DNA of 55,541 bases, taken from positions 1 to 55,541 of the forward strand of contig JAZNOR010000080.1 in NCBI GenBank assembly GCA_045589235.1, read 5' to 3'. A program made the position numbers and the translations under genes. The stretch comes from Eubacteriales bacterium (GTDB lineage Bacteria > Bacillota > Clostridia > Oscillospirales > JAAYXM01). Under the pieces are notes generated by a model, which was given only the letters and a program-made list of their open reading frames with translations, searched no databases and was not told where the DNA came from. Of the stretch, positions 1 to 55,541 are shown piece by piece (position 1 is the stretch's first letter; each line of letters begins with the position of its first letter).

Positions 1-296
1 AAGCCACAACCAGATAAGGAAGTATTGGTTTTGCAGCCATATTTTCCGTAAATAGTGCATCAAAAAATGCCGCAATACGCCAGTATTACGGCATTTTTAT
101 TCTTTCTCTTAACGAAAAATCTGATTTTCAAAACTGTGTTGTACCCTGAAAAGATGAATTTTGGATGAAGTTCAAGTAAAAAATGACTCATAATCCTGAT
201 GGATATGAGTCATTTTTAATGCAGAAATTCGCCAAAATACGCTTTTTCAGGGCAATACTTCCTTGTCTGGTTGTGGCTAACTCTGACTCGTTTTTA
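1..296. mobile_element. MITE-like non-coding element with long terminal inverted repeats and two internal long hairpin arms (copy 1, left tip cut by window start)
   Basis: 2-27 (AGCCACAACCAGATAAGGAAGTATTG) is reverse-complementary to 253-278, with one G-T pair. Internal arms at 28-134 and 144-252. Bases 1-152 recur at 55390-55541. The right boundary lies between 285 and 296. Confidence 0.7.
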
Positions 297-303
297 TTTT
301 AGA

Positions 304-332
304 TTGAAAACAATAATTGAATGTGATATAAT
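304..332 (+). promoter_or_regulatory. sigma-A promoter with extended -10
   Basis: TTGAAA (304-309), 17 bp spacer, TG-n-TATAAT (324-332). Confidence 0.7.
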
Positions 333-349
333 ATTTAATAAAAGAGGGG

Positions 350-487
350 AAGCCAGCAACACGTGGATTTGTTGCGGTTGTGCTCTCGCGTGCATTTGAT
401 AAGCCACTGTCCGATGTGGTAGAAAAAACCTATGCAGACGGTCAGGATGGTCGCGATTATCAGACACTCAGAACATGGCAGAAATAA
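350..487 (+). pseudogene. start-less C-terminal remnant of an SLH-protein paralogue
   Basis: The frame from 350 reads KPATRGFVAVVLSRAFDKPLSDVVEKTYADGQDGRDYQTLRTWQK*. This aligns with QPATRGFVATVISKALDIPL...IADGKDGREHKTLR at the C-terminus of the next gene. No in-frame ATG; upstream in-frame TAA at 329-331. Confidence 0.8.
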
Positions 488-504
488 AAAAAGGAGAGGA
501 TATT

Positions 505-1185
505 ATGAAAAGAATAGTCAGTTTATTACTCGCAGTTTCAGTGCTTGCAACAGTATGCTTTGCGCTCACACCTGAGCAGGCAGCGCAGGATATCGGTAAA
601 TATGGAATTATGGGCGGTTTCCCTGATGGCTCACTTAAGTTAGAGCAGAACGTAACCCGAGCGCAGATGGCTAAAATGATTTCAATGATGAACGGAACTC
701 CCGGTTATGTTGGTTCATCATCAATGTTTAAGGATGTTCCTGATGCACATTGGGCAACTCAGTATATCGAATATGCACGTGCAAATAATATCGTTGGCGG
801 ATTCCCGGACGGTACATTTAAGCCGAACGATAACGTTACAAAGGACCAGGTTATAAAGATGGTGGTTTGCGCACTTAAATATGACAAATATGAGCTTTCG
901 TACAGACCTCAGGCAAATGCAAAGCTTTACTACCCGGCAGACTATATTAAGGTTGCAATGGATACAGACTTAATTATCCCGGGTGAATTTGGCGACGGTT
1001 CACAGCCTGCAACTCGCGGCTTTGTTGCAACCGTGATCTCAAAGGCGCTTGACATTCCGCTGCCTTATGACCCGAAGGATGTGGGCTACTCCACCGAGCT
1101 GAGTAACGCAAAAACGGGTTGGCTGATTGCCGACGGTAAAGACGGAAGAGAGCATAAAACTCTAAGAATGACACTTGGTCACTAA
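505..1185 (+). CDS. secreted S-layer homology (SLH) domain protein
   Basis: Signal peptide MKRIVSLLLAVSVLATVCFA; SLH motifs GFPDGSLKLEQNVTRAQ and FKDVPDAHWA...GFPDGTFKPNDNVT; RBS AGGAGAGG before ATG 505. Confidence 0.85.
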   Translation: MKRIVSLLLAVSVLATVCFALTPEQAAQDIGKYGIMGGFPDGSLKLEQNVTRAQMAKMISMMNGTPGYVGSSSMFKDVPDAHWATQYIEYARANNIVGGFPDGTFKPNDNVTKDQVIKMVVCALKYDKYELSYRPQANAKLYYPADYIKVAMDTDLIIPGEFGDGSQPATRGFVATVISKALDIPLPYDPKDVGYSTELSNAKTGWLIADGKDGREHKTLRMTLGH

Positions 1186-1188
1186 AAA

Positions 1189-1221
1189 TTAAGGTGAGAT
1201 TAAATCTCGCCTTAAAATTTT
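1189..1221 (+). terminator. intrinsic terminator
   Basis: TTAAGGTGAGAT-TAA-ATCTCGCCTTAA hairpin plus T-run after the stop codon. Confidence 0.6.
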
Positions 1222-1333
1222 GCTTTAAATTGAAAAAAACCGAAGATTATTTTTGTATTAAACATTTTCTTTACATTTTTAATTTAATATGATAAAATTA
1301 TTCCACAAATGTTATAAGAAATGGGGATAAATT

Positions 1334-2716
1334 ATGCAGGAACTTACTAAAAAGTTTGGTCTGGCGACAGCGATTTGTATGGTAGTCGGTACAGTTATCG
1401 GCTCCGGTGTGTTTTTTAAAGCACAGAACGTTTTGCAGGCAACCGGCGGAAATATGCCGCTTGGAATTGCTGCGTGGGTAATCACAGGTCTTCTTATGAT
1501 TATCTGCTCGTTGCAGTTTGCAACAATGGCAACAAAATATGAAAAGGTCAGCGGTATCGTTGACTATGCAGAAGCTACTTGCGGTAAGGGTTATGCTTAC
1601 TATATGGCGTGGTTTATGGTTAATATTTACTACCCGGGTATGACCTCGGTGCTTGCTTGGGTATCAGCTCGCTATTTCGGCGTGCTCTTCGGTTGGAGTA
1701 TGGTCGGTCCTGAGGTTCTGGCACTTGCAGGCTTCTTCCTCGTCGCATCATACACAATGAACGCTCTCTCACCGAAGCTTGCAGGTAAGTTCCAGGTTGG
1801 CGCTACCGTAATCAAACTCATTCCGATCTGTTTAATGGCAGTTGTAGGAACGATTGTCGGTCTTGCAAATGGAACTTTAACTTCTAACTTCACAACAGTT
1901 GTGTTTGAGGCAGTAGGCGGCACAAGCGGCGGGCTTTTTGCGGCAATTGTTGCTACCGTATTCGCTTATGAGGGCTGGATTGTTGCAACATCAATCAATG
2001 CCGAACTCCACAACCCGAAGAAAAACTTGCCACTCGCACTCATTATCGGTTCGCTCATCGTCGTTGCAGCTTATGTATTATACTACATCGGAGTTGCAGG
2101 CGGAGCTACAAACGCAGTACTTATTGAGGAAGGCGCAACAACAGCATTCTCAAATGTATTTGGTACAGTTGGCGGCGTAATATTAAATCTCTGTATCGTG
2201 GTTTCCTGTCTTGGAACACTCAACGGTCTTATGGTCGGTGCAACACGCGGTATGTATGCGATTGCAGCACGTAAGGAGGGTCCGAAGCCGGAGATGTTCG
2301 GTCAGGTTGACCCAGCTACAAATATGACAACAAACTCATCGGTTTGGGGCGTATTCATCTGTGCTGTATGGCTTCTTTACTTCTATGGCGCTAACTTAAC
2401 TGCAGGCTGGTTTGGGCTCTTTAATTTTGATTCATCTGAGCTTCCGATTATAACTATTTACGCGATGTATATTCCAATATTTATTGCATGGATGAAAAAC
2501 GAAAAGGAATTCGGTGTGTGGAAGCGCTACATTTTACCGATTATTGCAATTATCGCATGCGCATTCATGGTATTTGCTGCAGTTTATGCACACGGTATCA
2601 CTCCGTATCTCGCAGCAAAGGCTGAGGGAGTATTCAAGTTCCCAGTACTTTTCTACTTGGTTGTTTTCGCAGTGATTATGTTCATCGGTGCGTTTTTCAG
2701 AAAGTCTAAGAAATAA
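1334..2716 (+). CDS. APC-family amino acid permease
   Basis: About 12 hydrophobic segments; GTVIGSGVF (TM1) and FAYEGW (TM6) APC motifs. Confidence 0.9.
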   Translation: MQELTKKFGLATAICMVVGTVIGSGVFFKAQNVLQATGGNMPLGIAAWVITGLLMIICSLQFATMATKYEKVSGIVDYAEATCGKGYAYYMAWFMVNIYYPGMTSVLAWVSARYFGVLFGWSMVGPEVLALAGFFLVASYTMNALSPKLAGKFQVGATVIKLIPICLMAVVGTIVGLANGTLTSNFTTVVFEAVGGTSGGLFAAIVATVFAYEGWIVATSINAELHNPKKNLPLALIIGSLIVVAAYVLYYIGVAGGATNAVLIEEGATTAFSNVFGTVGGVILNLCIVVSCLGTLNGLMVGATRGMYAIAARKEGPKPEMFGQVDPATNMTTNSSVWGVFICAVWLLYFYGANLTAGWFGLFNFDSSELPIITIYAMYIPIFIAWMKNEKEFGVWKRYILPIIAIIACAFMVFAAVYAHGITPYLAAKAEGVFKFPVLFYLVVFAVIMFIGAFFRKSKK

Positions 2717-2719
2717 GTT

Positions 2720-2746
2720 AAAAGCCCTCTGAATAAGAGGGCTTTT
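2720..2746 (+). terminator. intrinsic terminator
   Basis: AAAAGCCCTCT-GAATA-AGAGGGCTTTT. Confidence 0.7.
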
Positions 2747-2753
2747 AAAAATA

Positions 2754-2782
2754 TTGACAAGTTTTGGTTAAAGTATTAAAAT
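2754..2782 (+). promoter_or_regulatory. sigma-A promoter of glnA
   Basis: TTGACA, 17 bp spacer, TAAAAT. Confidence 0.65.
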
Positions 2783-2813
2783 TTTTATATAATATTAAAT
2801 GGGAGTGTGTTAA

Positions 2814-4235
2814 ATGAAAACTGTTTCAGATATCTTAAAACTTATTAAAGACAACGATATTAAAATGGTCGATTTTAAAATGGTAGACATTAACGGTCAG
2901 TACCGCCACGTTACCATTCCGGCAAACAATTTCTCCGAGAAAACGATGAAAAACGGTATCGGATTTGATGCTTCAAACTATGGATATGCAGTGGTTGAAA
3001 AGAGTGATATGGTATTCATTCCGGATCCGGATACCGCAGTGATTGACCCGTTCTGCGAAATACCGACTCTTTCGATGACAGGTAATGCAATGATTATTGC
3101 AAGTCCTGAGAATAAACCGCTTGCGCAGTATCCGCGAAACATTGTGCGCGCTGCTGATAAGTATTTAAAGGACAGCGGAATTGCAGATACAATGATTATT
3201 TTACCTGAGTTTGAGTTCTATCTCTTCGATAATGTTAATTGGAGCGTTGCGCCGAACAGTATAGGTATGACGGTGGATGCAAATCAGGCTCATTGGAACA
3301 GCGCATATACAACGGATGGTGTTATCGTTCCAAAACAGAAGAATTACCATATTGCAAAGCCGTTTGACGTATCTTATGAAGCGCGCTCTGAGATGTGTAT
3401 GTTAATTGAAGAGGCAGGCATTGCGCTCAATTATCATCATCCTGAGGTTGGTGCTGCAGGTCAGTTTGAAATCGAGCCTGAGCTTGGCGAGATGACAAAA
3501 ATGGCTGATGCGACAATGATGATTAAATACATCATTCACAATACCGCAGTAAAGCACGGTATGTCCGCAACCTTTATGCCAAAGCCTGTTCTTGGTGAAG
3601 CAGGTAGCGGAATGCACGTTCATATGCTCCTTTTAAAGGATGGCAAGCCTGTGTTCTCAGACGATAACGGATATTCAAACTTAAGCGAAACCGCACACTA
3701 CTTTATGGGAGGACTCTTAAAGCACATCGCTTCTCTCTGTGCGATTACAAATCCGAGTACGAACTCATTTAAGCGCCTCGTTCCCGGCTTTGAAGCACCG
3801 GTAACAGTAGGCTATGCAACATCAAACCGCAGTGCGGTAATCAGAATTCCGGCATATGCAAAGTCACCGGAACTTCGCCGTTTCGAGCTTCGTAATCCGG
3901 ATGCTACCTGTAACCCGTATTTCTGCTATGCGGCAATTCTTATGGCAGGTATCGATGGTGTTAAAAATAAAATTGACCCGAAGGCTAATGGCTGGGGTCC
4001 GTATGATATGAACCTCTTCCACTTAAGTGATGAGGAGAAGGCGAAACTATCACACCTTCCGACTTCGCTCGGTGAAGCACTTGACGCGCTTGAGGCAGAT
4101 AATGATTACCTCACTGCAGGCGGAGTATTCCCGAAAGAATTAATTGATAACTTTATCGCCGCAAAGAGAGCAGAGGTTTCTGAACTCTCAAGAATTCCGC
4201 ATCCGGCAGAGTTTGATAAATACTATAATCTATAA
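2814..4235 (+). CDS. glnA: glutamine synthetase type I
   Basis: PEFEFYLF, HHPEVG, ATFMPKP...GSGMHVH, KRLVPGFEAP, NRSAVIRIP, RFELRNPDATCNPY. Confidence 0.92.
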   Translation: MKTVSDILKLIKDNDIKMVDFKMVDINGQYRHVTIPANNFSEKTMKNGIGFDASNYGYAVVEKSDMVFIPDPDTAVIDPFCEIPTLSMTGNAMIIASPENKPLAQYPRNIVRAADKYLKDSGIADTMIILPEFEFYLFDNVNWSVAPNSIGMTVDANQAHWNSAYTTDGVIVPKQKNYHIAKPFDVSYEARSEMCMLIEEAGIALNYHHPEVGAAGQFEIEPELGEMTKMADATMMIKYIIHNTAVKHGMSATFMPKPVLGEAGSGMHVHMLLLKDGKPVFSDDNGYSNLSETAHYFMGGLLKHIASLCAITNPSTNSFKRLVPGFEAPVTVGYATSNRSAVIRIPAYAKSPELRRFELRNPDATCNPYFCYAAILMAGIDGVKNKIDPKANGWGPYDMNLFHLSDEEKAKLSHLPTSLGEALDALEADNDYLTAGGVFPKELIDNFIAAKRAEVSELSRIPHPAEFDKYYNL

Positions 4236-4269
4236 AAAAGAAGGTTCTGCAATGCAGAACCTTCTTTTT
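4235..4269. terminator. bidirectional intrinsic terminator between convergent glnA and araC-like gene
   Basis: AAAAAGAAGGTTCTGCA-A-TGCAGAACCTTCTTTTT perfect inverted repeat. Confidence 0.8.
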
Positions 4270-5002
4270 ATTTTGAGCAGTATTTTTGATATTCCTTCGG
4301 GGATTTGCCTGTTTGTGCTTTGAATTTTTTTGAAAAATAAACGTAGTCAACATATCCGCACCGCTCGGAAACCTCCGATAGAGGGAGCGTGTCCTTGTAA
4401 ATTTCAATTAGATACAGCGCATGATTTATGCGAAGCGCGGTTAAAAAATCATTTGGCGTTTTACCAATGATTTTCTTGAAATGCGCGCGTATGTAATCCT
4501 CGGCATATCCGCTTTCGTTTAGCAGAGTTGAGGGAGAAAAGTTACTGTCAAAGAAGTTTTCGGAAATTTCGTTTGCAATTTTTCTGACCGCACGCGTCAG
4601 CGTATTTTCAGGCGTTGAGTTTCGAAGAATAAAGCGAAGAAAAGCATAAATAAGTGAGCTTAAGTAATCGTCGTCGTTGATTCTGTTGCGGTAAATCATA
4701 GTTGCGAGCGCTTCGCCGTCGCGACCTTGTGTATCGCTTGTAACCGCAGGAGAAGAAAAACTGAGCATATTTTCAAAATCACTGTCAATTGCAATCAGCT
4801 TAAAACCATTTTCGGATACAGAACCGTGTAAAGTATCGGGCGGAATGATTATGATAGTACCGGGTGAAAAAGGGAAATCACCCGAAGATGTGTGAAGATG
4901 TCCTTTTCCCTCGAGATAATATAAGATTTCGTATTCCGCGTGTGAATGTAAAGGGTAGGAGAGTTCGTTGGCAACACCTGTTAAATAAATTTTATGCTTC
5001 AT
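4268..5002 (-). CDS. AraC-family transcriptional regulator (cupin plus double HTH)
   Basis: LHSHAEYEILYYLEGKG cupin; C-terminal VSERCGYVDYVYFSKKFKAQTGKSPKEY; divergent from the MATE gene. Confidence 0.9.
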   Translation of the reverse strand: MKHKIYLTGVANELSYPLHSHAEYEILYYLEGKGHLHTSSGDFPFSPGTIIIIPPDTLHGSVSENGFKLIAIDSDFENMLSFSSPAVTSDTQGRDGEALATMIYRNRINDDDYLSSLIYAFLRFILRNSTPENTLTRAVRKIANEISENFFDSNFSPSTLLNESGYAEDYIRAHFKKIIGKTPNDFLTALRINHALYLIEIYKDTLPLSEVSERCGYVDYVYFSKKFKAQTGKSPKEYQKYCSK

Positions 5003-5128
5003 AATATCACCAAGTGGATTTTATCATAAATCTATCTTTTATACAAGTAGATATATGAAAAGAAATATGTACTTTGGAGGATAAGTGCTATAATTACAAA
5101 AGAATTTAAAAAGTTTAGGTTGGTGCTT

Positions 5129-6463
5129 ATGTTATTTTCAAAACGGGATTTGACAAGACTTATAGTTCCGCTTCTCATTGAGCAAACGCTTGCGCTCACA
5201 ATCGGAATGCTTGACGCAGTAATGGTCGCGCAAGCAGGCGAGGCGGCGGTGTCGGGCGTATCACTTGTCGACTCGGTTAATTTACTGTTTTTATACTTCT
5301 TAGGCTCGCTTGCAACAGGCGGCGCAATTACGATATCACAGTTTCTAGGTGCAAATGATCTTGATAATGCCAGAAAAGCGGCAAGTCAGTTAATCTGGGT
5401 ACCTGCAATTTTTGCGCTTGTAATAAGCCTTGTAATGGAAATTTCGCGCAAAGGGCTTCTTTCACTCGTTTTTGGCAGTGTAACGCCTGAAATTATGGCA
5501 AACGCGCAGGTTTATTTCTTCTACACGGTGCTTTCGTATCCATTTATCGCGATTTATAATTCGGGTGCTGCAATTTACCGCGCAATGGGCAATTCCAAGG
5601 TTTCAATGTATGCATCAATCGTTATGAATTTACTTAATGTGTGTGGCAATGCACTTCTTATTTTTCAATTCCGTATGGGTGCTGCGGGCGCTGCAATCGC
5701 AACGCTTTTCTCTCGCGTTGTGGGCGCTTGCATTATGCTTTATCTTGTGCGCGATAAAAGGCAACTCGTGCACGTTGATAAGCTATTTAAATTCAAGCCC
5801 GATTTCAAGCTTATCAAAAGAATGCTCGGAATCGGAATACCAAATGGCTTTGAAGGCAGCGTTTTCCAGCTCGGCAAAGTTATAACTCAGAGCCTGGTTT
5901 CCACCTTTGGAACGGTATCAATTGCCGCAAATGCCGCGGCAAATACACTCTCGGCACTTTTATACATTCCGGGAAATGCAGTCGGGCCGACGATGACCGC
6001 GGTTGTGGGAAGATGCGTCGGTGCAGGGGAGAAGGAACAGGCAAAGAAATACGCGAGAAAACTTTTGGGCATTGCTTATCTTCTTATTATTTCAATGTCG
6101 ATAGTATTAAGCATCGCATCAAAACCGCTTGTCGGAATGTTTAACATATCGCCCGATGCAACCAAGCTTGCAATCTATCTTTTCGTGTTCCATAATATCT
6201 GCGTTTCCACCGTGTGGCCGGTTGCATTTACGCTCCCGAATTCATTCCGCGCAGCGAGCGATGTTAAGTACACTATGATATGGTCGATTATATCAATGTG
6301 GCTCTTCCGCGTTGGCGGAAGCTTCTTCTTTGGGAAATTTCTTGGCTTTGGCGTTAGCGGCGTGTGGTACGGAATGGCGTGCGACTGGACTTTCAGATGC
6401 GCAATTTTCGGCGTTCGTTATCTGCGCGGAACTTGGCTTACAAAATACAAGAAAATGACATGA
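5129..6463 (+). CDS. MATE-family efflux transporter
   Basis: About 12 TM; SQFLGA, RAMGNSK, GAAGAAIATLFSR and GRCVGAG repeat motifs; ATG 5129 chosen as start. Confidence 0.9.
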   Translation: MLFSKRDLTRLIVPLLIEQTLALTIGMLDAVMVAQAGEAAVSGVSLVDSVNLLFLYFLGSLATGGAITISQFLGANDLDNARKAASQLIWVPAIFALVISLVMEISRKGLLSLVFGSVTPEIMANAQVYFFYTVLSYPFIAIYNSGAAIYRAMGNSKVSMYASIVMNLLNVCGNALLIFQFRMGAAGAAIATLFSRVVGACIMLYLVRDKRQLVHVDKLFKFKPDFKLIKRMLGIGIPNGFEGSVFQLGKVITQSLVSTFGTVSIAANAAANTLSALLYIPGNAVGPTMTAVVGRCVGAGEKEQAKKYARKLLGIAYLLIISMSIVLSIASKPLVGMFNISPDATKLAIYLFVFHNICVSTVWPVAFTLPNSFRAASDVKYTMIWSIISMWLFRVGGSFFFGKFLGFGVSGVWYGMACDWTFRCAIFGVRYLRGTWLTKYKKMT

Positions 6464-6488
6464 CAATGCTATTGTCATGTCATTTTTT
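6452..6488 (+). terminator. palindromic terminator overlapping the MATE stop codon
   Basis: AAAATGACATGACAAT-GCT-ATTGTCATGTCATTTT followed by T-run. Confidence 0.6.
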
Positions 6489-6530
6489 ATGTGATAAAAT
6501 GATTCTTATAAAATTTAAGGAGAAGCAACT

Positions 6531-7178
6531 ATGATCAAAAACATTAAAGGTGCAATTTTTGATATGGACGGAACGCTCATAGATTCGCTTATGCTGTGGG
6601 AGATTTTGTGGAGTAAATTTGGGATTAAACCGTCATCAGAACACGATAAAGCGGTCAGAACGATGACTCTTTTTGATGCAATGGAGTATATTCACGCTCT
6701 TTACGGTGTCGGAGAAAGCGGGGAAGAGCTCTATAACCGTGCCAATGAAATTATGGTAAATTTCTATACAAATGAGGTTGAGTTAAAGGCAGGTGTACTT
6801 GAATTTCTGGAGCATTGCAAAAATGCGGGGATAAAAATGTGCGTAGCATCTGCATCTGCAATACATCTCATAAAGCTCGCAGCCGAGCATTGCAAAATAA
6901 AAGACTATTTTTGCGATATTCTCTCCTGCGCGGACATCGGTAAAGGTAAAGACGAGCCCGATATCTACATAAAAGCGCTTGAAGCGCTCGGAACCGAGGC
7001 ATCGGAAACCTGTATTTTCGAGGATTCGCACATAGCACTTGATACCGCATCAAAGCTCGGTATGAAAACCGTTGGTATTTATGATAAATACAACTACGGT
7101 CAGGATGAAATTAAAAAAATTGCGACAGTATATATCGGTGAGGGAGAAAGTCTCGAGAAACTGATTGGAGATGAGTAA
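6531..7178 (+). CDS. HAD-superfamily phosphatase (beta-phosphoglucomutase-like, subfamily IA)
   Basis: FDMDGTLIDS motif I; GKDEPDIY; FEDS motif. Confidence 0.88.
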   Translation: MIKNIKGAIFDMDGTLIDSLMLWEILWSKFGIKPSSEHDKAVRTMTLFDAMEYIHALYGVGESGEELYNRANEIMVNFYTNEVELKAGVLEFLEHCKNAGIKMCVASASAIHLIKLAAEHCKIKDYFCDILSCADIGKGKDEPDIYIKALEALGTEASETCIFEDSHIALDTASKLGMKTVGIYDKYNYGQDEIKKIATVYIGEGESLEKLIGDE

Positions 7179-8619
7179 GTTGAAGAAAACCTATGTAACC
7201 TCTATGCCAAACCACATTGGTGCATTTTTAAAGGCGAGCAAATGTTTTTCGGCTTTAGGAATAAATATAACACGAGTCAGCTATAACAAGGCGGTCGACT
7301 CGCACACTCTGTTCATTGATGCGGAGGGAACGGAAGAACAGCTTGAAAAAGCGGATATTGAACTCGAAAAAATCGGATATTTGCAAAACAATCACGATAA
7401 AACGAGCATTGTTCTGCTCGAGTTCTGCTTAAGAGACACACCGGGAAGTGTAACTGATGTTTTAGAGCTAATCAATGAATTTAATTTTAATATTTCATAT
7501 ATCAGCTCACAGGAGAACGGAACGGATTACCAATTTTTCAAAATGGGGCTGTATGTGGATGATTCCGAGCGAATTTCAAAATTTTTAAAAGAGGCTGAAA
7601 AGCTTTGCAAAGTGCGCGTTATCGACTATAACAGCTCTGAGAAGGTTTATGACAACAGTATTTTTTACAATACCTATGTAATGGGGCTTTCACAGCTTAT
7701 GGGTCTTTCTGAAAAGTACAGAGAGGAGCTTTTGGTACATGTAAATCTTGCTATGCAGACGCTTGATGAACAAGGGCTTTCGCCGTACCGCACCTTTGAC
7801 AGTATAAATAAATTCGCTGAGCTGTTATCTGAGGCAAAGGGTAAGAACTTTTCTCCGCGCATCAGTACGCATAAGATAAGTGATGAAACTGAGATAGTTC
7901 TCGTTGAGCCACAATGCGGCAGTAATTCGATAATTATCAAAAGCCGCGGCAAGGTGCTTTTTGTTGACAGTGGCTATGCTTGCTATAAGGATGAAATGAT
8001 AGAGATTATTAAAAAGATAATTCCTGAATTTGATGATATTAAAAAGACCATCCTTTTAACACATGCAGATGTTGACCATTGCGGTCTTGCACCGATGTTT
8101 GATGAGGTTATTGCAAGCGCGAGAACAGCGCAGTGCCTTTCAAACGAATATAACGGCAAAAACGGCTATCGTGAAGAAAATCCGCTTCACAAGCCGTATA
8201 TCAATATTTGCAAGCTTCTCACATCTTATCAGCCGACAAATCCGGATAAGATAACCGTTCCGTGGGAGAAGCAGGAGGAGCTTACCGAGCCGATTACTCC
8301 AATTGGCATATTTGATTTCGGGGAGCTACACTTTGAGGTTTACGAGGGTAAGGGAGGTCATTTGCCGGGCGAGCTTGTGCTTATTGACTATGCAAAGCAC
8401 ATCGCGATAACAGGTGATATTTACATCAATATGCACGGGCTTACACCTTCGCAGGCGGAATATAACCGCTACGCCCCAATACTTATGACATCTGTTGATA
8501 CCGACCCGAAGCTTTGTGCCGAGGAGAGAGGCGCAATAACTCAGCGCCTTGGCGTCGGTGATTGGAGGATTTTCGGAGCACACGGCTTTAAGAAGGATTA
8601 TTCGATTAAGGAGAATTGA
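7171..8619 (+). CDS. tandem ACT-like domains fused to a metallo-beta-lactamase-fold hydrolase
   Basis: ACT-like MPNHIGAFLKAS...GINITRVSY and LRDTPGSVTDVL...NFNISYISS; MBL motifs VDSG, THADVDHCG, GGHLPGE, TGD, GAHG. Confidence 0.75.
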   Translation: MSKLKKTYVTSMPNHIGAFLKASKCFSALGINITRVSYNKAVDSHTLFIDAEGTEEQLEKADIELEKIGYLQNNHDKTSIVLLEFCLRDTPGSVTDVLELINEFNFNISYISSQENGTDYQFFKMGLYVDDSERISKFLKEAEKLCKVRVIDYNSSEKVYDNSIFYNTYVMGLSQLMGLSEKYREELLVHVNLAMQTLDEQGLSPYRTFDSINKFAELLSEAKGKNFSPRISTHKISDETEIVLVEPQCGSNSIIIKSRGKVLFVDSGYACYKDEMIEIIKKIIPEFDDIKKTILLTHADVDHCGLAPMFDEVIASARTAQCLSNEYNGKNGYREENPLHKPYINICKLLTSYQPTNPDKITVPWEKQEELTEPITPIGIFDFGELHFEVYEGKGGHLPGELVLIDYAKHIAITGDIYINMHGLTPSQAEYNRYAPILMTSVDTDPKLCAEERGAITQRLGVGDWRIFGAHGFKKDYSIKEN

Positions 8620-8620
8620 G

Positions 8621-9406
8621 ATGAAAGCTTTGATTACGGGTGCAAGCTCGGGACTCGGCTATGAAATGGCGAAAGAGCTATCAGCTCGCGGATATGATAT
8701 AATCGCTGTTGCAAGGCGTGAAGAAAGACTTCTTAAGCTTAAGGAAGAGCTTAAAACAAACGTTGAAATCCTTGTCCTTGACGTCACCAAGAATGAAGAT
8801 TTAAAGACCATTGTTGAATAACTTTCTGATGTCAATGTGCTTGTAAATAATGCAGGCTTTGGCGTTTTCGGAGCACTTTGTGAAACGGATTTGGAAAGTG
8901 AACTCAAAATGCTTGATACCAATGTCCGCGCCGTGCATATTTTAACAAAAGCGGCGGCGAAAATCTTTAAAGAGCGAAACTCAGGTCGTATTTTAAACGT
9001 TGCATCACTTGCTGCATTTTTTGCAGGACCTCTCTTTTCATCGTATTATGCATCTAAAAATTATGTTCTGCGCCTCGGTCAGGCGCTTTCTGAAGAGCTT
9101 CGCCGTGCAGGGAGTAAGGTAACGGTATCCACTCTGTGCCCGGGTCCTGTCAAGACCGAGTTTTCAGATGTTGCAAAGGTTTCATTCGGCAATGGAAATG
9201 AAAAAGGTGCAGGGCTGGTTATGCTAACAAAAGAGAAAGTTGCAAAGTATGCAATAGATAAAATGCTTCGCGGTAAGAAAATTATAATTCCCGGCGCTAT
9301 TATGAAAATCGGCGCGTTTTTCAGGCGAATTTTACCCGAAGAAACACTTTCTCGCGCGCTTTATTTCATTCAGAGTAAAAAATGTGTTGACAAGAGAGAA
9401 AAATAG
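8621..9406 (+). pseudogene. short-chain dehydrogenase/reductase interrupted by one in-frame TAA at 8819-8821
   Basis: ITGASSGLG Rossmann motif before the stop; LVNNAGFG, NVAS, YYASK and LCPGPV after it in the same frame (8621 and 8837 differ by 216 nt). Confidence 0.85.
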
Positions 9407-9415
9407 TATTATCAT
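9387..9415 (+). promoter_or_regulatory. sigma-A promoter upstream of the glycine riboswitch
   Basis: TTGACA, 17 bp spacer, TATCAT. Confidence 0.65.
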
Positions 9416-9444
9416 ATCAGTGAACTAAATATTTGGCTATGTGA

Positions 9445-9621
9445 AGTATGCAGGAGAAAAGCGATAAGCTTTGCCGAAGGAGTAACGCTCTCAGGCGCTG
9501 GTTTCAGTAATGACTGCAGACGGATGGCGCTCCGGAGAAGTCCCCCTCATCCAGAAGGGAAAGGATGCCGAAGGTGTAAAGCTCGCAGTGCGGGTTAATC
9601 TCTCAGGCAAAAGGACGGAGG
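9445..9621 (+). ncRNA. tandem glycine riboswitch
   Basis: Two aptamers, each GGAGA...CCGAAGG...CTCTCAGG...GAC (about 9449-9519 and 9530-9620), upstream of an alanine/glycine symporter. Confidence 0.92.
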
Positions 9622-9641
9622 TAAATCTTTAAGGATTTGTT

Positions 9642-9678
9642 GCGGAGTTTTTGTATGTGTCAAAAACTCCGCTTTTTT
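9642..9678 (+). terminator. riboswitch expression-platform terminator
   Basis: GCGGAGTTTTTG-N7-CAAAAACTCCGC-TTTTTT. The 3' end of aptamer 2 (CGGAG) can also pair with CTCCG in the terminator. Confidence 0.8.
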
Positions 9679-9709
9679 GCGCTTCACGCAGCAAAAAGGA
9701 GAGAAAAAT

Positions 9710-11212
9710 ATGAAATGGATAACGGATTTTAACAATGTGGTTAACAGCTTTGTCTGGGGTAAAGGACTTTATCTTTTACTTGCGACGGGTGTTATTATGA
9801 CGGTGATAACCGGCGTGTTCCAGATAACACACATCGGGCACTGGTTCTCTGAAACACTGGGTAAGCTTCTAAAAAAAGATACCACAACAAGCGGCGGAAA
9901 ATCAATTTCGCAGTTCCAGGCACTTTGCACAGCTCTTGCGGCAACAATCGGTGTCGGTAATATCGCGGGTGTCGCGGCGGCAATTGTCGGCGGTGGTCCG
10001 GGTGCTGTTTTCTGGATGTGGATTGCGGCATTTTTCGGTATGATGACGAATTACTCCGAAAACGTGCTTGGCATCTTTTACCGCAGAAGAAGTGCTGACG
10101 GCGAATGGTCGGGCGGCGCAATGTATTATTTGCAGGATGGATTGGGTAATTTCAAAAATTGCAAGTGGATAGGTAAGCTCCTGGCAATTCTTTTCTCAAT
10201 TTTCTGTATCCTTGCATCCTTTGGTATCGGTGCAATGGGGCAGATTAACAAAATCGTTGTAAATATCGTTTCAGCTTTTGACATACCATCACTTTCGGGC
10301 AAGATTTTATATGATGGAGTTTCGGTATATCATGTTGTTATCGGCGTAATTCTTCTGGTTATTGCGGCGCTTATCACCATAGGCGGTCTTAAGAGAATTG
10401 CAGCCTTTGCAGAGAAGGTAGTGCCGGTGATGGTGGTGTTCTTCGTTCTTGGCTCACTTATTGTCATCGGTGTAAACTATCAGAATATCGGCGCAGCTTT
10501 TGCATCAATATTTGAGTATGCATTCACCGTTCCGGCGGCACTTGGCGGTGCGGCAGGTATTGCGGTCAAGGAGATTGTAACTCAAGGCTGTAAGCGAGGA
10601 GTATTCTCAAATGAAGCAGGTCTCGGCTCATCCGTTATGGTTCATTCAAATTCCAATGTTGTCGAGCCTGTTCGTCAGGGACTTTGGGGTATATTTGAGG
10701 TTTTTGCCGATACTATGATTGTATGTACAATGACAGCACTTGTTGTTTTAACATCCGGCTTTATTAACTTGGATACAGGCGCACTTGCAGCGGGACTTAC
10801 AGATGCAACGCTTGTTGGAAAAGCATTCTCCGGCGTGTTCGGAATCTGGGGCGAGAGATTTATCGCAGTTGCAATTTTACTTTTTGCATTTACAACCGTG
10901 CTCGGCTGGGACCATTACGGAACAAAGGCGTGGGAATACCTTTTCGGCACAAAATCTAAGATGGTGTATAAAATAATCCACCTTGTAACGATTATGTTTG
11001 GCGCACTTTTAACAAGCTCACTCGCGTGGGATATTTCCGATACATTTAACGGTCTTATGATGGTGCCGAACTTGATTGGTGTGCTTTCGCTTTCGGGTCT
11101 TGTTGTTAAAATTACGCGCAACTATATCGACCGTAAGCTCAAAGGAAAAGATATACCGCCGCTTCTTTCGGCATTCTCCGATGTTCAGGCGGAACAGGAA
11201 AAGAAACTGTAA
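9710..11212 (+). CDS. alanine/glycine:cation symporter (AGCS family)
   Basis: SQFQALCTALAATIGVGNIAGVA, GGPGAVFWMW, RGVFSNEAGLGS, FAFTTVLGW; RBS AAGGAGAG before ATG 9710. Confidence 0.93.
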   Translation: MKWITDFNNVVNSFVWGKGLYLLLATGVIMTVITGVFQITHIGHWFSETLGKLLKKDTTTSGGKSISQFQALCTALAATIGVGNIAGVAAAIVGGGPGAVFWMWIAAFFGMMTNYSENVLGIFYRRRSADGEWSGGAMYYLQDGLGNFKNCKWIGKLLAILFSIFCILASFGIGAMGQINKIVVNIVSAFDIPSLSGKILYDGVSVYHVVIGVILLVIAALITIGGLKRIAAFAEKVVPVMVVFFVLGSLIVIGVNYQNIGAAFASIFEYAFTVPAALGGAAGIAVKEIVTQGCKRGVFSNEAGLGSSVMVHSNSNVVEPVRQGLWGIFEVFADTMIVCTMTALVVLTSGFINLDTGALAAGLTDATLVGKAFSGVFGIWGERFIAVAILLFAFTTVLGWDHYGTKAWEYLFGTKSKMVYKIIHLVTIMFGALLTSSLAWDISDTFNGLMMVPNLIGVLSLSGLVVKITRNYIDRKLKGKDIPPLLSAFSDVQAEQEKKL

Positions 11213-11216
11213 AATT

Positions 11217-11249
11217 AAAAGCTTCTGATTTTTTAATCAGGAGCTTTTT
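11217..11249 (+). terminator. intrinsic terminator
   Basis: AAAAGCTTCTGATT...AATCAGGAGCTTTTT. Confidence 0.65.
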
Positions 11250-11320
11250 GCTATTTACAAACATACAATTTTTGCTATAATAAAAGTGTAAACCAAAACT
11301 TAATAAAGGAGATGTTTTTT

Positions 11321-12436
11321 GTGAAGAAAATTATTGCTGTTTTTATTGCTGTGTCAATTTTTGTATCTACTGCTTTGGCATCAAACAACCTTTCTAATTT
11401 TACTGAGAAAAACACCTACCTTGAAGGACAATTTTTTGATGTTTCGTCATATGCCTGGTATATGCAAAATGTTGTGAAGGCGTATGAATTGGGACTGCTC
11501 GGCGGCGTAAGTGCAAGAGAATTTGCGCCGGAGAAAAACATAACGGACTACGAAACGCTGGCACTCGCGTGCAGATTGCACAACATATATTATAATGTGG
11601 GCTTTGAATTCAAGCAGGGAAGCCCGTGGTATCAGGTGTATGTCGACTATGCGCAATCACGCGCCATTCCGTGCAAAAATTTAAATGGGAAGGCGGCAAC
11701 GCGAGAGCTTTTTGTAACAACGGTTGCGGCGGCACTACCGGATGCGGCATTTGAGGAAATAAACGAGATTTTACTTATTCCCGATGTTGTTGATGAAAAG
11801 GCAAGTTATTACGATGCAGTGCATAAGCTCTACCGCGCTGGTGTGCTTACGGGCAGTGGCGAGGAGGGTGAATTTTTACCCGATACAAATATTAAACGTT
11901 CAGAGGTCGCGGCGATTGTTACGCGCATTGCGGACACCGCACTGCGAATAAATTTCCGCCTGCCGAAAAAATCAGAGGAATATGCGGTTATTGAGGAAAT
12001 ATGCGCGAATGGCGATAAAGCATTTAATACTTTTGAATTGGGATTTGAACTTGTTGAGTATACCGTTTATACATACGAGGGCAGATTTTTAGATGAAGCG
12101 GATGATATATTCCACACAGCGGCGGTTCAGTATAGAGAAATTGTTGCCGAATGTGAAAAATACGATTTTTTAACTGATGTAAAGCCATATTTCGATTATA
12201 TGTTAGATTTTTGCGAACAATTTGCATATAAGGATACCACGTTAAAAAAGGCAACAGACAGATATTATGATTATTTGAGGGATATTGGCAAATCGCTGGC
12301 AACGCCGGTGCGCGTGATGCCGGGGACTATATCAGGTTCAAAGGAGATAGGCCACTTATACGGAAATCTTAAAACCAGACTTAATGAGCTTCGGGAGGAA
12401 GAAGCTGAAATGATAAAGGAGAAGAAAAATGTTTAA
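11321..12436 (+). CDS. secreted SLH-domain protein with an uncharacterised helical C-terminal region
   Basis: Signal peptide; SLH motifs FFDVSSYAWY...ELGLLGG and LYRAGVLTG...FLPDTNIKRSEVAAIVTRI; start GTG 11321 or ATG 11312. Confidence 0.8.
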   Translation: MKKIIAVFIAVSIFVSTALASNNLSNFTEKNTYLEGQFFDVSSYAWYMQNVVKAYELGLLGGVSAREFAPEKNITDYETLALACRLHNIYYNVGFEFKQGSPWYQVYVDYAQSRAIPCKNLNGKAATRELFVTTVAAALPDAAFEEINEILLIPDVVDEKASYYDAVHKLYRAGVLTGSGEEGEFLPDTNIKRSEVAAIVTRIADTALRINFRLPKKSEEYAVIEEICANGDKAFNTFELGFELVEYTVYTYEGRFLDEADDIFHTAAVQYREIVAECEKYDFLTDVKPYFDYMLDFCEQFAYKDTTLKKATDRYYDYLRDIGKSLATPVRVMPGTISGSKEIGHLYGNLKTRLNELREEEAEMIKEKKNV

Positions 12437-12707
12437 AATTTTTGTTACCTTCAAATGCCATGAGGGAAAAAGAGAAGAATTTACAAAGCGAGTGCGCGAT
12501 GAAGGAATTTACAATGCAATCCTCGCAGAAGACGGATGCAATCGCTATGACTATTACTATTCCGAAAAGAATAAAGACGAAATTCTTTTAATTGAAGAAT
12601 GGGAAAGCAAAAATCATCAGCAGGTGCATCTTGAAACTCCGCATATGGCACGTCTTCGTGCGTTTAAAGATGAATATGTTAAAGAAACGAGTGTAGAGGA
12701 GTTTTAA
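12429..12707 (+). CDS. ABM-family (putative quinol monooxygenase) protein
   Basis: 92 aa; AEDGCNRYDYY...LLIEEWES...HLETPHM pattern. Confidence 0.85.
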   Translation: MFKIFVTFKCHEGKREEFTKRVRDEGIYNAILAEDGCNRYDYYYSEKNKDEILLIEEWESKNHQQVHLETPHMARLRAFKDEYVKETSVEEF

Positions 12708-12709
12708 TT

Positions 12710-13810
12710 ATGATTAACCTGGCAGATAAAACACCGTGTGATTTACTTCTGTATCCAAATGATGAAAAGTATGCGGAGAACATCCGAGAGTTTCAGGGGT
12801 GCCCGACTGTTGCAGTGACACTCGGCGGAAGAATTTTCGCAGGCTGGTATTCGGGAGGCACCTGCGAGCCGCATATGGAGAATTACAGTATTCTCGTTAA
12901 AAGTGATAACGGGGGAGAAAGTTGGTCTGAACCCGTTCTCATAATTCCGTCGAGTAAAGAGAAAATGATTCACGCACTCGATATTCAGCTTCATATGACA
13001 CCAAACGGCGAATTACATGTGTACTGGATGCAGAATAACGTTGACCTTGAAGAAAACCCAAAGCCTGAAATCAAAGAAGGTCAGTATTGGTTTGCGATTG
13101 ACGGATATCAGTTCCTTGATTTCAAGCATGCGCTCTGGCGCAGTATTTGCAAGAATCCGGATGCAGATGTGCTTGAATTTACCGAGCCCGAATATCTTGA
13201 TATGGGTTTTCTGCGTTGCAAGCCGCTTATTCTGGATAACGGCAGGCAGATTAACTTTAACTACGACCAGTTGACTGACCGTTACGGTTACAGCATCTCT
13301 GACGATGGAGGAAAAACCTTTACACGCAAATACGGTGCAAAGAAAATTATAACCTATTACGAAGAGCCGATGGCATATCAGAGAGAAGACGGCAGTATCC
13401 GCGTTATGTATCGTAATTCCGAGGGCTTTATCGCCGAGAGCATATCAAATGATAACGGTGAAACCTGGACTGATGCAGCTCTTACTGACATAAAAAATCC
13501 GTCAGCACGCTTTTATGTATCAAGAACACCGTCGGGTAAAATAATATTGGTACATACCGACAATTCGGAAGCACGCATTGGTATGAGCGTGTGGCTGTCT
13601 GATGATGACGGCGCAACCTGGAAATATAAAAAAGAGATAGATAGCAGAGCATCTCTCTCTTATCCGGATGTTGATTTTTATGACGGTAAAATTTACCTGG
13701 TATACGACCGGGAGAGAACCGGTGCGAAAGAAATCTTGTTTGCAACCTTTACAGAAGCGGATATAATCGAAAATAATAAGATTGAGATAAAAATTTTAAG
13801 TAAACCATAA
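12710..13810 (+). CDS. sialidase-like BNR/Asp-box beta-propeller protein
   Basis: Four Asp-boxes (SDNGGESWS, SDDGGKTFT, SNDNGETWT, SDDDGATWK); SYPD...YDRER; no signal peptide. Confidence 0.85.
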   Translation: MINLADKTPCDLLLYPNDEKYAENIREFQGCPTVAVTLGGRIFAGWYSGGTCEPHMENYSILVKSDNGGESWSEPVLIIPSSKEKMIHALDIQLHMTPNGELHVYWMQNNVDLEENPKPEIKEGQYWFAIDGYQFLDFKHALWRSICKNPDADVLEFTEPEYLDMGFLRCKPLILDNGRQINFNYDQLTDRYGYSISDDGGKTFTRKYGAKKIITYYEEPMAYQREDGSIRVMYRNSEGFIAESISNDNGETWTDAALTDIKNPSARFYVSRTPSGKIILVHTDNSEARIGMSVWLSDDDGATWKYKKEIDSRASLSYPDVDFYDGKIYLVYDRERTGAKEILFATFTEADIIENNKIEIKILSKP

Positions 13811-13894
13811 TTTATTTGTTTATCTTCACGATTGACTTAAATGTAAAAAGGTTGTATAATTTTTAACAATGTCATATAAGGAGATGTATTAATA

Positions 13895-15139
13895 ATGCAG
13901 TTATTTGGTGGAGTAATTCCGATAACAGGTATTTGGTTTATGATGCTCTCTCTTTTTGCAATTCTGTTTTTGGGCTATGCGCTCGGCAGAATTACAATCA
14001 AGGGCGTGTCACTTGGAGACGCAGGTGTGTTTATTGTTGCGCTCCTGTTCGGTGCTCTCTTTTATAAGAATTTAAGTGCGCAGCTCAAAATCGGAGATGC
14101 AAGCTTTGTTAAAGATGCGCTCAAGGTTGTTGAAAATTTAGGTCTTGTTTTATTCGTAACTTCGGTTGGTTTTATCGCAGGTCCGAGATTTTTCGGTAAT
14201 ATGAAGAAAAACTTTAAATCCTATGTTTTAATCGGTCTTGTAATCATCGTGTCGGGCGGAATTGCAGCACTTTTGTGTATCTACATCGGCAAGGCAATCG
14301 GCTTTGGCGGCGTTATCGACAATGTATCCGATTTTGCTGAAATGATTGCAGGTCTGTTTGCAGGTGCGCTCACTTCAACTCCTGCATTCTCTGCTGCAAA
14401 AGAGGTTGCAGGCAATGCGGATTTAGTTTCAACAGGCTATGGTATTTCATATATTTTCGGCGTTATCGGCGTTGTTTTATTCGTTCAGCTTATGCCGAAG
14501 TTCTTGAAGGCTAATATGGAGGAAGAGAGAGCTAAAATCGCTCAGATTGATGACGGCTCAAAGAAAGCTTTTGCAGGTAAGTTATTTAATATCGACGACC
14601 ACGGTCTTGCAGTGTTCTCCCTTGCGGCAGTGCTCGGTGTTATTTTCGGTGCAATCAAGATTCCGTTATCAAGTGCAGGTCTTTCAGGTAACTGCTTTAG
14701 TTTAACAACAACAGGCGGATGCTTACTCGTAGCTCTCGTTTTAGGTCACTTTGGCAGAGCAGGTAAGGTTAATCTTATGCCGGCGCAGTCAGTGCTTAAG
14801 CTCTTCCGCGAGCTCGGTCTCGTTCTGTTCCTTGCCGGTGCGGGAATCTCAGGCGGTGCGCGCTTCGTTGAGCTCTTTGACCCGATGTACTTCGTATACG
14901 GCGCGATTATGACAATCTTCCCGATGATTATCGGTTTTACCTTCGCGAAGTTTGTGTTAAAGCTAAGCCTTTTAAATATTTTAGGCTCAATCACAGGCGG
15001 TATGACTTCAACTCCGGCGCTCGGAACACTTATCAATTCTGCAGGCACTGAGGACGTTGCGGCAGCGTATGCAGCAACTTATCCGATTGCACTCATCGCA
15101 GTTGTTTTCGTATCACAGTTTATAATAATTCTGTTCTAA
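13895..15139 (+). CDS. AspT/YidE/YbjL-family transporter without TrkA_C domains
   Basis: Duplicated membrane halves with GALTSTPAF and GGMTSTPAL; GLVLF...GFIAGPRF; only a short linker between the halves. Confidence 0.85.
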   Translation: MQLFGGVIPITGIWFMMLSLFAILFLGYALGRITIKGVSLGDAGVFIVALLFGALFYKNLSAQLKIGDASFVKDALKVVENLGLVLFVTSVGFIAGPRFFGNMKKNFKSYVLIGLVIIVSGGIAALLCIYIGKAIGFGGVIDNVSDFAEMIAGLFAGALTSTPAFSAAKEVAGNADLVSTGYGISYIFGVIGVVLFVQLMPKFLKANMEEERAKIAQIDDGSKKAFAGKLFNIDDHGLAVFSLAAVLGVIFGAIKIPLSSAGLSGNCFSLTTTGGCLLVALVLGHFGRAGKVNLMPAQSVLKLFRELGLVLFLAGAGISGGARFVELFDPMYFVYGAIMTIFPMIIGFTFAKFVLKLSLLNILGSITGGMTSTPALGTLINSAGTEDVAAAYAATYPIALIAVVFVSQFIIILF

Positions 15140-15145
15140 TATTTA

Positions 15146-15171
15146 CGGCGGTCTTTTGACCGCCGGTTTTT
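15146..15171 (+). terminator. intrinsic terminator
   Basis: CGGCGGTC-TTTT-GACCGCCG-GTTTTT. Confidence 0.75.
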
Positions 15172-15254
15172 ATAAATTAAAGTAAAATTGCACCTTGACT
15201 TTTCTATATAGAAATAGTATAATTCTCTTATGATACTGTTAGTAGGTGCATACT

Positions 15255-15926
15255 ATGAAAAAGTTTTTTAAAATATTACTGGTTATTATAGTAGTCATTC
15301 TGCTGATTTTAGGCTCGCTTCTTATTTGGCAATGGGATAATATTAGCGCAATAAGAACATCAGTCAAATACACTCCCGAAGTTATTGAAACGCTCGTTAT
15401 TGAAAATGAAAATAAAATAGATGAAGTTTTCGCAGAACTTACCGAAGGTGATGCGCTCGCTGAACTTACTGATGAAGAGCAAGAAAAGTTGCGTTCAGGT
15501 GAAATGACAGAGGAAGAAATTGAACACATTAAAGAAGTGCTTGAAACGCCTAAGGTTGAAAATAAGGAAATAGCGCCAAGTCGCGTTGATGAAATTATTT
15601 CAAAAATTTATCTTCTCCGTGCGGAATTTGTGAATCGTTTAAACGCGCTTGAGAGCGAGGCGTTATCTGAGAAACAAATAGTTAAAAAAGGCGGTCTCAG
15701 TGTTAGCAGGATACTGTCGTTTGTTGAAAAGTACATAGATAAAGCAACTGCGCTAGAAGCGGATTGCGACAGTAGGATGGAAACGCATATCAAAGAACTC
15801 GAAGCTGAGCTTAAAAGGCTTGGGCAAGACACAAGTATGATATCTGAGGTTCGTTCAACCTACAAAAATGAAAAAAGGTTGAAAAAATCTCAGTTATTCA
15901 ATAAATACAGCAAGTATTTAAAATAA
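15255..15926 (+). CDS. hypothetical N-terminally membrane-anchored acidic/coiled-coil protein
   Basis: MKKFFK followed by a hydrophobic stretch, then E/K-rich helical sequence; no recognised family. Confidence 0.7.
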   Translation: MKKFFKILLVIIVVILLILGSLLIWQWDNISAIRTSVKYTPEVIETLVIENENKIDEVFAELTEGDALAELTDEEQEKLRSGEMTEEEIEHIKEVLETPKVENKEIAPSRVDEIISKIYLLRAEFVNRLNALESEALSEKQIVKKGGLSVSRILSFVEKYIDKATALEADCDSRMETHIKELEAELKRLGQDTSMISEVRSTYKNEKRLKKSQLFNKYSKYLK

Positions 15927-15946
15927 ATATTAAGGAGTTGTACGTA

Positions 15947-17779
15947 ATGAAAAAAGCACTTTCCCTTATCATAGCAATTGTTATGATGCTCAATTTTGCA
16001 GCTTTTGCTGCGACAACACCATCAGCCGGTTCCGGCGGTAGCGGTCTTGGCAACACTACACAAAGCGGATCTGTTATTAACGGTGTACAGCAGTATGAAG
16101 ACCAGTATCTTTATCCGGGTCTTGATATGACTGTTCGTGAATCTGGTGGCACATATGCACACGGTCCGTTAACAATCAATGCTTCAAGCGCAACTGTTGA
16201 TTACAACGTTACACTTGACAAGGGTATCGTATATTCAACATTCGTTGATTGGTACGAGCGTATTAGCAAGTTTATCGACTTCTTCGTTAATAACTCAGGC
16301 TTAACTGATCAGACTGCTTTAGATACATTAAAAGCTAGATACCATGCTGAGTTTGAAGCTTTGGTGGTAACTGGCGAGTTCGTAATTGATATCACCTATC
16401 CGAATAGCCTTATTATTCCGGATTCTTTCCTTAAAGGAGGAAATATGGAAGGTTTTGACCAGGGCTCAAAGGATATCTACTACGAGGTTGGTACAAGAAA
16501 GCTCACAAAAGGTTCAACAACCAATAATCTCAAAATCACCGTTGACGTTCGCGATGAAGTTCACGGCGGTAAGCTTACTGCAGGTGCTCTCTATGCAAAA
16601 CATCACGAATACCTCGACGATATGCACTTAACTGCAGAAGGCGTTAAGATTCCGGCACCGGGCACATATACCGTTACCGGTAAAATGAGCGGTCATACAA
16701 ATATTGAAGGCTTGTTCAATGGCGTAACAAAGAAGCTCGTAATTTACTACACAGGTAAGATGATAGAGGCAGGTAAGGAGACAAATGCAAGCTCACCGTC
16801 TGTTGTAAGCACAACTGTTATCTTATCAGATGGCGGTTCAACCTCTACTCCGAGTGGTAACACAGGTGTAACTCTTGCTCCGATCCTTAAGTTTAATGTT
16901 GACGGTAACACAACACTCGTTCCGTCAGTTACCGGTAAGACTGTTGTTAAGTTTGAAGACCTTCCGAAGCCGACTAAGGCAGGCTACACATTCGACGGTT
17001 GGTACTACGACAGCGGCCTTAAGAATAAGGTTAACAGCGACGTTGTTGTTGACAGAAACATCACTCTCTACGGTCACTTCAAGAGCGAGACTCTTGAAAC
17101 TGAGGACCACTTCGCTTACATCGTTGGTTATCCGGATGGCGAAGTTAAGCCGCAGAACAACATCACTCGTGAAGAGGTTGCAACAATCTTCTACCGACTC
17201 CTCCGTGAGGATAAGCGTGCAGAAGTTACAACAACTAAGAACGATTTCTCAGACGTTGATGCAAGCAGATGGTCAAATAAGGCTATTTCAACTCTTGCAA
17301 ACGGCGGTTACATCAACGGTTACGCTGATGGTACCTTCGGTCCGGCTAAGCCGATTACTCGTGCAGAGTTTGCTACAATGGCAACAAGATACGCAGTGCT
17401 TGCAGGCGATAAGAACTTCAACTTCTCAGACGTTGTAAATCACTGGGCTAAGGATTACATCAACAAGGCAGCAGCTGCAGGTTGGGTTAACGGTTACTCA
17501 GACGGCACATTTGGTCCGCAGAAGCACATCACCCGTGCAGAGGTTATGACAATCATCAACCGTATGCTCGTAAGATACGTTGATGCTGATGGCGTTCATG
17601 CTGATGCTAAGCTTTGGAGCGATATGAACGGTTCTGAGTGGTACTACTGGACAGTTATCGAAGCAACCAACGCTCACGACTATGAGAGACGTGAAGACGG
17701 TAAGCTTGAGAAGTGGACAGCAATTACTGAAAACAAGATCATCAAGGAATTTGATGAGAAGGAAGCTCCGGAAGCATAA
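15947..17779 (+). CDS. surface protein: signal peptide, unknown N-terminal domain, InlB B-repeat-like (Listeria-Bacteroides) repeat, three SLH domains
   Basis: LPKPTKAGYTFDGWY...NITLYGHF repeat; three SLH motifs GYPDGEVKPQNNITREE, GYADGTFGPAKPITRAE and GYSDGTFGPQKHITRAE. Confidence 0.85.
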   Translation: MKKALSLIIAIVMMLNFAAFAATTPSAGSGGSGLGNTTQSGSVINGVQQYEDQYLYPGLDMTVRESGGTYAHGPLTINASSATVDYNVTLDKGIVYSTFVDWYERISKFIDFFVNNSGLTDQTALDTLKARYHAEFEALVVTGEFVIDITYPNSLIIPDSFLKGGNMEGFDQGSKDIYYEVGTRKLTKGSTTNNLKITVDVRDEVHGGKLTAGALYAKHHEYLDDMHLTAEGVKIPAPGTYTVTGKMSGHTNIEGLFNGVTKKLVIYYTGKMIEAGKETNASSPSVVSTTVILSDGGSTSTPSGNTGVTLAPILKFNVDGNTTLVPSVTGKTVVKFEDLPKPTKAGYTFDGWYYDSGLKNKVNSDVVVDRNITLYGHFKSETLETEDHFAYIVGYPDGEVKPQNNITREEVATIFYRLLREDKRAEVTTTKNDFSDVDASRWSNKAISTLANGGYINGYADGTFGPAKPITRAEFATMATRYAVLAGDKNFNFSDVVNHWAKDYINKAAAAGWVNGYSDGTFGPQKHITRAEVMTIINRMLVRYVDADGVHADAKLWSDMNGSEWYYWTVIEATNAHDYERREDGKLEKWTAITENKIIKEFDEKEAPEA

Positions 17780-17807
17780 ATTATTGCCACAAACAATTAA
17801 AGTCTTA

Positions 17808-17841
17808 AAAACCCGCCTCATTTAAATATGAGGCGGGTTTT
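17808..17841 (+). terminator. intrinsic terminator
   Basis: AAAACCCGCCTCAT-TTAAAT-ATGAGGCGGGTTTT. Confidence 0.75.
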
Positions 17842-17857
17842 AAAAAAGGAGAAGCAA

Positions 17858-18523
17858 ATGGAACTTAAAGGACTCAAAGTTAACTTTTTAGGGGATAGCA
17901 TAACACAGATATATAATGCAAGCTCTGAAGAAACGGTATACCACGGTGTGCTAAAACAAATGGCGGAGCTTGGTGTCACCAGAAATTACGGAATTTCAGG
18001 CACTCGCTACGCAATACAGAAAAAGATAGGCACTGGCGATTATGAGTATGTCGATGTGAATTCTTTTTCAGAGCGATTTGACAAAATGGACGATGACGCG
18101 GATCTCATTATCGTCTTTGGCGGAACAAATGACTATGGCCACGGCGATGCGCCGATAGGTAAGTTTTCCGACCGCGAGCCAACAACGTTTTATGGCGCGT
18201 GCCATTATCTGTATAGTGGACTGATAAAGAAATATTTGGGCAAAAAAATCGTTATTCTCACACCAACTCACAGACTGGGCGAGCTTGAAAAAAGCCGTGA
18301 TGAGCGAGTTAGTGAGGATAATTGCCTTTTAGACTATGTAAATGCAATACGTGAAGTGGCTGAATTCTATTCACTTCCTGTGTGCGATTTATTTAAAAAC
18401 AGCGGTCTTCAGCCGGCAATAGAGGAAGTTCGCGAAAACTTTATGCCTGATGGTTTACATCCAAACGATGCAGGGCATAAAAAAATAGCAGAAGTTTTAT
18501 ACTCATTCTTAAAAGCATTATAA
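17858..18523 (+). CDS. SGNH/GDSL hydrolase
   Basis: LGDSIT, GISG, GGTND and DGLHPN blocks; RBS AAGGAG before ATG 17858. Confidence 0.9.
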   Translation: MELKGLKVNFLGDSITQIYNASSEETVYHGVLKQMAELGVTRNYGISGTRYAIQKKIGTGDYEYVDVNSFSERFDKMDDDADLIIVFGGTNDYGHGDAPIGKFSDREPTTFYGACHYLYSGLIKKYLGKKIVILTPTHRLGELEKSRDERVSEDNCLLDYVNAIREVAEFYSLPVCDLFKNSGLQPAIEEVRENFMPDGLHPNDAGHKKIAEVLYSFLKAL

Positions 18524-18559
18524 TAAAAAACAGCCAATCTTTTGGCTGTTTTTTATTAT
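18522..18559 (+). terminator. intrinsic terminator
   Basis: AAAAAACAGCCAA-TCTT-TTGGCTGTTTTTT. Confidence 0.7.
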
Positions 18560-18623
18560 TTTAATTGAATACAAAAGCGGCTTGTGATATAATAATAAAG
18601 AATATAAAGTTTTTTAGAGGGGA

Positions 18624-19421
18624 ATGAAAGCTTTGAAAATTTTGGTATTAATAAAGCAAGTTCCGGGCTCCAATAATGTTGAGGTTGACCCCAATACAGG
18701 AGTTTTAAAACGCGATGGAGTGAAGAGTAAAATTAACCCTTATGATTTATATGCACTTGAGGCAGCTTTCTCAATTTGCGAAAAATTTGGCGGCGAGGTA
18801 GAGGTTGTAACAATGGGTCCACCACAGGCTAAAAGCATTGTGCTTGAGGCGATTTGTATGGGCGCGAATGGCGGTGCGGTTATATCTGACCGCGCGTTTG
18901 CAGGTGCGGATGTACTTGCAACGTCATATACATTATCGCAGGGTATAAAAACACTTGGCGATTTTGACATTATAATCTGCGGAAAGCAAACAACAGATGG
19001 CGATACTGCGCAGGTAGGCGCTGAGGTAGCAGAGTTTTTATCACTTCCGAATGTCGCAAACGTAAGTGAAGTTTACGGAATTGAAGACGGTGAACTGTAT
19101 CTCGGCGCATCACTCGATGAAAAGAATGTTAGCCTTAAAATAAAGCTTCCATGCCTCATTTCGGTAGACGGCGATATAAATTCACCGCGTCTGCCGTCAT
19201 ATAAAACCAAGTGTTCGCTTGATGAAAGCGTTGTTAAATTCATATCTTTAAACGAGCTTAATGATAAAAACCCTGAAAATTACGGCCTCTCCGGCTCTGC
19301 AACGCAGGTTGAACGTATCTTCCCGCCGGAAAAGCGCGCGGAAAAAAGTGAGTTTTTGGGCAATGCCGATGAGCAGGCAAAGGCGCTCTTTAAGCTTATT
19401 TCAGACAAGAAGCTTGTTTAG
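18624..19421 (+). CDS. etfB: electron transfer flavoprotein beta subunit
   Basis: IKQVP, INPYD, TMGPPQA, DRAFAGADVLATSYTL, CGKQTTDGDTAQVG. Confidence 0.93.
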   Translation: MKALKILVLIKQVPGSNNVEVDPNTGVLKRDGVKSKINPYDLYALEAAFSICEKFGGEVEVVTMGPPQAKSIVLEAICMGANGGAVISDRAFAGADVLATSYTLSQGIKTLGDFDIIICGKQTTDGDTAQVGAEVAEFLSLPNVANVSEVYGIEDGELYLGASLDEKNVSLKIKLPCLISVDGDINSPRLPSYKTKCSLDESVVKFISLNELNDKNPENYGLSGSATQVERIFPPEKRAEKSEFLGNADEQAKALFKLISDKKLV

Positions 19422-19434
19422 GAGGTGCATTTAA

Positions 19435-20628
19435 GTGGGAAAATTAGTTGTAAATCAAGATAAAGTAACACTATCGAATGCACCTAAGATTATGGGCGTG
19501 TGCCCGTTTGGTGCAATAACCTATGAAAACGGAAAGCTTGATATTTCCGCCGCCTGCAAGATGTGTAAAATGTGCGTTACTAAGAGTGAGGGCGTAATTG
19601 AGTATGTCGAGCAGGTTAAAAAGAGCGTAAATAAAGATGATTTTAAAGGTGTTTGTGTATTTGCAGATATGTCAAACGGCGACATTCACCGAGTTACCTA
19701 TGAGCTTTGCGGAAAAGCGCGTGAGCTTGCGGACAAGATAGGACATCCTGTTTATGCACTTGTAATCGGTGCAGATACAGCGTCTGCAAAAAAACTTTTG
19801 CACTACGGTGTTGACAAGGTGTTTACCTATGAAAATAAGGCTTTTGCGGATTTCAGAATTGAACCGTATACCGCTGCATTCTGCGACTTTATTGAGAAAA
19901 TAAAGCCGTCATCCGTGCTTGTCGGTGCAACGAATTTAGGTCGTGCACTTGCACCGCGTGTTGCGGCGCGTTGCCGTTGCGGCTTAACGGCAGATTGCAC
20001 AGTGCTTGATATGAAGGAGAATACTGACCTTGTTCAGATTCGCCCTGCATTTGGCGGTAATATTATGGCACAGATTATTTCAACGGATACTCGTCCGCAA
20101 TTTTGCACCGTGCGCTATAAAATATTCTCTGAACCAACTCCGACGGATAATCCGAACGGAGAAATTGTAAGTATGGCGGTAACGGATAAAATGCTCAAAT
20201 CTGAAATTGAAGTATATTCAACTGAGGATAAGCCACGCGATGTTGATATTTCCGATGCTGATGTAATTGTTGCAGTAGGTCGCGGAGCAATGAGCGAAAA
20301 CCTCCGAGCACAAGCAGCAGAGCTTGCCGAATTACTTGGCGGTGTTGTCGCGTGTACACGCCCGCTTGCAGAGGCTAATATCTACAATTCAAAGCAACAG
20401 ATTGGTCTTTCCGGAAGAACGGTTAAGCCTAAGTTTATTATCTGCCTCGGAATTTCCGGTGTAATTCAGTTTGCGGCAGGAATGAAAGAATCCGAGTGTA
20501 TTGTTGCGGTTAATACCGATAAAAATGCGCCGATTTTTGACGTTGCGCATTATGTGATAGTCGGCGACGTTGCGGAAATTTTACCGCGCATTATAAATAA
20601 AATAAAGGAGGTGCGCGGAGATGTATAG
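19435..20628 (+). CDS. etfA: electron transfer flavoprotein alpha subunit with an N-terminal [4Fe-4S] domain
   Basis: CPFGAI...CKMCKMC at the N-terminus; [32 protein letters not shown]. Confidence 0.93.
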
Positions 20629-22015
20629 CAAAGTTACGGAAAACGAAGTTTTAAAACTAAAGAACATCGTTGGAGCTGATAACGTCATCTTTGGCGAGGC
20701 AATCAGCGAGGATTATTACCACGACGAGCTTGGCGGAATTGAGAGCGCACCTGAGGTTTTGGTGCGTGTGCACAAGACTGAAGAAGTGTCTGAAATAATG
20801 AAGCTTGCGTATGAGAAAAATATTCCCGTAACAGTACGAGGCAGCGGAACGGGCCTTGTAGGCGCAGCAGTTGCGCTTCACGGTGGAATTCTGCTTGAAA
20901 CAACGCAGATGAATAAAATTTTAAGTCTTGATGAAGATAATTTAACAGTAACCGTGCAGCCCGGAGTTCTGCTTATGGAGCTTGCGGCGTTTGTCGAGGA
21001 GCACGATTTTCTCTATCCGCCGGACCCGGGTGAAAAATCGGCAACCATCGGCGGAAATATTTCAACCAACGCAGGCGGAATGCGTGCGGTTAAATACGGT
21101 GTAACGCGCGACTATGTGCGCGCACTTACAGTCGTTATGCCAAACGGTGAGATACTAAATCTCGGCGGTAAGGTTGCCAAAAACAGCTCAGGCTATAGCT
21201 TAAAGGACTTGGTAATCGGCTCTGAGGGCACACTTTGCATAATTTGCGAGGCGACACTAAAGCTAATTCCGCTTCCGAAGGTATCGGTAAGCTTGCTCGT
21301 TCCGTTTGCGGATATGAAGAGTGCAATTGAAGCTGTGCCTAAGATTTTCAAATCAAAAATTACACCAACTGCGGTTGAATATATGTCGCGCGATACGATT
21401 TTGTTTTCCGAGAGCTATCTTGGCAAAAAATTCCCCGATACTAAGAACGATGCATACATTTTACTGACCTTTGACGGAAAAGATGACGAACAGGTAGATT
21501 GTGACGTTAAAATTATTGCGGATTTGTGCCTTACACTTGGCGCGCTAGATGTTTACATAGTTGACACAGAGGAGCGAAAGAAATCTGTCTGGTCTGCCCG
21601 CGGAGCATTCCTTGAGGCGATTAAGGCTTCAACTACAGAAATGGATGAATGTGACGTTGTAGTACCTGTAAATCGTGTTGATGAATTTATTAAATACACC
21701 CATAAATTGGCAGATGACTATAGCATTCGCATCCCGAGCTTCGGTCATGCGGGTGACGGTAACTTGCACGTTTACATCTGCAGGGATAAGTTGAACGCCT
21801 GTGAGTGGGAGAAGATTTTAAAAATCTGCTTTGACAAGATGTATAAGAAAGCCGAAGAGCTTGGTGGTCTCGTTTCGGGTGAACACGGTATCGGCTTTGC
21901 AAAAAGAGAGTATTTAAAGAAATTATACGGCGAAACACCGATTGCCTTAATGGCAGGAATTAAAAAGGTTTTTGATGAGAAAAATATCTTAAACCCGGGT
22001 AAAATTATGGAATAG
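20621..22015 (+). CDS. FAD-linked 2-hydroxyacid dehydrogenase (GlcD/LctD-like; probable D-lactate dehydrogenase partner of the Etf)
   Basis: [56 protein letters not shown]. Confidence 0.88.
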
Positions 22016-22024
22016 GTGATTTGT

Positions 22025-23416
22025 ATGTTAGAAACACTTGTAAATTCAATAAATGACGCACTTTATACTTATGTGCTTATTATCTTTCTCTTAGTTTGCG
22101 GGCTCTATTTTACAGTGCGTTCACGCTTTGCACAGTTTAGATTATTCGGTCAGCAGTTAAAATCCGTTACCGAAAAGACAGACGGAGTTTCATCATTTCA
22201 GGCACTTATGGTATCGACTGCATCACGCGTCGGAACGGGTAATATTATCGGTGTATCAACTGCAATTTGCCTTGGTGGATTCGGATCTGTGTTCTGGATG
22301 TGGGTAATCGCGCTTATTGGCGGTGCTTCGGCTCTTGTTGAAAGTACGCTTGCGCAGATTTATAAGCGTCGCGGACCGGACGGATGGCACGGCGGTCCGG
22401 CTTATTACATTGAAACTGCGCTTAAATCGCGCTCGCTTGCAATAATTTTCTCTGTTTTTCTTATTTTAACTTATGGCTTTGGATTTAATATGCTCGCGTC
22501 ATATAATCTCCAGTCAACCTTTGCAGGCTATTCTTTCTATAATGCAGCCTATACTCCGTGGATAATCGGTGCAATTCTTGCGATTTTAGTTGGATATTGC
22601 CTGTTTGGCGGCGGTAAGAGAATTATCAAGGTAACAAGCTTGCTCGTTCCGATAATGGGCGTTGCTTATATCGGCGTGGCTCTCGTTATAGTATTTATGA
22701 ATTTAGGCGCAATTCCGGAAATTTTTAGCCGTATATTTACTGAAGCGTTTGACTTTACCTCAATCTTTGGCGGATTTACCGGCTCTTGCGTTATGTTTGG
22801 AATTAAGCGAGGTTTGTTTTCAAATGAAGCAGGTGTCGGCTCAGCTCCGAATGCATCGGCATCAGCAGACGTTGCACATCCTGTAAAGCAGGGTTTAGTT
22901 CAGGTGCTCTCTGTTTTTATTGATACGATTTTAGTCTGCACGGCAACTGCGTTTATGTGTATGTGCTCAGGTGTCACACCGACAGCGGAAATTTCAGGTG
23001 CACCTTATGTTCAAATGAGCTTATCGGCAACACTCGGAAGCTTTGGCCCGATATTTATTACCGTTGCAATGATTTTATTTGCGTTCACAACACTTATCGG
23101 AAATTTATATTACGTCGACCAAAGCTGGTTCTTTATATTTAAGAAAAAACCGAGTAAGGTGTTTATGAGCATCTATTATATCGTTGCTTCACTCGTTATC
23201 TTTGTGGGTGCAGGACTTAGTGCTGATTTACTCTGGGGCATTGCGGATATAACAATGGGTGCAATGGCGGTAATTAACGTGCCTGTAATTATCTATCTTG
23301 GAAAATACGCAATGCGCGCATTGCAGGATTACGACAATAAAATTAAAAATGGCGAGCAGATAAGCTTTAAAGCGCGCGATATCGGCCTTCCCGATGAGGT
23401 AGATGCATGGAAATGA
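22025..23416 (+). CDS. alanine/glycine:cation symporter (AGCS family)
   Basis: SSFQALMVSTASRVGTGNI, GSVFWMW, KRGLFSNEAGVGS, FAFTTLIGN. Confidence 0.92.
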   Translation: MLETLVNSINDALYTYVLIIFLLVCGLYFTVRSRFAQFRLFGQQLKSVTEKTDGVSSFQALMVSTASRVGTGNIIGVSTAICLGGFGSVFWMWVIALIGGASALVESTLAQIYKRRGPDGWHGGPAYYIETALKSRSLAIIFSVFLILTYGFGFNMLASYNLQSTFAGYSFYNAAYTPWIIGAILAILVGYCLFGGGKRIIKVTSLLVPIMGVAYIGVALVIVFMNLGAIPEIFSRIFTEAFDFTSIFGGFTGSCVMFGIKRGLFSNEAGVGSAPNASASADVAHPVKQGLVQVLSVFIDTILVCTATAFMCMCSGVTPTAEISGAPYVQMSLSATLGSFGPIFITVAMILFAFTTLIGNLYYVDQSWFFIFKKKPSKVFMSIYYIVASLVIFVGAGLSADLLWGIADITMGAMAVINVPVIIYLGKYAMRALQDYDNKIKNGEQISFKARDIGLPDEVDAWK

Positions 23417-24249
23417 GAAAGCTTGCAATAAGTGCACAGCCACATTTTGGCGTGCCGATTGAAAAACAGATAAAACTATTTAAAAAAGCGGGCTTTTCAG
23501 GCTTTTTCACCCCATGGGATAAAAATTTAAAAGAGTATCGTGCGGCGGCAGATGAGGCCAAACTCAAATATGTCGCAGTTCACGCACCGATAACGCACAC
23601 TCAAAAAATATGGGATGAAGATTTGTCTGAATATTTTATAACCTATGTTGAAGACACCGCAAAAATCGGAGTGCCGATTCTTATTGTGCACGCTTATACT
23701 GTTCCTGAAATGCAGTATTCTGTGGTTTCGCGCGATATGGGAAGTGCGAGTAACGAGGGAGTAGAACGATACCGCAAAATGGTTGAACATGCAGCAAAGC
23801 TCGGCGTTAAAATCGCATTTGAAAATGCAGAGGGTGAAGAGCAGCTTCACGCGCTTATGCGCGCGTTTAAAGATTATGAAAATGTCGGCTACTGCTGGGA
23901 TTCGGGGCATGAGGCGGCTTATGCGCCCGATATTGATTATTTATCACTATATGGTGATAAGCTGCTTATTACTCATTTAAACGATAACCTAGGCTGTAGA
24001 AATGAAGATGGCAAAATATCCGGGTTAGACGACTTGCATCTCCTGCCGTTTGACGTAAATATCAATTGGCAAGAGAAAGTGGAAACTCTTAAAAATTGCA
24101 GATTGCCTGAGTTTTTAACCTTTGAACTTAAAATGAATCTTCCGTTTAGCGATAAACGCCACAAGCAGTATGAAAATTTATCACTTGAAGAATATTTATC
24201 TCTTGCGCAAATTCGAGCAAGGAAGATAGCAGATATGCTGGAGGCATAA
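23413..24249 (+). CDS. xylose isomerase-like TIM barrel (sugar phosphate isomerase/epimerase family)
   Basis: HAP, AFEN, CWDSGH, HLNDN, HLLP, FELK; ATGA overlap with the upstream stop. Confidence 0.85.
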   Translation: MRKLAISAQPHFGVPIEKQIKLFKKAGFSGFFTPWDKNLKEYRAAADEAKLKYVAVHAPITHTQKIWDEDLSEYFITYVEDTAKIGVPILIVHAYTVPEMQYSVVSRDMGSASNEGVERYRKMVEHAAKLGVKIAFENAEGEEQLHALMRAFKDYENVGYCWDSGHEAAYAPDIDYLSLYGDKLLITHLNDNLGCRNEDGKISGLDDLHLLPFDVNINWQEKVETLKNCRLPEFLTFELKMNLPFSDKRHKQYENLSLEEYLSLAQIRARKIADMLEA

Positions 24250-24251
24250 TA

Positions 24252-24926
24252 ATGAAAAGAACAAAATTAGCAGACAGAAAGCTACCAACCTATTCAAAGG
24301 GTGAGGAAATATTCAATATGGTATCGCACATAGTCGGCGGTGCACTCGGAATTTTAAGTATAGTTTTGTGTTCTGTGTTTGCGGGTATGCAGGGCGATCC
24401 GTATAAGGTTGTATCAGGCGTGATTTTCGGCGTTACAATGCTTATGCTTTATACTATGTCGAGTATATATCACGGCTTAAGCCCGAAGACTATGGCAAAG
24501 AGAGTTTTTCAGATAATCGACCACTGCTCGATTTTCATTCTGATTGCAGGAACATACACACCGGTTGCGCTCTGCGCAATCCGCGAGGTGAGCACGTTTG
24601 AAGGTTGGCTGCTTTTCGGTATCGTGTGGGCGGCGGCAATTGTGGGTATTGTATTTAATTCAATTGATATTAAGAAGTATAAAATTCTGTCAATGATACT
24701 TTATCTCGTTATGGGCTGGTGCGTTATTTTCAGAATAAACGTGCTTATCGAGGCAGTCGGCTGGGGCGGCTTCTGGATGGTGCTGCTCGGCGGTGTTGCA
24801 TATACAATCGGAGCCGTGCTTTACGGACTCGGCAAGCATAAGTGGATGCACTCTGTGTTCCACATTTTCTGCATTATCGCAAGTATTTTGCACTTGCTTT
24901 TTGTTTTACTTTTCATAATTTTATAG
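24252..24926 (+). CDS. hemolysin III/TrhA (PAQR) family membrane protein
   Basis: EEIFNMVSH, SSIYH, DHCSIFILIAGTYTP, HSVFHIF. Confidence 0.9.
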   Translation: MKRTKLADRKLPTYSKGEEIFNMVSHIVGGALGILSIVLCSVFAGMQGDPYKVVSGVIFGVTMLMLYTMSSIYHGLSPKTMAKRVFQIIDHCSIFILIAGTYTPVALCAIREVSTFEGWLLFGIVWAAAIVGIVFNSIDIKKYKILSMILYLVMGWCVIFRINVLIEAVGWGGFWMVLLGGVAYTIGAVLYGLGKHKWMHSVFHIFCIIASILHLLFVLLFIIL

Positions 24927-24935
24927 AGGTGGACT

Positions 24936-25433
24936 ATGAAAACACTTATTGTAATTGATATGCAAAACGATTTTATCGATATGGCGCTCGGAACACAAGA
25001 AGCGGTCGCGATTGTCCCGCGTGTGCGAGAGAAAATTTCAGAATATAAATCGCGTGGAGATCGGATAATATACACGAGAGATACACACGGCGAGGATTAT
25101 CTTAAAACTCCCGAGGGTGAAAAGTTACCGGTTCCGCATTGCATAAAGGGAACATCCGGCTGGCAAATAGCTGACGGGTTGTATATTGAGGGTTCGCAGA
25201 TAATTGATAAACCAAACTTCGGTTGGTCAAACTGGAAAGAGCTTGATTTAGACGAAGTTGAAATAGTAGGTCTTTGCACAGATATATGTGTAGTATCCAA
25301 CGCGCTTATAATTAAGGCGAGCTTTCCGAATGCGAAAATAAGCGTTGACTCAGCTTGTTGTGCCGGTGTGACACCTGAAAGTCACGAAGCTGCACTTACA
25401 ACGATGAAAATGTGCCAGATTGATGTTGTTTAG
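24936..25433 (+). CDS. pncA: isochorismatase-family cysteine hydrolase, probable nicotinamidase
   Basis: VIDMQNDF, TRDTH, PHC, DKPNFG, GLCTDICV; directly upstream of nadE. Confidence 0.78.
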   Translation: MKTLIVIDMQNDFIDMALGTQEAVAIVPRVREKISEYKSRGDRIIYTRDTHGEDYLKTPEGEKLPVPHCIKGTSGWQIADGLYIEGSQIIDKPNFGWSNWKELDLDEVEIVGLCTDICVVSNALIIKASFPNAKISVDSACCAGVTPESHEAALTTMKMCQIDVV

Positions 25434-25445
25434 AGGTGAAATATT

Positions 25446-26177
25446 ATGTTTGATGCTAAAAAAGTATGCGCGGAATGTGTTGCGTGGATACGCGATTTCT
25501 TTGAAAATAACGGCCCTGACTGCAATGCAATTGTCGGAATTTCGGGTGGTAAGGATTCCTCCGTTGTGGCTGCACTCTGTGTTGAGGCGCTGGGACGTGA
25601 CCGTGTTATCGGCGTTCTTATGCCGCAGGGCGAGCAGTTTGATATAGATGCGTCTTATAAACTCGTTAATCATCTTGGAATCCGCCATTATGTGGTAAAT
25701 GTTAAAGACGCGGTCGACGCGGTTATAAATAATCTACCAAAGGATATGGAAATAACTCCGCAAACAAGACAGAACATTCCACCGCGAATCCGTATGACGA
25801 CACTCTATGCAATTGCACAGAGCAATAACGGTCGCGTTGCAAACACCTGTAATTTATCCGAGGATTGGGTTGGATATTCAACGCGTTACGGTGACTCGGT
25901 CGGCGATTTTTCACCGATGTCATTCTTAACTGTTACCGAGGTTAAGGAAATAGGCAGATTCTTAGGCCTTCCCGCTGAACTTGTTGACAAAACCCCGATT
26001 GACGGACTATGCGGTAAAACCGATGAAGAGAATTTAGGCTTTACCTATGCAGAGCTTGATAAATACATTCGCACGGGCGAAATTGAAGACAAGGCAAAGA
26101 AGGAAATAATCGACAGAAAGCATAAAATGAATTTATTTAAGCTATCCTTTATGCCGTGCTTTAAACCGGAGGTTTAA
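25446..26177 (+). CDS. nadE: NH3-dependent NAD+ synthetase
   Basis: GISGGKDSSV, NIPPRIRM, VGYSTRYGD, KTPIDGL...DEENLG; no glutaminase domain. Confidence 0.93.
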   Translation: MFDAKKVCAECVAWIRDFFENNGPDCNAIVGISGGKDSSVVAALCVEALGRDRVIGVLMPQGEQFDIDASYKLVNHLGIRHYVVNVKDAVDAVINNLPKDMEITPQTRQNIPPRIRMTTLYAIAQSNNGRVANTCNLSEDWVGYSTRYGDSVGDFSPMSFLTVTEVKEIGRFLGLPAELVDKTPIDGLCGKTDEENLGFTYAELDKYIRTGEIEDKAKKEIIDRKHKMNLFKLSFMPCFKPEV

Positions 26178-26179
26178 CT

Positions 26180-27502
26180 GTGTATAAATTAGCAGATAAG
26201 CATAAAAAATTAGCGCTCGATGCGTTAAATTATATTTTCAGTAATCCGGAGACGGGTTATCGTGAGGTAAAAACATCGAAGTATCTGGAAGATGCTTTTG
26301 AAAAGTTAGGCTATGAGCTAAACCGAGCAGGGGATATTCCCGGTTTTTATACAATTATTGATACAGGAAAACCGGGCCCTGAAATATTAGTGCTCGGCGA
26401 GATGGACTCACTCATTTTACCTACACATCCGAGTGCTGATAAGGCTACGGGCGCAGCTCACGTTTGCGGTCATGCAGCTCAGCCGGCGGCACTTGTTGCA
26501 ATTGCGGCATCCCTTAAGGAGCCGGGCGCGCTTGATAATTTGTGCGGAAAAATTCGTCTTTGTGCAGTTCCTGCCGAGGAGCTTATCGAAATTGAGTACC
26601 GTGAAGGACTCATTAAAGAGGGCAAAATTAAATACTACGGCGGTAAGCCCGAATTTTTACGCCGCGGAATGTTTGACGGCTGTGACATAGCGATTATGGT
26701 ACATACGACAACGGAAAAAGAAATAATTATAAGTAAAGCAATGGTTGGTTGTGTTGCAAAGCGCGTTATTTATAAAGGAAAAGCTTCTCACGCGGGCGGC
26801 GCGCCGGAGGACGGAATAAACGCGCTCTACGCCGCAACGCAGGGACTCGCGGCAATAAATGCAATCCGTGAGACATTTACCGAGCCTGATTTCGTGCGCG
26901 TGCATCCGATTGTAACAAAGGGTGGCTCGGTAGTAAACGCGATTCCAGATGAGGTTATTTTAGAGAGCTTTGTGAGGGGTAAAACATTTTCTGCAATTGA
27001 GAAAACTAATAAAAAGGTAAACCGCGCGCTCATCGGCGCGGCACTGTCTCTCGGTGCGAATATCGAGATTTTGGACTATCCCGGTTATGCTCCGCACGAG
27101 AATGATGATGCTCTTATGTCACTTTCTGAGGAGGCGGCAAAGGAAGCTACCCCATCTCTTGAGGTAAAGTTAAATGACTTGGAAACAGGAAGCTCTGATA
27201 TCGGAGACCTGTCGCGAATTATGCCGTGCGTTCAGCCGGAAATGCCGGGCGCGCGTGGCTCACTTCACGGAATTGACTTTGAGTTTGAAAACCCCGAGCT
27301 TGCAGTTCTCGGTGCGGCAAAATTACAGCTTAAAATGATAGAAATGCTTTTGGAAAACGGCGCAACTCGAGCCAAAGCGATTGTTTCAGGCTACAAGCCT
27401 GAATTTGCAAGTCGTGACGAATACTTTGCATATATTGATAAATTCATCACCACGGGTGATAGAATAAAATATTCAAGCGGAAAAGCCGAGGTAATATTAT
27501 AA
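26180..27502 (+). CDS. M20-family amidohydrolase
   Basis: NPETGYRE, GEMDSL, HVCGH, PAEE, GKASHAGGAPEDGINAL, GSSDIGD. Confidence 0.88.
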   Translation: MYKLADKHKKLALDALNYIFSNPETGYREVKTSKYLEDAFEKLGYELNRAGDIPGFYTIIDTGKPGPEILVLGEMDSLILPTHPSADKATGAAHVCGHAAQPAALVAIAASLKEPGALDNLCGKIRLCAVPAEELIEIEYREGLIKEGKIKYYGGKPEFLRRGMFDGCDIAIMVHTTTEKEIIISKAMVGCVAKRVIYKGKASHAGGAPEDGINALYAATQGLAAINAIRETFTEPDFVRVHPIVTKGGSVVNAIPDEVILESFVRGKTFSAIEKTNKKVNRALIGAALSLGANIEILDYPGYAPHENDDALMSLSEEAAKEATPSLEVKLNDLETGSSDIGDLSRIMPCVQPEMPGARGSLHGIDFEFENPELAVLGAAKLQLKMIEMLLENGATRAKAIVSGYKPEFASRDEYFAYIDKFITTGDRIKYSSGKAEVIL

Positions 27503-27514
27503 GAGGTGATTTAA

Positions 27515-28426
27515 ATGAAATTATGTAACACAACGGGAGATTTTGCGCGTTACTGCAAAACACACGAGGAACGAGTTAAAAATCTGGTTGAGGCAGGTTT
27601 TAAATATATCGATTTAAGTATGTATTCGATAGTAAATGAACCGTCATTTTTCGGCGATATGCCGTGGGAGGAAAATGCAAAAAAGCTTCTTGAATATGCA
27701 AATTCACTCGGAGCTACCTTTGTTCAGGCTCATTCGCCGGGTATAAATGCGCTCGATGTCCACGAGAATTCCGAGCGCGACCTAAACGCAACAATTCGCT
27801 CTGTTGAAGTGTGCGGTGTTCTCGGCATTCCGAATATCGTTGTGCACTCCGGTTGGGCGAAGGATATTTCAAAGGAAGAATGGTTTGAGAGAAATGCCGC
27901 ATTTTTCAGAAAATTATTCCCGGCAGCAGAGAAATATGGCGTTAATGTTCTATGCGAAAACTCAACTGCTGCTAATATGGGAGATAGATATTATACCAAT
28001 ACAGGCAAGGATATGTATGAATTTTGCGAATTTGTTGACCATCCGCTTTTTGGCGCGTGCTGGGATACGGGGCATGGCAACATTGAGGGGCCGCAGTATG
28101 ACGAAATTTTAGTCATTGGTAAGCACTTAAAGGCGGTACATATTAATGACAATCGCGGAAAGGCTGACGATCATATCATCCCGCTTATGGGTACTTTAAA
28201 TATGGATGAGATAATGCACGCACTTATTGATGTTAAGTTTAATGGCTACTTTACATTTGAGTGTGAATCGCTTCTTCTTCCGATGAAAACTTATCTCTAT
28301 CCGCGCCACGAATTTAAGGAAGATAAGCTATCAAGTCCACAGCTCTTTATGCAGAAGCATCTTACTCGTTTGATGTATGAAATCGGTGAGTGGTCACTTC
28401 GTGAATACAATATTTTTGAGGAATAA
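27515..28426 (+). CDS. xylose isomerase-like TIM barrel (sugar phosphate isomerase/epimerase family)
   Basis: QAHSP, LCEN, CWDTGHGN, HINDNRG...DHIIP, TFE. Confidence 0.85.
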   Translation: MKLCNTTGDFARYCKTHEERVKNLVEAGFKYIDLSMYSIVNEPSFFGDMPWEENAKKLLEYANSLGATFVQAHSPGINALDVHENSERDLNATIRSVEVCGVLGIPNIVVHSGWAKDISKEEWFERNAAFFRKLFPAAEKYGVNVLCENSTAANMGDRYYTNTGKDMYEFCEFVDHPLFGACWDTGHGNIEGPQYDEILVIGKHLKAVHINDNRGKADDHIIPLMGTLNMDEIMHALIDVKFNGYFTFECESLLLPMKTYLYPRHEFKEDKLSSPQLFMQKHLTRLMYEIGEWSLREYNIFEE

Positions 28427-28428
28427 TT

Positions 28429-28908
28429 ATGGAAATAGTTAAGTTAAAAGATGAAATAGAGAGAATGTCGCATCTTGCAACGGGTATCGTGCGCGAGTAT
28501 TACGATCCGCTTCTGGGTGAGGCGCAAAATACATATATGTTAAAAAAATTCCAGTCACCACGCGCAATTGAAGAGCAAATTGAGCACGGTGCGCAGTATT
28601 ATTTTGTTATTGAAAACGAGGATGCAGGCTTTTTTGCATACTATCTCTATGATACCTGCCTTTATTTAAGCAAGCTCTATTTAAAAAAAGAATGTCGTGG
28701 TCGCGGTTTTGGAAGATGCGTTATTGAATTTTTAAAAAACGCGGCTTTAAACGCAAACCTTCCTGCAATTGAACTCAATGTCAATAAGTATAATTTTGAT
28801 ACAATCGCCGCCTATGAACGTCTTGGCTTTAAAAGAATCCGCGACGAGGTAAATGACATCGGTGAGGGTTATGTTATGGACGATTACGTCTATCGGTTGG
28901 AAATATGA
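28429..28908 (+). CDS. GNAT acetyltransferase
   Basis: LSKLYL...RGRGFG acetyl-CoA motif; YERLGF. Confidence 0.88.
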   Translation: MEIVKLKDEIERMSHLATGIVREYYDPLLGEAQNTYMLKKFQSPRAIEEQIEHGAQYYFVIENEDAGFFAYYLYDTCLYLSKLYLKKECRGRGFGRCVIEFLKNAALNANLPAIELNVNKYNFDTIAAYERLGFKRIRDEVNDIGEGYVMDDYVYRLEI

Positions 28909-29216
28909 GTGTTAAAGTTAAAATAACGATACTTGCCGCTTTTTTGGCATATGCGGTGCTACTTTACGTATTGCCGATATCCTGCCCGATTCTTGAAATT
29001 ACGGGAATCCCGTGTTTGGGGTGCGGAATGACAAGAGCCTTGCTTTCCGCAATTAAATTTGATTTTAGGGCGGCATTTTCGTATAACTTTATGTTCTGGA
29101 GTATTCCGATTGTTGCAACAGGCATTCTGTTTGACCTTGCATTTATGAAAAGTAAGTGGTTCTATATTGTGATATTGCTTGGCTTTATCGCAAATTGGAT
29201 TGTTAAATTCTGTTGA
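28905..29216 (+). CDS. DUF2752-like membrane protein
   Basis: CPILEITGIPCLGCGMTRA...AFSYN motif with flanking TM segments. Confidence 0.8.
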   Translation: MSVKVKITILAAFLAYAVLLYVLPISCPILEITGIPCLGCGMTRALLSAIKFDFRAAFSYNFMFWSIPIVATGILFDLAFMKSKWFYIVILLGFIANWIVKFC

Positions 29217-29271
29217 CAAAAAATGAATTTCTGTGATAAACTAAGAAAAAGAGAGGCAGGGGGATAATGAT

Positions 29272-29667
29272 ATGTTTTGTACCACTTGCGGAAGCGAAAT
29301 GAAAGATAATCAAGCTATCTGCTTAAATTGCGGTGCCAAGAAGGGCGTAGGCACTACATACTGCGCAAATTGCGGTGCAGCAATGCCGGAGGGCGCTGAA
29401 ATTTGCATGAACTGTGGTGTTAAAAAAGACGGTTTGAATGGACAGAATAAATGGATAATGGCGCTCATTGCCTTTATTGTTGGTGATTTTGGAGTTCATA
29501 ACTTTATTATGGGTGAAACGAAAAAGGGCGTTTTGAAGATTATTCTTTCTGTTGCAGGTGTTATCACATGCGGAATTACCACTATTGTTTGTGCAGTATT
29601 CAAATGGATTGAAATTGTTAAAATTTTAATGGGTACATATTCAGCAGACCCGGAAAAGTATATTTAA
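29272..29667 (+). CDS. zinc-ribbon plus TM2-domain membrane protein
   Basis: Four CxxCG motifs, then KWIMALIAFIVGDFGVHNFIMG (TM2 signature). Confidence 0.85.
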   Translation: MFCTTCGSEMKDNQAICLNCGAKKGVGTTYCANCGAAMPEGAEICMNCGVKKDGLNGQNKWIMALIAFIVGDFGVHNFIMGETKKGVLKIILSVAGVITCGITTIVCAVFKWIEIVKILMGTYSADPEKYI

Positions 29668-29718
29668 GCTTGTAACGCCTCCGAGTTTTTTCGGAGACGT
29701 TAGTTTTAAGGAGTAATT

Positions 29719-30390
29719 ATGGAAATTAATATCTTGCATTTAATTGAAGGCGCGAAGAAAGCGCGCGGTATAACTGTTGTAATTGATGTGTTTCGTGCTT
29801 TTTCTGTCGAGGCATATTTTTTCTCGGAAGGTGCTGAGAAAATAATTCCCGTAGGAGATGCGGATTTAGCCTATAAATTGAAGGAAGAGCATCCGGAATA
29901 TATTTTAGCAGGTGAGCGCCACGGTAAAATTTTGCCGGGCTTTGATGTAGGAAACTCGCCGAGTGAGCTTATAAAGCTCGACTCTAAGAGTAAAACCGTT
30001 GTGCACACAACAAGTGCCGGTACACAGGGCATTGCAAATGCAAAGGGCGCGGATGAAATTTTAGGCGCAAGCTTAGTTAATGCGCGTGCAACAGCTGAGT
30101 ATATTAAAAAAAGCGGTGCGCAGGTTGTATCACTCGTTTGTATGGGTTTAGAGGCAAAAGCGGAGACCGAGGAGGACACGCTTTGCGCACGCTACATAAA
30201 GAGTATTCTTGAGGGTGAAAGTCTTGATATGGAGTCTGAAATTGAGGATTTAAAGCGCACCTCCGGCGCTAAATTCTTTGACAAGGCGCAGAACGACGTG
30301 TTCCCCGAGGCGGATTTCGGTATGTGCACAGAGCTTGATAAATTTGATTTTGTTATGCGACTAAGTAACGGAGTAATGGAAAAGGTGTAA
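29719..30390 (+). CDS. 2-phosphosulfolactate phosphatase (ComB) family
   Basis: VIDVFRA, LAGER...GFDVGNSP, TTSAGT, EDTLCA. Confidence 0.85.
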   Translation: MEINILHLIEGAKKARGITVVIDVFRAFSVEAYFFSEGAEKIIPVGDADLAYKLKEEHPEYILAGERHGKILPGFDVGNSPSELIKLDSKSKTVVHTTSAGTQGIANAKGADEILGASLVNARATAEYIKKSGAQVVSLVCMGLEAKAETEEDTLCARYIKSILEGESLDMESEIEDLKRTSGAKFFDKAQNDVFPEADFGMCTELDKFDFVMRLSNGVMEKV

Positions 30391-30392
30391 AA

Positions 30393-30872
30393 ATGGCAAA
30401 TTTTAAGACTAATGCGATGCGCATTCTTGACACGGCTAAAATTAAATATACCGTTCATACTTATGAAAGTGACGGCGATTTTGACGGTGTTCACGTAGCG
30501 GCAAAGCTCGGTGTTAACGAAAATCAAGTGTTTAAAACGCTTATAACAAAAGGGTGCGGGCGCGATTATTTCGTGTTTGTAATCCCCGTTGTGTGCGAGC
30601 TTGACCTTAAAGCGGCGGCACGTGCAGTTGGGGAAAAGGCGGTCGAGATGATTGCGGTTAAGGATATAAATAAAGTCAGCGGTTACATTCGCGGCGGCTG
30701 CTCTCCAATCGGTATGAAAAAGCAGTTTGTAACGGTTATTGACGAAAAATGTTTAAATTATGATACAATAGTTTTCAGCGCGGGTAAAATCGGCTATCAG
30801 GTCGAGATGGCACCGCGTGAACTTATAAATTTAATTTCAGCAAAAACAGATAATATAACAAGAGGTGAATAA
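30393..30872 (+). CDS. ybaK: Cys-tRNA(Pro) deacylase
   Basis: KTNAMRILD, VFKTL, GYIRGGCSPIGMKK, SAGKIG. Confidence 0.92.
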   Translation: MANFKTNAMRILDTAKIKYTVHTYESDGDFDGVHVAAKLGVNENQVFKTLITKGCGRDYFVFVIPVVCELDLKAAARAVGEKAVEMIAVKDINKVSGYIRGGCSPIGMKKQFVTVIDEKCLNYDTIVFSAGKIGYQVEMAPRELINLISAKTDNITRGE

Positions 30873-30873
30873 T

Positions 30874-31650
30874 ATGGAAAATTTACGAGCAAAAAAAGGT
30901 TTTATATGTGATATGGACGGTGTTATATATCACGGGAACAATATTTTAGACGGAGTGCGTGAATTTGTAACATGGCTTCAGAAAAATGACAAGCGATTTA
31001 TTTTCTTAACAAACAGCTCGGAGCGCACACCGCACGAGCTCAGCATGAAGCTATCTCGTATGGGTCTTGAGGTTGATGAATCGCATTTCTATACATCAGC
31101 ACTTTCAACCGCTGCATTTTTGGATAGTCAGTCACCCGGCTGCAGCGCATATGTAATTGGCGAGGCGGGGCTTTTGAATGCGCTCTATGAAAAGGGAATT
31201 GCAATGAACGACGTAAATCCCGAATACGTTGTGGTGGGTGAGACGAGAACATACAGCTTTGAGAAAATTGAAAAGGCGGTAGAGCTTGTAAATCGCGGGG
31301 CAAAGCTTATCGGAACAAATCCCGATGTAACAGGTCCGACCGAGCGCGGAATCGTTCCTGCAACGGGAGCTTTAGTTGCACCAATTGAAATTGCAACGGG
31401 TAAAAAAGCATATTTTATCGGTAAGCCGAATCCTTTAACAATGAGACATGCACTTAAAGTACTTGAGTGCCACAGTGATGAAACGGCTCTCATTGGCGAT
31501 AGAATGGATACCGATGTAATTTCAGGCATTGAGTCTGCAATTGACACAGTGCTGGTACTCAGCGGAGTTACACGCCGTTCAGACATTGAAAACTTCCCGT
31601 ATAGCCCGAAGTATATTCTCTCGGGTGTGGGCGAAATTCCTGAAAAATAA
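30874..31650 (+). CDS. HAD-IIA (NagD-like) phosphatase
   Basis: DMDGVIY, LTNSS, TNPD, GKPNP, IGDRMDTD. Confidence 0.9.
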   Translation: MENLRAKKGFICDMDGVIYHGNNILDGVREFVTWLQKNDKRFIFLTNSSERTPHELSMKLSRMGLEVDESHFYTSALSTAAFLDSQSPGCSAYVIGEAGLLNALYEKGIAMNDVNPEYVVVGETRTYSFEKIEKAVELVNRGAKLIGTNPDVTGPTERGIVPATGALVAPIEIATGKKAYFIGKPNPLTMRHALKVLECHSDETALIGDRMDTDVISGIESAIDTVLVLSGVTRRSDIENFPYSPKYILSGVGEIPEK

Positions 31651-31662
31651 GGGGTGTTTAAG

Positions 31663-32658
31663 ATGAAAAAGACAATTAAAATTTTAAGCTTTGTTCTCGC
31701 AATTTTAATGTTCTCTGCCTGCTCGGGCGATAAAACGCTAATCAAAGCGCGCCTTGATGACGATTGGGGCTATGTAAATGAAAACGGTAAATTTAAAATT
31801 GAAGCTGAATTTGATGAAGCGTATGCATTCTCTGAAGGTGTTGCAGTTGTTGTTGAGGACGAAAAATACGGCGTTATCAACGAAAACGGAAAGTTTAAAA
31901 TTAAGCCTGAGTATGAATATATCGGCGATTTCAAGGACGGCAAGGCGGTATTCAGTCAGGATGGCAAATACGGAATTATCAATAAAAACGGCAAAATCGT
32001 TTTGGAAGCAGCCTTTAGCTGGCTCTCTGATTTTTCAGACGGGCTTGCGGTTGCGGTCGATGATTTTGGAAAATTCGGATTCGTTAATGAAAAGGGTAGC
32101 TATGTAATTACACCGAATTTTATAGAGGCATATCCGTTTACCGAAGGTCTTGCTGCAGTTAAGATCGGTGAGAAATGGGGATTTGTTGACACCGTCGGAA
32201 ATCTTGTAATCAATGCGCAATACGACGAGGTAAGACCGTTTTCTGACGGCCTTGCACAAATCAAGGTAAATGATAAGTTCGGCTTTGTTGATAAAACAGG
32301 CGCGGTTGTTATAAAGCCTGAGCTTGAGATGGCGCTTAGCTTCTCAGAGGGACTTGCCGTTGCGTTTAAAAACTTTAAATATGGCTTTATTGATAAAACA
32401 GGTGAATTTGTTATAGATGCGCAATTTAATGTCGCAATGAGCTTTAATAACGGCGTTGCGCCAGTTACCATTCCGGGAAGCTCTTTTGTCGGTTTTATTG
32501 ATAAATCGGGTGATTTTGTTATTCCAAGTGAATACAATGTAATTTGGTATCAATGGAATCCGCAGGAATACTCTGGCTATTTGCCTGTTGAAAAAGGCGG
32601 CAAATTCGTTCTTTTAGACACGAAGGGCAGAGAAGTTTACGTTGAAGCAGATGATTAA
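31663..32658 (+). CDS. WG/KWG-repeat lipoprotein
   Basis: Lipobox LMFSAC; about 7 repeats of (W/Y/F)G(Y/F)(I/V)(N/D)xxG...FSEGLA. Confidence 0.88.
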   Translation: MKKTIKILSFVLAILMFSACSGDKTLIKARLDDDWGYVNENGKFKIEAEFDEAYAFSEGVAVVVEDEKYGVINENGKFKIKPEYEYIGDFKDGKAVFSQDGKYGIINKNGKIVLEAAFSWLSDFSDGLAVAVDDFGKFGFVNEKGSYVITPNFIEAYPFTEGLAAVKIGEKWGFVDTVGNLVINAQYDEVRPFSDGLAQIKVNDKFGFVDKTGAVVIKPELEMALSFSEGLAVAFKNFKYGFIDKTGEFVIDAQFNVAMSFNNGVAPVTIPGSSFVGFIDKSGDFVIPSEYNVIWYQWNPQEYSGYLPVEKGGKFVLLDTKGREVYVEADD

Positions 32659-32669
32659 TTAAATATTCC

Positions 32670-32702
32670 ACCCTGCAAGACACTCTTGCAGGGTAATTTT
32701 TT
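32670..32702 (+). terminator. intrinsic terminator
   Basis: ACCCTGCAAGA-CAC-TCTTGCAGGGT followed by T-run. Confidence 0.7.
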
Positions 32703-32773
32703 ATGCAAAAAAATTTTCTGTTTTAAAAATAAAATGTTGAAATAATCGAAATATTTTTGTTTAAAATTTAAAA

Positions 32774-32835
32774 CACAAAAAATATTGCGGTATTTTTGTG
32801 CGTATGTTTACAAAAAATGGCGAATTTTGTATAAT
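32774..32835 (+). promoter_or_regulatory. lrp-pnt promoter with upstream inverted repeat and Rex-like box
   Basis: TTTACA (32807-32812), 17 bp spacer, TATAAT (32830-32835); CACAAAAAATA-TTGCGG-TATTTTTGTG inverted repeat; TTGTGCGTATGTTTACAA (32796-32813) resembles the Rex box TTGTGAA-N4-TTCACAA. Confidence 0.55.
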
Positions 32836-32864
32836 TTTATAGAGAAAATAAAGGAGGTGAGAGT

Positions 32865-33314
32865 GTGGATGCAATTGATTACGGTATTCTTGAATGTTTA
32901 AAGGAAAATGCACGCGAGAATGCCACGAACATTGGTGCAAAAATCAATTTATCTACCTCTGCCGTAATCGAGCGAATTAAAAAACTTGAGGCGGCAGGAA
33001 TAATCAAGCAGTATACTACGCTTATAAATCAGGAAGCGCTCGGGCGCGAGCTTATGGCTTTTATTTACGTAAGTCTTGAAAATCCGAAGCACTATGAAAA
33101 TTTCGTTAAAAAGGTAGAATTACACAATGAGATTTCAGAGTGCTATTACATTGCGGGCGATTTTGATTTTATTTTAAAAGTGGTAACAAAATCAGGTAAA
33201 GCGCTCGAGGGAATTTTAAATTACATTAAATCAATTGAGGGAGTTTCGCTTACGCGCACATCTGTTGTTCTGTCAACAAATAAGCACGAGGTGTCAATCC
33301 TCCCTGATAAATAA
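32865..33314 (+). CDS. Lrp/AsnC-family transcriptional regulator
   Basis: IDYGILECLKENAR...LSTSAVIERIKKLEAAGII HTH; ECYYIAGDFDFILKV RAM domain. Confidence 0.92.
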   Translation: MDAIDYGILECLKENARENATNIGAKINLSTSAVIERIKKLEAAGIIKQYTTLINQEALGRELMAFIYVSLENPKHYENFVKKVELHNEISECYYIAGDFDFILKVVTKSGKALEGILNYIKSIEGVSLTRTSVVLSTNKHEVSILPDK

Positions 33315-33332
33315 AGAAAGGAAGTAAAGGAA

Positions 33333-34490
33333 ATGGTTATCGGTATTCCAAAGGAAATTATGCACGGCGAGGGCAGAGTATCTGCAATCCCGGAAACAGT
33401 CGCAAAACTTGTAGCTGACGGTTATGAGGTTTTGGTTGAAAACACGGCAGGTGAAGCAGCGTTCTTCTCAGATGCTGATTACGCAGCTGCAGGAGCTACA
33501 ATGATAGCAGACTGTGAGGAGTTATACGCAAAGTCTGACATCATCTTAAAGGTTAAAGAGCCGCAGTTTAACGAGGCAAAGAATAAGCACGAGGTTGATA
33601 TGATGCATAAAGGTCAATATCTTATCACCTTTATCCATCCGGCATCGCCTGTAAACCACGAAATGGTTCGCAATATGGCGGCAAAGGGCATTATCGGTTT
33701 AACCCTTGACGGTGTTCCGAGAATTTCGCGCGCACAGAATTTGGATGCGCTCACTTCGATGAGTACTTGTGCCGGATATAAGGGAATTCTTATGGCGGCA
33801 AATGATTTGGCAAAATTTATTCCGCAGCTCTTCTGCGCTGTCGGTATGGTAAAGCCATGTAACGCACTTGTTATCGGTACAGGTGTTGCGGGTCTTCAGG
33901 CTCTTGCAACAGCGAAAAGACTCGGCGCTGTTACATACGCGGCTGACATTCGCCCGGCAGCAGCTGAACAGGCAATGAGTCTTGGTGCAAAGATTGTTGA
34001 CACTGGTGTTCCTGCTGAGGTTGCAGTAGGTGAGGGCGGCTATGCTAACGCTCTCAGCGAAGAGTGGATTTTAAAGGAGCGCGCAGCGCTTGCTGATACC
34101 ATCAAGGATATGGACATCATCTTCTGCTCAGCGCTCGTACCATCAAAGCTCGCTCCGGTAATTATTACTGAAGAGATGGTTAAGTCAATGAAACCGGGCT
34201 CTGTAATTGTTGATATTTCAATTGACCAGGGCGGTAACTGTGCAATCACTGTTCCGGGTGAGAAGGCAGTTTTACATAATGTTACAATCGAGGGTATCAA
34301 GAACATTCCGGGTCTTCTTCCGACCAGCTCAACCTGGATGTTTGCTCATAATATTTATAACCTTGTTAAGTACTTATCCAAGGACGGAAGCTTTAAACTT
34401 GATAATTCAGACGAAATCGTCCGCGGTATCTTAACAACAATCGACGGTGAAATCGTCCATAAGGGCGCACTTGAGGCAATGAGCAAATAA
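33333..34490 (+). CDS. pntA: NAD(P) transhydrogenase alpha subunit part 1 (domain I)
   Basis: IGIPKE, PRISRAQNLDAL (RQD loop), GTGVAGLQALATAKRLGA, DIR, DISIDQGGNC. Confidence 0.9.
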   Translation: MVIGIPKEIMHGEGRVSAIPETVAKLVADGYEVLVENTAGEAAFFSDADYAAAGATMIADCEELYAKSDIILKVKEPQFNEAKNKHEVDMMHKGQYLITFIHPASPVNHEMVRNMAAKGIIGLTLDGVPRISRAQNLDALTSMSTCAGYKGILMAANDLAKFIPQLFCAVGMVKPCNALVIGTGVAGLQALATAKRLGAVTYAADIRPAAAEQAMSLGAKIVDTGVPAEVAVGEGGYANALSEEWILKERAALADTIKDMDIIFCSALVPSKLAPVIITEEMVKSMKPGSVIVDISIDQGGNCAITVPGEKAVLHNVTIEGIKNIPGLLPTSSTWMFAHNIYNLVKYLSKDGSFKLDNSDEIVRGILTTIDGEIVHKGALEAMSK

Positions 34491-34504
34491 GGGGGATTTT
34501 TGCT

Positions 34505-34795
34505 GTGGGTTATATTTTAATTGCAGTATTTGTAATTGCGGCAATCGTCGGCTATTTCATAATCAACAAAGTGCCGACGCTTCTGCACACTCCGCTTATG
34601 TCGGGAATGAATGCGCTCTCCGGTATTACCGTACTTGGTGCACTCACAACTCTCGCAGTTACACTTAAAGATAACGATCCGATTCTATCAGTTATTGTCG
34701 GAATGCTCGCAATCATCTTTGCTATGATAAATGTAGCGGGTGGCTTTGCGGTAACGGGAAGAATGCTCAAGATGTTTAAAAAGGAGGACAAATAA
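34505..34795 (+). CDS. pntA: NAD(P) transhydrogenase alpha subunit part 2 (membrane)
   Basis: VPTLLHTPLMSGMNALSG, INVAGGFAVTGRMLKMF. Confidence 0.92.
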   Translation: MGYILIAVFVIAAIVGYFIINKVPTLLHTPLMSGMNALSGITVLGALTTLAVTLKDNDPILSVIVGMLAIIFAMINVAGGFAVTGRMLKMFKKEDK

Positions 34796-36655
34796 GTGAT
34801 TTATTATATTATAAGCGCAGTCCTCGTTTTTGGCGTACTTGTTGGCATCAGTATGATGAGTAAAGTAAAGAGTGCAAATGCAGGTAATACTTTATCCGCA
34901 ATTTGCACTGTTATTGCAATCATCGTCGTTATGTATACAAATGAAATTTTAACCTCATGGCAGGCGCTGATTGCACTTGCGATCGGTACGGTTGTGGGTA
35001 TTGTGGGTGCATATAAGGTTAAGATGATTGAAATGCCGCAGGCAGTAGCATTACTTAACGGTCTCGGAGGTCTTGCATCCGCGCTTGTTGCTATCTTAAC
35101 CATTGCACAGGCTGAGGATAAGTTTGCGGTTATCGTAGGTGCCGTGGCACTCGTTGTCGGCGCGGTTACTTTTACGGGAAGTCTTATCGCGGCAGGAAAG
35201 CTACATAAATTGCTTCCACAAAAGCCTGTTGTGTGGAAATGCCATTCCACAATCGTTACGGTTACTTTAATTGCAACGGTGCTCAGCATGATTTTAGTTC
35301 CCGATTGCATTTGGTTGATTACAATTTTATCAGCATTCTTCGGCGTTGCATTCGCAATACGCGTTGGCGGTGCGGATATGCCGATAACAATTTCGCTTTT
35401 GAACTCACTTAGCGGTGTGGCAGGCGGTATTGCAGGTATCGCGGTTTATGACCCATTACTTGTTGCAATTGGCGGTATCGTCGGCGCATCCGGTCTTCTC
35501 TTAACACAGATTATGTGCAAGGCAATGAACCGTTCACTAGTTTCAATTTTATTTGGTACAGCACCGAAAAAGCCGATTAAAGTAGTTGAAGCTAAAGCTG
35601 AGCCTGAGCAGGTTGAAGCTAAAGAAGAAGTATCAATTTCTGATATTTTAACAAATGCAAAGAAAGTAATTCTCGTTCCGGGTTACGGAATGGCACTTGC
35701 TCAGGCACAGAGCGCAGTTAAGGCACTTGCTGATAAGCTTGAAGCAAAGGGTTGTGAAGTTAAGTTTGCAATCCATCCTGTAGCCGGCAGAATGCCGGGT
35801 CATATGAATGTTTTACTTTGCGAGGTAGATGTTCCGTATGATAAGTTATATGAGATGGAGGCAATAAATGGTGAATTTGCGGAATGCGATGCAGCAATTG
35901 TAATCGGCGCAAACGATGTAACAAATCCAGCGGCAAATACCGCAGAGGGAACACCGATTTACGGTATGCCGGTACTTAATGTAGCCGATGCAAAGAATAT
36001 CATAATCTGTAACTTTGACGATAAGCCGGGTTATGCAGGCGTTCCAAACCCGTTGTATTCTGACGGTCGTGCAATACTTAAATTCGGCGATGCTAAGGAA
36101 ACGGTAGCTGAGCTTTGTGATGCAATCGGTGCGCAGGATAAACCGCAGAAGAGTGATTCGGTTTCAGATATTCTTGCAAATGCAAAGAAAGTAATTCTCG
36201 TTCCGGGTTACGGAATGGCACTTGCTCAGGCACAGAGCGCAGTTAAGGCACTTGCTGATAAGCTTGAAGCAAAGGGTTGCGAGGTTAAGTTTGCAATCCA
36301 TCCTGTAGCAGGCAGAATGCCGGGGCATATGAATGTACTGCTGTGTGAGGTAGATGTTCCGTATGACAAGCTATATGAAATGGATGCTGTAAACGGTGAA
36401 TTTTCAGAATGCGACATTGCAATCGTAATCGGCGCAAATGACATAACAAATCCAGCGGCAAATACCGCAGAGGGAACACCGATTTACGGTATGCCTGTGC
36501 TTAATGTAGCAGATGCAAAGAATATTATCATCTGTAACTTCGACGATAAACCGGGTTACGCAGGGGTTCGGAACCCGTTATATACCGATGGACGTGCGAT
36601 ACTTAAATTCGGCGATGCAAAGGAAACTGTAGCCGAGCTAACAAACTCGTTTTAA
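34796..36655 (+). CDS. pntB: NAD(P) transhydrogenase beta subunit with duplicated domain III
   Basis: MIEMPQAVALLNG and GGADMPITISLLNS membrane motifs; two copies of PGYGMALAQAQ...HPVAGRMPGHMNVLL...GANDxTNPAA...GYAGVxNPLY. Confidence 0.92.
   Translation: MIYYIISAVLVFGVLVGISMMSKVKSANAGNTLSAICTVIAIIVVMYTNEILTSWQALIALAIGTVVGIVGAYKVKMIEMPQAVALLNGLGGLASALVAILTIAQAEDKFAVIVGAVALVVGAVTFTGSLIAAGKLHKLLPQKPVVWKCHSTIVTVTLIATVLSMILVPDCIWLITILSAFFGVAFAIRVGGADMPITISLLNSLSGVAGGIAGIAVYDPLLVAIGGIVGASGLLLTQIMCKAMNRSLVSILFGTAPKKPIKVVEAKAEPEQVEAKEEVSISDILTNAKKVILVPGYGMALAQAQSAVKALADKLEAKGCEVKFAIHPVAGRMPGHMNVLLCEVDVPYDKLYEMEAINGEFAECDAAIVIGANDVTNPAANTAEGTPIYGMPVLNVADAKNIIICNFDDKPGYAGVPNPLYSDGRAILKFGDAKETVAELCDAIGAQDKPQKSDSVSDILANAKKVILVPGYGMALAQAQSAVKALADKLEAKGCEVKFAIHPVAGRMPGHMNVLLCEVDVPYDKLYEMDAVNGEFSECDIAIVIGANDITNPAANTAEGTPIYGMPVLNVADAKNIIICNFDDKPGYAGVRNPLYTDGRAILKFGDAKETVAELTNSF
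35633..36652 (+). repeat. intragenic tandem duplication with 525 bp period (two domain III copies)
   Basis: 35652-35754 is identical to 36177-36279; the remainder differs mainly at synonymous sites. Confidence 0.95.
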
Positions 36656-36659
36656 TAAT

Positions 36660-36691
36660 AAAAAAGCAAGCTTATGTTAAGCTTGCTTTTT
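36660..36691. terminator. bidirectional terminator between pntB and rodA
   Basis: AAAAAGCAAGCTTA-TGT-TAAGCTTGCTTTTT. Confidence 0.75.
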
Positions 36692-37817
36692 ATTGCTTTG
36701 TCATCCAAATTGGGGCAGAACGCATTTTTGCGCTGCTTATTATACCAACTGCCATAAAGCTTGCAAGTACCGAGGAGCCGCCGTAACTGAAAAACGGAAG
36801 CGTAATTCCGATAACGGGAAGCATGCCTAAACACATACCGATATTTTCGATCATCTGAAAAATCAGCATTGCAGAGATTCCCATACAAGCGTAAGATGAG
36901 CATGTGCCCAGACTTCTGCGTGCAATTGAAATACAACGAATTATTATAAGCGTTAAAACAGCACAAATGGCAAGACAACCAAGCATACCAAGTTCTTCAC
37001 CACAGACGGCGAAAATGAAGTCCGTATGTTTTGCCGGGAGGTATCCATGTTGAGTTTGTGTGCCGTTAAATAGACCTCTGCCGAAAAATCCGCCTGAACC
37101 CAGCGCGATTTTACTTTGTATTGCCTGATATCCTTTGCCTAGCGGATCAAGTTCAGGGTTGAACACAACTAAAATTCGTAGTCTTTGGTATTCGTTAAGC
37201 AGTGGCCATAAAAGCGGTGCAACAGCACCAAGCAAAGCGCCGGCACCGATAAACCATCTAAGCTTGAGACCGGTGAAAAACAGCATAACAATAAAAATGA
37301 ACATATAAACAAGCGCGGTACCCAAGTCTTTTGAAATAAAAATTATCATTGCAATAGGAATAGCTGCGTGCAGTATGAGATAAGCTATGCTTTTAAGAGA
37401 TGGCAATTCTTCGCGCATCTGATGAATGTGCCCTGAAAGAGTAAGAATAAAAAGGATTTTACCAAATTCACCCGGTTGAATGCCAATTGGACCAAAACGA
37501 ATCCAAGCGTTGTTTCCTGTTGTTTCGCTACCTGTGCCGAAAATCAAAAGTGAGCCGATTAATATAATATTTAAAACATAAATAACTTTCCAGGCGGTGC
37601 ATATTGCATCAAAATCAGCAATTGAGAAAATGATATATAAAAGGATACCTATGCATATAGCTGCAATTTGCACTTTAATGAAGCTGCCGGAAGAATAACT
37701 TGCGGTTGCACTTGAAATTAAAATAGTGCCAAAGGTTGCGGCGATTAGCGATAAAATCAAAAGATATGTGTCAAGTTTCTGAATGAAAATTTTCAAGTTA
37801 ATAAAGAAGTCGCGCAT
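36690..37817 (-). CDS. rodA: SEDS-family peptidoglycan polymerase (RodA/FtsW)
   Basis: WIRFGPIGIQPGEFGK, DLGTA, GYQAIQSKIALGSGG, HTDFIFAVCGEELG, GITLPFFSYGGSS. Confidence 0.82.
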   Translation of the reverse strand: MRDFFINLKIFIQKLDTYLLILSLIAATFGTILISSATASYSSGSFIKVQIAAICIGILLYIIFSIADFDAICTAWKVIYVLNIILIGSLLIFGTGSETTGNNAWIRFGPIGIQPGEFGKILFILTLSGHIHQMREELPSLKSIAYLILHAAIPIAMIIFISKDLGTALVYMFIFIVMLFFTGLKLRWFIGAGALLGAVAPLLWPLLNEYQRLRILVVFNPELDPLGKGYQAIQSKIALGSGGFFGRGLFNGTQTQHGYLPAKHTDFIFAVCGEELGMLGCLAICAVLTLIIIRCISIARRSLGTCSSYACMGISAMLIFQMIENIGMCLGMLPVIGITLPFFSYGGSSVLASFMAVGIISSAKMRSAPIWMTKQ

Positions 37818-37949
37818 TAAAAGCTCACCTCACAAACTAATTTTATCACATCTTTAATTTTACATCAACATCTTTGTCAAAAAAGCTTGATATACAAGTT
37901 TTTTTGGTTTATAATTATTGTAATATATTTATACTGGGGGATTTTGGAA

Positions 37950-39620
37950 ATGCTTACAGATATTGAAATTGCGCAAAAAGCGAAAATGCTTAAAATAAAG
38001 GATGTTGCAAAAAAAATTAATATCACGGAGGATGAGCTTGTTCCATACGGTCACTATAAAGCAAAGCTTAGTGAAGAGCTTATTGCTAGAGTTTCGGATA
38101 ATAAAGACGGTAAGCTTATTTTAGTAACCGCAATTAACCCCACTCCGGCAGGTGAAGGCAAGACTACCACTACCGTTGGTATCGGTCAGGCACTCGGCAA
38201 GCTTGATAAAAACGCAATTATTGCGCTTCGTGAGCCGTCTCTTGGTCCGGTATTTGGTGTAAAAGGCGGTGCTGCCGGTGGAGGATATGCCCAGGTTCTG
38301 CCGATGGAGGATATAAACTTGCACTTTACCGGTGATATGCATGCGATTACAAGTGCAAACAACTTGCTTTGTGCACTTATAGATAACCATATTCAACAGG
38401 GAAATGCGCTTCAGATTGACCCGAGAAAGATCGAAGTAAAGCGCGTTTTAGATATGAATGACCGTGCACTGCGTGACATTGTAATTGGCCTTGGCGGTAA
38501 AACAAACGGAGTGCCGCGTGAAGATGGCTTCATGATTACCGTCGCAAGCGAAGTAATGGCGATTTTATGCTTAAGCTCTGATCTTGAGGATTTAAAACGT
38601 CGTTTTGGCGATATGCTTGTTGCATATTCTTATTCGGGCGAGCCGATTTATGCACGCGACTTGAAAGCTGAAGGAGCTATGGCGGCGCTTATGAAGGATG
38701 CGATTTTGCCAAACCTTGTTCAGACGCTTGAAGGAACTCCGTGTATTATGCACGGCGGTCCGTTTGCAAATATTGCGCACGGATGCAACTCTGTTCGAGC
38801 AACAAAGCTTGCACTCAAGCTTTGTGATTATGTTGTTACTGAAGCGGGATTTGGTGCGGATTTGGGCGCTGAGAAGTTTTTTGATATAAAATGCCGTCTT
38901 GCAGGACTTAAGCCTGATTGCGTAGTTTTAGTTGCTACGGTGCGCGCACTTAAGTATAACGGCGGTGTTGCAAAAGCAGACTTAAGTGAAGAGAATCTGG
39001 AAGCTTTAGCTCGCGGTATTGTTAACTTAGAGGCTCATATTGAGAATTTGTCAAAATATAATGTTCCTGTTGTCGTTGCGATTAACCGCTTCGGTACGGA
39101 TACCGATGCTGAGCTTGCATTTATTGAAGAGACTTGTAAGAGACTTGGAGCTGAATATGCCCTTAGTGAAGTGTTTGCAAAGGGTGGCGACGGCGGAATA
39201 GAGCTTGCAGAAAAAGTTATTTCTCTTGCAGACTCAGGTAAGGCGGATTTTGCGCCGATTTATGAGGATGATCTTTCAATTTCTGATAAAATAAAAACAA
39301 TTGCAACTAAAATTTACGGTGCACGTGACGTTAGCTTTACAACTGCGGCAAGCCGTGCTATTGCGCAGATTGAAAAGTTAGGCTATTCAAAATGCCCCGT
39401 ATGTATTGCTAAAACACAATATTCACTCTCTGATGACCAGACTTTACTTGGCAGACCTAAAGATTTCACACTTAATATAAAGAGTGTTCGTCTTAGTGCA
39501 GGTGCGGGTTTTGTCGTTGCACTTTCGGGTGATATTATGACAATGCCGGGGCTTCCTAAAGTTCCGGCTGCAGAAAAAATTGACATTGATTTAACCGGTG
39601 AGATTCATGGACTTTTCTAA
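37950..39620 (+). CDS. fhs: formate--tetrahydrofolate ligase
   Basis: [45 protein letters not shown]; real start ATG 37950. Confidence 0.96.
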
Positions 39621-40035
39621 AATATTTTTAGCAAAGAGTGAAGAAGAAACTGAAAAAATCGGCGAAGAGTTTGCAAAACAGCTAAAAGTAGGCGATTTGG
39701 TTGCGCTAAGTGGCGGAATGGGTATGGGTAAAACTGCAATTACGCGTGGCATAGCGCGAGGACTTGGATACACCGGTCGCGTAACAAGCCCGACTTATGC
39801 GATTGTAAATGAGTATTACGGTAACATTCCGGTGTTTCATTTTGACTTATACAGATTATCAAGCGCTGATGAACTTTTTGACATTGGCTTTGAGGATTAT
39901 TTTTCGCGCGGAGGTGTTCTGATTATTGAATGGTTTGAACGCGCGGAGGATGAGTTTTCACCCGATTATATCGTTTCAATTTCGCCTGTCGATGATGTAA
40001 ATGCAAGACAAATTACCATTAAGAAGGTAAAATGA
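39607..40035 (+). CDS. tsaE: tRNA t6A biosynthesis ATPase
   Basis: [25 protein letters not shown]. Confidence 0.92.
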
Positions 40036-40036
40036 T

Positions 40037-40720
40037 ATGAGAATTTTAGGTATCGAATCCTCTGCAAAATCAGCTTCTGTTTGTATTTGTGAGGATGAGA
40101 AAATTTTATGTGAGTCCTTTTCCAACAATGGGCTTACTCATAGTAAAACTGTTCTTTCCATGATAGATGATATGCTGAAACAAAGCGGAATTTCGATGGA
40201 CAGTATAGAAAAGCTTGCAATAGCAAACGGCCCGGGTTCTTTTACCGGACTTCGCATTGGTGCAGCAGTAGTTAAAGGTCTTTCATGGGCAAAGAACATT
40301 CCGTGTGTCGGAGTATCGACGCTTTATGCTATGGCGCATAATGCACTGGCAATTGACGGAATTGTTTGTGCAGTTATGGACGCACGTGCAGGCCAGGTTT
40401 ACAATGCACTGTTTAAAATTGAAAACGGCAAAATTACAAGGCTTTGCGAGGACCGTGCAATTGCAATAGATGAGCTTCAGGAAGAAATAAAAAATGAACA
40501 AAAGATTTTTCTGGTAGGTGATGGTGCCGAGCTTTGCAAAGACAAGCTTTCGCATAAAAATTTGGTGTTACTTCCGGAAAATTTGCGTTATCAGCGCGCA
40601 TATGGTGTATGTATAGCGGCGGCAGAGGAAAACGGAGTGCCGTGTGATGAACTTAAGTTGCAGTATATTCGCAAACCGCAAGCAGAACGCGAACGGCTTG
40701 CTAAATTAAATAAGGAGTGA
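40037..40720 (+). CDS. tsaB: tRNA t6A biosynthesis protein
   Basis: ILGIESS, THS, GPGSFTGLRIG, MDARAGQVY. Confidence 0.93.
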   Translation: MRILGIESSAKSASVCICEDEKILCESFSNNGLTHSKTVLSMIDDMLKQSGISMDSIEKLAIANGPGSFTGLRIGAAVVKGLSWAKNIPCVGVSTLYAMAHNALAIDGIVCAVMDARAGQVYNALFKIENGKITRLCEDRAIAIDELQEEIKNEQKIFLVGDGAELCKDKLSHKNLVLLPENLRYQRAYGVCIAAAEENGVPCDELKLQYIRKPQAERERLAKLNKE

Positions 40721-40727
40721 TTTATTT

Positions 40728-41180
40728 ATGAAAATCGCAATAGGAGCAGACAGTGCAGGTTACTTAATGAAGAAGACAATCTGTGAGCATCTTACAAAAC
40801 GAGGATTCGAGGTAATCGACTGCGGTACAGACAGTACCGAGTCATGCCACTATCCTGTTTTCGCTTACAGCGTTGCAAAGAAAGTTTCGGAAGGCGAGGC
40901 TAAGTTTGGTATCCTCGTTTGCGGAACAGGTATCGGTATGTCGATTGCAGCAAACAAGGTTGAGGGAATTCGTGCATCAGTAGTGTCAGAGCATTTCTCA
41001 GCTCGTTATACAAGACTTCACAATGATGCAAATGTGCTTTGCCTTGGTGCGCGCGTTATTGGCGAAGGTATTGCAATTGAGCTTGTTGACACCTTCCTTG
41101 ATACTGAAGCTGAGGGTGGTCGTCACGCTGCTCGAGTTGATATGATTACACAGATTGAAAACAAGACATTTAACGCTTAA
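40728..41180 (+). CDS. rpiB: ribose-5-phosphate isomerase B
   Basis: CGTGIGMSIAANKVEGIRA, HNDANVLCLGAR, GGRHAARV. Confidence 0.92.
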   Translation: MKIAIGADSAGYLMKKTICEHLTKRGFEVIDCGTDSTESCHYPVFAYSVAKKVSEGEAKFGILVCGTGIGMSIAANKVEGIRASVVSEHFSARYTRLHNDANVLCLGARVIGEGIAIELVDTFLDTEAEGGRHAARVDMITQIENKTFNA

Positions 41181-41202
41181 AACAGCAGGAGATGACAAAA
41201 TA

Positions 41203-42642
41203 ATGGAGCGTCCAATGAATTTGACAATGCTTATGGACTTCTATGAGCTCACAATGTCAAAGGGTTATTTTGACCACAATATGCAGGATCAGATTGCATA
41301 TTTTGATATGTTCTACCGCAAAACGCCGGATAAGGGCGGATATGCAATTATGGCGGGTGTTGAACAGCTTATTGGGTATTTAAATAATTTATCCTTCGAG
41401 GATGAAGATATTGAATTTTTGCGCAGTAAGCAGATGTTTAATGAAGAGTTTTTGGAATATTTAAGAAACTTTGAGTTTAAAGCTGATGTCTGGGCAATTC
41501 CTGAAGGAACACCGATTTTCCCGGGCGAGCCGATTGTTACCGTCAGAGGTACTGCAATTGAAGCTCAGCTCGTTGAAACGATGATTTTGCTCACTGTAAA
41601 TCACCAGAGTCTTATTGCAACTAAGGCAAGCAGAATTGTCAGGGCAGCTCAGGGAAGACCGGTTATGGAATTTGGCTCACGTCGTGCGCAGGGTTATGAC
41701 GGTGCGATTTACGGTGCACGAGCTGCATACATCGGCGGATGCGTAGGTACTGCGTGCACAATTTGTGAGCGTGATTACGGAATACCGGCGCTTGGTACAA
41801 TGGCTCATTCATGGGTTCAGATGTTCCCGAGCGAGTATGAGGCGTTTGAAGCGTATGCGAAGGCTTGGCCGTCCAGATGCTCACTACTTGTTGACACATA
41901 TAATGTATTGAAATCAGGCGTTCCTAATGCAATCCGTGTGTTCAAGGAAGTGCTTGTACCGATGGGATATCGTCCGTCTAGCATTCGAATTGACAGCGGC
42001 GATATAACTTACTTATCACAGAAGGCGCGTAAGATGCTTGATGATGCGGGGTTTGAGGATTGTAAAATTATCGTTTCAAATGCGCTTGATGAATACATCA
42101 TTCGCGACCTTATTATGCAGGGTGCGAAAGTAGATTCGTTCGGTGTAGGTGAGAGACTTATTACTTCTCGTTCAGAACCGGTTTTTGGCGGTGTTTACAA
42201 GCTTGTTGCCGTTGAAAAGAATGGTGAGATTATCCCGAAAATTAAAATTTCAGAAAATGTTGAAAAGATTACAACTCCCGGATTTAAGCAAGTGTGGCGT
42301 CTTTTTGACAACGAATCAGGTAAGGCGATGGCAGATGTTATGTCACTTCACAGTGAGATTATTGATGACAACGAGCCGTATGAGATCTTTGACCCTGAGT
42401 TCACGTGGAAGAAGAAGGTCATAACAAACTTCACGGCAAAGCCGCTTCTCACACCAATTTTTGAAAAGGGCAAATGTGTATATGAGAGTCCGTCAATTGA
42501 TGAGATAAGAAGTCTTTGCGCAGACAATCTGGAAAATCTCTGGAGTGAGGTTATGCGCTTTGAAAATCCGCATAAATATTATGTTGATATGTCAAAGAAA
42601 CTATGGAAAATGCGTGAAGAGTTGCTCAGTTCACAGCAGTAA
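41203..42642 (+). CDS. pncB: nicotinate phosphoribosyltransferase
   Basis: DFYELTM, EFGSRRAQG, GTMAHSWV, LVDTY, IRIDSGD, FGVGERL, GGVYKL. Confidence 0.95.
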   Translation: MERPMNLTMLMDFYELTMSKGYFDHNMQDQIAYFDMFYRKTPDKGGYAIMAGVEQLIGYLNNLSFEDEDIEFLRSKQMFNEEFLEYLRNFEFKADVWAIPEGTPIFPGEPIVTVRGTAIEAQLVETMILLTVNHQSLIATKASRIVRAAQGRPVMEFGSRRAQGYDGAIYGARAAYIGGCVGTACTICERDYGIPALGTMAHSWVQMFPSEYEAFEAYAKAWPSRCSLLVDTYNVLKSGVPNAIRVFKEVLVPMGYRPSSIRIDSGDITYLSQKARKMLDDAGFEDCKIIVSNALDEYIIRDLIMQGAKVDSFGVGERLITSRSEPVFGGVYKLVAVEKNGEIIPKIKISENVEKITTPGFKQVWRLFDNESGKAMADVMSLHSEIIDDNEPYEIFDPEFTWKKKVITNFTAKPLLTPIFEKGKCVYESPSIDEIRSLCADNLENLWSEVMRFENPHKYYVDMSKKLWKMREELLSSQQ

Positions 42643-42646
42643 AATT

Positions 42647-42679
42647 AAAAGCACAGTTTTTTAAAAACTGTGCTTTTTT
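42647..42679 (+). terminator. intrinsic terminator
   Basis: AAAAGCACAGTTTT...AAAACTGTGCTTTTTT. Confidence 0.7.
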
Positions 42680-42849
42680 AGTGCCAAAAGCAAAATAAGT
42701 TACAAAGAAATTCAAGTTATTTAGTTAATGTGCACAAAAATATTGCGGTTATTTTTACATACTATCAATTGTGCACAGACGAAGGATATTGTATAATTAT
42801 TTTAAAGTAAATGTTGCACAAGTAGTTGCAACAAAAGGAGAGATAAACA

Positions 42850-44922
42850 ATGAAAGCCTATCCCGCAGAAAAAATAAGAAACATAGTCTTACTTGGTCAC
42901 GGTGGAGACGGAAAGACTTCACTCGCTGAGAGCCTTCTTTATATGTCAAAGGGTTCAGACCGACTTGGAAAAATTGCTGACGGAAATACAGTATCTGACT
43001 TTGATACTGAAGAAATAAAGAGAAAAATTTCAATTTCAACTTCACTCATTCCGGTAGAGTTTAATGACCATAAAATTAATGTTTTAGATGCTCCGGGATA
43101 TCTTGATTTCGGCGGTGAGCGCCAACAGGCACTCCGTGTTGCAGGTTGTGCGGTTATCGTTTGCAGTGCAAAAAACGGCGTTGGCGTAGGAACAGAACTT
43201 GCTTGGAGAAGAACTGCTATACGCAAAGTTCCGCGAATGATTTATATTTCAAAAATTGATGAAGAAAATGCTGATTACTACAAGGCGTTTGAAGGTCTCC
43301 GTGACAAATTCGGCGTCTCCGTTTGCCCTATTGTTATTCCGGCAATCGTTGGAGGTAAAACAGTTGGTATCGTTGACGTTGTAAACTTAAAGGCTTATGA
43401 GCTCAAAGACGGTTCTGCTGTTGAAATGCCAATTCCGGAAGAAATGAAAGCTCAGGTAGACACAGTTCGCGGTCAGATTTGCGAAAGTGTTGCTGAAACA
43501 AGCGAAGAGTATATGAATAAGTACTTTGACGGTGAGGAATTCACCAATGAAGAGTTTATCCACGGCATAAATATTGGTCTTATGCAGGGAAGCTTAACAC
43601 CTGTATTCTGCGGCTCGGCTGCAACAGGTATCGGCTCACTCGCGCTCCTTCGTGGTCTTATTGATTATGCTCCGTCTCCGTTTGATATGCCGGCTGAAAT
43701 TGGCGAGGATGCAAATGGAGAGCTCGTTGATGTTGAGCGCACGGAAAAAGCTCCTACAAGAATTTTAGTTTTCAAGACCGTATCCGACCAGTACGGTAAA
43801 TTCTCATATTTTAAGGTTATGTCAGGTAAGGTTACCTCAGATATGACACTCGTAAATGCTCGCACAGGTGAGCAGGAAAAAATTGGCCATCTCTATTTTG
43901 TACGCGGCAAAAACCGTGTTGAAACAAAAGAAGTCGGCTTTGGCGATATCGGTGCTATTTCAAAGCTCGATAAGACCAAAACCGGTGATACTCTCTGCGC
44001 TACAAATGCAGTATTGTCACTCGGTGGTTTTGATTTGCCGAAACCTACATATTCACTTGCAGTTCTTCCGGCAGTAAAGGGAGGCGAAGAAAAGGTAGCA
44101 GCAGGTTTTGCGCGTCTTGCTGAAGAGGATTTAACCTTTACCGCAGTTAATAATAAGGAAACACATCAGTATATCATCAGCGGTTGCGGCGATATGCATA
44201 TTGATGTATTATGCTCAAAGCTTAAAGCTCGCTTTGCTGCAGATGTTGTTTTAGAAGCTCCGCGTGTTCCGTATCGCGAGAAGATTCGCAGAAAAGTTAA
44301 AGTTCAGGGTAAGCATAAGAAGCAGTCCGGCGGTCACGGTCAGTATGGTGATGTCTGGATGGAATTTGAGCCGGGCGATCAGGAAGATCTCGTATTTGAA
44401 GAAAAGGTTGTCGGAGGCGCTGTTCCAAAGAACTTCTTCCCGGCAGTTGAAAAAGGACTTCGAGAGAGTATTGCAAAGGGTGTTGTTGCAGGCTTCCCGG
44501 TAGTTTACTTAAAGGCTACACTCGTTGACGGTTCATATCACGATGTTGACTCATCTGAAATGGCATTTAAGGTAGCAGCAGCACTTGCTTATAAAGCAGG
44601 TCTTCCGCAGGCAAATCCGGTTCTTCTTGAGCCGATTGGTCACCTTGCAGTAACAGTTCCGGATAGCTTCATGGGCGATGTTATGGGTGATTTAAATAAA
44701 CGTCGCGGCCGAGTGCTCGGCATGAACCCGGCAGAAGGTGGAATGCAGACGATTGAAGCTGAAGTTCCGATGGCTGAAATGCACTCATACACAATCGACC
44801 TTCGTTCAATTACACAGGGTCGTGGAAGCTTTGAGTTTGAATTTGTTCGCTATGAAGAAGCTCCGATGAATGTTCAGGAGAAAATCGTTGCTGAACGCGC
44901 TGAATTCCTTAAAGAAGAATAA
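42850..44922 (+). CDS. fusA: elongation factor G paralogue (EF-G2 type, outside the str operon)
   Basis: GHGGDGKT, RKISI, DAPGYLDF, KKQSGGHGQYG, GSYHDVDSSEMAF, LRSITQGRG. Confidence 0.88.
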   Translation: MKAYPAEKIRNIVLLGHGGDGKTSLAESLLYMSKGSDRLGKIADGNTVSDFDTEEIKRKISISTSLIPVEFNDHKINVLDAPGYLDFGGERQQALRVAGCAVIVCSAKNGVGVGTELAWRRTAIRKVPRMIYISKIDEENADYYKAFEGLRDKFGVSVCPIVIPAIVGGKTVGIVDVVNLKAYELKDGSAVEMPIPEEMKAQVDTVRGQICESVAETSEEYMNKYFDGEEFTNEEFIHGINIGLMQGSLTPVFCGSAATGIGSLALLRGLIDYAPSPFDMPAEIGEDANGELVDVERTEKAPTRILVFKTVSDQYGKFSYFKVMSGKVTSDMTLVNARTGEQEKIGHLYFVRGKNRVETKEVGFGDIGAISKLDKTKTGDTLCATNAVLSLGGFDLPKPTYSLAVLPAVKGGEEKVAAGFARLAEEDLTFTAVNNKETHQYIISGCGDMHIDVLCSKLKARFAADVVLEAPRVPYREKIRRKVKVQGKHKKQSGGHGQYGDVWMEFEPGDQEDLVFEEKVVGGAVPKNFFPAVEKGLRESIAKGVVAGFPVVYLKATLVDGSYHDVDSSEMAFKVAAALAYKAGLPQANPVLLEPIGHLAVTVPDSFMGDVMGDLNKRRGRVLGMNPAEGGMQTIEAEVPMAEMHSYTIDLRSITQGRGSFEFEFVRYEEAPMNVQEKIVAERAEFLKEE

Positions 44923-44928
44923 TTTTTT

Positions 44929-44964
44929 AAAGAAGCCGAAAGTTTTTTGCTTTCGGCTTCTTTT
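44929..44964 (+). terminator. intrinsic terminator
   Basis: AAAGAAGCCGAAAG-N7-CTTTCGGCTTCTTTT. Confidence 0.75.
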
Positions 44965-44993
44965 GTATTTTCTGCGTAAAATTGGGAAAACTA
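44965..44993 (+). promoter_or_regulatory. possible forespore sigma-F/G-type promoter of tepA
   Basis: GTATT, 14 bp spacer, GGGAAAACTA, resembling the GYATA-N15-GGnnAnAnTA consensus. Confidence 0.4.
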
Positions 44994-45025
44994 GCGATAA
45001 AATACGCAGGAAAGGGAATATTCAA

Positions 45026-45718
45026 ATGGGCGAAAAGAATACAGATATCCGCGAGCAGGATAGGGAAGATATAATTGAATCGGGATCGATCACCGCACAT
45101 TCAAAAAAAGGAAATATACATTGCATAACTATAGCCGGTCAAATTGAAGGGCATATGGTTTTACCATCGGAGAATAAAACAACAAAATATGAACACGTGT
45201 GTCCGCAACTTGCAGCAATTGAAGAGAGTGATGAAATAGACGGACTTTTAATTTTACTAAACACAGTTGGCGGTGATATAGAGGCAGGACTTGCTATTGC
45301 AGAGCTTATTTCCAGCATGAAAACGCCAACAGTATCGTTGATTTTGGGTGGCGGCCATTCTATTGGAGTGCCGCTTGCAGTGTCGGCTAAAAAGTCGTTT
45401 ATTGCACCGAGTGCCGCAGTTACAATTCACCCTGTAAGAATGAACGGAGTAATTGTAGGCACGCCGCAGACCTATAACTATTTTGAGCGTGTGCAAGAGA
45501 GAATAGTTAATTTTGTGAGCAAAAATTCAAATATAAAAGAGAATGTTTTTCGCAACTATATGCTCAAGGTAGGCGAGCTTGCAACCGATGTTGGGTCGGT
45601 AATTTACGGCGAAGAAGCAGTGGAGGTTGGGCTAATCGATTCGTTAGGCGGATTATCTGATGCACTTGAGTATTTGCACGAGGAAATTGCAAAGCGGAAA
45701 AATCAAGAAAATCAGTAA
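45026..45718 (+). CDS. tepA: ClpP-like protease TepA
   Basis: GQIEGH...KTTKYEH, LNTVGGDIEAGLAIAE, GGGHSIGVPLA, IHPVR; real start ATG 45026. Confidence 0.85.
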   Translation: MGEKNTDIREQDREDIIESGSITAHSKKGNIHCITIAGQIEGHMVLPSENKTTKYEHVCPQLAAIEESDEIDGLLILLNTVGGDIEAGLAIAELISSMKTPTVSLILGGGHSIGVPLAVSAKKSFIAPSAAVTIHPVRMNGVIVGTPQTYNYFERVQERIVNFVSKNSNIKENVFRNYMLKVGELATDVGSVIYGEEAVEVGLIDSLGGLSDALEYLHEEIAKRKNQENQ

Positions 45719-45798
45719 AAACTTTTGCGAAAACTATTGAAAAATTTAATTTTTTTCTGTATTATATTCTTATAATATATTTTAAGGAGGTCCTTATC

Positions 45799-45999
45799 AT
45801 GACTGAAGTAACAAAGGATACTATCATTGGTGATGTTTTGGATTTTGACCAGTCTACTGCTGTGTATTTCTTGGAGATTGGTATGCATTGCTTAGGATGT
45901 CCGGCTTCACGCGGCGAGACGATTGAGCAGGCTTGCGCAGTTCACGGCGTAGATATGGATGCATTACTTGCAAAACTCAACGCACATTTGGCAAAGTAA
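45799..45999 (+). CDS. DUF1858 (hybrid cluster protein-associated redox disulfide) small protein
   Basis: GMHCLGCPASRGETIEQACAVHG; strong RBS AAGGAGG. Confidence 0.88.
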   Translation: MTEVTKDTIIGDVLDFDQSTAVYFLEIGMHCLGCPASRGETIEQACAVHGVDMDALLAKLNAHLAK

Positions 46000-46011
46000 T
46001 TTTTCTGTTAC

Positions 46012-46052
46012 GAAAACCTCTTGCTAAGCTTTATTGTCAGCAAGGGGTTTTT
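46012..46052 (+). terminator. intrinsic terminator
   Basis: AAAACCTCTTGCT...AGCAAGGGGTTTTT. Confidence 0.6.
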
Positions 46053-46081
46053 CTATACACATATAAGGCAGAGGGAAGAAA

Positions 46082-46756
46082 ATGATAGCACTTACTCCGC
46101 GGCTTTCCGCGATTGTCAACGAAGTTAATAACGTAAAATGTGCAATTGACGTAGGTTGTGACCACGCGCAGGTAGGTATCTATCTCGCCCAAGCGGGTAA
46201 AGTTTTAAAAATGACCGTTAGCGATATAAACGACGGGCCGATTGAGAGAGCACGCCGTGCCGTGAGTGATGCCGGCCTTTCGGATAAAATAACTTGTGTT
46301 AAAACGGATGGTTTGTGTGGTATTGAGCCACAAGAGTGTGTTATAATAGCAGGCATGGGCGGGGAGCTCATTCGTGATATTTTAATTAAAGCACCTTGGA
46401 CTAAAACAAATTGCCGTCTTATACTCCAACCAATGTCTATGGCGCCTGTGTTGCGTAAGTTTTTATTTGAAAACGAGTATAAAATACTTCGCGAAACTAT
46501 TGTGCGCGAGGGCGAAAAGTTATATACGGTTTTGACTGTAGAAGCGGGGGAAACAGACGAGTATTCCGAGGCAGATTTATATTTATCTGACTTGTCGCAC
46601 CCGAATGCAGTTGAATATTTAAATAAAATAATTAATGCGCTTATAAAAGCCAAAGATGGAATGAAAAAGGCAGAAACGCCTGATTTGCTTGAAATTGAGC
46701 GAACAACAAAGCTTATATCAGAGCTTGAGAGGAGATGTGAAGAGTGCCAAAAGTAA
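46082..46756 (+). CDS. trmK: tRNA (adenine22-N1)-methyltransferase
   Basis: LTPRL, DVGCDHA, SDINDGP, IAGMGGELI, LILQPM; upstream of nif3. Confidence 0.88.
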   Translation: MIALTPRLSAIVNEVNNVKCAIDVGCDHAQVGIYLAQAGKVLKMTVSDINDGPIERARRAVSDAGLSDKITCVKTDGLCGIEPQECVIIAGMGGELIRDILIKAPWTKTNCRLILQPMSMAPVLRKFLFENEYKILRETIVREGEKLYTVLTVEAGETDEYSEADLYLSDLSHPNAVEYLNKIINALIKAKDGMKKAETPDLLEIERTTKLISELERRCEECQK

Positions 46757-47526
46757 TTGACGTTTTAAATTTTTTAAATGAGCTTGCGCCGATGCATTAC
46801 GCTATGAGTTTTGACAATGTTGGTTTGCTCGTTGGCGATGCGGAACGTGAGGTTTCAAAAATACTCATAGCTCTTGATATCACGGCAAAAGTGATTGATG
46901 AAGCTAAAGAGACTGGTGCTGACTTAATCGTTGCGCATCATCCGGTTATATTTGAACCGTTAAAACGTGTGGTTTCAGGCGATGTTACGGCAAATCACAT
47001 AATTTCACTTATTGAAAATAAAATATCGGCAATCTGTATGCACACAAATTTGGATGCAGCGCAGAATGGCGTTAATGATGCATTATCTGATGCACTTTTA
47101 ATTTCAAAGGAAGCTGTGCTTGAACCAATTGAAGAAGTTGGTATCGGCAGGGTTGGAAAATTGAATTCAAAAATGAATTTTGATGAGTTTTTAAACTTTG
47201 TTTCAGATAAGCTTAAAACCGATGGGCTAAGATACTTAAAGGTAAATAACACCGTATCACGTGTAGCAGTTGGAGGCGGCGCATGCGGTAGTATGTTAAA
47301 TAATGCAAAAGCACTTGGCGCTGATACATTTGTAACCGCTGATATTAAGCACTCGCAATGGATTGAGGCGGAAGAAATTGGAATTAACTTAATTGATGCG
47401 GGCCATTTTTCAACCGAAAATGTAATAACGGCACCGCTCACTGCAAAACTTGCGAAAAAGTTTTGTGATATATCAGTTAATTTGGCAAAAAACATATCTG
47501 AACCAATGAAGTATTATAAAAAATAG
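46744..47526 (+). CDS. Nif3-like dinuclear metal centre protein
   Basis: DNVGLLVG, AHHP, MHTNLD, DAGHFSTE. Confidence 0.92.
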   Translation: MPKVIDVLNFLNELAPMHYAMSFDNVGLLVGDAEREVSKILIALDITAKVIDEAKETGADLIVAHHPVIFEPLKRVVSGDVTANHIISLIENKISAICMHTNLDAAQNGVNDALSDALLISKEAVLEPIEEVGIGRVGKLNSKMNFDEFLNFVSDKLKTDGLRYLKVNNTVSRVAVGGGACGSMLNNAKALGADTFVTADIKHSQWIEAEEIGINLIDAGHFSTENVITAPLTAKLAKKFCDISVNLAKNISEPMKYYKK

Positions 47527-47539
47527 GAGGTAGCGAGAA

Positions 47540-49279
47540 ATGGCACTTGATGCACTGTTTTTGTCACATCTTGCAAATGAATTGAATAGCGTACTAAGTG
47601 CCGCTCGTATTGATAAAATTCATCAGCCTGAGCGTGATGAAATAATTATGAATTTGCGTGCGCCTAGCGGAAATATACGTTTGCTTCTATCGGCCGGTTC
47701 CAGTTATCCGCGCGTTAACTTAACTGAAAAAACACGCGAAAATCCGCAAACACCACCAATGTTCTGTATGCTGCTTCGCAAGTATTTTGCAGGTGGTAGG
47801 ATTGTTTCCGTAACCCAACCACGTCTTGAACGAATTATCGACATCACAGTTGAAGGTAATGACGAAATGGGCATCTTAACCCGAAAAACAGTTACAATTG
47901 AGCTTATGGGCAGATACTCAAATATCGTCCTGCGCGACGGGGAAGACAGGGTTTTAGATTGCTTAAAGAGAATTGACTTGGAAATGAGCGAAAAGCGCCA
48001 GGTGCTTCCGGGCCTTTTTTATGAATTACCGCCAGCGCAGGATAAGGTGGATGCACGAGATTTAAGCCGTGCGCAAATTTTGGATATGCTTATTGAGGAA
48101 GAAAAAGACATTTCAGCTGATAAGTGGGTAATATCAAACTTTCTCGGCTTTTCACCGCTTACCGCGCGTGAGGCATCATATCGTGCAAGCGGCTTTGTGG
48201 ATTCTCACTTAAATGAACTTACTTTAGACGAAAAAGAACGCCTTGCAGCCGCGGTTTACGATATTGCAAGCGGCGAGTGTAAGCCAACGGTTTTATATGA
48301 CGGGACAAAGCCTATTGATTTTTCGTACTGTGATATAACACAGTATGATGGGCATTATAATAAAGAGCGCGTTGAGTCTCTCTCAAAGCTTTTGGAAATC
48401 TATTTTGCAAAGCGCGATTTCGATGAGCGAATGCGCGCACGTTCTGCAAGTATTATAAAGACGGTTAAAAATGCAGTTTCGCGTGTTGAGCGAAAATTAT
48501 GGACGCAGAAAAGCGAAGTACAGGATGCTAAGATGCGCGAGAAGTATCGCGAGTGGGGTGATATAATCACCGCTAATATCTATCGCTTAACCAAGGGTGA
48601 CACGAAGCTTATTGCGCAGAATTTCTTTTCGGAAAACGCCGAGGAAATTGAAATTCCGCTTGATGTGCGTCTGACTCCGCAGCAGAATGCGGCTAAGTAT
48701 TATAAAAATTACCATAGAATGAAAAATGCCGAAGCTGTGCTTGCAGTGCAGATTGAAGAGGGTGAACGCGAGCTTGTGTATTTAGAAAGTGTGCTTGAAA
48801 TGCTAAAGCTCTGCGAGAGCGAGGCGGACTTATCTGAGATCCGCGAAGAGCTCTCCGAGGGCGGATACTTAAAGGCGCAGGGGGGAAGAAGAAAAGCGAG
48901 ACCGCTTTCTCCACGTGAATTTGTATCAAGCGACGGGTTTAGAATTTATGCAGGTCGCAATAACAAGCAAAATGATTTATTAACGCTTAAAAGCGCCCTT
49001 AAAGGCGATATCTGGATGCATACGCAAAAGATACCGGGAAGCCATGTGATAGTCGAATGTGCGGGGCGTGACGTGCCTGATACAACACTTACCGAGGCGG
49101 CAACTATCTCGGCATATTATTCAAAGGCGCGCGAGTCGCAAAAAGTGCCGGTTGATTATACCCAAGTTAGAAATGTGAAAAAACCTCCGGGAGCAAAACC
49201 GGGCATGGTTATTTATAATAATTTTAAAACAGCTTTTGTTTCACCGAGTGAGGAAATGATAGAAAAACTTAAAAGATAG
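47540..49279 (+). CDS. rqcH: ribosome quality control protein RqcH (NFACT/FbpA family)
   Basis: MALD, PPMFCMLLRK, LERI, ELMGRYSN, GRNNKQND, HTQKIPGSHV, KKPPGAKPGMVIY. Confidence 0.92.
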   Translation: MALDALFLSHLANELNSVLSAARIDKIHQPERDEIIMNLRAPSGNIRLLLSAGSSYPRVNLTEKTRENPQTPPMFCMLLRKYFAGGRIVSVTQPRLERIIDITVEGNDEMGILTRKTVTIELMGRYSNIVLRDGEDRVLDCLKRIDLEMSEKRQVLPGLFYELPPAQDKVDARDLSRAQILDMLIEEEKDISADKWVISNFLGFSPLTAREASYRASGFVDSHLNELTLDEKERLAAAVYDIASGECKPTVLYDGTKPIDFSYCDITQYDGHYNKERVESLSKLLEIYFAKRDFDERMRARSASIIKTVKNAVSRVERKLWTQKSEVQDAKMREKYREWGDIITANIYRLTKGDTKLIAQNFFSENAEEIEIPLDVRLTPQQNAAKYYKNYHRMKNAEAVLAVQIEEGERELVYLESVLEMLKLCESEADLSEIREELSEGGYLKAQGGRRKARPLSPREFVSSDGFRIYAGRNNKQNDLLTLKSALKGDIWMHTQKIPGSHVIVECAGRDVPDTTLTEAATISAYYSKARESQKVPVDYTQVRNVKKPPGAKPGMVIYNNFKTAFVSPSEEMIEKLKR

Positions 49280-49290
49280 GAGGTGCTTAG

Positions 49291-49701
49291 GTGGTTAATT
49301 TAGAAAAAGTGCGCAAATTTTTTCTTGCTGATAAATTTGCAATGGAAATTGGCATTAAGATTGAAGAAGCTGATGAAGGATATGCAAAATGTACGTTGAC
49401 GCCAAATGAGCACCATTTAAATGCAGGCGGTGCTGTACAGGGTGGGGCAACCTTTACTTTAGCAGATTTTGCTTTTGCTGTTGCATCAAATTGCACAGGG
49501 TCACTCACAGTATCGCTTGAAAACAATATTTCATTTATTGCACCGCCAAAAGGCAAGATAACAGCGATTGCCAAGGTTTGTCGTGAAACAAAAAGCGTTG
49601 CCTTTTGCGATGTTGAGGTTTTTGATGAAACTGAAAAGCTGGTTGCAAAAATGAGTGTCACAGGCTTTAAAAAAGGCGAAATAAAAGAATTAAAACCGTA
49701 A
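49291..49701 (+). CDS. PaaI-family thioesterase
   Basis: HLNAGGAVQGGATFTLADFAFAVASN hotdog motif. Confidence 0.88.
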   Translation: MVNLEKVRKFFLADKFAMEIGIKIEEADEGYAKCTLTPNEHHLNAGGAVQGGATFTLADFAFAVASNCTGSLTVSLENNISFIAPPKGKITAIAKVCRETKSVAFCDVEVFDETEKLVAKMSVTGFKKGEIKELKP

Positions 49702-49704
49702 GAG

Positions 49705-50169
49705 CTAGCTCTTACGGTTTTTGAATATAAATATTAAATTTAAAACTACAGAAACTAAAAATAGAACAGCAACTAACGGATATGTAAAAAAGGTGTCAAA
49801 AACAGAGTTCCATACATCACGCGATAAGAAAATAAACAGACCTGCAATGGCAGAAAAGAATGCGCATACAAGTACAGAAGCTGCAGCAATGTCCTTTATA
49901 TGCATAATTGCATCGCGCCTGTCTTTCGTTACCTCGTTGCAAAGAAACTCAAGCGCGGTATTAAAAAGCTCTGCAGTTAAAACCAAAGCTGCGCAAATGC
50001 ATAAAACACCAATTTGCGCATTTGTAACTTTACCGATTATTGCAAAGAAAACAACATACAAAGTCATTGCAAGGTGAAAACGAAAATTTCTCTCGCTTTT
50101 AGTTACGTACTTTAATCCGTTGTATGCATATCTAAAGCTTTGTAAAAATTTAAAAAAACTATCTTTCAT
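49705..50169 (-). CDS. dgkA: diacylglycerol/undecaprenol kinase family
   Basis: SFRYAYNGL...ERNFRFH, AELFNTALE, IKDIAAASV. Confidence 0.88.
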   Translation of the reverse strand: MKDSFFKFLQSFRYAYNGLKYVTKSERNFRFHLAMTLYVVFFAIIGKVTNAQIGVLCICAALVLTAELFNTALEFLCNEVTKDRRDAIMHIKDIAAASVLVCAFFSAIAGLFIFLSRDVWNSVFDTFFTYPLVAVLFLVSVVLNLIFIFKNRKS

Positions 50170-50666
50170 TGTTCTCTACCTATACCGCAGGTGGATAAAA
50201 CTTCCTCTTGCAGAGCAAAGTGAAGTTTTTCGTCAGCTTCACTTTTTTCGTGATCATACCCGAGAAGATGAAAAGCGGAGTGCGCCGCTAAAAAGCAAAG
50301 CTCGCGTGTGAGCGAATGACCGTATTCTTTTGACTGAGCTTCTGCGCGCGGAACGGATATTACGATGTCACCAAGCATACAAGCGCCTGTATCAGGGTCA
50401 AGTTCAAGAGGAGAAGGTTCAAAGCCTTCGCCCGGTTTAATCTCCTGCATAGGGAAAGAGAGAACATCTGTTGGAGCATCCTTTTCGCGATGCTCACTGT
50501 TTAACTCGCGTATACCATCATCATCGGTGAGCATAACGTAAACATCAAATGGGCAATTGTATCCCTCGTGGTCAATGGAGGCTTCAATAACGCGCTTCAT
50601 TAAATCTTCTGTTTGCTTGTCAACTGTAATGTTTTCCTTTGCGGAAACAATTGATATGTGATGCAT
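50166..50666 (-). CDS. ybeY: rRNA maturation endoribonuclease
   Basis: PTDVLSFP, LGDIVIS, HSAFHLLGYDH. Confidence 0.93.
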   Translation of the reverse strand: MHHISIVSAKENITVDKQTEDLMKRVIEASIDHEGYNCPFDVYVMLTDDDGIRELNSEHREKDAPTDVLSFPMQEIKPGEGFEPSPLELDPDTGACMLGDIVISVPRAEAQSKEYGHSLTRELCFLAAHSAFHLLGYDHEKSEADEKLHFALQEEVLSTCGIGREQ

Positions 50667-51649
50667 TATCTTTTGTTACCCTTCTTTCTGTCTGAATCGT
50701 ATTTGTCATACGCTTCGATAATCCGTGAAACGAGAGCATGACGAACAACATCGCTCGTTGTGAGCATGCACTGGTTTATATCTTCAACATTCTTCAAAAC
50801 GCGCATTGCTTCTTTAAGACCGGATGGTTTTCCGTCAGGCAAGTCAATCTGCGTAATATCGCCTGTAATAACAGCTTTTGAACCGAATCCCAAACGCGTT
50901 AGAAACATTTTCATCTGTTCGGGAGTTGTATTTTGCGCCTCGTCTAAAATTATGAACGAATCATCAAGTGTTCTGCCGCGCATATAAGCAAGAGGTGCAA
51001 CCTCAATTGAACCGCGCTCAAAATATTTCTGATAGCTATCTGCACCGAGCATATCAAAAAGACCATCATAAAGTGGGCGAAGATACGGGTCGACCTTGCT
51101 CTGTAAATCACCGGGCAAGAAACCTAATTTTTCGCCGGCTTCAATTGCTGGGCGTGTTAAAATAATACGGCTGACTTCCTTTTTGCGAAACGCAGCAACA
51201 GCCATTGCAACAGCAAGATAAGTTTTACCGGTACCGGCAGGGCCTACACCCATCGTAATTGTGTTATTCTGGATTGATTCAATGTACTTTTTCTGCCCTA
51301 AGGTTTTAGGCTTAATCGGCTTACCCTTGGTTGTTATGCAGATAATATCACGTGAGAGAGAATCAATTTCTTTTTCTTCGCCTGCGTTGACAAGCCCCAT
51401 AACATAACGAAGACTCTGTTCATTTATAAGCTCACCGCGGGAAGCATAGGTTAAAAGTGCATTTATTGCGCGTTCAGCGCGATCGATTGCATCGTCATCT
51501 CCCGTTATTTTAAGCTCATCTCCGCGATTAACAACGGTTACGTTGAGTTCACGTTCTAAAAGAGCACAGTTTTCGTCATACGAGCCGAATAGGTCAATTA
51601 AATATTCATTGAGTTTAGGTTTAATTATTTTTTCAGCCAAAAAGTTCAC
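50666..51649 (-). CDS. phoH: PhoH-like ATPase
   Basis: GPAGTGKTYLA, RPAIEAGEKLGFLPG, YMRGRTL, DEAQN. Confidence 0.93.
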   Translation of the reverse strand: MNFLAEKIIKPKLNEYLIDLFGSYDENCALLERELNVTVVNRGDELKITGDDDAIDRAERAINALLTYASRGELINEQSLRYVMGLVNAGEEKEIDSLSRDIICITTKGKPIKPKTLGQKKYIESIQNNTITMGVGPAGTGKTYLAVAMAVAAFRKKEVSRIILTRPAIEAGEKLGFLPGDLQSKVDPYLRPLYDGLFDMLGADSYQKYFERGSIEVAPLAYMRGRTLDDSFIILDEAQNTTPEQMKMFLTRLGFGSKAVITGDITQIDLPDGKPSGLKEAMRVLKNVEDINQCMLTTSDVVRHALVSRIIEAYDKYDSDRKKGNKR

Positions 51650-52827
51650 TCGCCTTTCGGTATCATTTGTTCAATTCCGATTTTTCTTTCACATTCTACG
51701 GTAAGATTTGCGCATAGCAGACCGTTAAGTCGAGATAGGGAAGAATCATTTAATTTAAAGGTGTCTTCATCGTTTAGCAAAACATAACTTTCAACTTCAC
51801 TACATGCTTTTTGCAAAAAAATATCGGGTGAATTTAAAACCGCCTGCGTTTCATATTCGATTAAAGTTTGCTTTTCAAGAGCAATTGGTAAAGGAATATT
51901 AAACGGCAGAGTAAGTATTGATCTCTCTATTATTTTATCATACTTTGTATATAAATTACTACCCTTTATATGTAAATTTATTCTGAAATTTCCTAAAATT
52001 AAAGAGTAGCGCGTTTTTTCTTTGTTTGTTTTTAATTTTTTTGCGCCTTTTTCAGGTATAACAACTTTTAAATTGTGCCAGGTTTTAGCTCGAATATCTG
52101 CAACGGCGCGCATTTCTACAATTGTGCCCGTGCGACCGGTCATATATCCGCTGGCTAAAAGTGTTCCGCGCGTTACGGCATCGCCAACGCATACCTCGGG
52201 TGTACCTGAAGTTACCGTGATTTTTGAAATAATCCCATCAGTATCTGAAATAATATTGCTCGGCGTTTTATTGTCTAATATTTCAGGTGCATGTGTGCGT
52301 TCGTGAACTTCAACTTCGGCACGAGTTCCTTTTATATTAACGGTTATATTAACCAGGTCGGGAATAGATAGCAAAATATCGTTTTTCAACTCTGCATGGT
52401 TAATGTTTCTTGAAAATGCTCCGATTTTAACACCGTTATAAGCTAAATGCTCGCGAATTAGGCTCTCGGATACCGCATTGCAACCTGAGATGTCAATTGT
52501 CCAGATAAAAGAAGTAAGTGCAAAAAGAAGTGCGGCAAAAACAAGAAAACTTGAAATTAAAGTAATACGCTTTTTAAAACGCATAGCAAAAAAAGGAAAA
52601 CCTGTTTTTTTAATTATATGTATTTTACACATTGTTCTGCGTGCAATTGGGCGAATTTTCATAAAGTCTGCGGCAGGAATACATAGGGTTAAAGTATCAA
52701 AAGATAACTTGTGTAAATTCCAAAAGGGAATATTTCGTTTCGCAAGTAAATTCAGAAAACGTTCGGGAGTGGGTGAATTTACACGTATTAAAACATAACC
52801 GAGAAAAAAGTTGATAAAATAAATCAA
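51646..52827 (-). CDS. yqfD: sporulation protein YqfD
   Basis: PERFLNL, TM followed by FIWTIDISG, GTPEV...GDAV...LASG; synteny yqfC-yqfD-phoH-ybeY-dgkA. Confidence 0.85.
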   Translation of the reverse strand: MIYFINFFLGYVLIRVNSPTPERFLNLLAKRNIPFWNLHKLSFDTLTLCIPAADFMKIRPIARRTMCKIHIIKKTGFPFFAMRFKKRITLISSFLVFAALLFALTSFIWTIDISGCNAVSESLIREHLAYNGVKIGAFSRNINHAELKNDILLSIPDLVNITVNIKGTRAEVEVHERTHAPEILDNKTPSNIISDTDGIISKITVTSGTPEVCVGDAVTRGTLLASGYMTGRTGTIVEMRAVADIRAKTWHNLKVVIPEKGAKKLKTNKEKTRYSLILGNFRINLHIKGSNLYTKYDKIIERSILTLPFNIPLPIALEKQTLIEYETQAVLNSPDIFLQKACSEVESYVLLNDEDTFKLNDSSLSRLNGLLCANLTVECERKIGIEQMIPKGE

Positions 52828-52839
52828 AAAACTCCCTCC

Positions 52840-53118
52840 TCATATCGGCTTGAAAACCACGGAAATTATATTTCCGTATAGACGGAGACCTAAGTCATTC
52901 ATAGCAGAAATCTTTAAGTTTTCACCCTCTATATGTAGCAGGTGCTTGCCGACATTTACGGAAAGCTGTGTGTCGTCATATTCTAAAATTCCTTTATGAT
53001 TTTCAATTAAAACTTCATTGTTTCCGCAGATTTCAATTCGTGCAATACCGGGGAGTGTATCTTCGGGAATATCAAACATCAAAGCTGCACGCTTTAAAAA
53101 TCCATCGTGTTTAGGCAT
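52840..53118 (-). CDS. yqfC: YabP/YqfC sporulation protein
   Basis: IENHKGILEY...IEGENL...LYGNI; upstream of yqfD. Confidence 0.85.
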   Translation of the reverse strand: MPKHDGFLKRAALMFDIPEDTLPGIARIEICGNNEVLIENHKGILEYDDTQLSVNVGKHLLHIEGENLKISAMNDLGLRLYGNIISVVFKPI

Positions 53119-53163
53119 AATAACACATCCTTTCTTTAAGTATTATTATGCAAAAGCGCGCAA

Positions 53164-53189
53164 AAAAAGACACCCGAGGGTGTCTTTTT
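53164..53189 (-). terminator. intrinsic terminator after pyrB
   Basis: AAAAAGACACCC-GA-GGGTGTCTTTTT. Confidence 0.75.
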
Positions 53190-53190
53190 A

Positions 53191-54246
53191 TTACAAGGCT
53201 TTGTCACAATAGCTGCAGTATTTAACACCGTCAATCTCGTGAACAAGCGGTGGCAGATAAGCTTCTGTTGATGTTATGCAACGAGGATTTTTGCAAGTGC
53301 AACCACCAATCGGCACAGGTTCAGGTTTTTCCGGCTTATGTTTTAACATAGTTGCCAACAGAGCCATGCGCATATACATACCGTTTCGTGCCTGCTCAAA
53401 GTAGAGTGCACGCGGGTCATCGTCAACATCAACTGTGATTTCATCGACACGCGGAAGCGGATGAAGAATGAGCATATTTTCCTTAGCGTCAGCAAGCTTG
53501 TTTCTGGATAATACATAAGCGCTTTTGTGCTTTAAATATTCAGCCTCTGTTGAGAAACGTTCGCGCTGGATTCTTGTCATATAAAGAACATCAACATTCG
53601 GGATAGCATCCTCAAGAGATGTGGTTTCAACATACTGCTGATTATTGACATCCATAAAATGACGCACATAAGACGGAACTCGAAGCTCCTCGGGTGAGAT
53701 GAGGTAGAACTTAACACCGGAATAGCGGGAGAGAGCTTTTATGAGTGAATGAACAGGTCTGCCGTTTTTCAAGTCGCCAACAAGACCGATTGTCAAGTCA
53801 TCAAATTTGCCGAGATGCTTACGGATAGTGCTGAGGTCGGCAAGAGTCTGAGTCGGATGTAGATGTCTGCCGTCACCGGCGTTGATTACAGGAACACGTG
53901 AGTAGAGAGAAGCTGCGCGTGCGGCGCCCTCATATGGGCTTCGCATAACTATGATGTCCGCATAATTTGCCATCATAGCAATCGTGTCTTTGAGTGACTC
54001 ACCTTTGGAAACAGAGGTAGAGCCCGGGTCAGAGAAACCGATTACATTGCCGCCAAGTCTGAACATAGCGGTTTGAAATGAGTTGTTTGTACGTGTGCTC
54101 GGCTCGTAGAAAAGATTAGCAGAAACCTTGCCGCGACACTCATTTATAAAATCCTCGGGTGAGTGCATAATATCCTCGAAAAGGGAATAGAGTGTGTCAA
54201 ATTCCTGCGGTGTAATGTCGACAAAATCAATTAAATTTCGTGTCAT
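53191..54246 (-). CDS. pyrB: aspartate carbamoyltransferase catalytic chain with a fused PyrI-like Zn-binding tail
   Basis: FYEPSTRT, HPTQTLADL, YMTRIQRERF, HPLPRVDE; tail CKNPRCIT...CSYCD; real start MTRNL at 54246 with RBS GAGGAG. Confidence 0.93.
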   Translation of the reverse strand: MTRNLIDFVDITPQEFDTLYSLFEDIMHSPEDFINECRGKVSANLFYEPSTRTNNSFQTAMFRLGGNVIGFSDPGSTSVSKGESLKDTIAMMANYADIIVMRSPYEGAARAASLYSRVPVINAGDGRHLHPTQTLADLSTIRKHLGKFDDLTIGLVGDLKNGRPVHSLIKALSRYSGVKFYLISPEELRVPSYVRHFMDVNNQQYVETTSLEDAIPNVDVLYMTRIQRERFSTEAEYLKHKSAYVLSRNKLADAKENMLILHPLPRVDEITVDVDDDPRALYFEQARNGMYMRMALLATMLKHKPEKPEPVPIGGCTCKNPRCITSTEAYLPPLVHEIDGVKYCSYCDKAL

Positions 54247-54327
54247 AAATAAAGCTCCTCTCACGATATATACTTTAAATATTTTATCATAGATATGAAA
54301 AATAGTAAACACATTTTTCGACGTTTT

Positions 54328-54355
54328 TTTAGTGCACTCATATAAGTGCACTAAA
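54328..54355. promoter_or_regulatory. palindromic operator-like site between pyrB and the XRE gene
   Basis: TTTAGTGCACT-CATATA-AGTGCACTAAA, perfect 11 bp inverted repeat. Confidence 0.55.
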
Positions 54356-54552
54356 TAACGAAAAAATATATATAATTATTATAGTTATACTTATGCAATC
54401 AAAAGTAGGTCATCGAAGACAGCAAAATTGCTGGACAAATCGCAATTGCTTATAAACAAGAACAAAAGCGTACAGATGTGTACTGAAAGAAAAGAATTGA
54501 GAAAGTATAATTATTATAATGATTATAGTTAGTATAAAGCGAGGTTCTCTAT

Positions 54553-54825
54553 ATGGGAAGAGATGTTGAATATAAAAACAGAGATAGGGTTATTCAGCTT
54601 GGAATAGCTATATCGACCTTGCGTAGAATAAGAGGATTATCACAGGAAAAACTTGCGGAAAAAGCTAATATAAGCAGGTCGCTTTTAAGTAACATTGAAG
54701 CTCCGAATATGGCATATAGTTTTTCTTTGGATGTTTTTTATAATATTGCTGATGCTTTAGATATTTCTCCAGAACAATTGATTTCTGCATCGATATTTCC
54801 AGATAAAACAAAAGTTGAGGTGTAG
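54553..54825 (+). CDS. XRE-family HTH regulator
   Basis: LRRIRGLSQEKLAEKANISRSLLSNIE...SLDVFYNIADALDIS. Confidence 0.88.
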   Translation: MGRDVEYKNRDRVIQLGIAISTLRRIRGLSQEKLAEKANISRSLLSNIEAPNMAYSFSLDVFYNIADALDISPEQLISASIFPDKTKVEV

Positions 54826-54896
54826 TAAAATTTTCTATTGCTTTTTGCAAAAAGGTGTAGTATAATAATAACAAACAAATGTACGAGAGGCACGTT

Positions 54897-55373
54897 ATGA
54901 CAGGTAATGTTTGTATGTTCACGGGGCATAGAAAAATCCCGTATGGAAAATTGAATGGAATAAAAAGACTTCTTTTGCGTGAAGTGCAGGCACTTATTTT
55001 AAGCGGAACGGAAGAATTTATAACAGGCGGTGCACTGGGGTTTGATACTATTGCAGCGGAGTGTGTGCTCTATCTGAAAAAACAATTTCCACATATTAAA
55101 TTGAAACTATATCTCCCGTGCCGTGATCAATATAAAAACTGGAATATCTCAAATCGCCAAAAATATGAAAACATATTGAAACATGCAGATGAAGTCAATT
55201 ATGTTTCGGAATTCTATTCTTATAGCTGCATGCATGAGCGAAATCGAAGAATGGTTGAGGCGAGCGATATATGCATCGCTTTTCTTGAAAGGCAAGAGGG
55301 TGGAAGTGCATACACGGTAAATTATGCGAAAGAGGGCGGCTTAACTGTTGTAAATTTAAATGAAATGTTATAA
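54897..55373 (+). CDS. SLOG-family (DUF1273/YspA-like) protein
   Basis: FTGHR, GGALGFD, MHERNRRMVEASD, GGSAYTV. Confidence 0.85.
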   Translation: MTGNVCMFTGHRKIPYGKLNGIKRLLLREVQALILSGTEEFITGGALGFDTIAAECVLYLKKQFPHIKLKLYLPCRDQYKNWNISNRQKYENILKHADEVNYVSEFYSYSCMHERNRRMVEASDICIAFLERQEGGSAYTVNYAKEGGLTVVNLNEML

Positions 55374-55541
55374 AAAAACAGAGTTAGAAAAGCCACAACT
55401 AGATAAGGAAGTATTGGTTTTGCAGCCATATTTTCCGTAAATAGTGCATCAAAAAATGCCGCAATACGCCAGTATTACGGCATTTTTATTCTTTCTCTTA
55501 ACGAAAAATCTGATTTTCAAAACTGTGTTGCACCCTGAAAA
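55371..55541. mobile_element. second copy of the MITE-like element (left half, cut by window end)
   Basis: 55390-55541 equals 1-152 except C11/T55400 and T142/C55531; the left tip CAGAGTTAG (55379) complements CTAACTCTG (277-285). Confidence 0.7.

Follow-up and report, generated by a model that had tools for sequence, protein, structure and literature searches.

Transhydrogenases, membrane enzymes that pass hydride between NADH and NADPH in step with proton movement, are described as enzymes of three domains with a single domain III (dIII) per protomer, at least in PMC7614955 and PMC13635403. Current models of the cycle assume one mobile dIII per protomer, which flips between the channel and domain I (dI) in anti-phase with its partner. 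The three-subunit enzymes of Thermus thermophilus and Rhodospirillum rubrum (4o9u, 1e3t) have the same gene order and subunit split as the locus studied here, and their dIII shares its fold and most of its nucleotide-site residues with both dIII modules of our locus; their PntB differs from ours in having one dIII rather than two in tandem and K-R-S where ours has N-F-D. Such three-subunit enzymes have no covalent tether to dI and may need the anti-phase movement of dIII to retain (dI)2, as raised in PMC13635403. The two-subunit E. coli PntAB, for which the same source gives a 2026 cryo-EM structure, has domain II (dII) and dIII homologous to those examined here, but a covalent link holds its dI to the membrane part, it has one dIII, and both the KRS motif and betaHis91 are present. 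In the single-chain beta-alpha enzymes of protists and in an engineered single-subunit E. coli form, dIII continues at its C-terminus into a flexible linker and then another domain, and activity is retained with a domain appended in this position (PMC7614955 and PMC13635403). Unlike at our locus, the appended domain is dI and not a second dIII, and each protomer has one dIII; within our search for longer proteins, motif counts found no repeated dIII in eukaryotic fused forms.

The window, the whole 55,541-nucleotide stretch of DNA that we analysed, encodes dI, dII and dIII together in pntAA, pntAB and pntB, which are adjacent on one strand. The first gene of the unit encodes an AsnC/Lrp-type regulator (32865-33314, + strand; Pfam AsnC_trans_reg and HTH_AsnC-type), and 19 of 80 related loci have a homologue of it upstream on the same strand. 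Ahead of the operon is a promoter-like site (32807-32835, +; TTTACA-17-TATAAT, 11/12), a consensus match only; such sites are as numerous in the region as in shuffles. The product of pntAA (33333-34490, +; Pfam AlaDh_PNT_N and AlaDh_PNT_C) is the soluble NAD(H)-binding dI as a separate polypeptide of 385 aa, which matches the PntA model (510 positions) over positions 1-368 and scores 368.7 bits, below the NCBIfam cut-off of 383. Its translation retains the Asp that characterises NAD(H) sites. The 96-aa product of pntAB (34505-34795, +; Pfam PNTB_4TM) is the 4-TM membrane piece of the alpha subunit, and its His28, within HTPLMS, aligns with a His of the E. coli PntA C-terminus. The PntB residue aligned with betaHis91 is Asn88, with Asn also found in the three K-R-type three-subunit PntBs examined, and the His of the alpha piece may take the role of betaHis91 in three-subunit enzymes. 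The start of pntB (34796-36655, +; 619 aa) abuts the pntAB stop, and 5 nt after its own stop lies a bidirectional terminator-like hairpin (36661-36691, 14-pair stem), followed by a gene on the opposite strand, which leaves no decayed extra dIII module downstream of pntB. We read this pntB, at a probability of roughly 50%, as the beta subunit, two-headed and under selection, of a proton-translocating transhydrogenase with three subunits (PntAA, PntAB and PntB), whose equivalent heads would work by a tethered-head mechanism.

The sequence-only reading had described a 619-aa PntB with dIII repeated in frame at 525 bp, and the open reading frame and the profile matches agree with it: the period is exactly 525 nt (175 aa), and the tandem repeat is confirmed as real, with its copy number as read from the assembly. 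Pfam PNTB (PF02233) matched the protein in two stretches at 764.4 bits against a gathering cut-off of 31.7, and the genome-level profile search gave a full PNTB match at 34805-36118 (507.5 bits) and a second, dIII-only match at 36140-36646 (profile positions 287-455, 265.6 bits) in one open frame. The dII part (34796-35560, +; aa 1-255) contains nine helices predicted in an AlphaFold2 model, running from H2-21 to H220-243 and all within residues 1-243. It is joined by a tether predicted to be disordered (35561-35632, +; aa 256-279, pLDDT <50 at 256-277) to module 1 (35633-36115, +; aa 280-440), which a linker, CDAIGAQDKPQKSD (36116-36157, +; aa 441-454, pLDDT <50 at residues 446-454), connects to module 2 (36158-36640, +; aa 455-615), a 4-residue tail and the stop. 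Both dIII copies align over the full length of solved dIII structures. The linker is dissimilar to the first tether and contains no in-frame ATG, GTG or TTG; a free second head translated from an internal start was therefore rejected. The inter-module linker measures only about 9-14 residues, which bears on whether module 2 could reach dII or dI and which we counted against the main explanation. Tandem Repeats Finder returned no rows for this gene because the 525-nt period exceeds the longest it handles, 500.

A repeat read from a metagenome-assembled genome could be a strain chimera or carry the wrong copy number. The source assembly has 94 contigs and is 85.7% complete, a third copy identical to either of the two could have collapsed, and in nine relatives (G005, G018, G223, G283, L009, L011, L016, L030 and L053) the contig stops inside pntB, either in dIII or ahead of it, indicating that the repeat troubles assemblers. 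A chimera, however, joins homologous points, whereas the junction here is a unique in-frame linker of 14 residues that recurs in L008, an independent MAG (78% identity) with two modules, a junction of the same length and a common AIGA...S.SV pattern. The longest identical stretch between copies, 103 nt, is probably below common read lengths, and two-copy genes occur in 18 of 73 other loci, isolates included. The earlier view that the repeat is no assembly echo thus holds, given the L008 junction and the 40 of 73 complete relatives that are multi-copy, and we consider an artefact very improbable.

These 73 complete pntB genes, from the best 80 named loci, comprise 33 with one module, 18 with two, 17 with three and 5 with four. 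Among the best 120 database proteins, 61 have three modules, 57 four and one five, the remaining one being the window's own with two; six longer database clusters have five. Some multi-module proteins are encoded on contigs >2 Mb, and the carriers include isolates (an Anaerococcus sp. with four modules, two Parabacteroides sp. with two). The public multi-dIII PntBs share with the window their subfamily, the N-x-D motif, the tandem array and short low-complexity linkers, although those listed mostly have three or four modules to the window's two. Judged by these comparisons, multi-dIII PntB is a widespread subfamily in anaerobes with one to five heads per chain, and the window gene, beyond what had been noted before, is its two-copy form, lacking KRS and with dI evidently untethered. 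In the Bacteroidia census, nine genomes had two matches among the matches listed, a figure that counts two heads and two genes alike. Public examples from Porphyromonas, Dysgonomonas, Desulfovibrio, Anaerococcus and Parabacteroides, among others, carry no annotation beyond "NAD(P)(+) transhydrogenase subunit beta". The subfamily is apparently undescribed: in the literature searched we found no publication describing a multi-dIII architecture. The architecture goes unnoticed because the repeat breaks short-read assemblies and annotation names an ordinary PntB.

We compared the two copies with each other: over 483 nt they differ at 53 sites (89.0% identity), of which 41 are third codon positions, and the differing codons comprise 37 synonymous and 9 non-synonymous ones, giving 9 amino-acid changes in 161 residues, or 8 in the 158-residue core. 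NG86 yielded dN 0.030, dS 0.527 and dN/dS 0.057, and YN00 a dN/dS of 0.043. The count of about 8 substitutions in about 159 residues made in the sequence-only reading was accurate, its proposal of purifying selection on both copies is borne out by these ratios, and the 103-bp identical block that it tentatively linked to gene conversion (35652-35754 in copy 1, 36177-36279 in copy 2, both +) behaves as such, since a run of at least 103 nt arose in 5 of 100,000 codon shuffles (mean 39, 95th percentile 56). The block is likely a gene-conversion tract. Across 104 within-gene copy pairs the median nucleotide identity is 0.871, and in the 89 with usable dS the median dN/dS is 0.053 and the maximum 0.29; several lineages have intact modules and a dS above 1. 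The low median ratio and frequently high dS indicate heads of long standing that have stayed intact under equal constraint.

We also weighed whether the repeat is a neutral recent duplication heading for loss or decay. Ten of the 104 pairs reach a DNA identity of 99% or more, and copy number varies among close relatives, as in P0085 (four modules) and P0114 (three), which have identical modules in common. Nevertheless, the dS of 0.53 and dN/dS of 0.057 in the window point to long co-existence under constraint, modules remain intact where dS exceeds 1, and none of the 40 complete multi-copy genes showed a frame break, making this account highly unlikely. As judged from these sequences, copy number does shift between close relatives, and unequal recombination appears to change it. 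A module tree groups the heads by protein and not by position (a quick IQ-TREE of 39 hand-picked proteins of 122, with 83 left out), and places the window pntB beside three-copy and single-copy members of its subfamily. Third-position identity is 0.75-0.85 within a genome versus 0.31-0.37 between the window and L008. This pattern indicates that the heads within a gene are kept alike by gene conversion, that is, by concerted evolution.

Homogenization of this kind bears on whether a single module, in all likelihood the last, now serves as a regulator, a nucleotide sensor or an NADP(H) store, leaving only the membrane-proximal module catalytic. In arrays of at least three modules (116 distinct proteins), the most divergent module is the last in 70, the first in 20 and a middle one in 4, with ties in 22, and the last modules of very close relatives cluster together (P0046/47/48 and P0051/56), as specialisation would have it. 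In any tandem array, however, the repeats at the edges diverge further simply because they exchange less. Across 14 two-copy proteins, 64 of 158 columns are invariant in module 1 and 64 in module 2, 62 of them common to both, between-protein identity is equal (0.690 versus 0.683), and no positional signature separates the modules; gene conversion homogenises them, and dN/dS reaches at most 0.29. The specialised nucleotide-sensor copy that had been suggested earlier is thus disfavoured, as constraint is equal on modules 1 and 2 and no such signature tells them apart, and we consider specialisation of one head quite unlikely. The divergent last module could mean partial specialisation, and we counted it against equivalence of the heads.

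The KRS motif of the NADP(H) site holds the 2'-phosphate. When aligned with this motif (named in PMC9529548; K424-R425-S426 in E. coli), module 1 has N406-F407-D408 and module 2 N581-F582-D583. N-[F/Y/L]-D replaced K-R-S in 416 of 417 motif matches in the 120 proteins, and the same type was found in 80 of 80 named loci and in 12 of 17 classifiable genomes of the class census. All multi-head proteins examined fall within one PntB subfamily, marked by a free soluble dI and N-[F/Y/L]-D. Against a holoenzyme definition of one dIII per beta chain and a KRS motif, the window PntB has two modules in one frame and KRS in neither, and it scored 548.6 bits with the NCBIfam equivalog NF006974 (Re/Si-specific NAD(P)+ transhydrogenase subunit beta), below the cut-off of 689. 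It belongs instead to the multi-dIII subfamily, a group defined in the present analysis by at least two full dIII after dII, N-x-D and a separate pntAA. Loss of KRS, by which nucleotide handling is perhaps non-canonical, was counted against the main explanation. Basic residues at the "NPAA[x]" and "N.D.[y]PG" sites showed no compensatory swap in 140 distinct first-module segments (both sites 60, second only 51, first only 13, neither 16), and covariation between the two was dropped as a candidate.

These replacements raise the alternative that heads without K-R-S bind and release nucleotide differently, either through weaker binding and exchange ungated by dII or through a changed nucleotide preference, such that extra heads would add largely channel-independent hydride transfer with soluble dI. 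N-[F/Y/L]-D is present in every multi-head protein examined, and multi-head genes were confined to the N-x-D type in the class census (0 of 5 K-R-type versus 3 of 12 N-x-D-type, or 4 of 13 with the window, all small numbers). This N-x-D motif is nonetheless common to single-head members as well, so that alone it does not explain the repeat. Among the NADP+-contacting dIII residues listed in PMC13635403, those matching E. coli P346, A348, G349, D392, Y431, D450 and A451 are conserved in both modules; the exception is T393, replaced here by V or I and in the K-R-type control likewise by V. Moreover, dI retains its NAD(H)-site Asp, and the membrane domain and PntAB are kept under conservation, which argues for a coupled enzyme. 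We consequently regard altered chemistry as unlikely. A broader and similarly tentative proposal, for which we see only a slim chance, is that N-x-D, free-dI, multi-head enzymes might form a functionally distinct class of anaerobe transhydrogenase, whose arrays of two to five heads would pass hydride on in a relay or carry it in part independently of the channel. If so, the coupling of proton flow to hydride transfer would itself be altered and not the rate alone, and heads without the K-R-S grip may exchange or choose nucleotide unlike every enzyme studied.

Returning to the two-headed, coupled enzyme that we favour, dI would be a free soluble dimer, and a head would move back and forth between dI and the proton channel of dII, on which it docks. 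With several tethered heads, one could hold or react with dI while another docks on dII; extra heads may then stop dI from leaving the complex and make both stations more fully occupied, and so increase the flux per membrane channel, leaving copy number as an evolutionary tuning knob. Among the functions proposed in the sequence-only reading, the occupation of both poses at once would fit best. The retained nucleotide-site residues, purifying selection and gene conversion among neighbours suggest that the modules are functionally equivalent, and we infer that the heads are equivalent in catalysis too and that additional heads are of benefit.

A simpler role would be retention alone, with the extra head a passive anchor for the soluble dI dimer and no gain in turnover. 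Here dI is fused in 0 of 73 complete loci, clearly split in 54 and a separate polypeptide wherever this could be judged, and the retention of dI in three-subunit enzymes is the problem raised by PMC13635403. A mere anchor, though, would not need every catalytic-site residue, yet these are kept in every module; four or five heads exceed what anchoring one dI dimer requires; and dI can be retained with no additional head, because the 33 of 73 subfamily members with a single head also have a free dI, a point that weighs against the main explanation as well. An anchoring role by itself accordingly strikes us as improbable. Because dI is split at all loci whatever the copy number, a need of multi-head chains for free dI is inseparable from phylogeny, and this confounded association was counted against the main explanation.

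Two to five selected and seemingly equivalent heads per chain misfit the one-to-one picture of the cycle and offer a natural, ready-made experiment. Multi-head enzymes bear on whether heads not directly attached to dII can support coupled turnover, on whether the rate is head-limited and on how free dI is retained, and the subfamily-wide loss of KRS raises a second question, that of NADP(H) recognition. The carriers include many anaerobes of the gut, the mouth and digesters (Porphyromonas, Parabacteroides, Treponema and many Clostridia), and little is understood of how these organisms supply themselves with NADPH. Across the best 120 proteins the repeat period spans 174-195 aa, and the 175 aa of the window is among the shortest.

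We located the pntB open reading frame of the window at 34796-36655 on the forward strand; its 619-aa translation matches the Pfam PNTB profile at 764 bits in two stretches. A six-frame profile search of the window's own genome placed a full match at 34805-36118 and, in the same open frame, a second match at 36140-36646 restricted to dIII, the mobile NADP(H)-binding head (profile positions 287-455). Comparing each base with that lying 525 nt downstream, we observed background identity until ~35630, 73-100% identity until ~36110 and background thereafter, and codon-register alignment delimited copy 1 at 35633-36115 (aa 280-440) and copy 2 at 36158-36640 (aa 455-615). The copies differ at 53 of 483 nt, 41 of these in third positions, corresponding to 37 synonymous and 9 non-synonymous codon differences (NG86 dN 0.030, dS 0.527, ratio 0.057). 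One block is identical over exactly 103 nt (35652-35754 and 36177-36279), a run reached by 5 of 100,000 codon shuffles. These results confirm in every element the sequence-only reading, which had described a 619-aa PntB with an in-frame dIII repeat at 525 nt, few amino-acid changes beside many synonymous ones, and a 103-bp identical block.

Because orthologues too differ mainly at synonymous sites, a low dN/dS alone is insufficient to argue against a two-strain chimera, and the junction between the modules is better evidence. Rather than ending in the manner of the true C-terminus (…AELTNSF), copy 1 continues into a 14-residue linker of unique sequence, CDAIGAQDKPQKSD, also unlike the tether preceding copy 1. 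At L008, a related locus from an independent genome (78% identical), two modules are joined by a linker of equal length, with an AIGA…S.SV pattern common to both, and the longest identical stretch in the window, at 103 nt, should be shorter than common read lengths. Contig ends cut pntB in or just before dIII in several other genomes (G005:C137, G018:C71, G223:C34/C74 and G283:C16/C6, given as genome and contig) and at the related loci L009, L011, L016, L030 and L053. The repeat clearly troubles assemblers and breaks short-read assemblies, and MAG copy numbers may therefore be under-counted; it is conceivable that the window assembly itself collapsed a third module. An assembly artefact as the source of the array is nonetheless extremely unlikely.

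We then surveyed module number among relatives. The 120 best database homologues, a ranking that favours proteins with more copies, comprise 61 with three modules, 57 with four and one, N-terminally truncated, with five, leaving the window's own protein as the sole two-module member; some of the multi-module homologues are carried on contigs >2 Mb. Five modules were found in six clusters of proteins >1,084 aa, and the eukaryotic single-chain enzymes listed among them showed no dIII repeat by motif count. Among the best 80 of 586 confirmed loci in named genomes, the 73 complete genes encode one (33), two (18), three (17) or four (5) modules. Isolates in this set are an Anaerococcus sp. (4 modules) and two Parabacteroides sp. 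(2 modules), and MAG labels include many Clostridia, Porphyromonas, Proteiniphilum, Dysgonomonas, Tannerellaceae, Prevotella, Treponema, Anaerolineaceae and Haloplasmataceae. Of 399 genomes scored after even sampling of the window's class, 19 have PNTB above cut-off: besides the window, G183 has two modules, G372 three and G223 at least two (cut at a contig end), the G283 gene is cut, and 14 genomes are single-module. Even sampling of the class to which a Porphyromonas genome belongs showed PNTB in 263 of 401 genomes (including the unpublished G529 and G607, one match each), with more than two matches in the centre genome only and two, representing two heads or two genes, in nine others. From these sample and locus counts, the architecture is therefore widespread yet a minority, concentrated in particular anaerobic lineages. 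A full-text literature search, with subscription journals outside its coverage, found no description of a repeated dIII, and the accessible portion of an isoform survey (PMC7614955) presents only α/β, α1/α2/β, αβ and βα forms. Among relatives of the window's genome, 5 of 41 genomes have a PNTB match, the window's own counted, and the profile search of these 41 found none in any of the four other same-genus genomes; this patchiness would fit either acquisition by transfer or repeated loss.

Within-gene comparison of 104 copy pairs from multi-copy loci and the window, over a 133-codon core, gave a median nucleotide identity of 0.871 (range 0.712-1.0), with 10 pairs at least 99% identical. Median dN/dS was 0.053 and the maximum 0.29 in the 89 pairs with usable dS, and dS exceeded 1 in several lineages; that the extra modules are a neutral duplication appears exceedingly improbable. 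Modules cluster by protein rather than by position in the array in a quickly computed maximum-likelihood tree (127 modules from 39 hand-picked proteins of 122). Those of the window form a pair (SH-aLRT 99) in a clade that also contains three-copy proteins and a single-copy member of the same family (L004), and last modules cluster across proteins solely among very close relatives. Third-position identity is 0.31-0.37 between the window and L008 and 0.75-0.85 inside each genome. This within-genome likeness despite a common junction, together with the 103-nt tract, points to an old array that gene conversion homogenises and whose copy number changes by unequal exchange. We are highly confident that the architecture is at once real, selected and widely occurring. 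As a separate observation, the database proteins P0085 (4 modules) and P0114 (3 modules) have identical modules in common, suggesting either that copy number shifts over very short evolutionary time or an assembly difference.

We next considered whether the heads differ. In 14 two-copy proteins, 64 of 158 columns are invariant in module 1 and 64 of 158 in module 2, with 62 common to both. Identity between proteins amounts to 0.690 when first modules are compared, 0.683 for second modules and 0.687 for first against second. Both window modules align with solved dIII structures over their full length, and neither has lost the counterparts of E. coli P346, A348, G349, D392, Y431, D450 and A451, a residue list drawn from PMC13635403. 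Among 116 distinct proteins with at least three modules, 70 have the last one as the outlier, and this could stem from edge effects or from mild specialisation; a specialised terminal head as the explanation of the array is very unlikely. An AlphaFold2 model of the window PntB (mean pLDDT 74.4, 14-row alignment) predicts nine helices followed by two α/β modules, with pLDDT <50 at residues 256-277 and 446-454, corresponding to the two tethers, and at both HPVAGRMPGH loops. dI, the soluble NAD(H)-binding domain, is a separate gene wherever this could be judged (54 loci split, 16 with pntAA only, 3 with pntAB only), and a fused dI occurs in 0 of the 73 complete loci among the best 80 of 586.

Published descriptions have dIII alternating between a face-down pose on dII, the membrane domain, and a pose adjoining dI, with one dIII bound by (dI)2 in the isolated complex. 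Equivalent, selected heads on flexible tethers, together with a free dI, make a multi-head enzyme the reading we think most likely, at a probability of roughly 45-50%. In such an enzyme, one head could hold or react with dI while another docks on the channel; multiple heads would favour retention of dI and raise station occupancy, with copy number acting as a tuning knob. That additional heads act instead as a passive anchor is unlikely.

The canonical K-R-S motif of dIII holds the 2'-phosphate. By dIII alignment, both window modules have N-F-D at the E. coli K424-R425-S426 site (36011-36019, aa 406-408; 36536-36544, aa 581-583), and N-[F/Y/L]-D replaces these residues in all multi-head proteins examined: across the 120 database proteins it makes up 416 of 417 motif matches, and all of the best 80 of 586 named loci have it. 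Single-head relatives such as L004 have it as well, and, in the sample of the window's class, multi-head genes occur in 3 of 12 genomes of the N-x-D type and 0 of 5 of the K-R type; we give little credence to altered nucleotide handling as the basis of the repeat. PntB Asn88 (35057-35059) aligns with βHis91, the essential histidine of the E. coli channel, a position also occupied by Asn in K-R-type three-subunit PntBs, and the sole PntAB histidine, His28 (34586-34588), lies within a conserved HTPLMS motif. The window PntB misses the NCBIfam equivalog cut-off (548.6 vs 689). At nine loci (L035, L036, L037, L049, L050, L064, L074, L077 and L078), the pntB frame is ~80-150 aa longer N-terminally, with pntAB undetected as a gene of its own; PntB may carry the 4-TM alpha piece there as a fusion. 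P0128, a 1150-aa database protein labelled Myxococcota, combines a two-module N-x-D PntB with a precomputed PF00155 match (aminotransferase class I/II), suggesting a further fusion.

The transcription unit appears to open at a promoter-like site (32807-32835) and to comprise an AsnC/Lrp-type regulator (32865-33314), directly 5' of pntAA on the same strand, followed by pntAA, pntAB and pntB, closing at a terminator (36661-36691). A check for remnants of a further, decayed module was negative. A homologue of the regulator occupies the equivalent upstream position at 19 of 80 related loci (best 80 of 586), mainly in closer Clostridia. Further upstream, an open reading frame (31654-32658, 334 aa) combines a lipoprotein-like N-terminus with a many-fold internal repeat of an approximately KxGxINxxGxxVIxP-type unit.

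Follow-up and report, generated by a model that had tools for sequence, protein, structure and literature searches.

The window analyzed here, a stretch of 55,541 nt from contig JAZNOR010000080.1 of a gut Eubacteriales bacterium (GCA_045589235.1), carries lrp-pntAA-pntAB-pntB as a predicted single operon that would encode an intact three-subunit membrane transhydrogenase (Table 1). The Lrp/AsnC-family gene ends 18 bases 5′ of pntAA. Across the region, 10 promoter-like sites were observed against 9.4 expected from shuffling. PntB matched the PF02233 profile in two stretches with 764.4 bits (E 5.6e-230), above the curated cut-off of 31.7 bits; in the search of the assembly its two parts scored 507.5 and 265.6 bits, and pntB was present once in the whole 1.5-Mb assembly.

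Table 1. Coordinates of the transhydrogenase genes, domains, and flanking signals in the window.
Feature	Position	Strand	Evidence or remarks
Promoter-like site (TTTACA, 17 nt spacer, TATAAT) upstream of the operon	32807..32835	+	11/12 consensus matches; consensus match only
Lrp/AsnC-family regulator gene, 149 aa	32865..33314	+	PF01037 (3.9e-18), PF13412, PF13404
pntAA, dI NAD(H)-binding subunit, 385 aa	33333..34490	+	PF01262 (4.9e-57), PF05222 (2.1e-42)
pntAB, 4-TM alpha2 subunit, 96 aa, with LLHTPLMSG	34505..34795	+	PF12769 (6.5e-30)
pntB, 619 aa: membrane domain dII, then two tandem dIII	34796..36655	+	PF02233
dIII copy 1 and trailing linker, residues 280-454	35633..36157	+	
N-F-D of dIII copy 1 (E. 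coli K424-R425-S426 positions)	36011..36019	+	codons aac-ttt-gac
dIII copy 2, residues 455-619	36158..36652	+	
N-F-D of dIII copy 2	36536..36544	+	codons aac-ttc-gac
Terminator-like hairpin (14 pairs), then T run, directly 3′ of the pntB stop	36661..36691	+	

The original prediction held that N-F-D replaces, in both dIII copies and without gaps, the K-R-S triad of E. coli PntB, and the codons and alignments agree with it. Both dIII domains read C-N-F-D-D-K-P-G-Y-A-G at loop E, the span 36008-36043 translating to C-N-F-D-D-K-P-G-Y-A-G-V, and neither copy was found to have K-R-S or K-R-G there. A phmmer search against PDB sequences matched PntB to two solved chains (3.7e-91 and 1.8e-87) and aligned the segment niiicnfddkpgyagv gap-free both to nvivfkrsmntgyagv of 9l76_C and to nvivikrgqgkgfagv of 4o9u_B; these gapless 55-60% alignments are the structural basis for placing the motif. 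Translation of E. coli K-12 pntB (L007:4973-6361:-) likewise put K424, R425, and S426 exactly at the N-F-D positions. The NAD-type loops and the membrane motifs that had been claimed for the complex were also found: PntAA contains AADIRP and RISRAQNLD, and the PntB translation contains both GGADMP and LLNS. Over 165 codons the two dIII copies show 37 synonymous and 13 non-synonymous differences (87.5% DNA identity), which argues that both copies are maintained.

The best PDB sequence match to the window PntB was 4O9U (3.7e-91, residues 6-444), which, together with 4O93, we take to represent PntAA/PntAB/PntB of Thermus thermophilus. This enzyme and that of the window share the three-gene layout (dI, a 4-TM alpha2 subunit with HTPLMS, and beta), the motifs GGADMP, GYG, HPVAGRMPGH, GAND, and GxAG, and an Asn in TM9 where E. 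coli has His91. However, 4O9U/4O93 has K-R-G and one dIII whereas the window has N-F-D and two, and the deepest supported split of the tree separates the two proteins. E. coli PntAB (b1603/b1602; PDB 9L76 and related entries) is homologous throughout to the window proteins (1.8e-87), with the same NAD(H) residues, D195 and R197, in dI. It differs in having two subunits, a single dIII, and His91 in the proton path, as against three subunits and two dIII in the window, and its loop E, K424-R425-S426, has a charge of +2, in contrast to −1 for N-F-D-D-K-P in the window.

The extent of the replacement was evaluated in the 120 best-scoring homologues, selected regardless of motif, which yielded 419 dIII units. 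Position 424 was Asn in 100% of the units, position 425 Tyr or Phe in 98%, and position 426 Asp in 99%, and K-R-S was absent from all 416 loop-E motifs of this sample. Among 482 units with the N-x-D motif, position 425 was Tyr, Phe, or Leu in 471; across the N-x-D branch Asp426 was conserved at 98-99% and Asn424 was near-invariant. Chance is ruled out as the origin of the motif. A scan with a degenerate DNA pattern for the motif returned at least 122 stretches, five of which were without dIII context; at least L095 and L116 of these five were chance matches, and L119 was cut at a contig end. In the tree, a single branch (SH-aLRT 99) divides the N-x-D proteins, 39 of the 106 full-length representatives, from the K-R proteins, and the window PntB groups with that of a relative (G006) inside the 39. 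It also carries the clade signature C-N-x-D-x-x-P-G-Y-[AS]-G at loop E. The basal K-R proteins share C423 and P429 with the N-x-D clade, so the change was focused on the triad itself. Variants inside the clade (N-R-D, N-K-D, and one N-R-S) imply that basic residues are tolerated at the site.

The N-x-D motif occurs in anaerobes that span many phyla, in proteins that carry from one to five dIII heads; its carriers are common among gut, rumen, oral, and digester anaerobes, and it was confirmed in Porphyromonas uenonis, P. circumdentaria ATCC 51356, Hoylesella marshii DSM 16973, Merdimmobilis hominis NSJ-153, and Phocaeicola oris. Porphyromonas gingivalis, in which the pnt genes have been reported to be induced in biofilm (PMC5378342), was not among the matches listed (80 loci) in either scan of relatives. 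Judged from the alignments and the tree, the N-x-D proteins are a large and deep branch of PntB, mainly of anaerobes, with near-invariant replacement of K-R-S. The clade is one defined in the present analysis and corresponds to no published family; none of the 10 clusters looked up carried a name for the representative protein. The branch is apparently undescribed so far, as no description of the motif or of an NAD(H)-type dIII was found in the openly accessible literature, and no assay of any member of the clade was found there either.

Apart from the triad, the nucleotide-binding sites were retained. The dIII motifs GYG, HPVAGRMPGHMN, GAND, NPAA, GYAG, and D450 are all present in both window copies, and P313-A318, H345-N356, G389-D392, N395-A398, G430-V434, and D450 were conserved at 96-100% in the 419 units. 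Since all these other motifs are so conserved, we infer that the N-x-D dIII still binds an adenine-nicotinamide dinucleotide. In PntAA, GxGxxG is conserved, as are the hydride-transfer residues R/Q/D/S (E. coli numbering), and D195 and R197 were found in 36/36 proteins of the N-x-D clade, the window included, and in 32/32 of the K-R clade; dI is therefore an NAD(H)-type domain, and pairing it with a dIII that binds NAD(H) would yield no net reaction. The membrane part also appears intact from the PF12769 match (6.5e-30), HTPLMS, GGADMP, LLNS, and the full-length alignment to solved chains.

As a general rule for Rossmann folds, an acidic residue at the adenosine-ribose position favors NAD(H) and repels NADP(H). 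[quoted passage not shown] The net charge of positions 424-429 was 0 or −1 in 462/482 N-x-D units (range −2 to +1) as compared with +2 or +3 in 118/119 K-R units. This drop of 2-3 units equals the charge of the 2′-phosphate and would fit the loss of a 2′-phosphate pocket. The original prediction had added the caveat that the nearby lysine could compensate for the lost phosphate contacts. In its favor, position 428 was Lys or Arg in 76% of the N-x-D units versus 10% of the K-R units, and Lys428 could be a partial replacement contact. However, 82 of the 482 units (17%) had no basic residue at 425, 427, or 428, and 29 of these 82 also lacked one at 399. Hence, no compensating charge is universal in the clade.

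Gene neighborhoods were compared for 45 N-x-D loci, with flanks of up to 6 kb, and 34 K-R loci. The genes recurring around the N-x-D loci encoded PntAA (39), PntAB, Lrp (11), and an ABC transporter (8), and no alternative redox or sensor partner recurred within these flanks. The original prediction had proposed that the complex may run another ion-coupled redox reaction or act as a sensor; with no recurrent partner in the 45 loci, nothing points to either. It had also regarded the Lrp gene as a mark of a new system. An Lrp-like ORF lay beside pntAA in 11/45 N-x-D loci and 0/34 K-R loci. E. coli Lrp binds upstream of pntA/pntB with a positive effect on pntA (PMC2689187), which parallels the Lrp gene heading the window operon and deprives that gene of its value as such a mark. 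The duplication of dIII could not be tied to the motif either: N-x-D proteins with a single dIII are common, and since a few K-R-S proteins with two dIII also exist, the motif is separable from the duplication. The prediction as a whole stands for a triad that is replaced, clade-wide, and constrained while the other sites are intact, but not for the Lrp gene, the duplication, and the cues to a new reaction.

At the genome level, pntB was found above cut-off in 54 of 401 genomes of the phylum of the window, with K-R[SG] in 5, N-x-D in 44, N-R-S in 1, and 4 unclassified fragments or pseudogenes. None of the 54 had two full pntB genes, and neither did any of the 26 pntB carriers among 301 genomes of a second phylum, counted irrespective of motif type. 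A single pntB locus per genome fits one shared role of both types, in a test that has little or no power because the expected chance overlap of both types in the 54 genomes was below 1. Of 61 relatives, 52 had an Nfn-type gene (TIGR01316 above cut-off), among them the genome of the window and G005, G006, and G018, which carry pntB, and 58 had RnfD; no replacement of pntB by Nfn or Rnf was seen across these relatives. The organism of the window encodes an NADP-linked enzyme of the Nfn type (TIGR01316, 592.6 bits) and therefore an NADP(H) pool to which a transhydrogenase could connect.

Loss of K-R-S from both copies might suggest that each dIII has decayed or been left as a regulatory remnant, and that the complex is catalytically dead. 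The 96-100% conservation of the other catalytic and binding motifs in the 419 units, the excess of synonymous over non-synonymous changes between the two copies, and the age and wide distribution of the clade make this extremely improbable. A second explanation accepts the replaced triad as a change of specificity, with dIII being of the NAD(H) type: the hydroxyls at 2′ and 3′ of the adenosine ribose would be held by Asn424 and Asp426, Tyr, Phe, or Leu at 425 would stack on the adenine, and the complex would not be an NADP transhydrogenase. Its role would then be an unrecognized one, e.g., a proton path gated by nucleotide or the relay of hydride to an acceptor that is not encoded nearby. The near-invariance of Asn424 and Asp426 with Tyr, Phe, or Leu between them, the lowered loop charge and the 17% of units devoid of a basic loop residue, the separation from all K-R proteins at one branch, the restriction of the change to the triad, and the general association of an acidic residue at the ribose position with NAD(H) sites all speak for it. 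Against it, dI is also NAD(H)-type in all 36 clade members, so that NADH would react with NAD+ without net chemistry and the enzyme could only dissipate the proton gradient; moreover, no partner gene recurs in the 45 loci, Lys428 is enriched in the clade, and strong purifying selection and the presence of up to five heads argue for a productive reaction. We regard an NAD(H)-type dIII as a possible but rather unlikely answer, and it is with similar reserve that a whole ancient branch of anaerobe “PntAB” may be proposed to have an NAD(H)-type or 2′-phosphate-blind dIII and to consist of proton-coupled machines of unrecognized role.

An acidic residue could also be reconciled with a phosphate ligand if NADP(H) were bound via a bridging Mg2+ with Asn424 and Asp426 as ligands, or the nucleotide could be another adenine dinucleotide that differs at the adenosine ribose. 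An invariant Asn and Asp one residue apart are chemically suited to a divalent cation, and the motifs for adenine (D450), pyrophosphate, and nicotinamide remain in place. The proposal comes from the chemistry, however, with no sign of a metal site or of a third cofactor, and we know of no physiological redox dinucleotide besides NAD and NADP in bacteria; it is considered improbable.

[quoted passage not shown] In this view, dI would handle NAD(H) and dIII NADP(H), with hydride transfer between them linked to proton movement, and the grip on the adenosine end would be of another kind, with much less positive charge. This end may be contacted by Asn424, by Lys428, which is enriched in the clade, and by backbone amides in the P-G-Y-A-G turn, while Asp426 may either bond to the free 3′-OH or lower the affinity. 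Nucleotide exchange would be expected to be looser and faster than in K-R-S enzymes. Where an anaerobe also possesses Nfn and Rnf, the enzyme could serve to adjust the balance of NADPH and NADH in either direction, and the adjacent Lrp-type regulator may link its expression to the supply of amino acids, as is the case for Lrp and pntAB in E. coli. The points counted against a transhydrogenase are the shift in loop charge, the conserved Asp426, the want of a universal compensating charge, and the place of KRS in the NADPH site as given in PMC9529548.

Transhydrogenase is a textbook model of a proton pump driven by changes in binding energy at its nucleotide site, and its isolated dIII is a small soluble domain. 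To our knowledge, the NADP(H) site has been studied in K-R-S enzymes alone. The N-x-D proteins provide a second, comparably deep branch in which the loop of this site is rebuilt around Asn and Asp. If NADP(H) is still bound, this would be a new mode of recognition, with an acidic residue at the phosphate pocket, and affinity and turnover would probably be altered, which could bear on the frequent multiplication of heads in the branch. If a different nucleotide is used, the redox models of many anaerobes would change, and should dIII prove to be of the NAD(H) type, the label “NAD(P) transhydrogenase subunit beta” would be mistaken in thousands of genome annotations.

The window harbors an operon of four head-to-tail ORFs on the + strand, and all four assignments were backed by Pfam. 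The encoded PntB consists of the membrane domain (dII) and two complete nucleotide-binding heads (dIII). The DNA of the two dIII copies is 87.5% identical; of the codon changes between them (165 codons), 37 are synonymous and 13 non-synonymous, and both copies are therefore kept by selection. Immediately 5′ of the operon, an ORF of 334 aa (31654-32658, +) showed a lipoprotein-like N-terminus (Cys behind a hydrophobic stretch) and numerous 'WG(F/Y)(V/I)(N/D)..G' repeats. No second pntB was found in the assembly (1.5 Mb, 94 contigs, 85.7% complete, G+C 41.6%), and the nearest loci, at 77-78% identity, were those of Acutalibacteraceae and Ructibacterium genomes.

Features of the pnt operon and its flanks
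Feature	Position	Strand	Evidence
Promoter-like site	32807-32835		
Lrp/AsnC regulator	32865-33314	+	ORF, Pfam
pntAA, 385 aa	33333-34490	+	ORF, Pfam
pntAB, 96 aa	34505-34795	+	ORF, Pfam
pntB, 619 aa	34796-36655	+	ORF, Pfam PF02233 at 764 bits
dIII domains of PntB, two	35633-36157 and 36158-36652		
Hairpin, 14 pairs, with T run	36661-36691		

The K-R-S triad of loop E (PntB positions 424-426, E. coli numbering) is, by the dIII crystal structures, the element that specifically binds the 2′-phosphate. In the window pntB, NFD codons are located at 36011-36019 and again at 36536-36544, confirming the original prediction that KRS is replaced by NFD in both dIII copies. Alignment to PDB sequences using phmmer matched 'niiicnfddkpgyagv' without gaps to 'nvivfkrsmntgyagv' (9l76_C) and 'nvivikrgqgkgfagv' (4o9u_B), and the translation of the annotated E. 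coli K-12 record identified the aligned columns as K424, R425, and S426; the predicted gapless match to E. coli KRS was thus borne out. A 2026 cryo-EM report includes Arg425 among the NADP+-contacting residues (PMC13635403).

The NFD observation also generalised beyond the window, and the sequence comparisons indicate that N-x-D is a clade character and not a local change. Among the best 120 of 8000 scored homologues, for which the motif was not part of the scoring order, all proteins carried tandem dIII (two to five each), and the loop-E triplets were NYD (246), NFD (158), NLD (7), NYN (4), and NFE (1), with no K-R-S in loop E; three additional regex matches sat outside dIII. Across the 419 dIII units of these proteins, position 424 was N in 100%, 425 Y/F in 98%, 426 D in 99%, 423 C in 98%, and 429 P in 100%, and P313-A318, H345-N356, G389-D392, N395-A398, G430-V434, and D450 were 96-100% conserved. 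The 80 genome loci retrieved with the window protein comprised 45 with N-x-D (Clostridia, Bacteroidales, Treponema, Anaerolineaceae, Verrucomicrobiota, Actinomycetota, and Halanaerobiales) and 34 with K-R-[SG] (gammaproteobacteria, cyanobacteria, Planctomycetota, and Deinococcales), the remaining one ending ahead of the motif. A relative within the window's family (G006) encodes a 447-aa PntB with a single NFD-type dIII, and a genome of the same order (G036) has the K-R-G form. When 1.84 billion cluster representatives were searched exhaustively, 7411 relatives were found, the best 150 of which carried the dIII motifs KRS (59), KRG (17), NFD (25), NLD (24), NYD (9), NRD (5), and a few others. 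Mapping of the homologues by clade, in a maximum-likelihood tree of 106 full-length rows (dII and first dIII, 472 columns; rows cut short or without a recognisable motif excluded), placed all 39 N-x-D rows together on the same side of one branch (SH-aLRT 99). C423 and P429 were common to this side and the basal K-R-S proteins; hence, it is mainly at the triad that the clades differ. In a scan for the motif with a degenerate DNA pattern, at least 122 stretches matched, and dIII context was present in 117 of the matches listed. The pattern also matched unrelated frames in Ruminococcus sp. YE71 and Kluyvera georgiana (L095 and L116), and organism lists from such a scan therefore need a dIII context check.

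Tandem heads and the N-x-D motif can each occur without the other. Of the 45 N-x-D loci, about 20 encode a single-dIII PntB, and two-headed K-R-[SG] homologues exist, P0140 with one K-R-S and one K-R-G copy and P0216, a fragment, with two K-R-S copies. Head duplication is therefore not confined to the N-x-D clade, and its original placing as part of a new NFD system was not upheld; most multi-head proteins in the sample were of the N-x-D type. A 668-aa protein (G740:C5:11939-13906) was assigned as a two-headed K-R-[SG]-type PntB from length and score only. The highest head count in the sample was that of P0033 (971 aa), which has five tandem dIII, all N-Y-D, with no dII ahead of the first and the first loop-E motif at residue 193.

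Loop charge was compared in 607 non-identical dIII units (482 N-x-D, 119 K-R, and 6 unclassifiable); as the groups were set by the motif, the informative columns are those outside it. The net charge of positions 424-429 was 0 or −1 in 462/482 N-x-D units and +2 or +3 in 118/119 K-R units. It had been proposed that a nearby Lys could compensate for the lost contacts. This is a fair point in view of the enrichment of K/R at 428 (76% of N-x-D vs 10% of K-R units) but does not extend to the 82/482 N-x-D units without a basic residue at 425, 427, or 428, of which 29 lack one at 399 as well. An intact PntB of the N-x-D clade (L254, G194:C4:18400-20700) reads C-N-R-S together with D450N, and that of a sister species in the same genus (L253, genome G069), 72% identical to it, reads C-N-L-D; the former may represent a naturally occurring, partial return of the triad to K-R-S. 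In PntAA, D195, R197 (E. coli numbering), and the R/Q/D/S loop were conserved in 100% of 36 N-x-D-clade and 32 K-R-clade proteins, so in either clade dI is an NAD(H) domain of the usual kind, as predicted for the window.

The only gene families recurring at the 45 N-x-D loci were PntB, PntAA, PntAB, Lrp (11), and an ABC transporter (8). No second redox protein that could serve as hydride donor or acceptor recurred at these loci, so that the suggested different redox reaction or sensor role finds no support there. Nor does the Lrp gene mark an undescribed system, as E. coli Lrp binds upstream of pntA/pntB with a positive effect on pntA (PMC2689187). In the window genome and its relatives, an Nfn-type gene was above the cut-off in 52/61 and RnfD was present in 58/61, and pntB was patchy (5/61, the window's own counted; 0/4 in its genus). 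The pnt operon is thus an accessory addition and not a replacement of Nfn or Rnf. In a genome of 1.6 Mb from the window's phylum, pntB remnants interrupted by TGA and TAG stops (G164:C1:468900-469707) look like a pseudogene. A lone dIII-like ORF (G705:C1:4333892-4334233; frame of 203 aa, 115.6 bits) is separated by 3.3 Mb from the full pntB of its genome.

In the literature searched, which left subscription-journal dIII structure and mutagenesis work outside its scope, no account was found of this clade, of a loop E with N-x-D, or of a dIII of the NAD(H) type, and the term 'KRS motif' with transhydrogenase occurred only in PMC9529548, where the motif is counted as belonging to the NADPH site. 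Taken alone, the sequence evidence says that the 2′-phosphate pocket is gone: the loop has given up two basic residues and acquired an invariant acid, and the place of Arg425 is taken by an aromatic or aliphatic side chain. In any other Rossmann-type site, the same pattern would be interpreted as NAD(H) specificity, and a genuine loss of preference for NADP(H), in a complex of unrecognised role, is a less likely explanation. Against it, dI is also of the NAD(H) type, no partner gene recurs, NADH-to-NAD+ exchange has nothing to drive it and could do no more than let protons leak, and the clade is old, widespread, and tightly constrained, with heads often multiplied; decay of dIII is most improbable. 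A metal-bridged or third-ligand site in dIII is unlikely. The original interpretation of NFD as possibly marking no NADP transhydrogenase is partly supported: the loss of basic residues is clade-wide and dI keeps its NAD(H) markers, but no redox or sensor partner recurs at the N-x-D loci.

For the same reasons of dI type, absent partner, missing driving force, and constraint, the preferred reading, given roughly an even chance, is a working proton-coupled NAD(H)/NADP(H) transhydrogenase with a new grip on the adenosine end. Small points that favor it are the Lys428 enrichment, the N-R-D and N-K-D variants with the one intact N-R-S (G194, with D450N), and the single pntB per genome among the genomes examined, a test with little power. 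The nucleotide specificity of N-x-D PntB can be tested at the bench. In a working transhydrogenase of this kind, dIII would hold the adenosine end of NADP(H) by a new, weakly electrostatic contact, and it may be speculated that the looser nucleotide grip is functionally tied to the extra heads.
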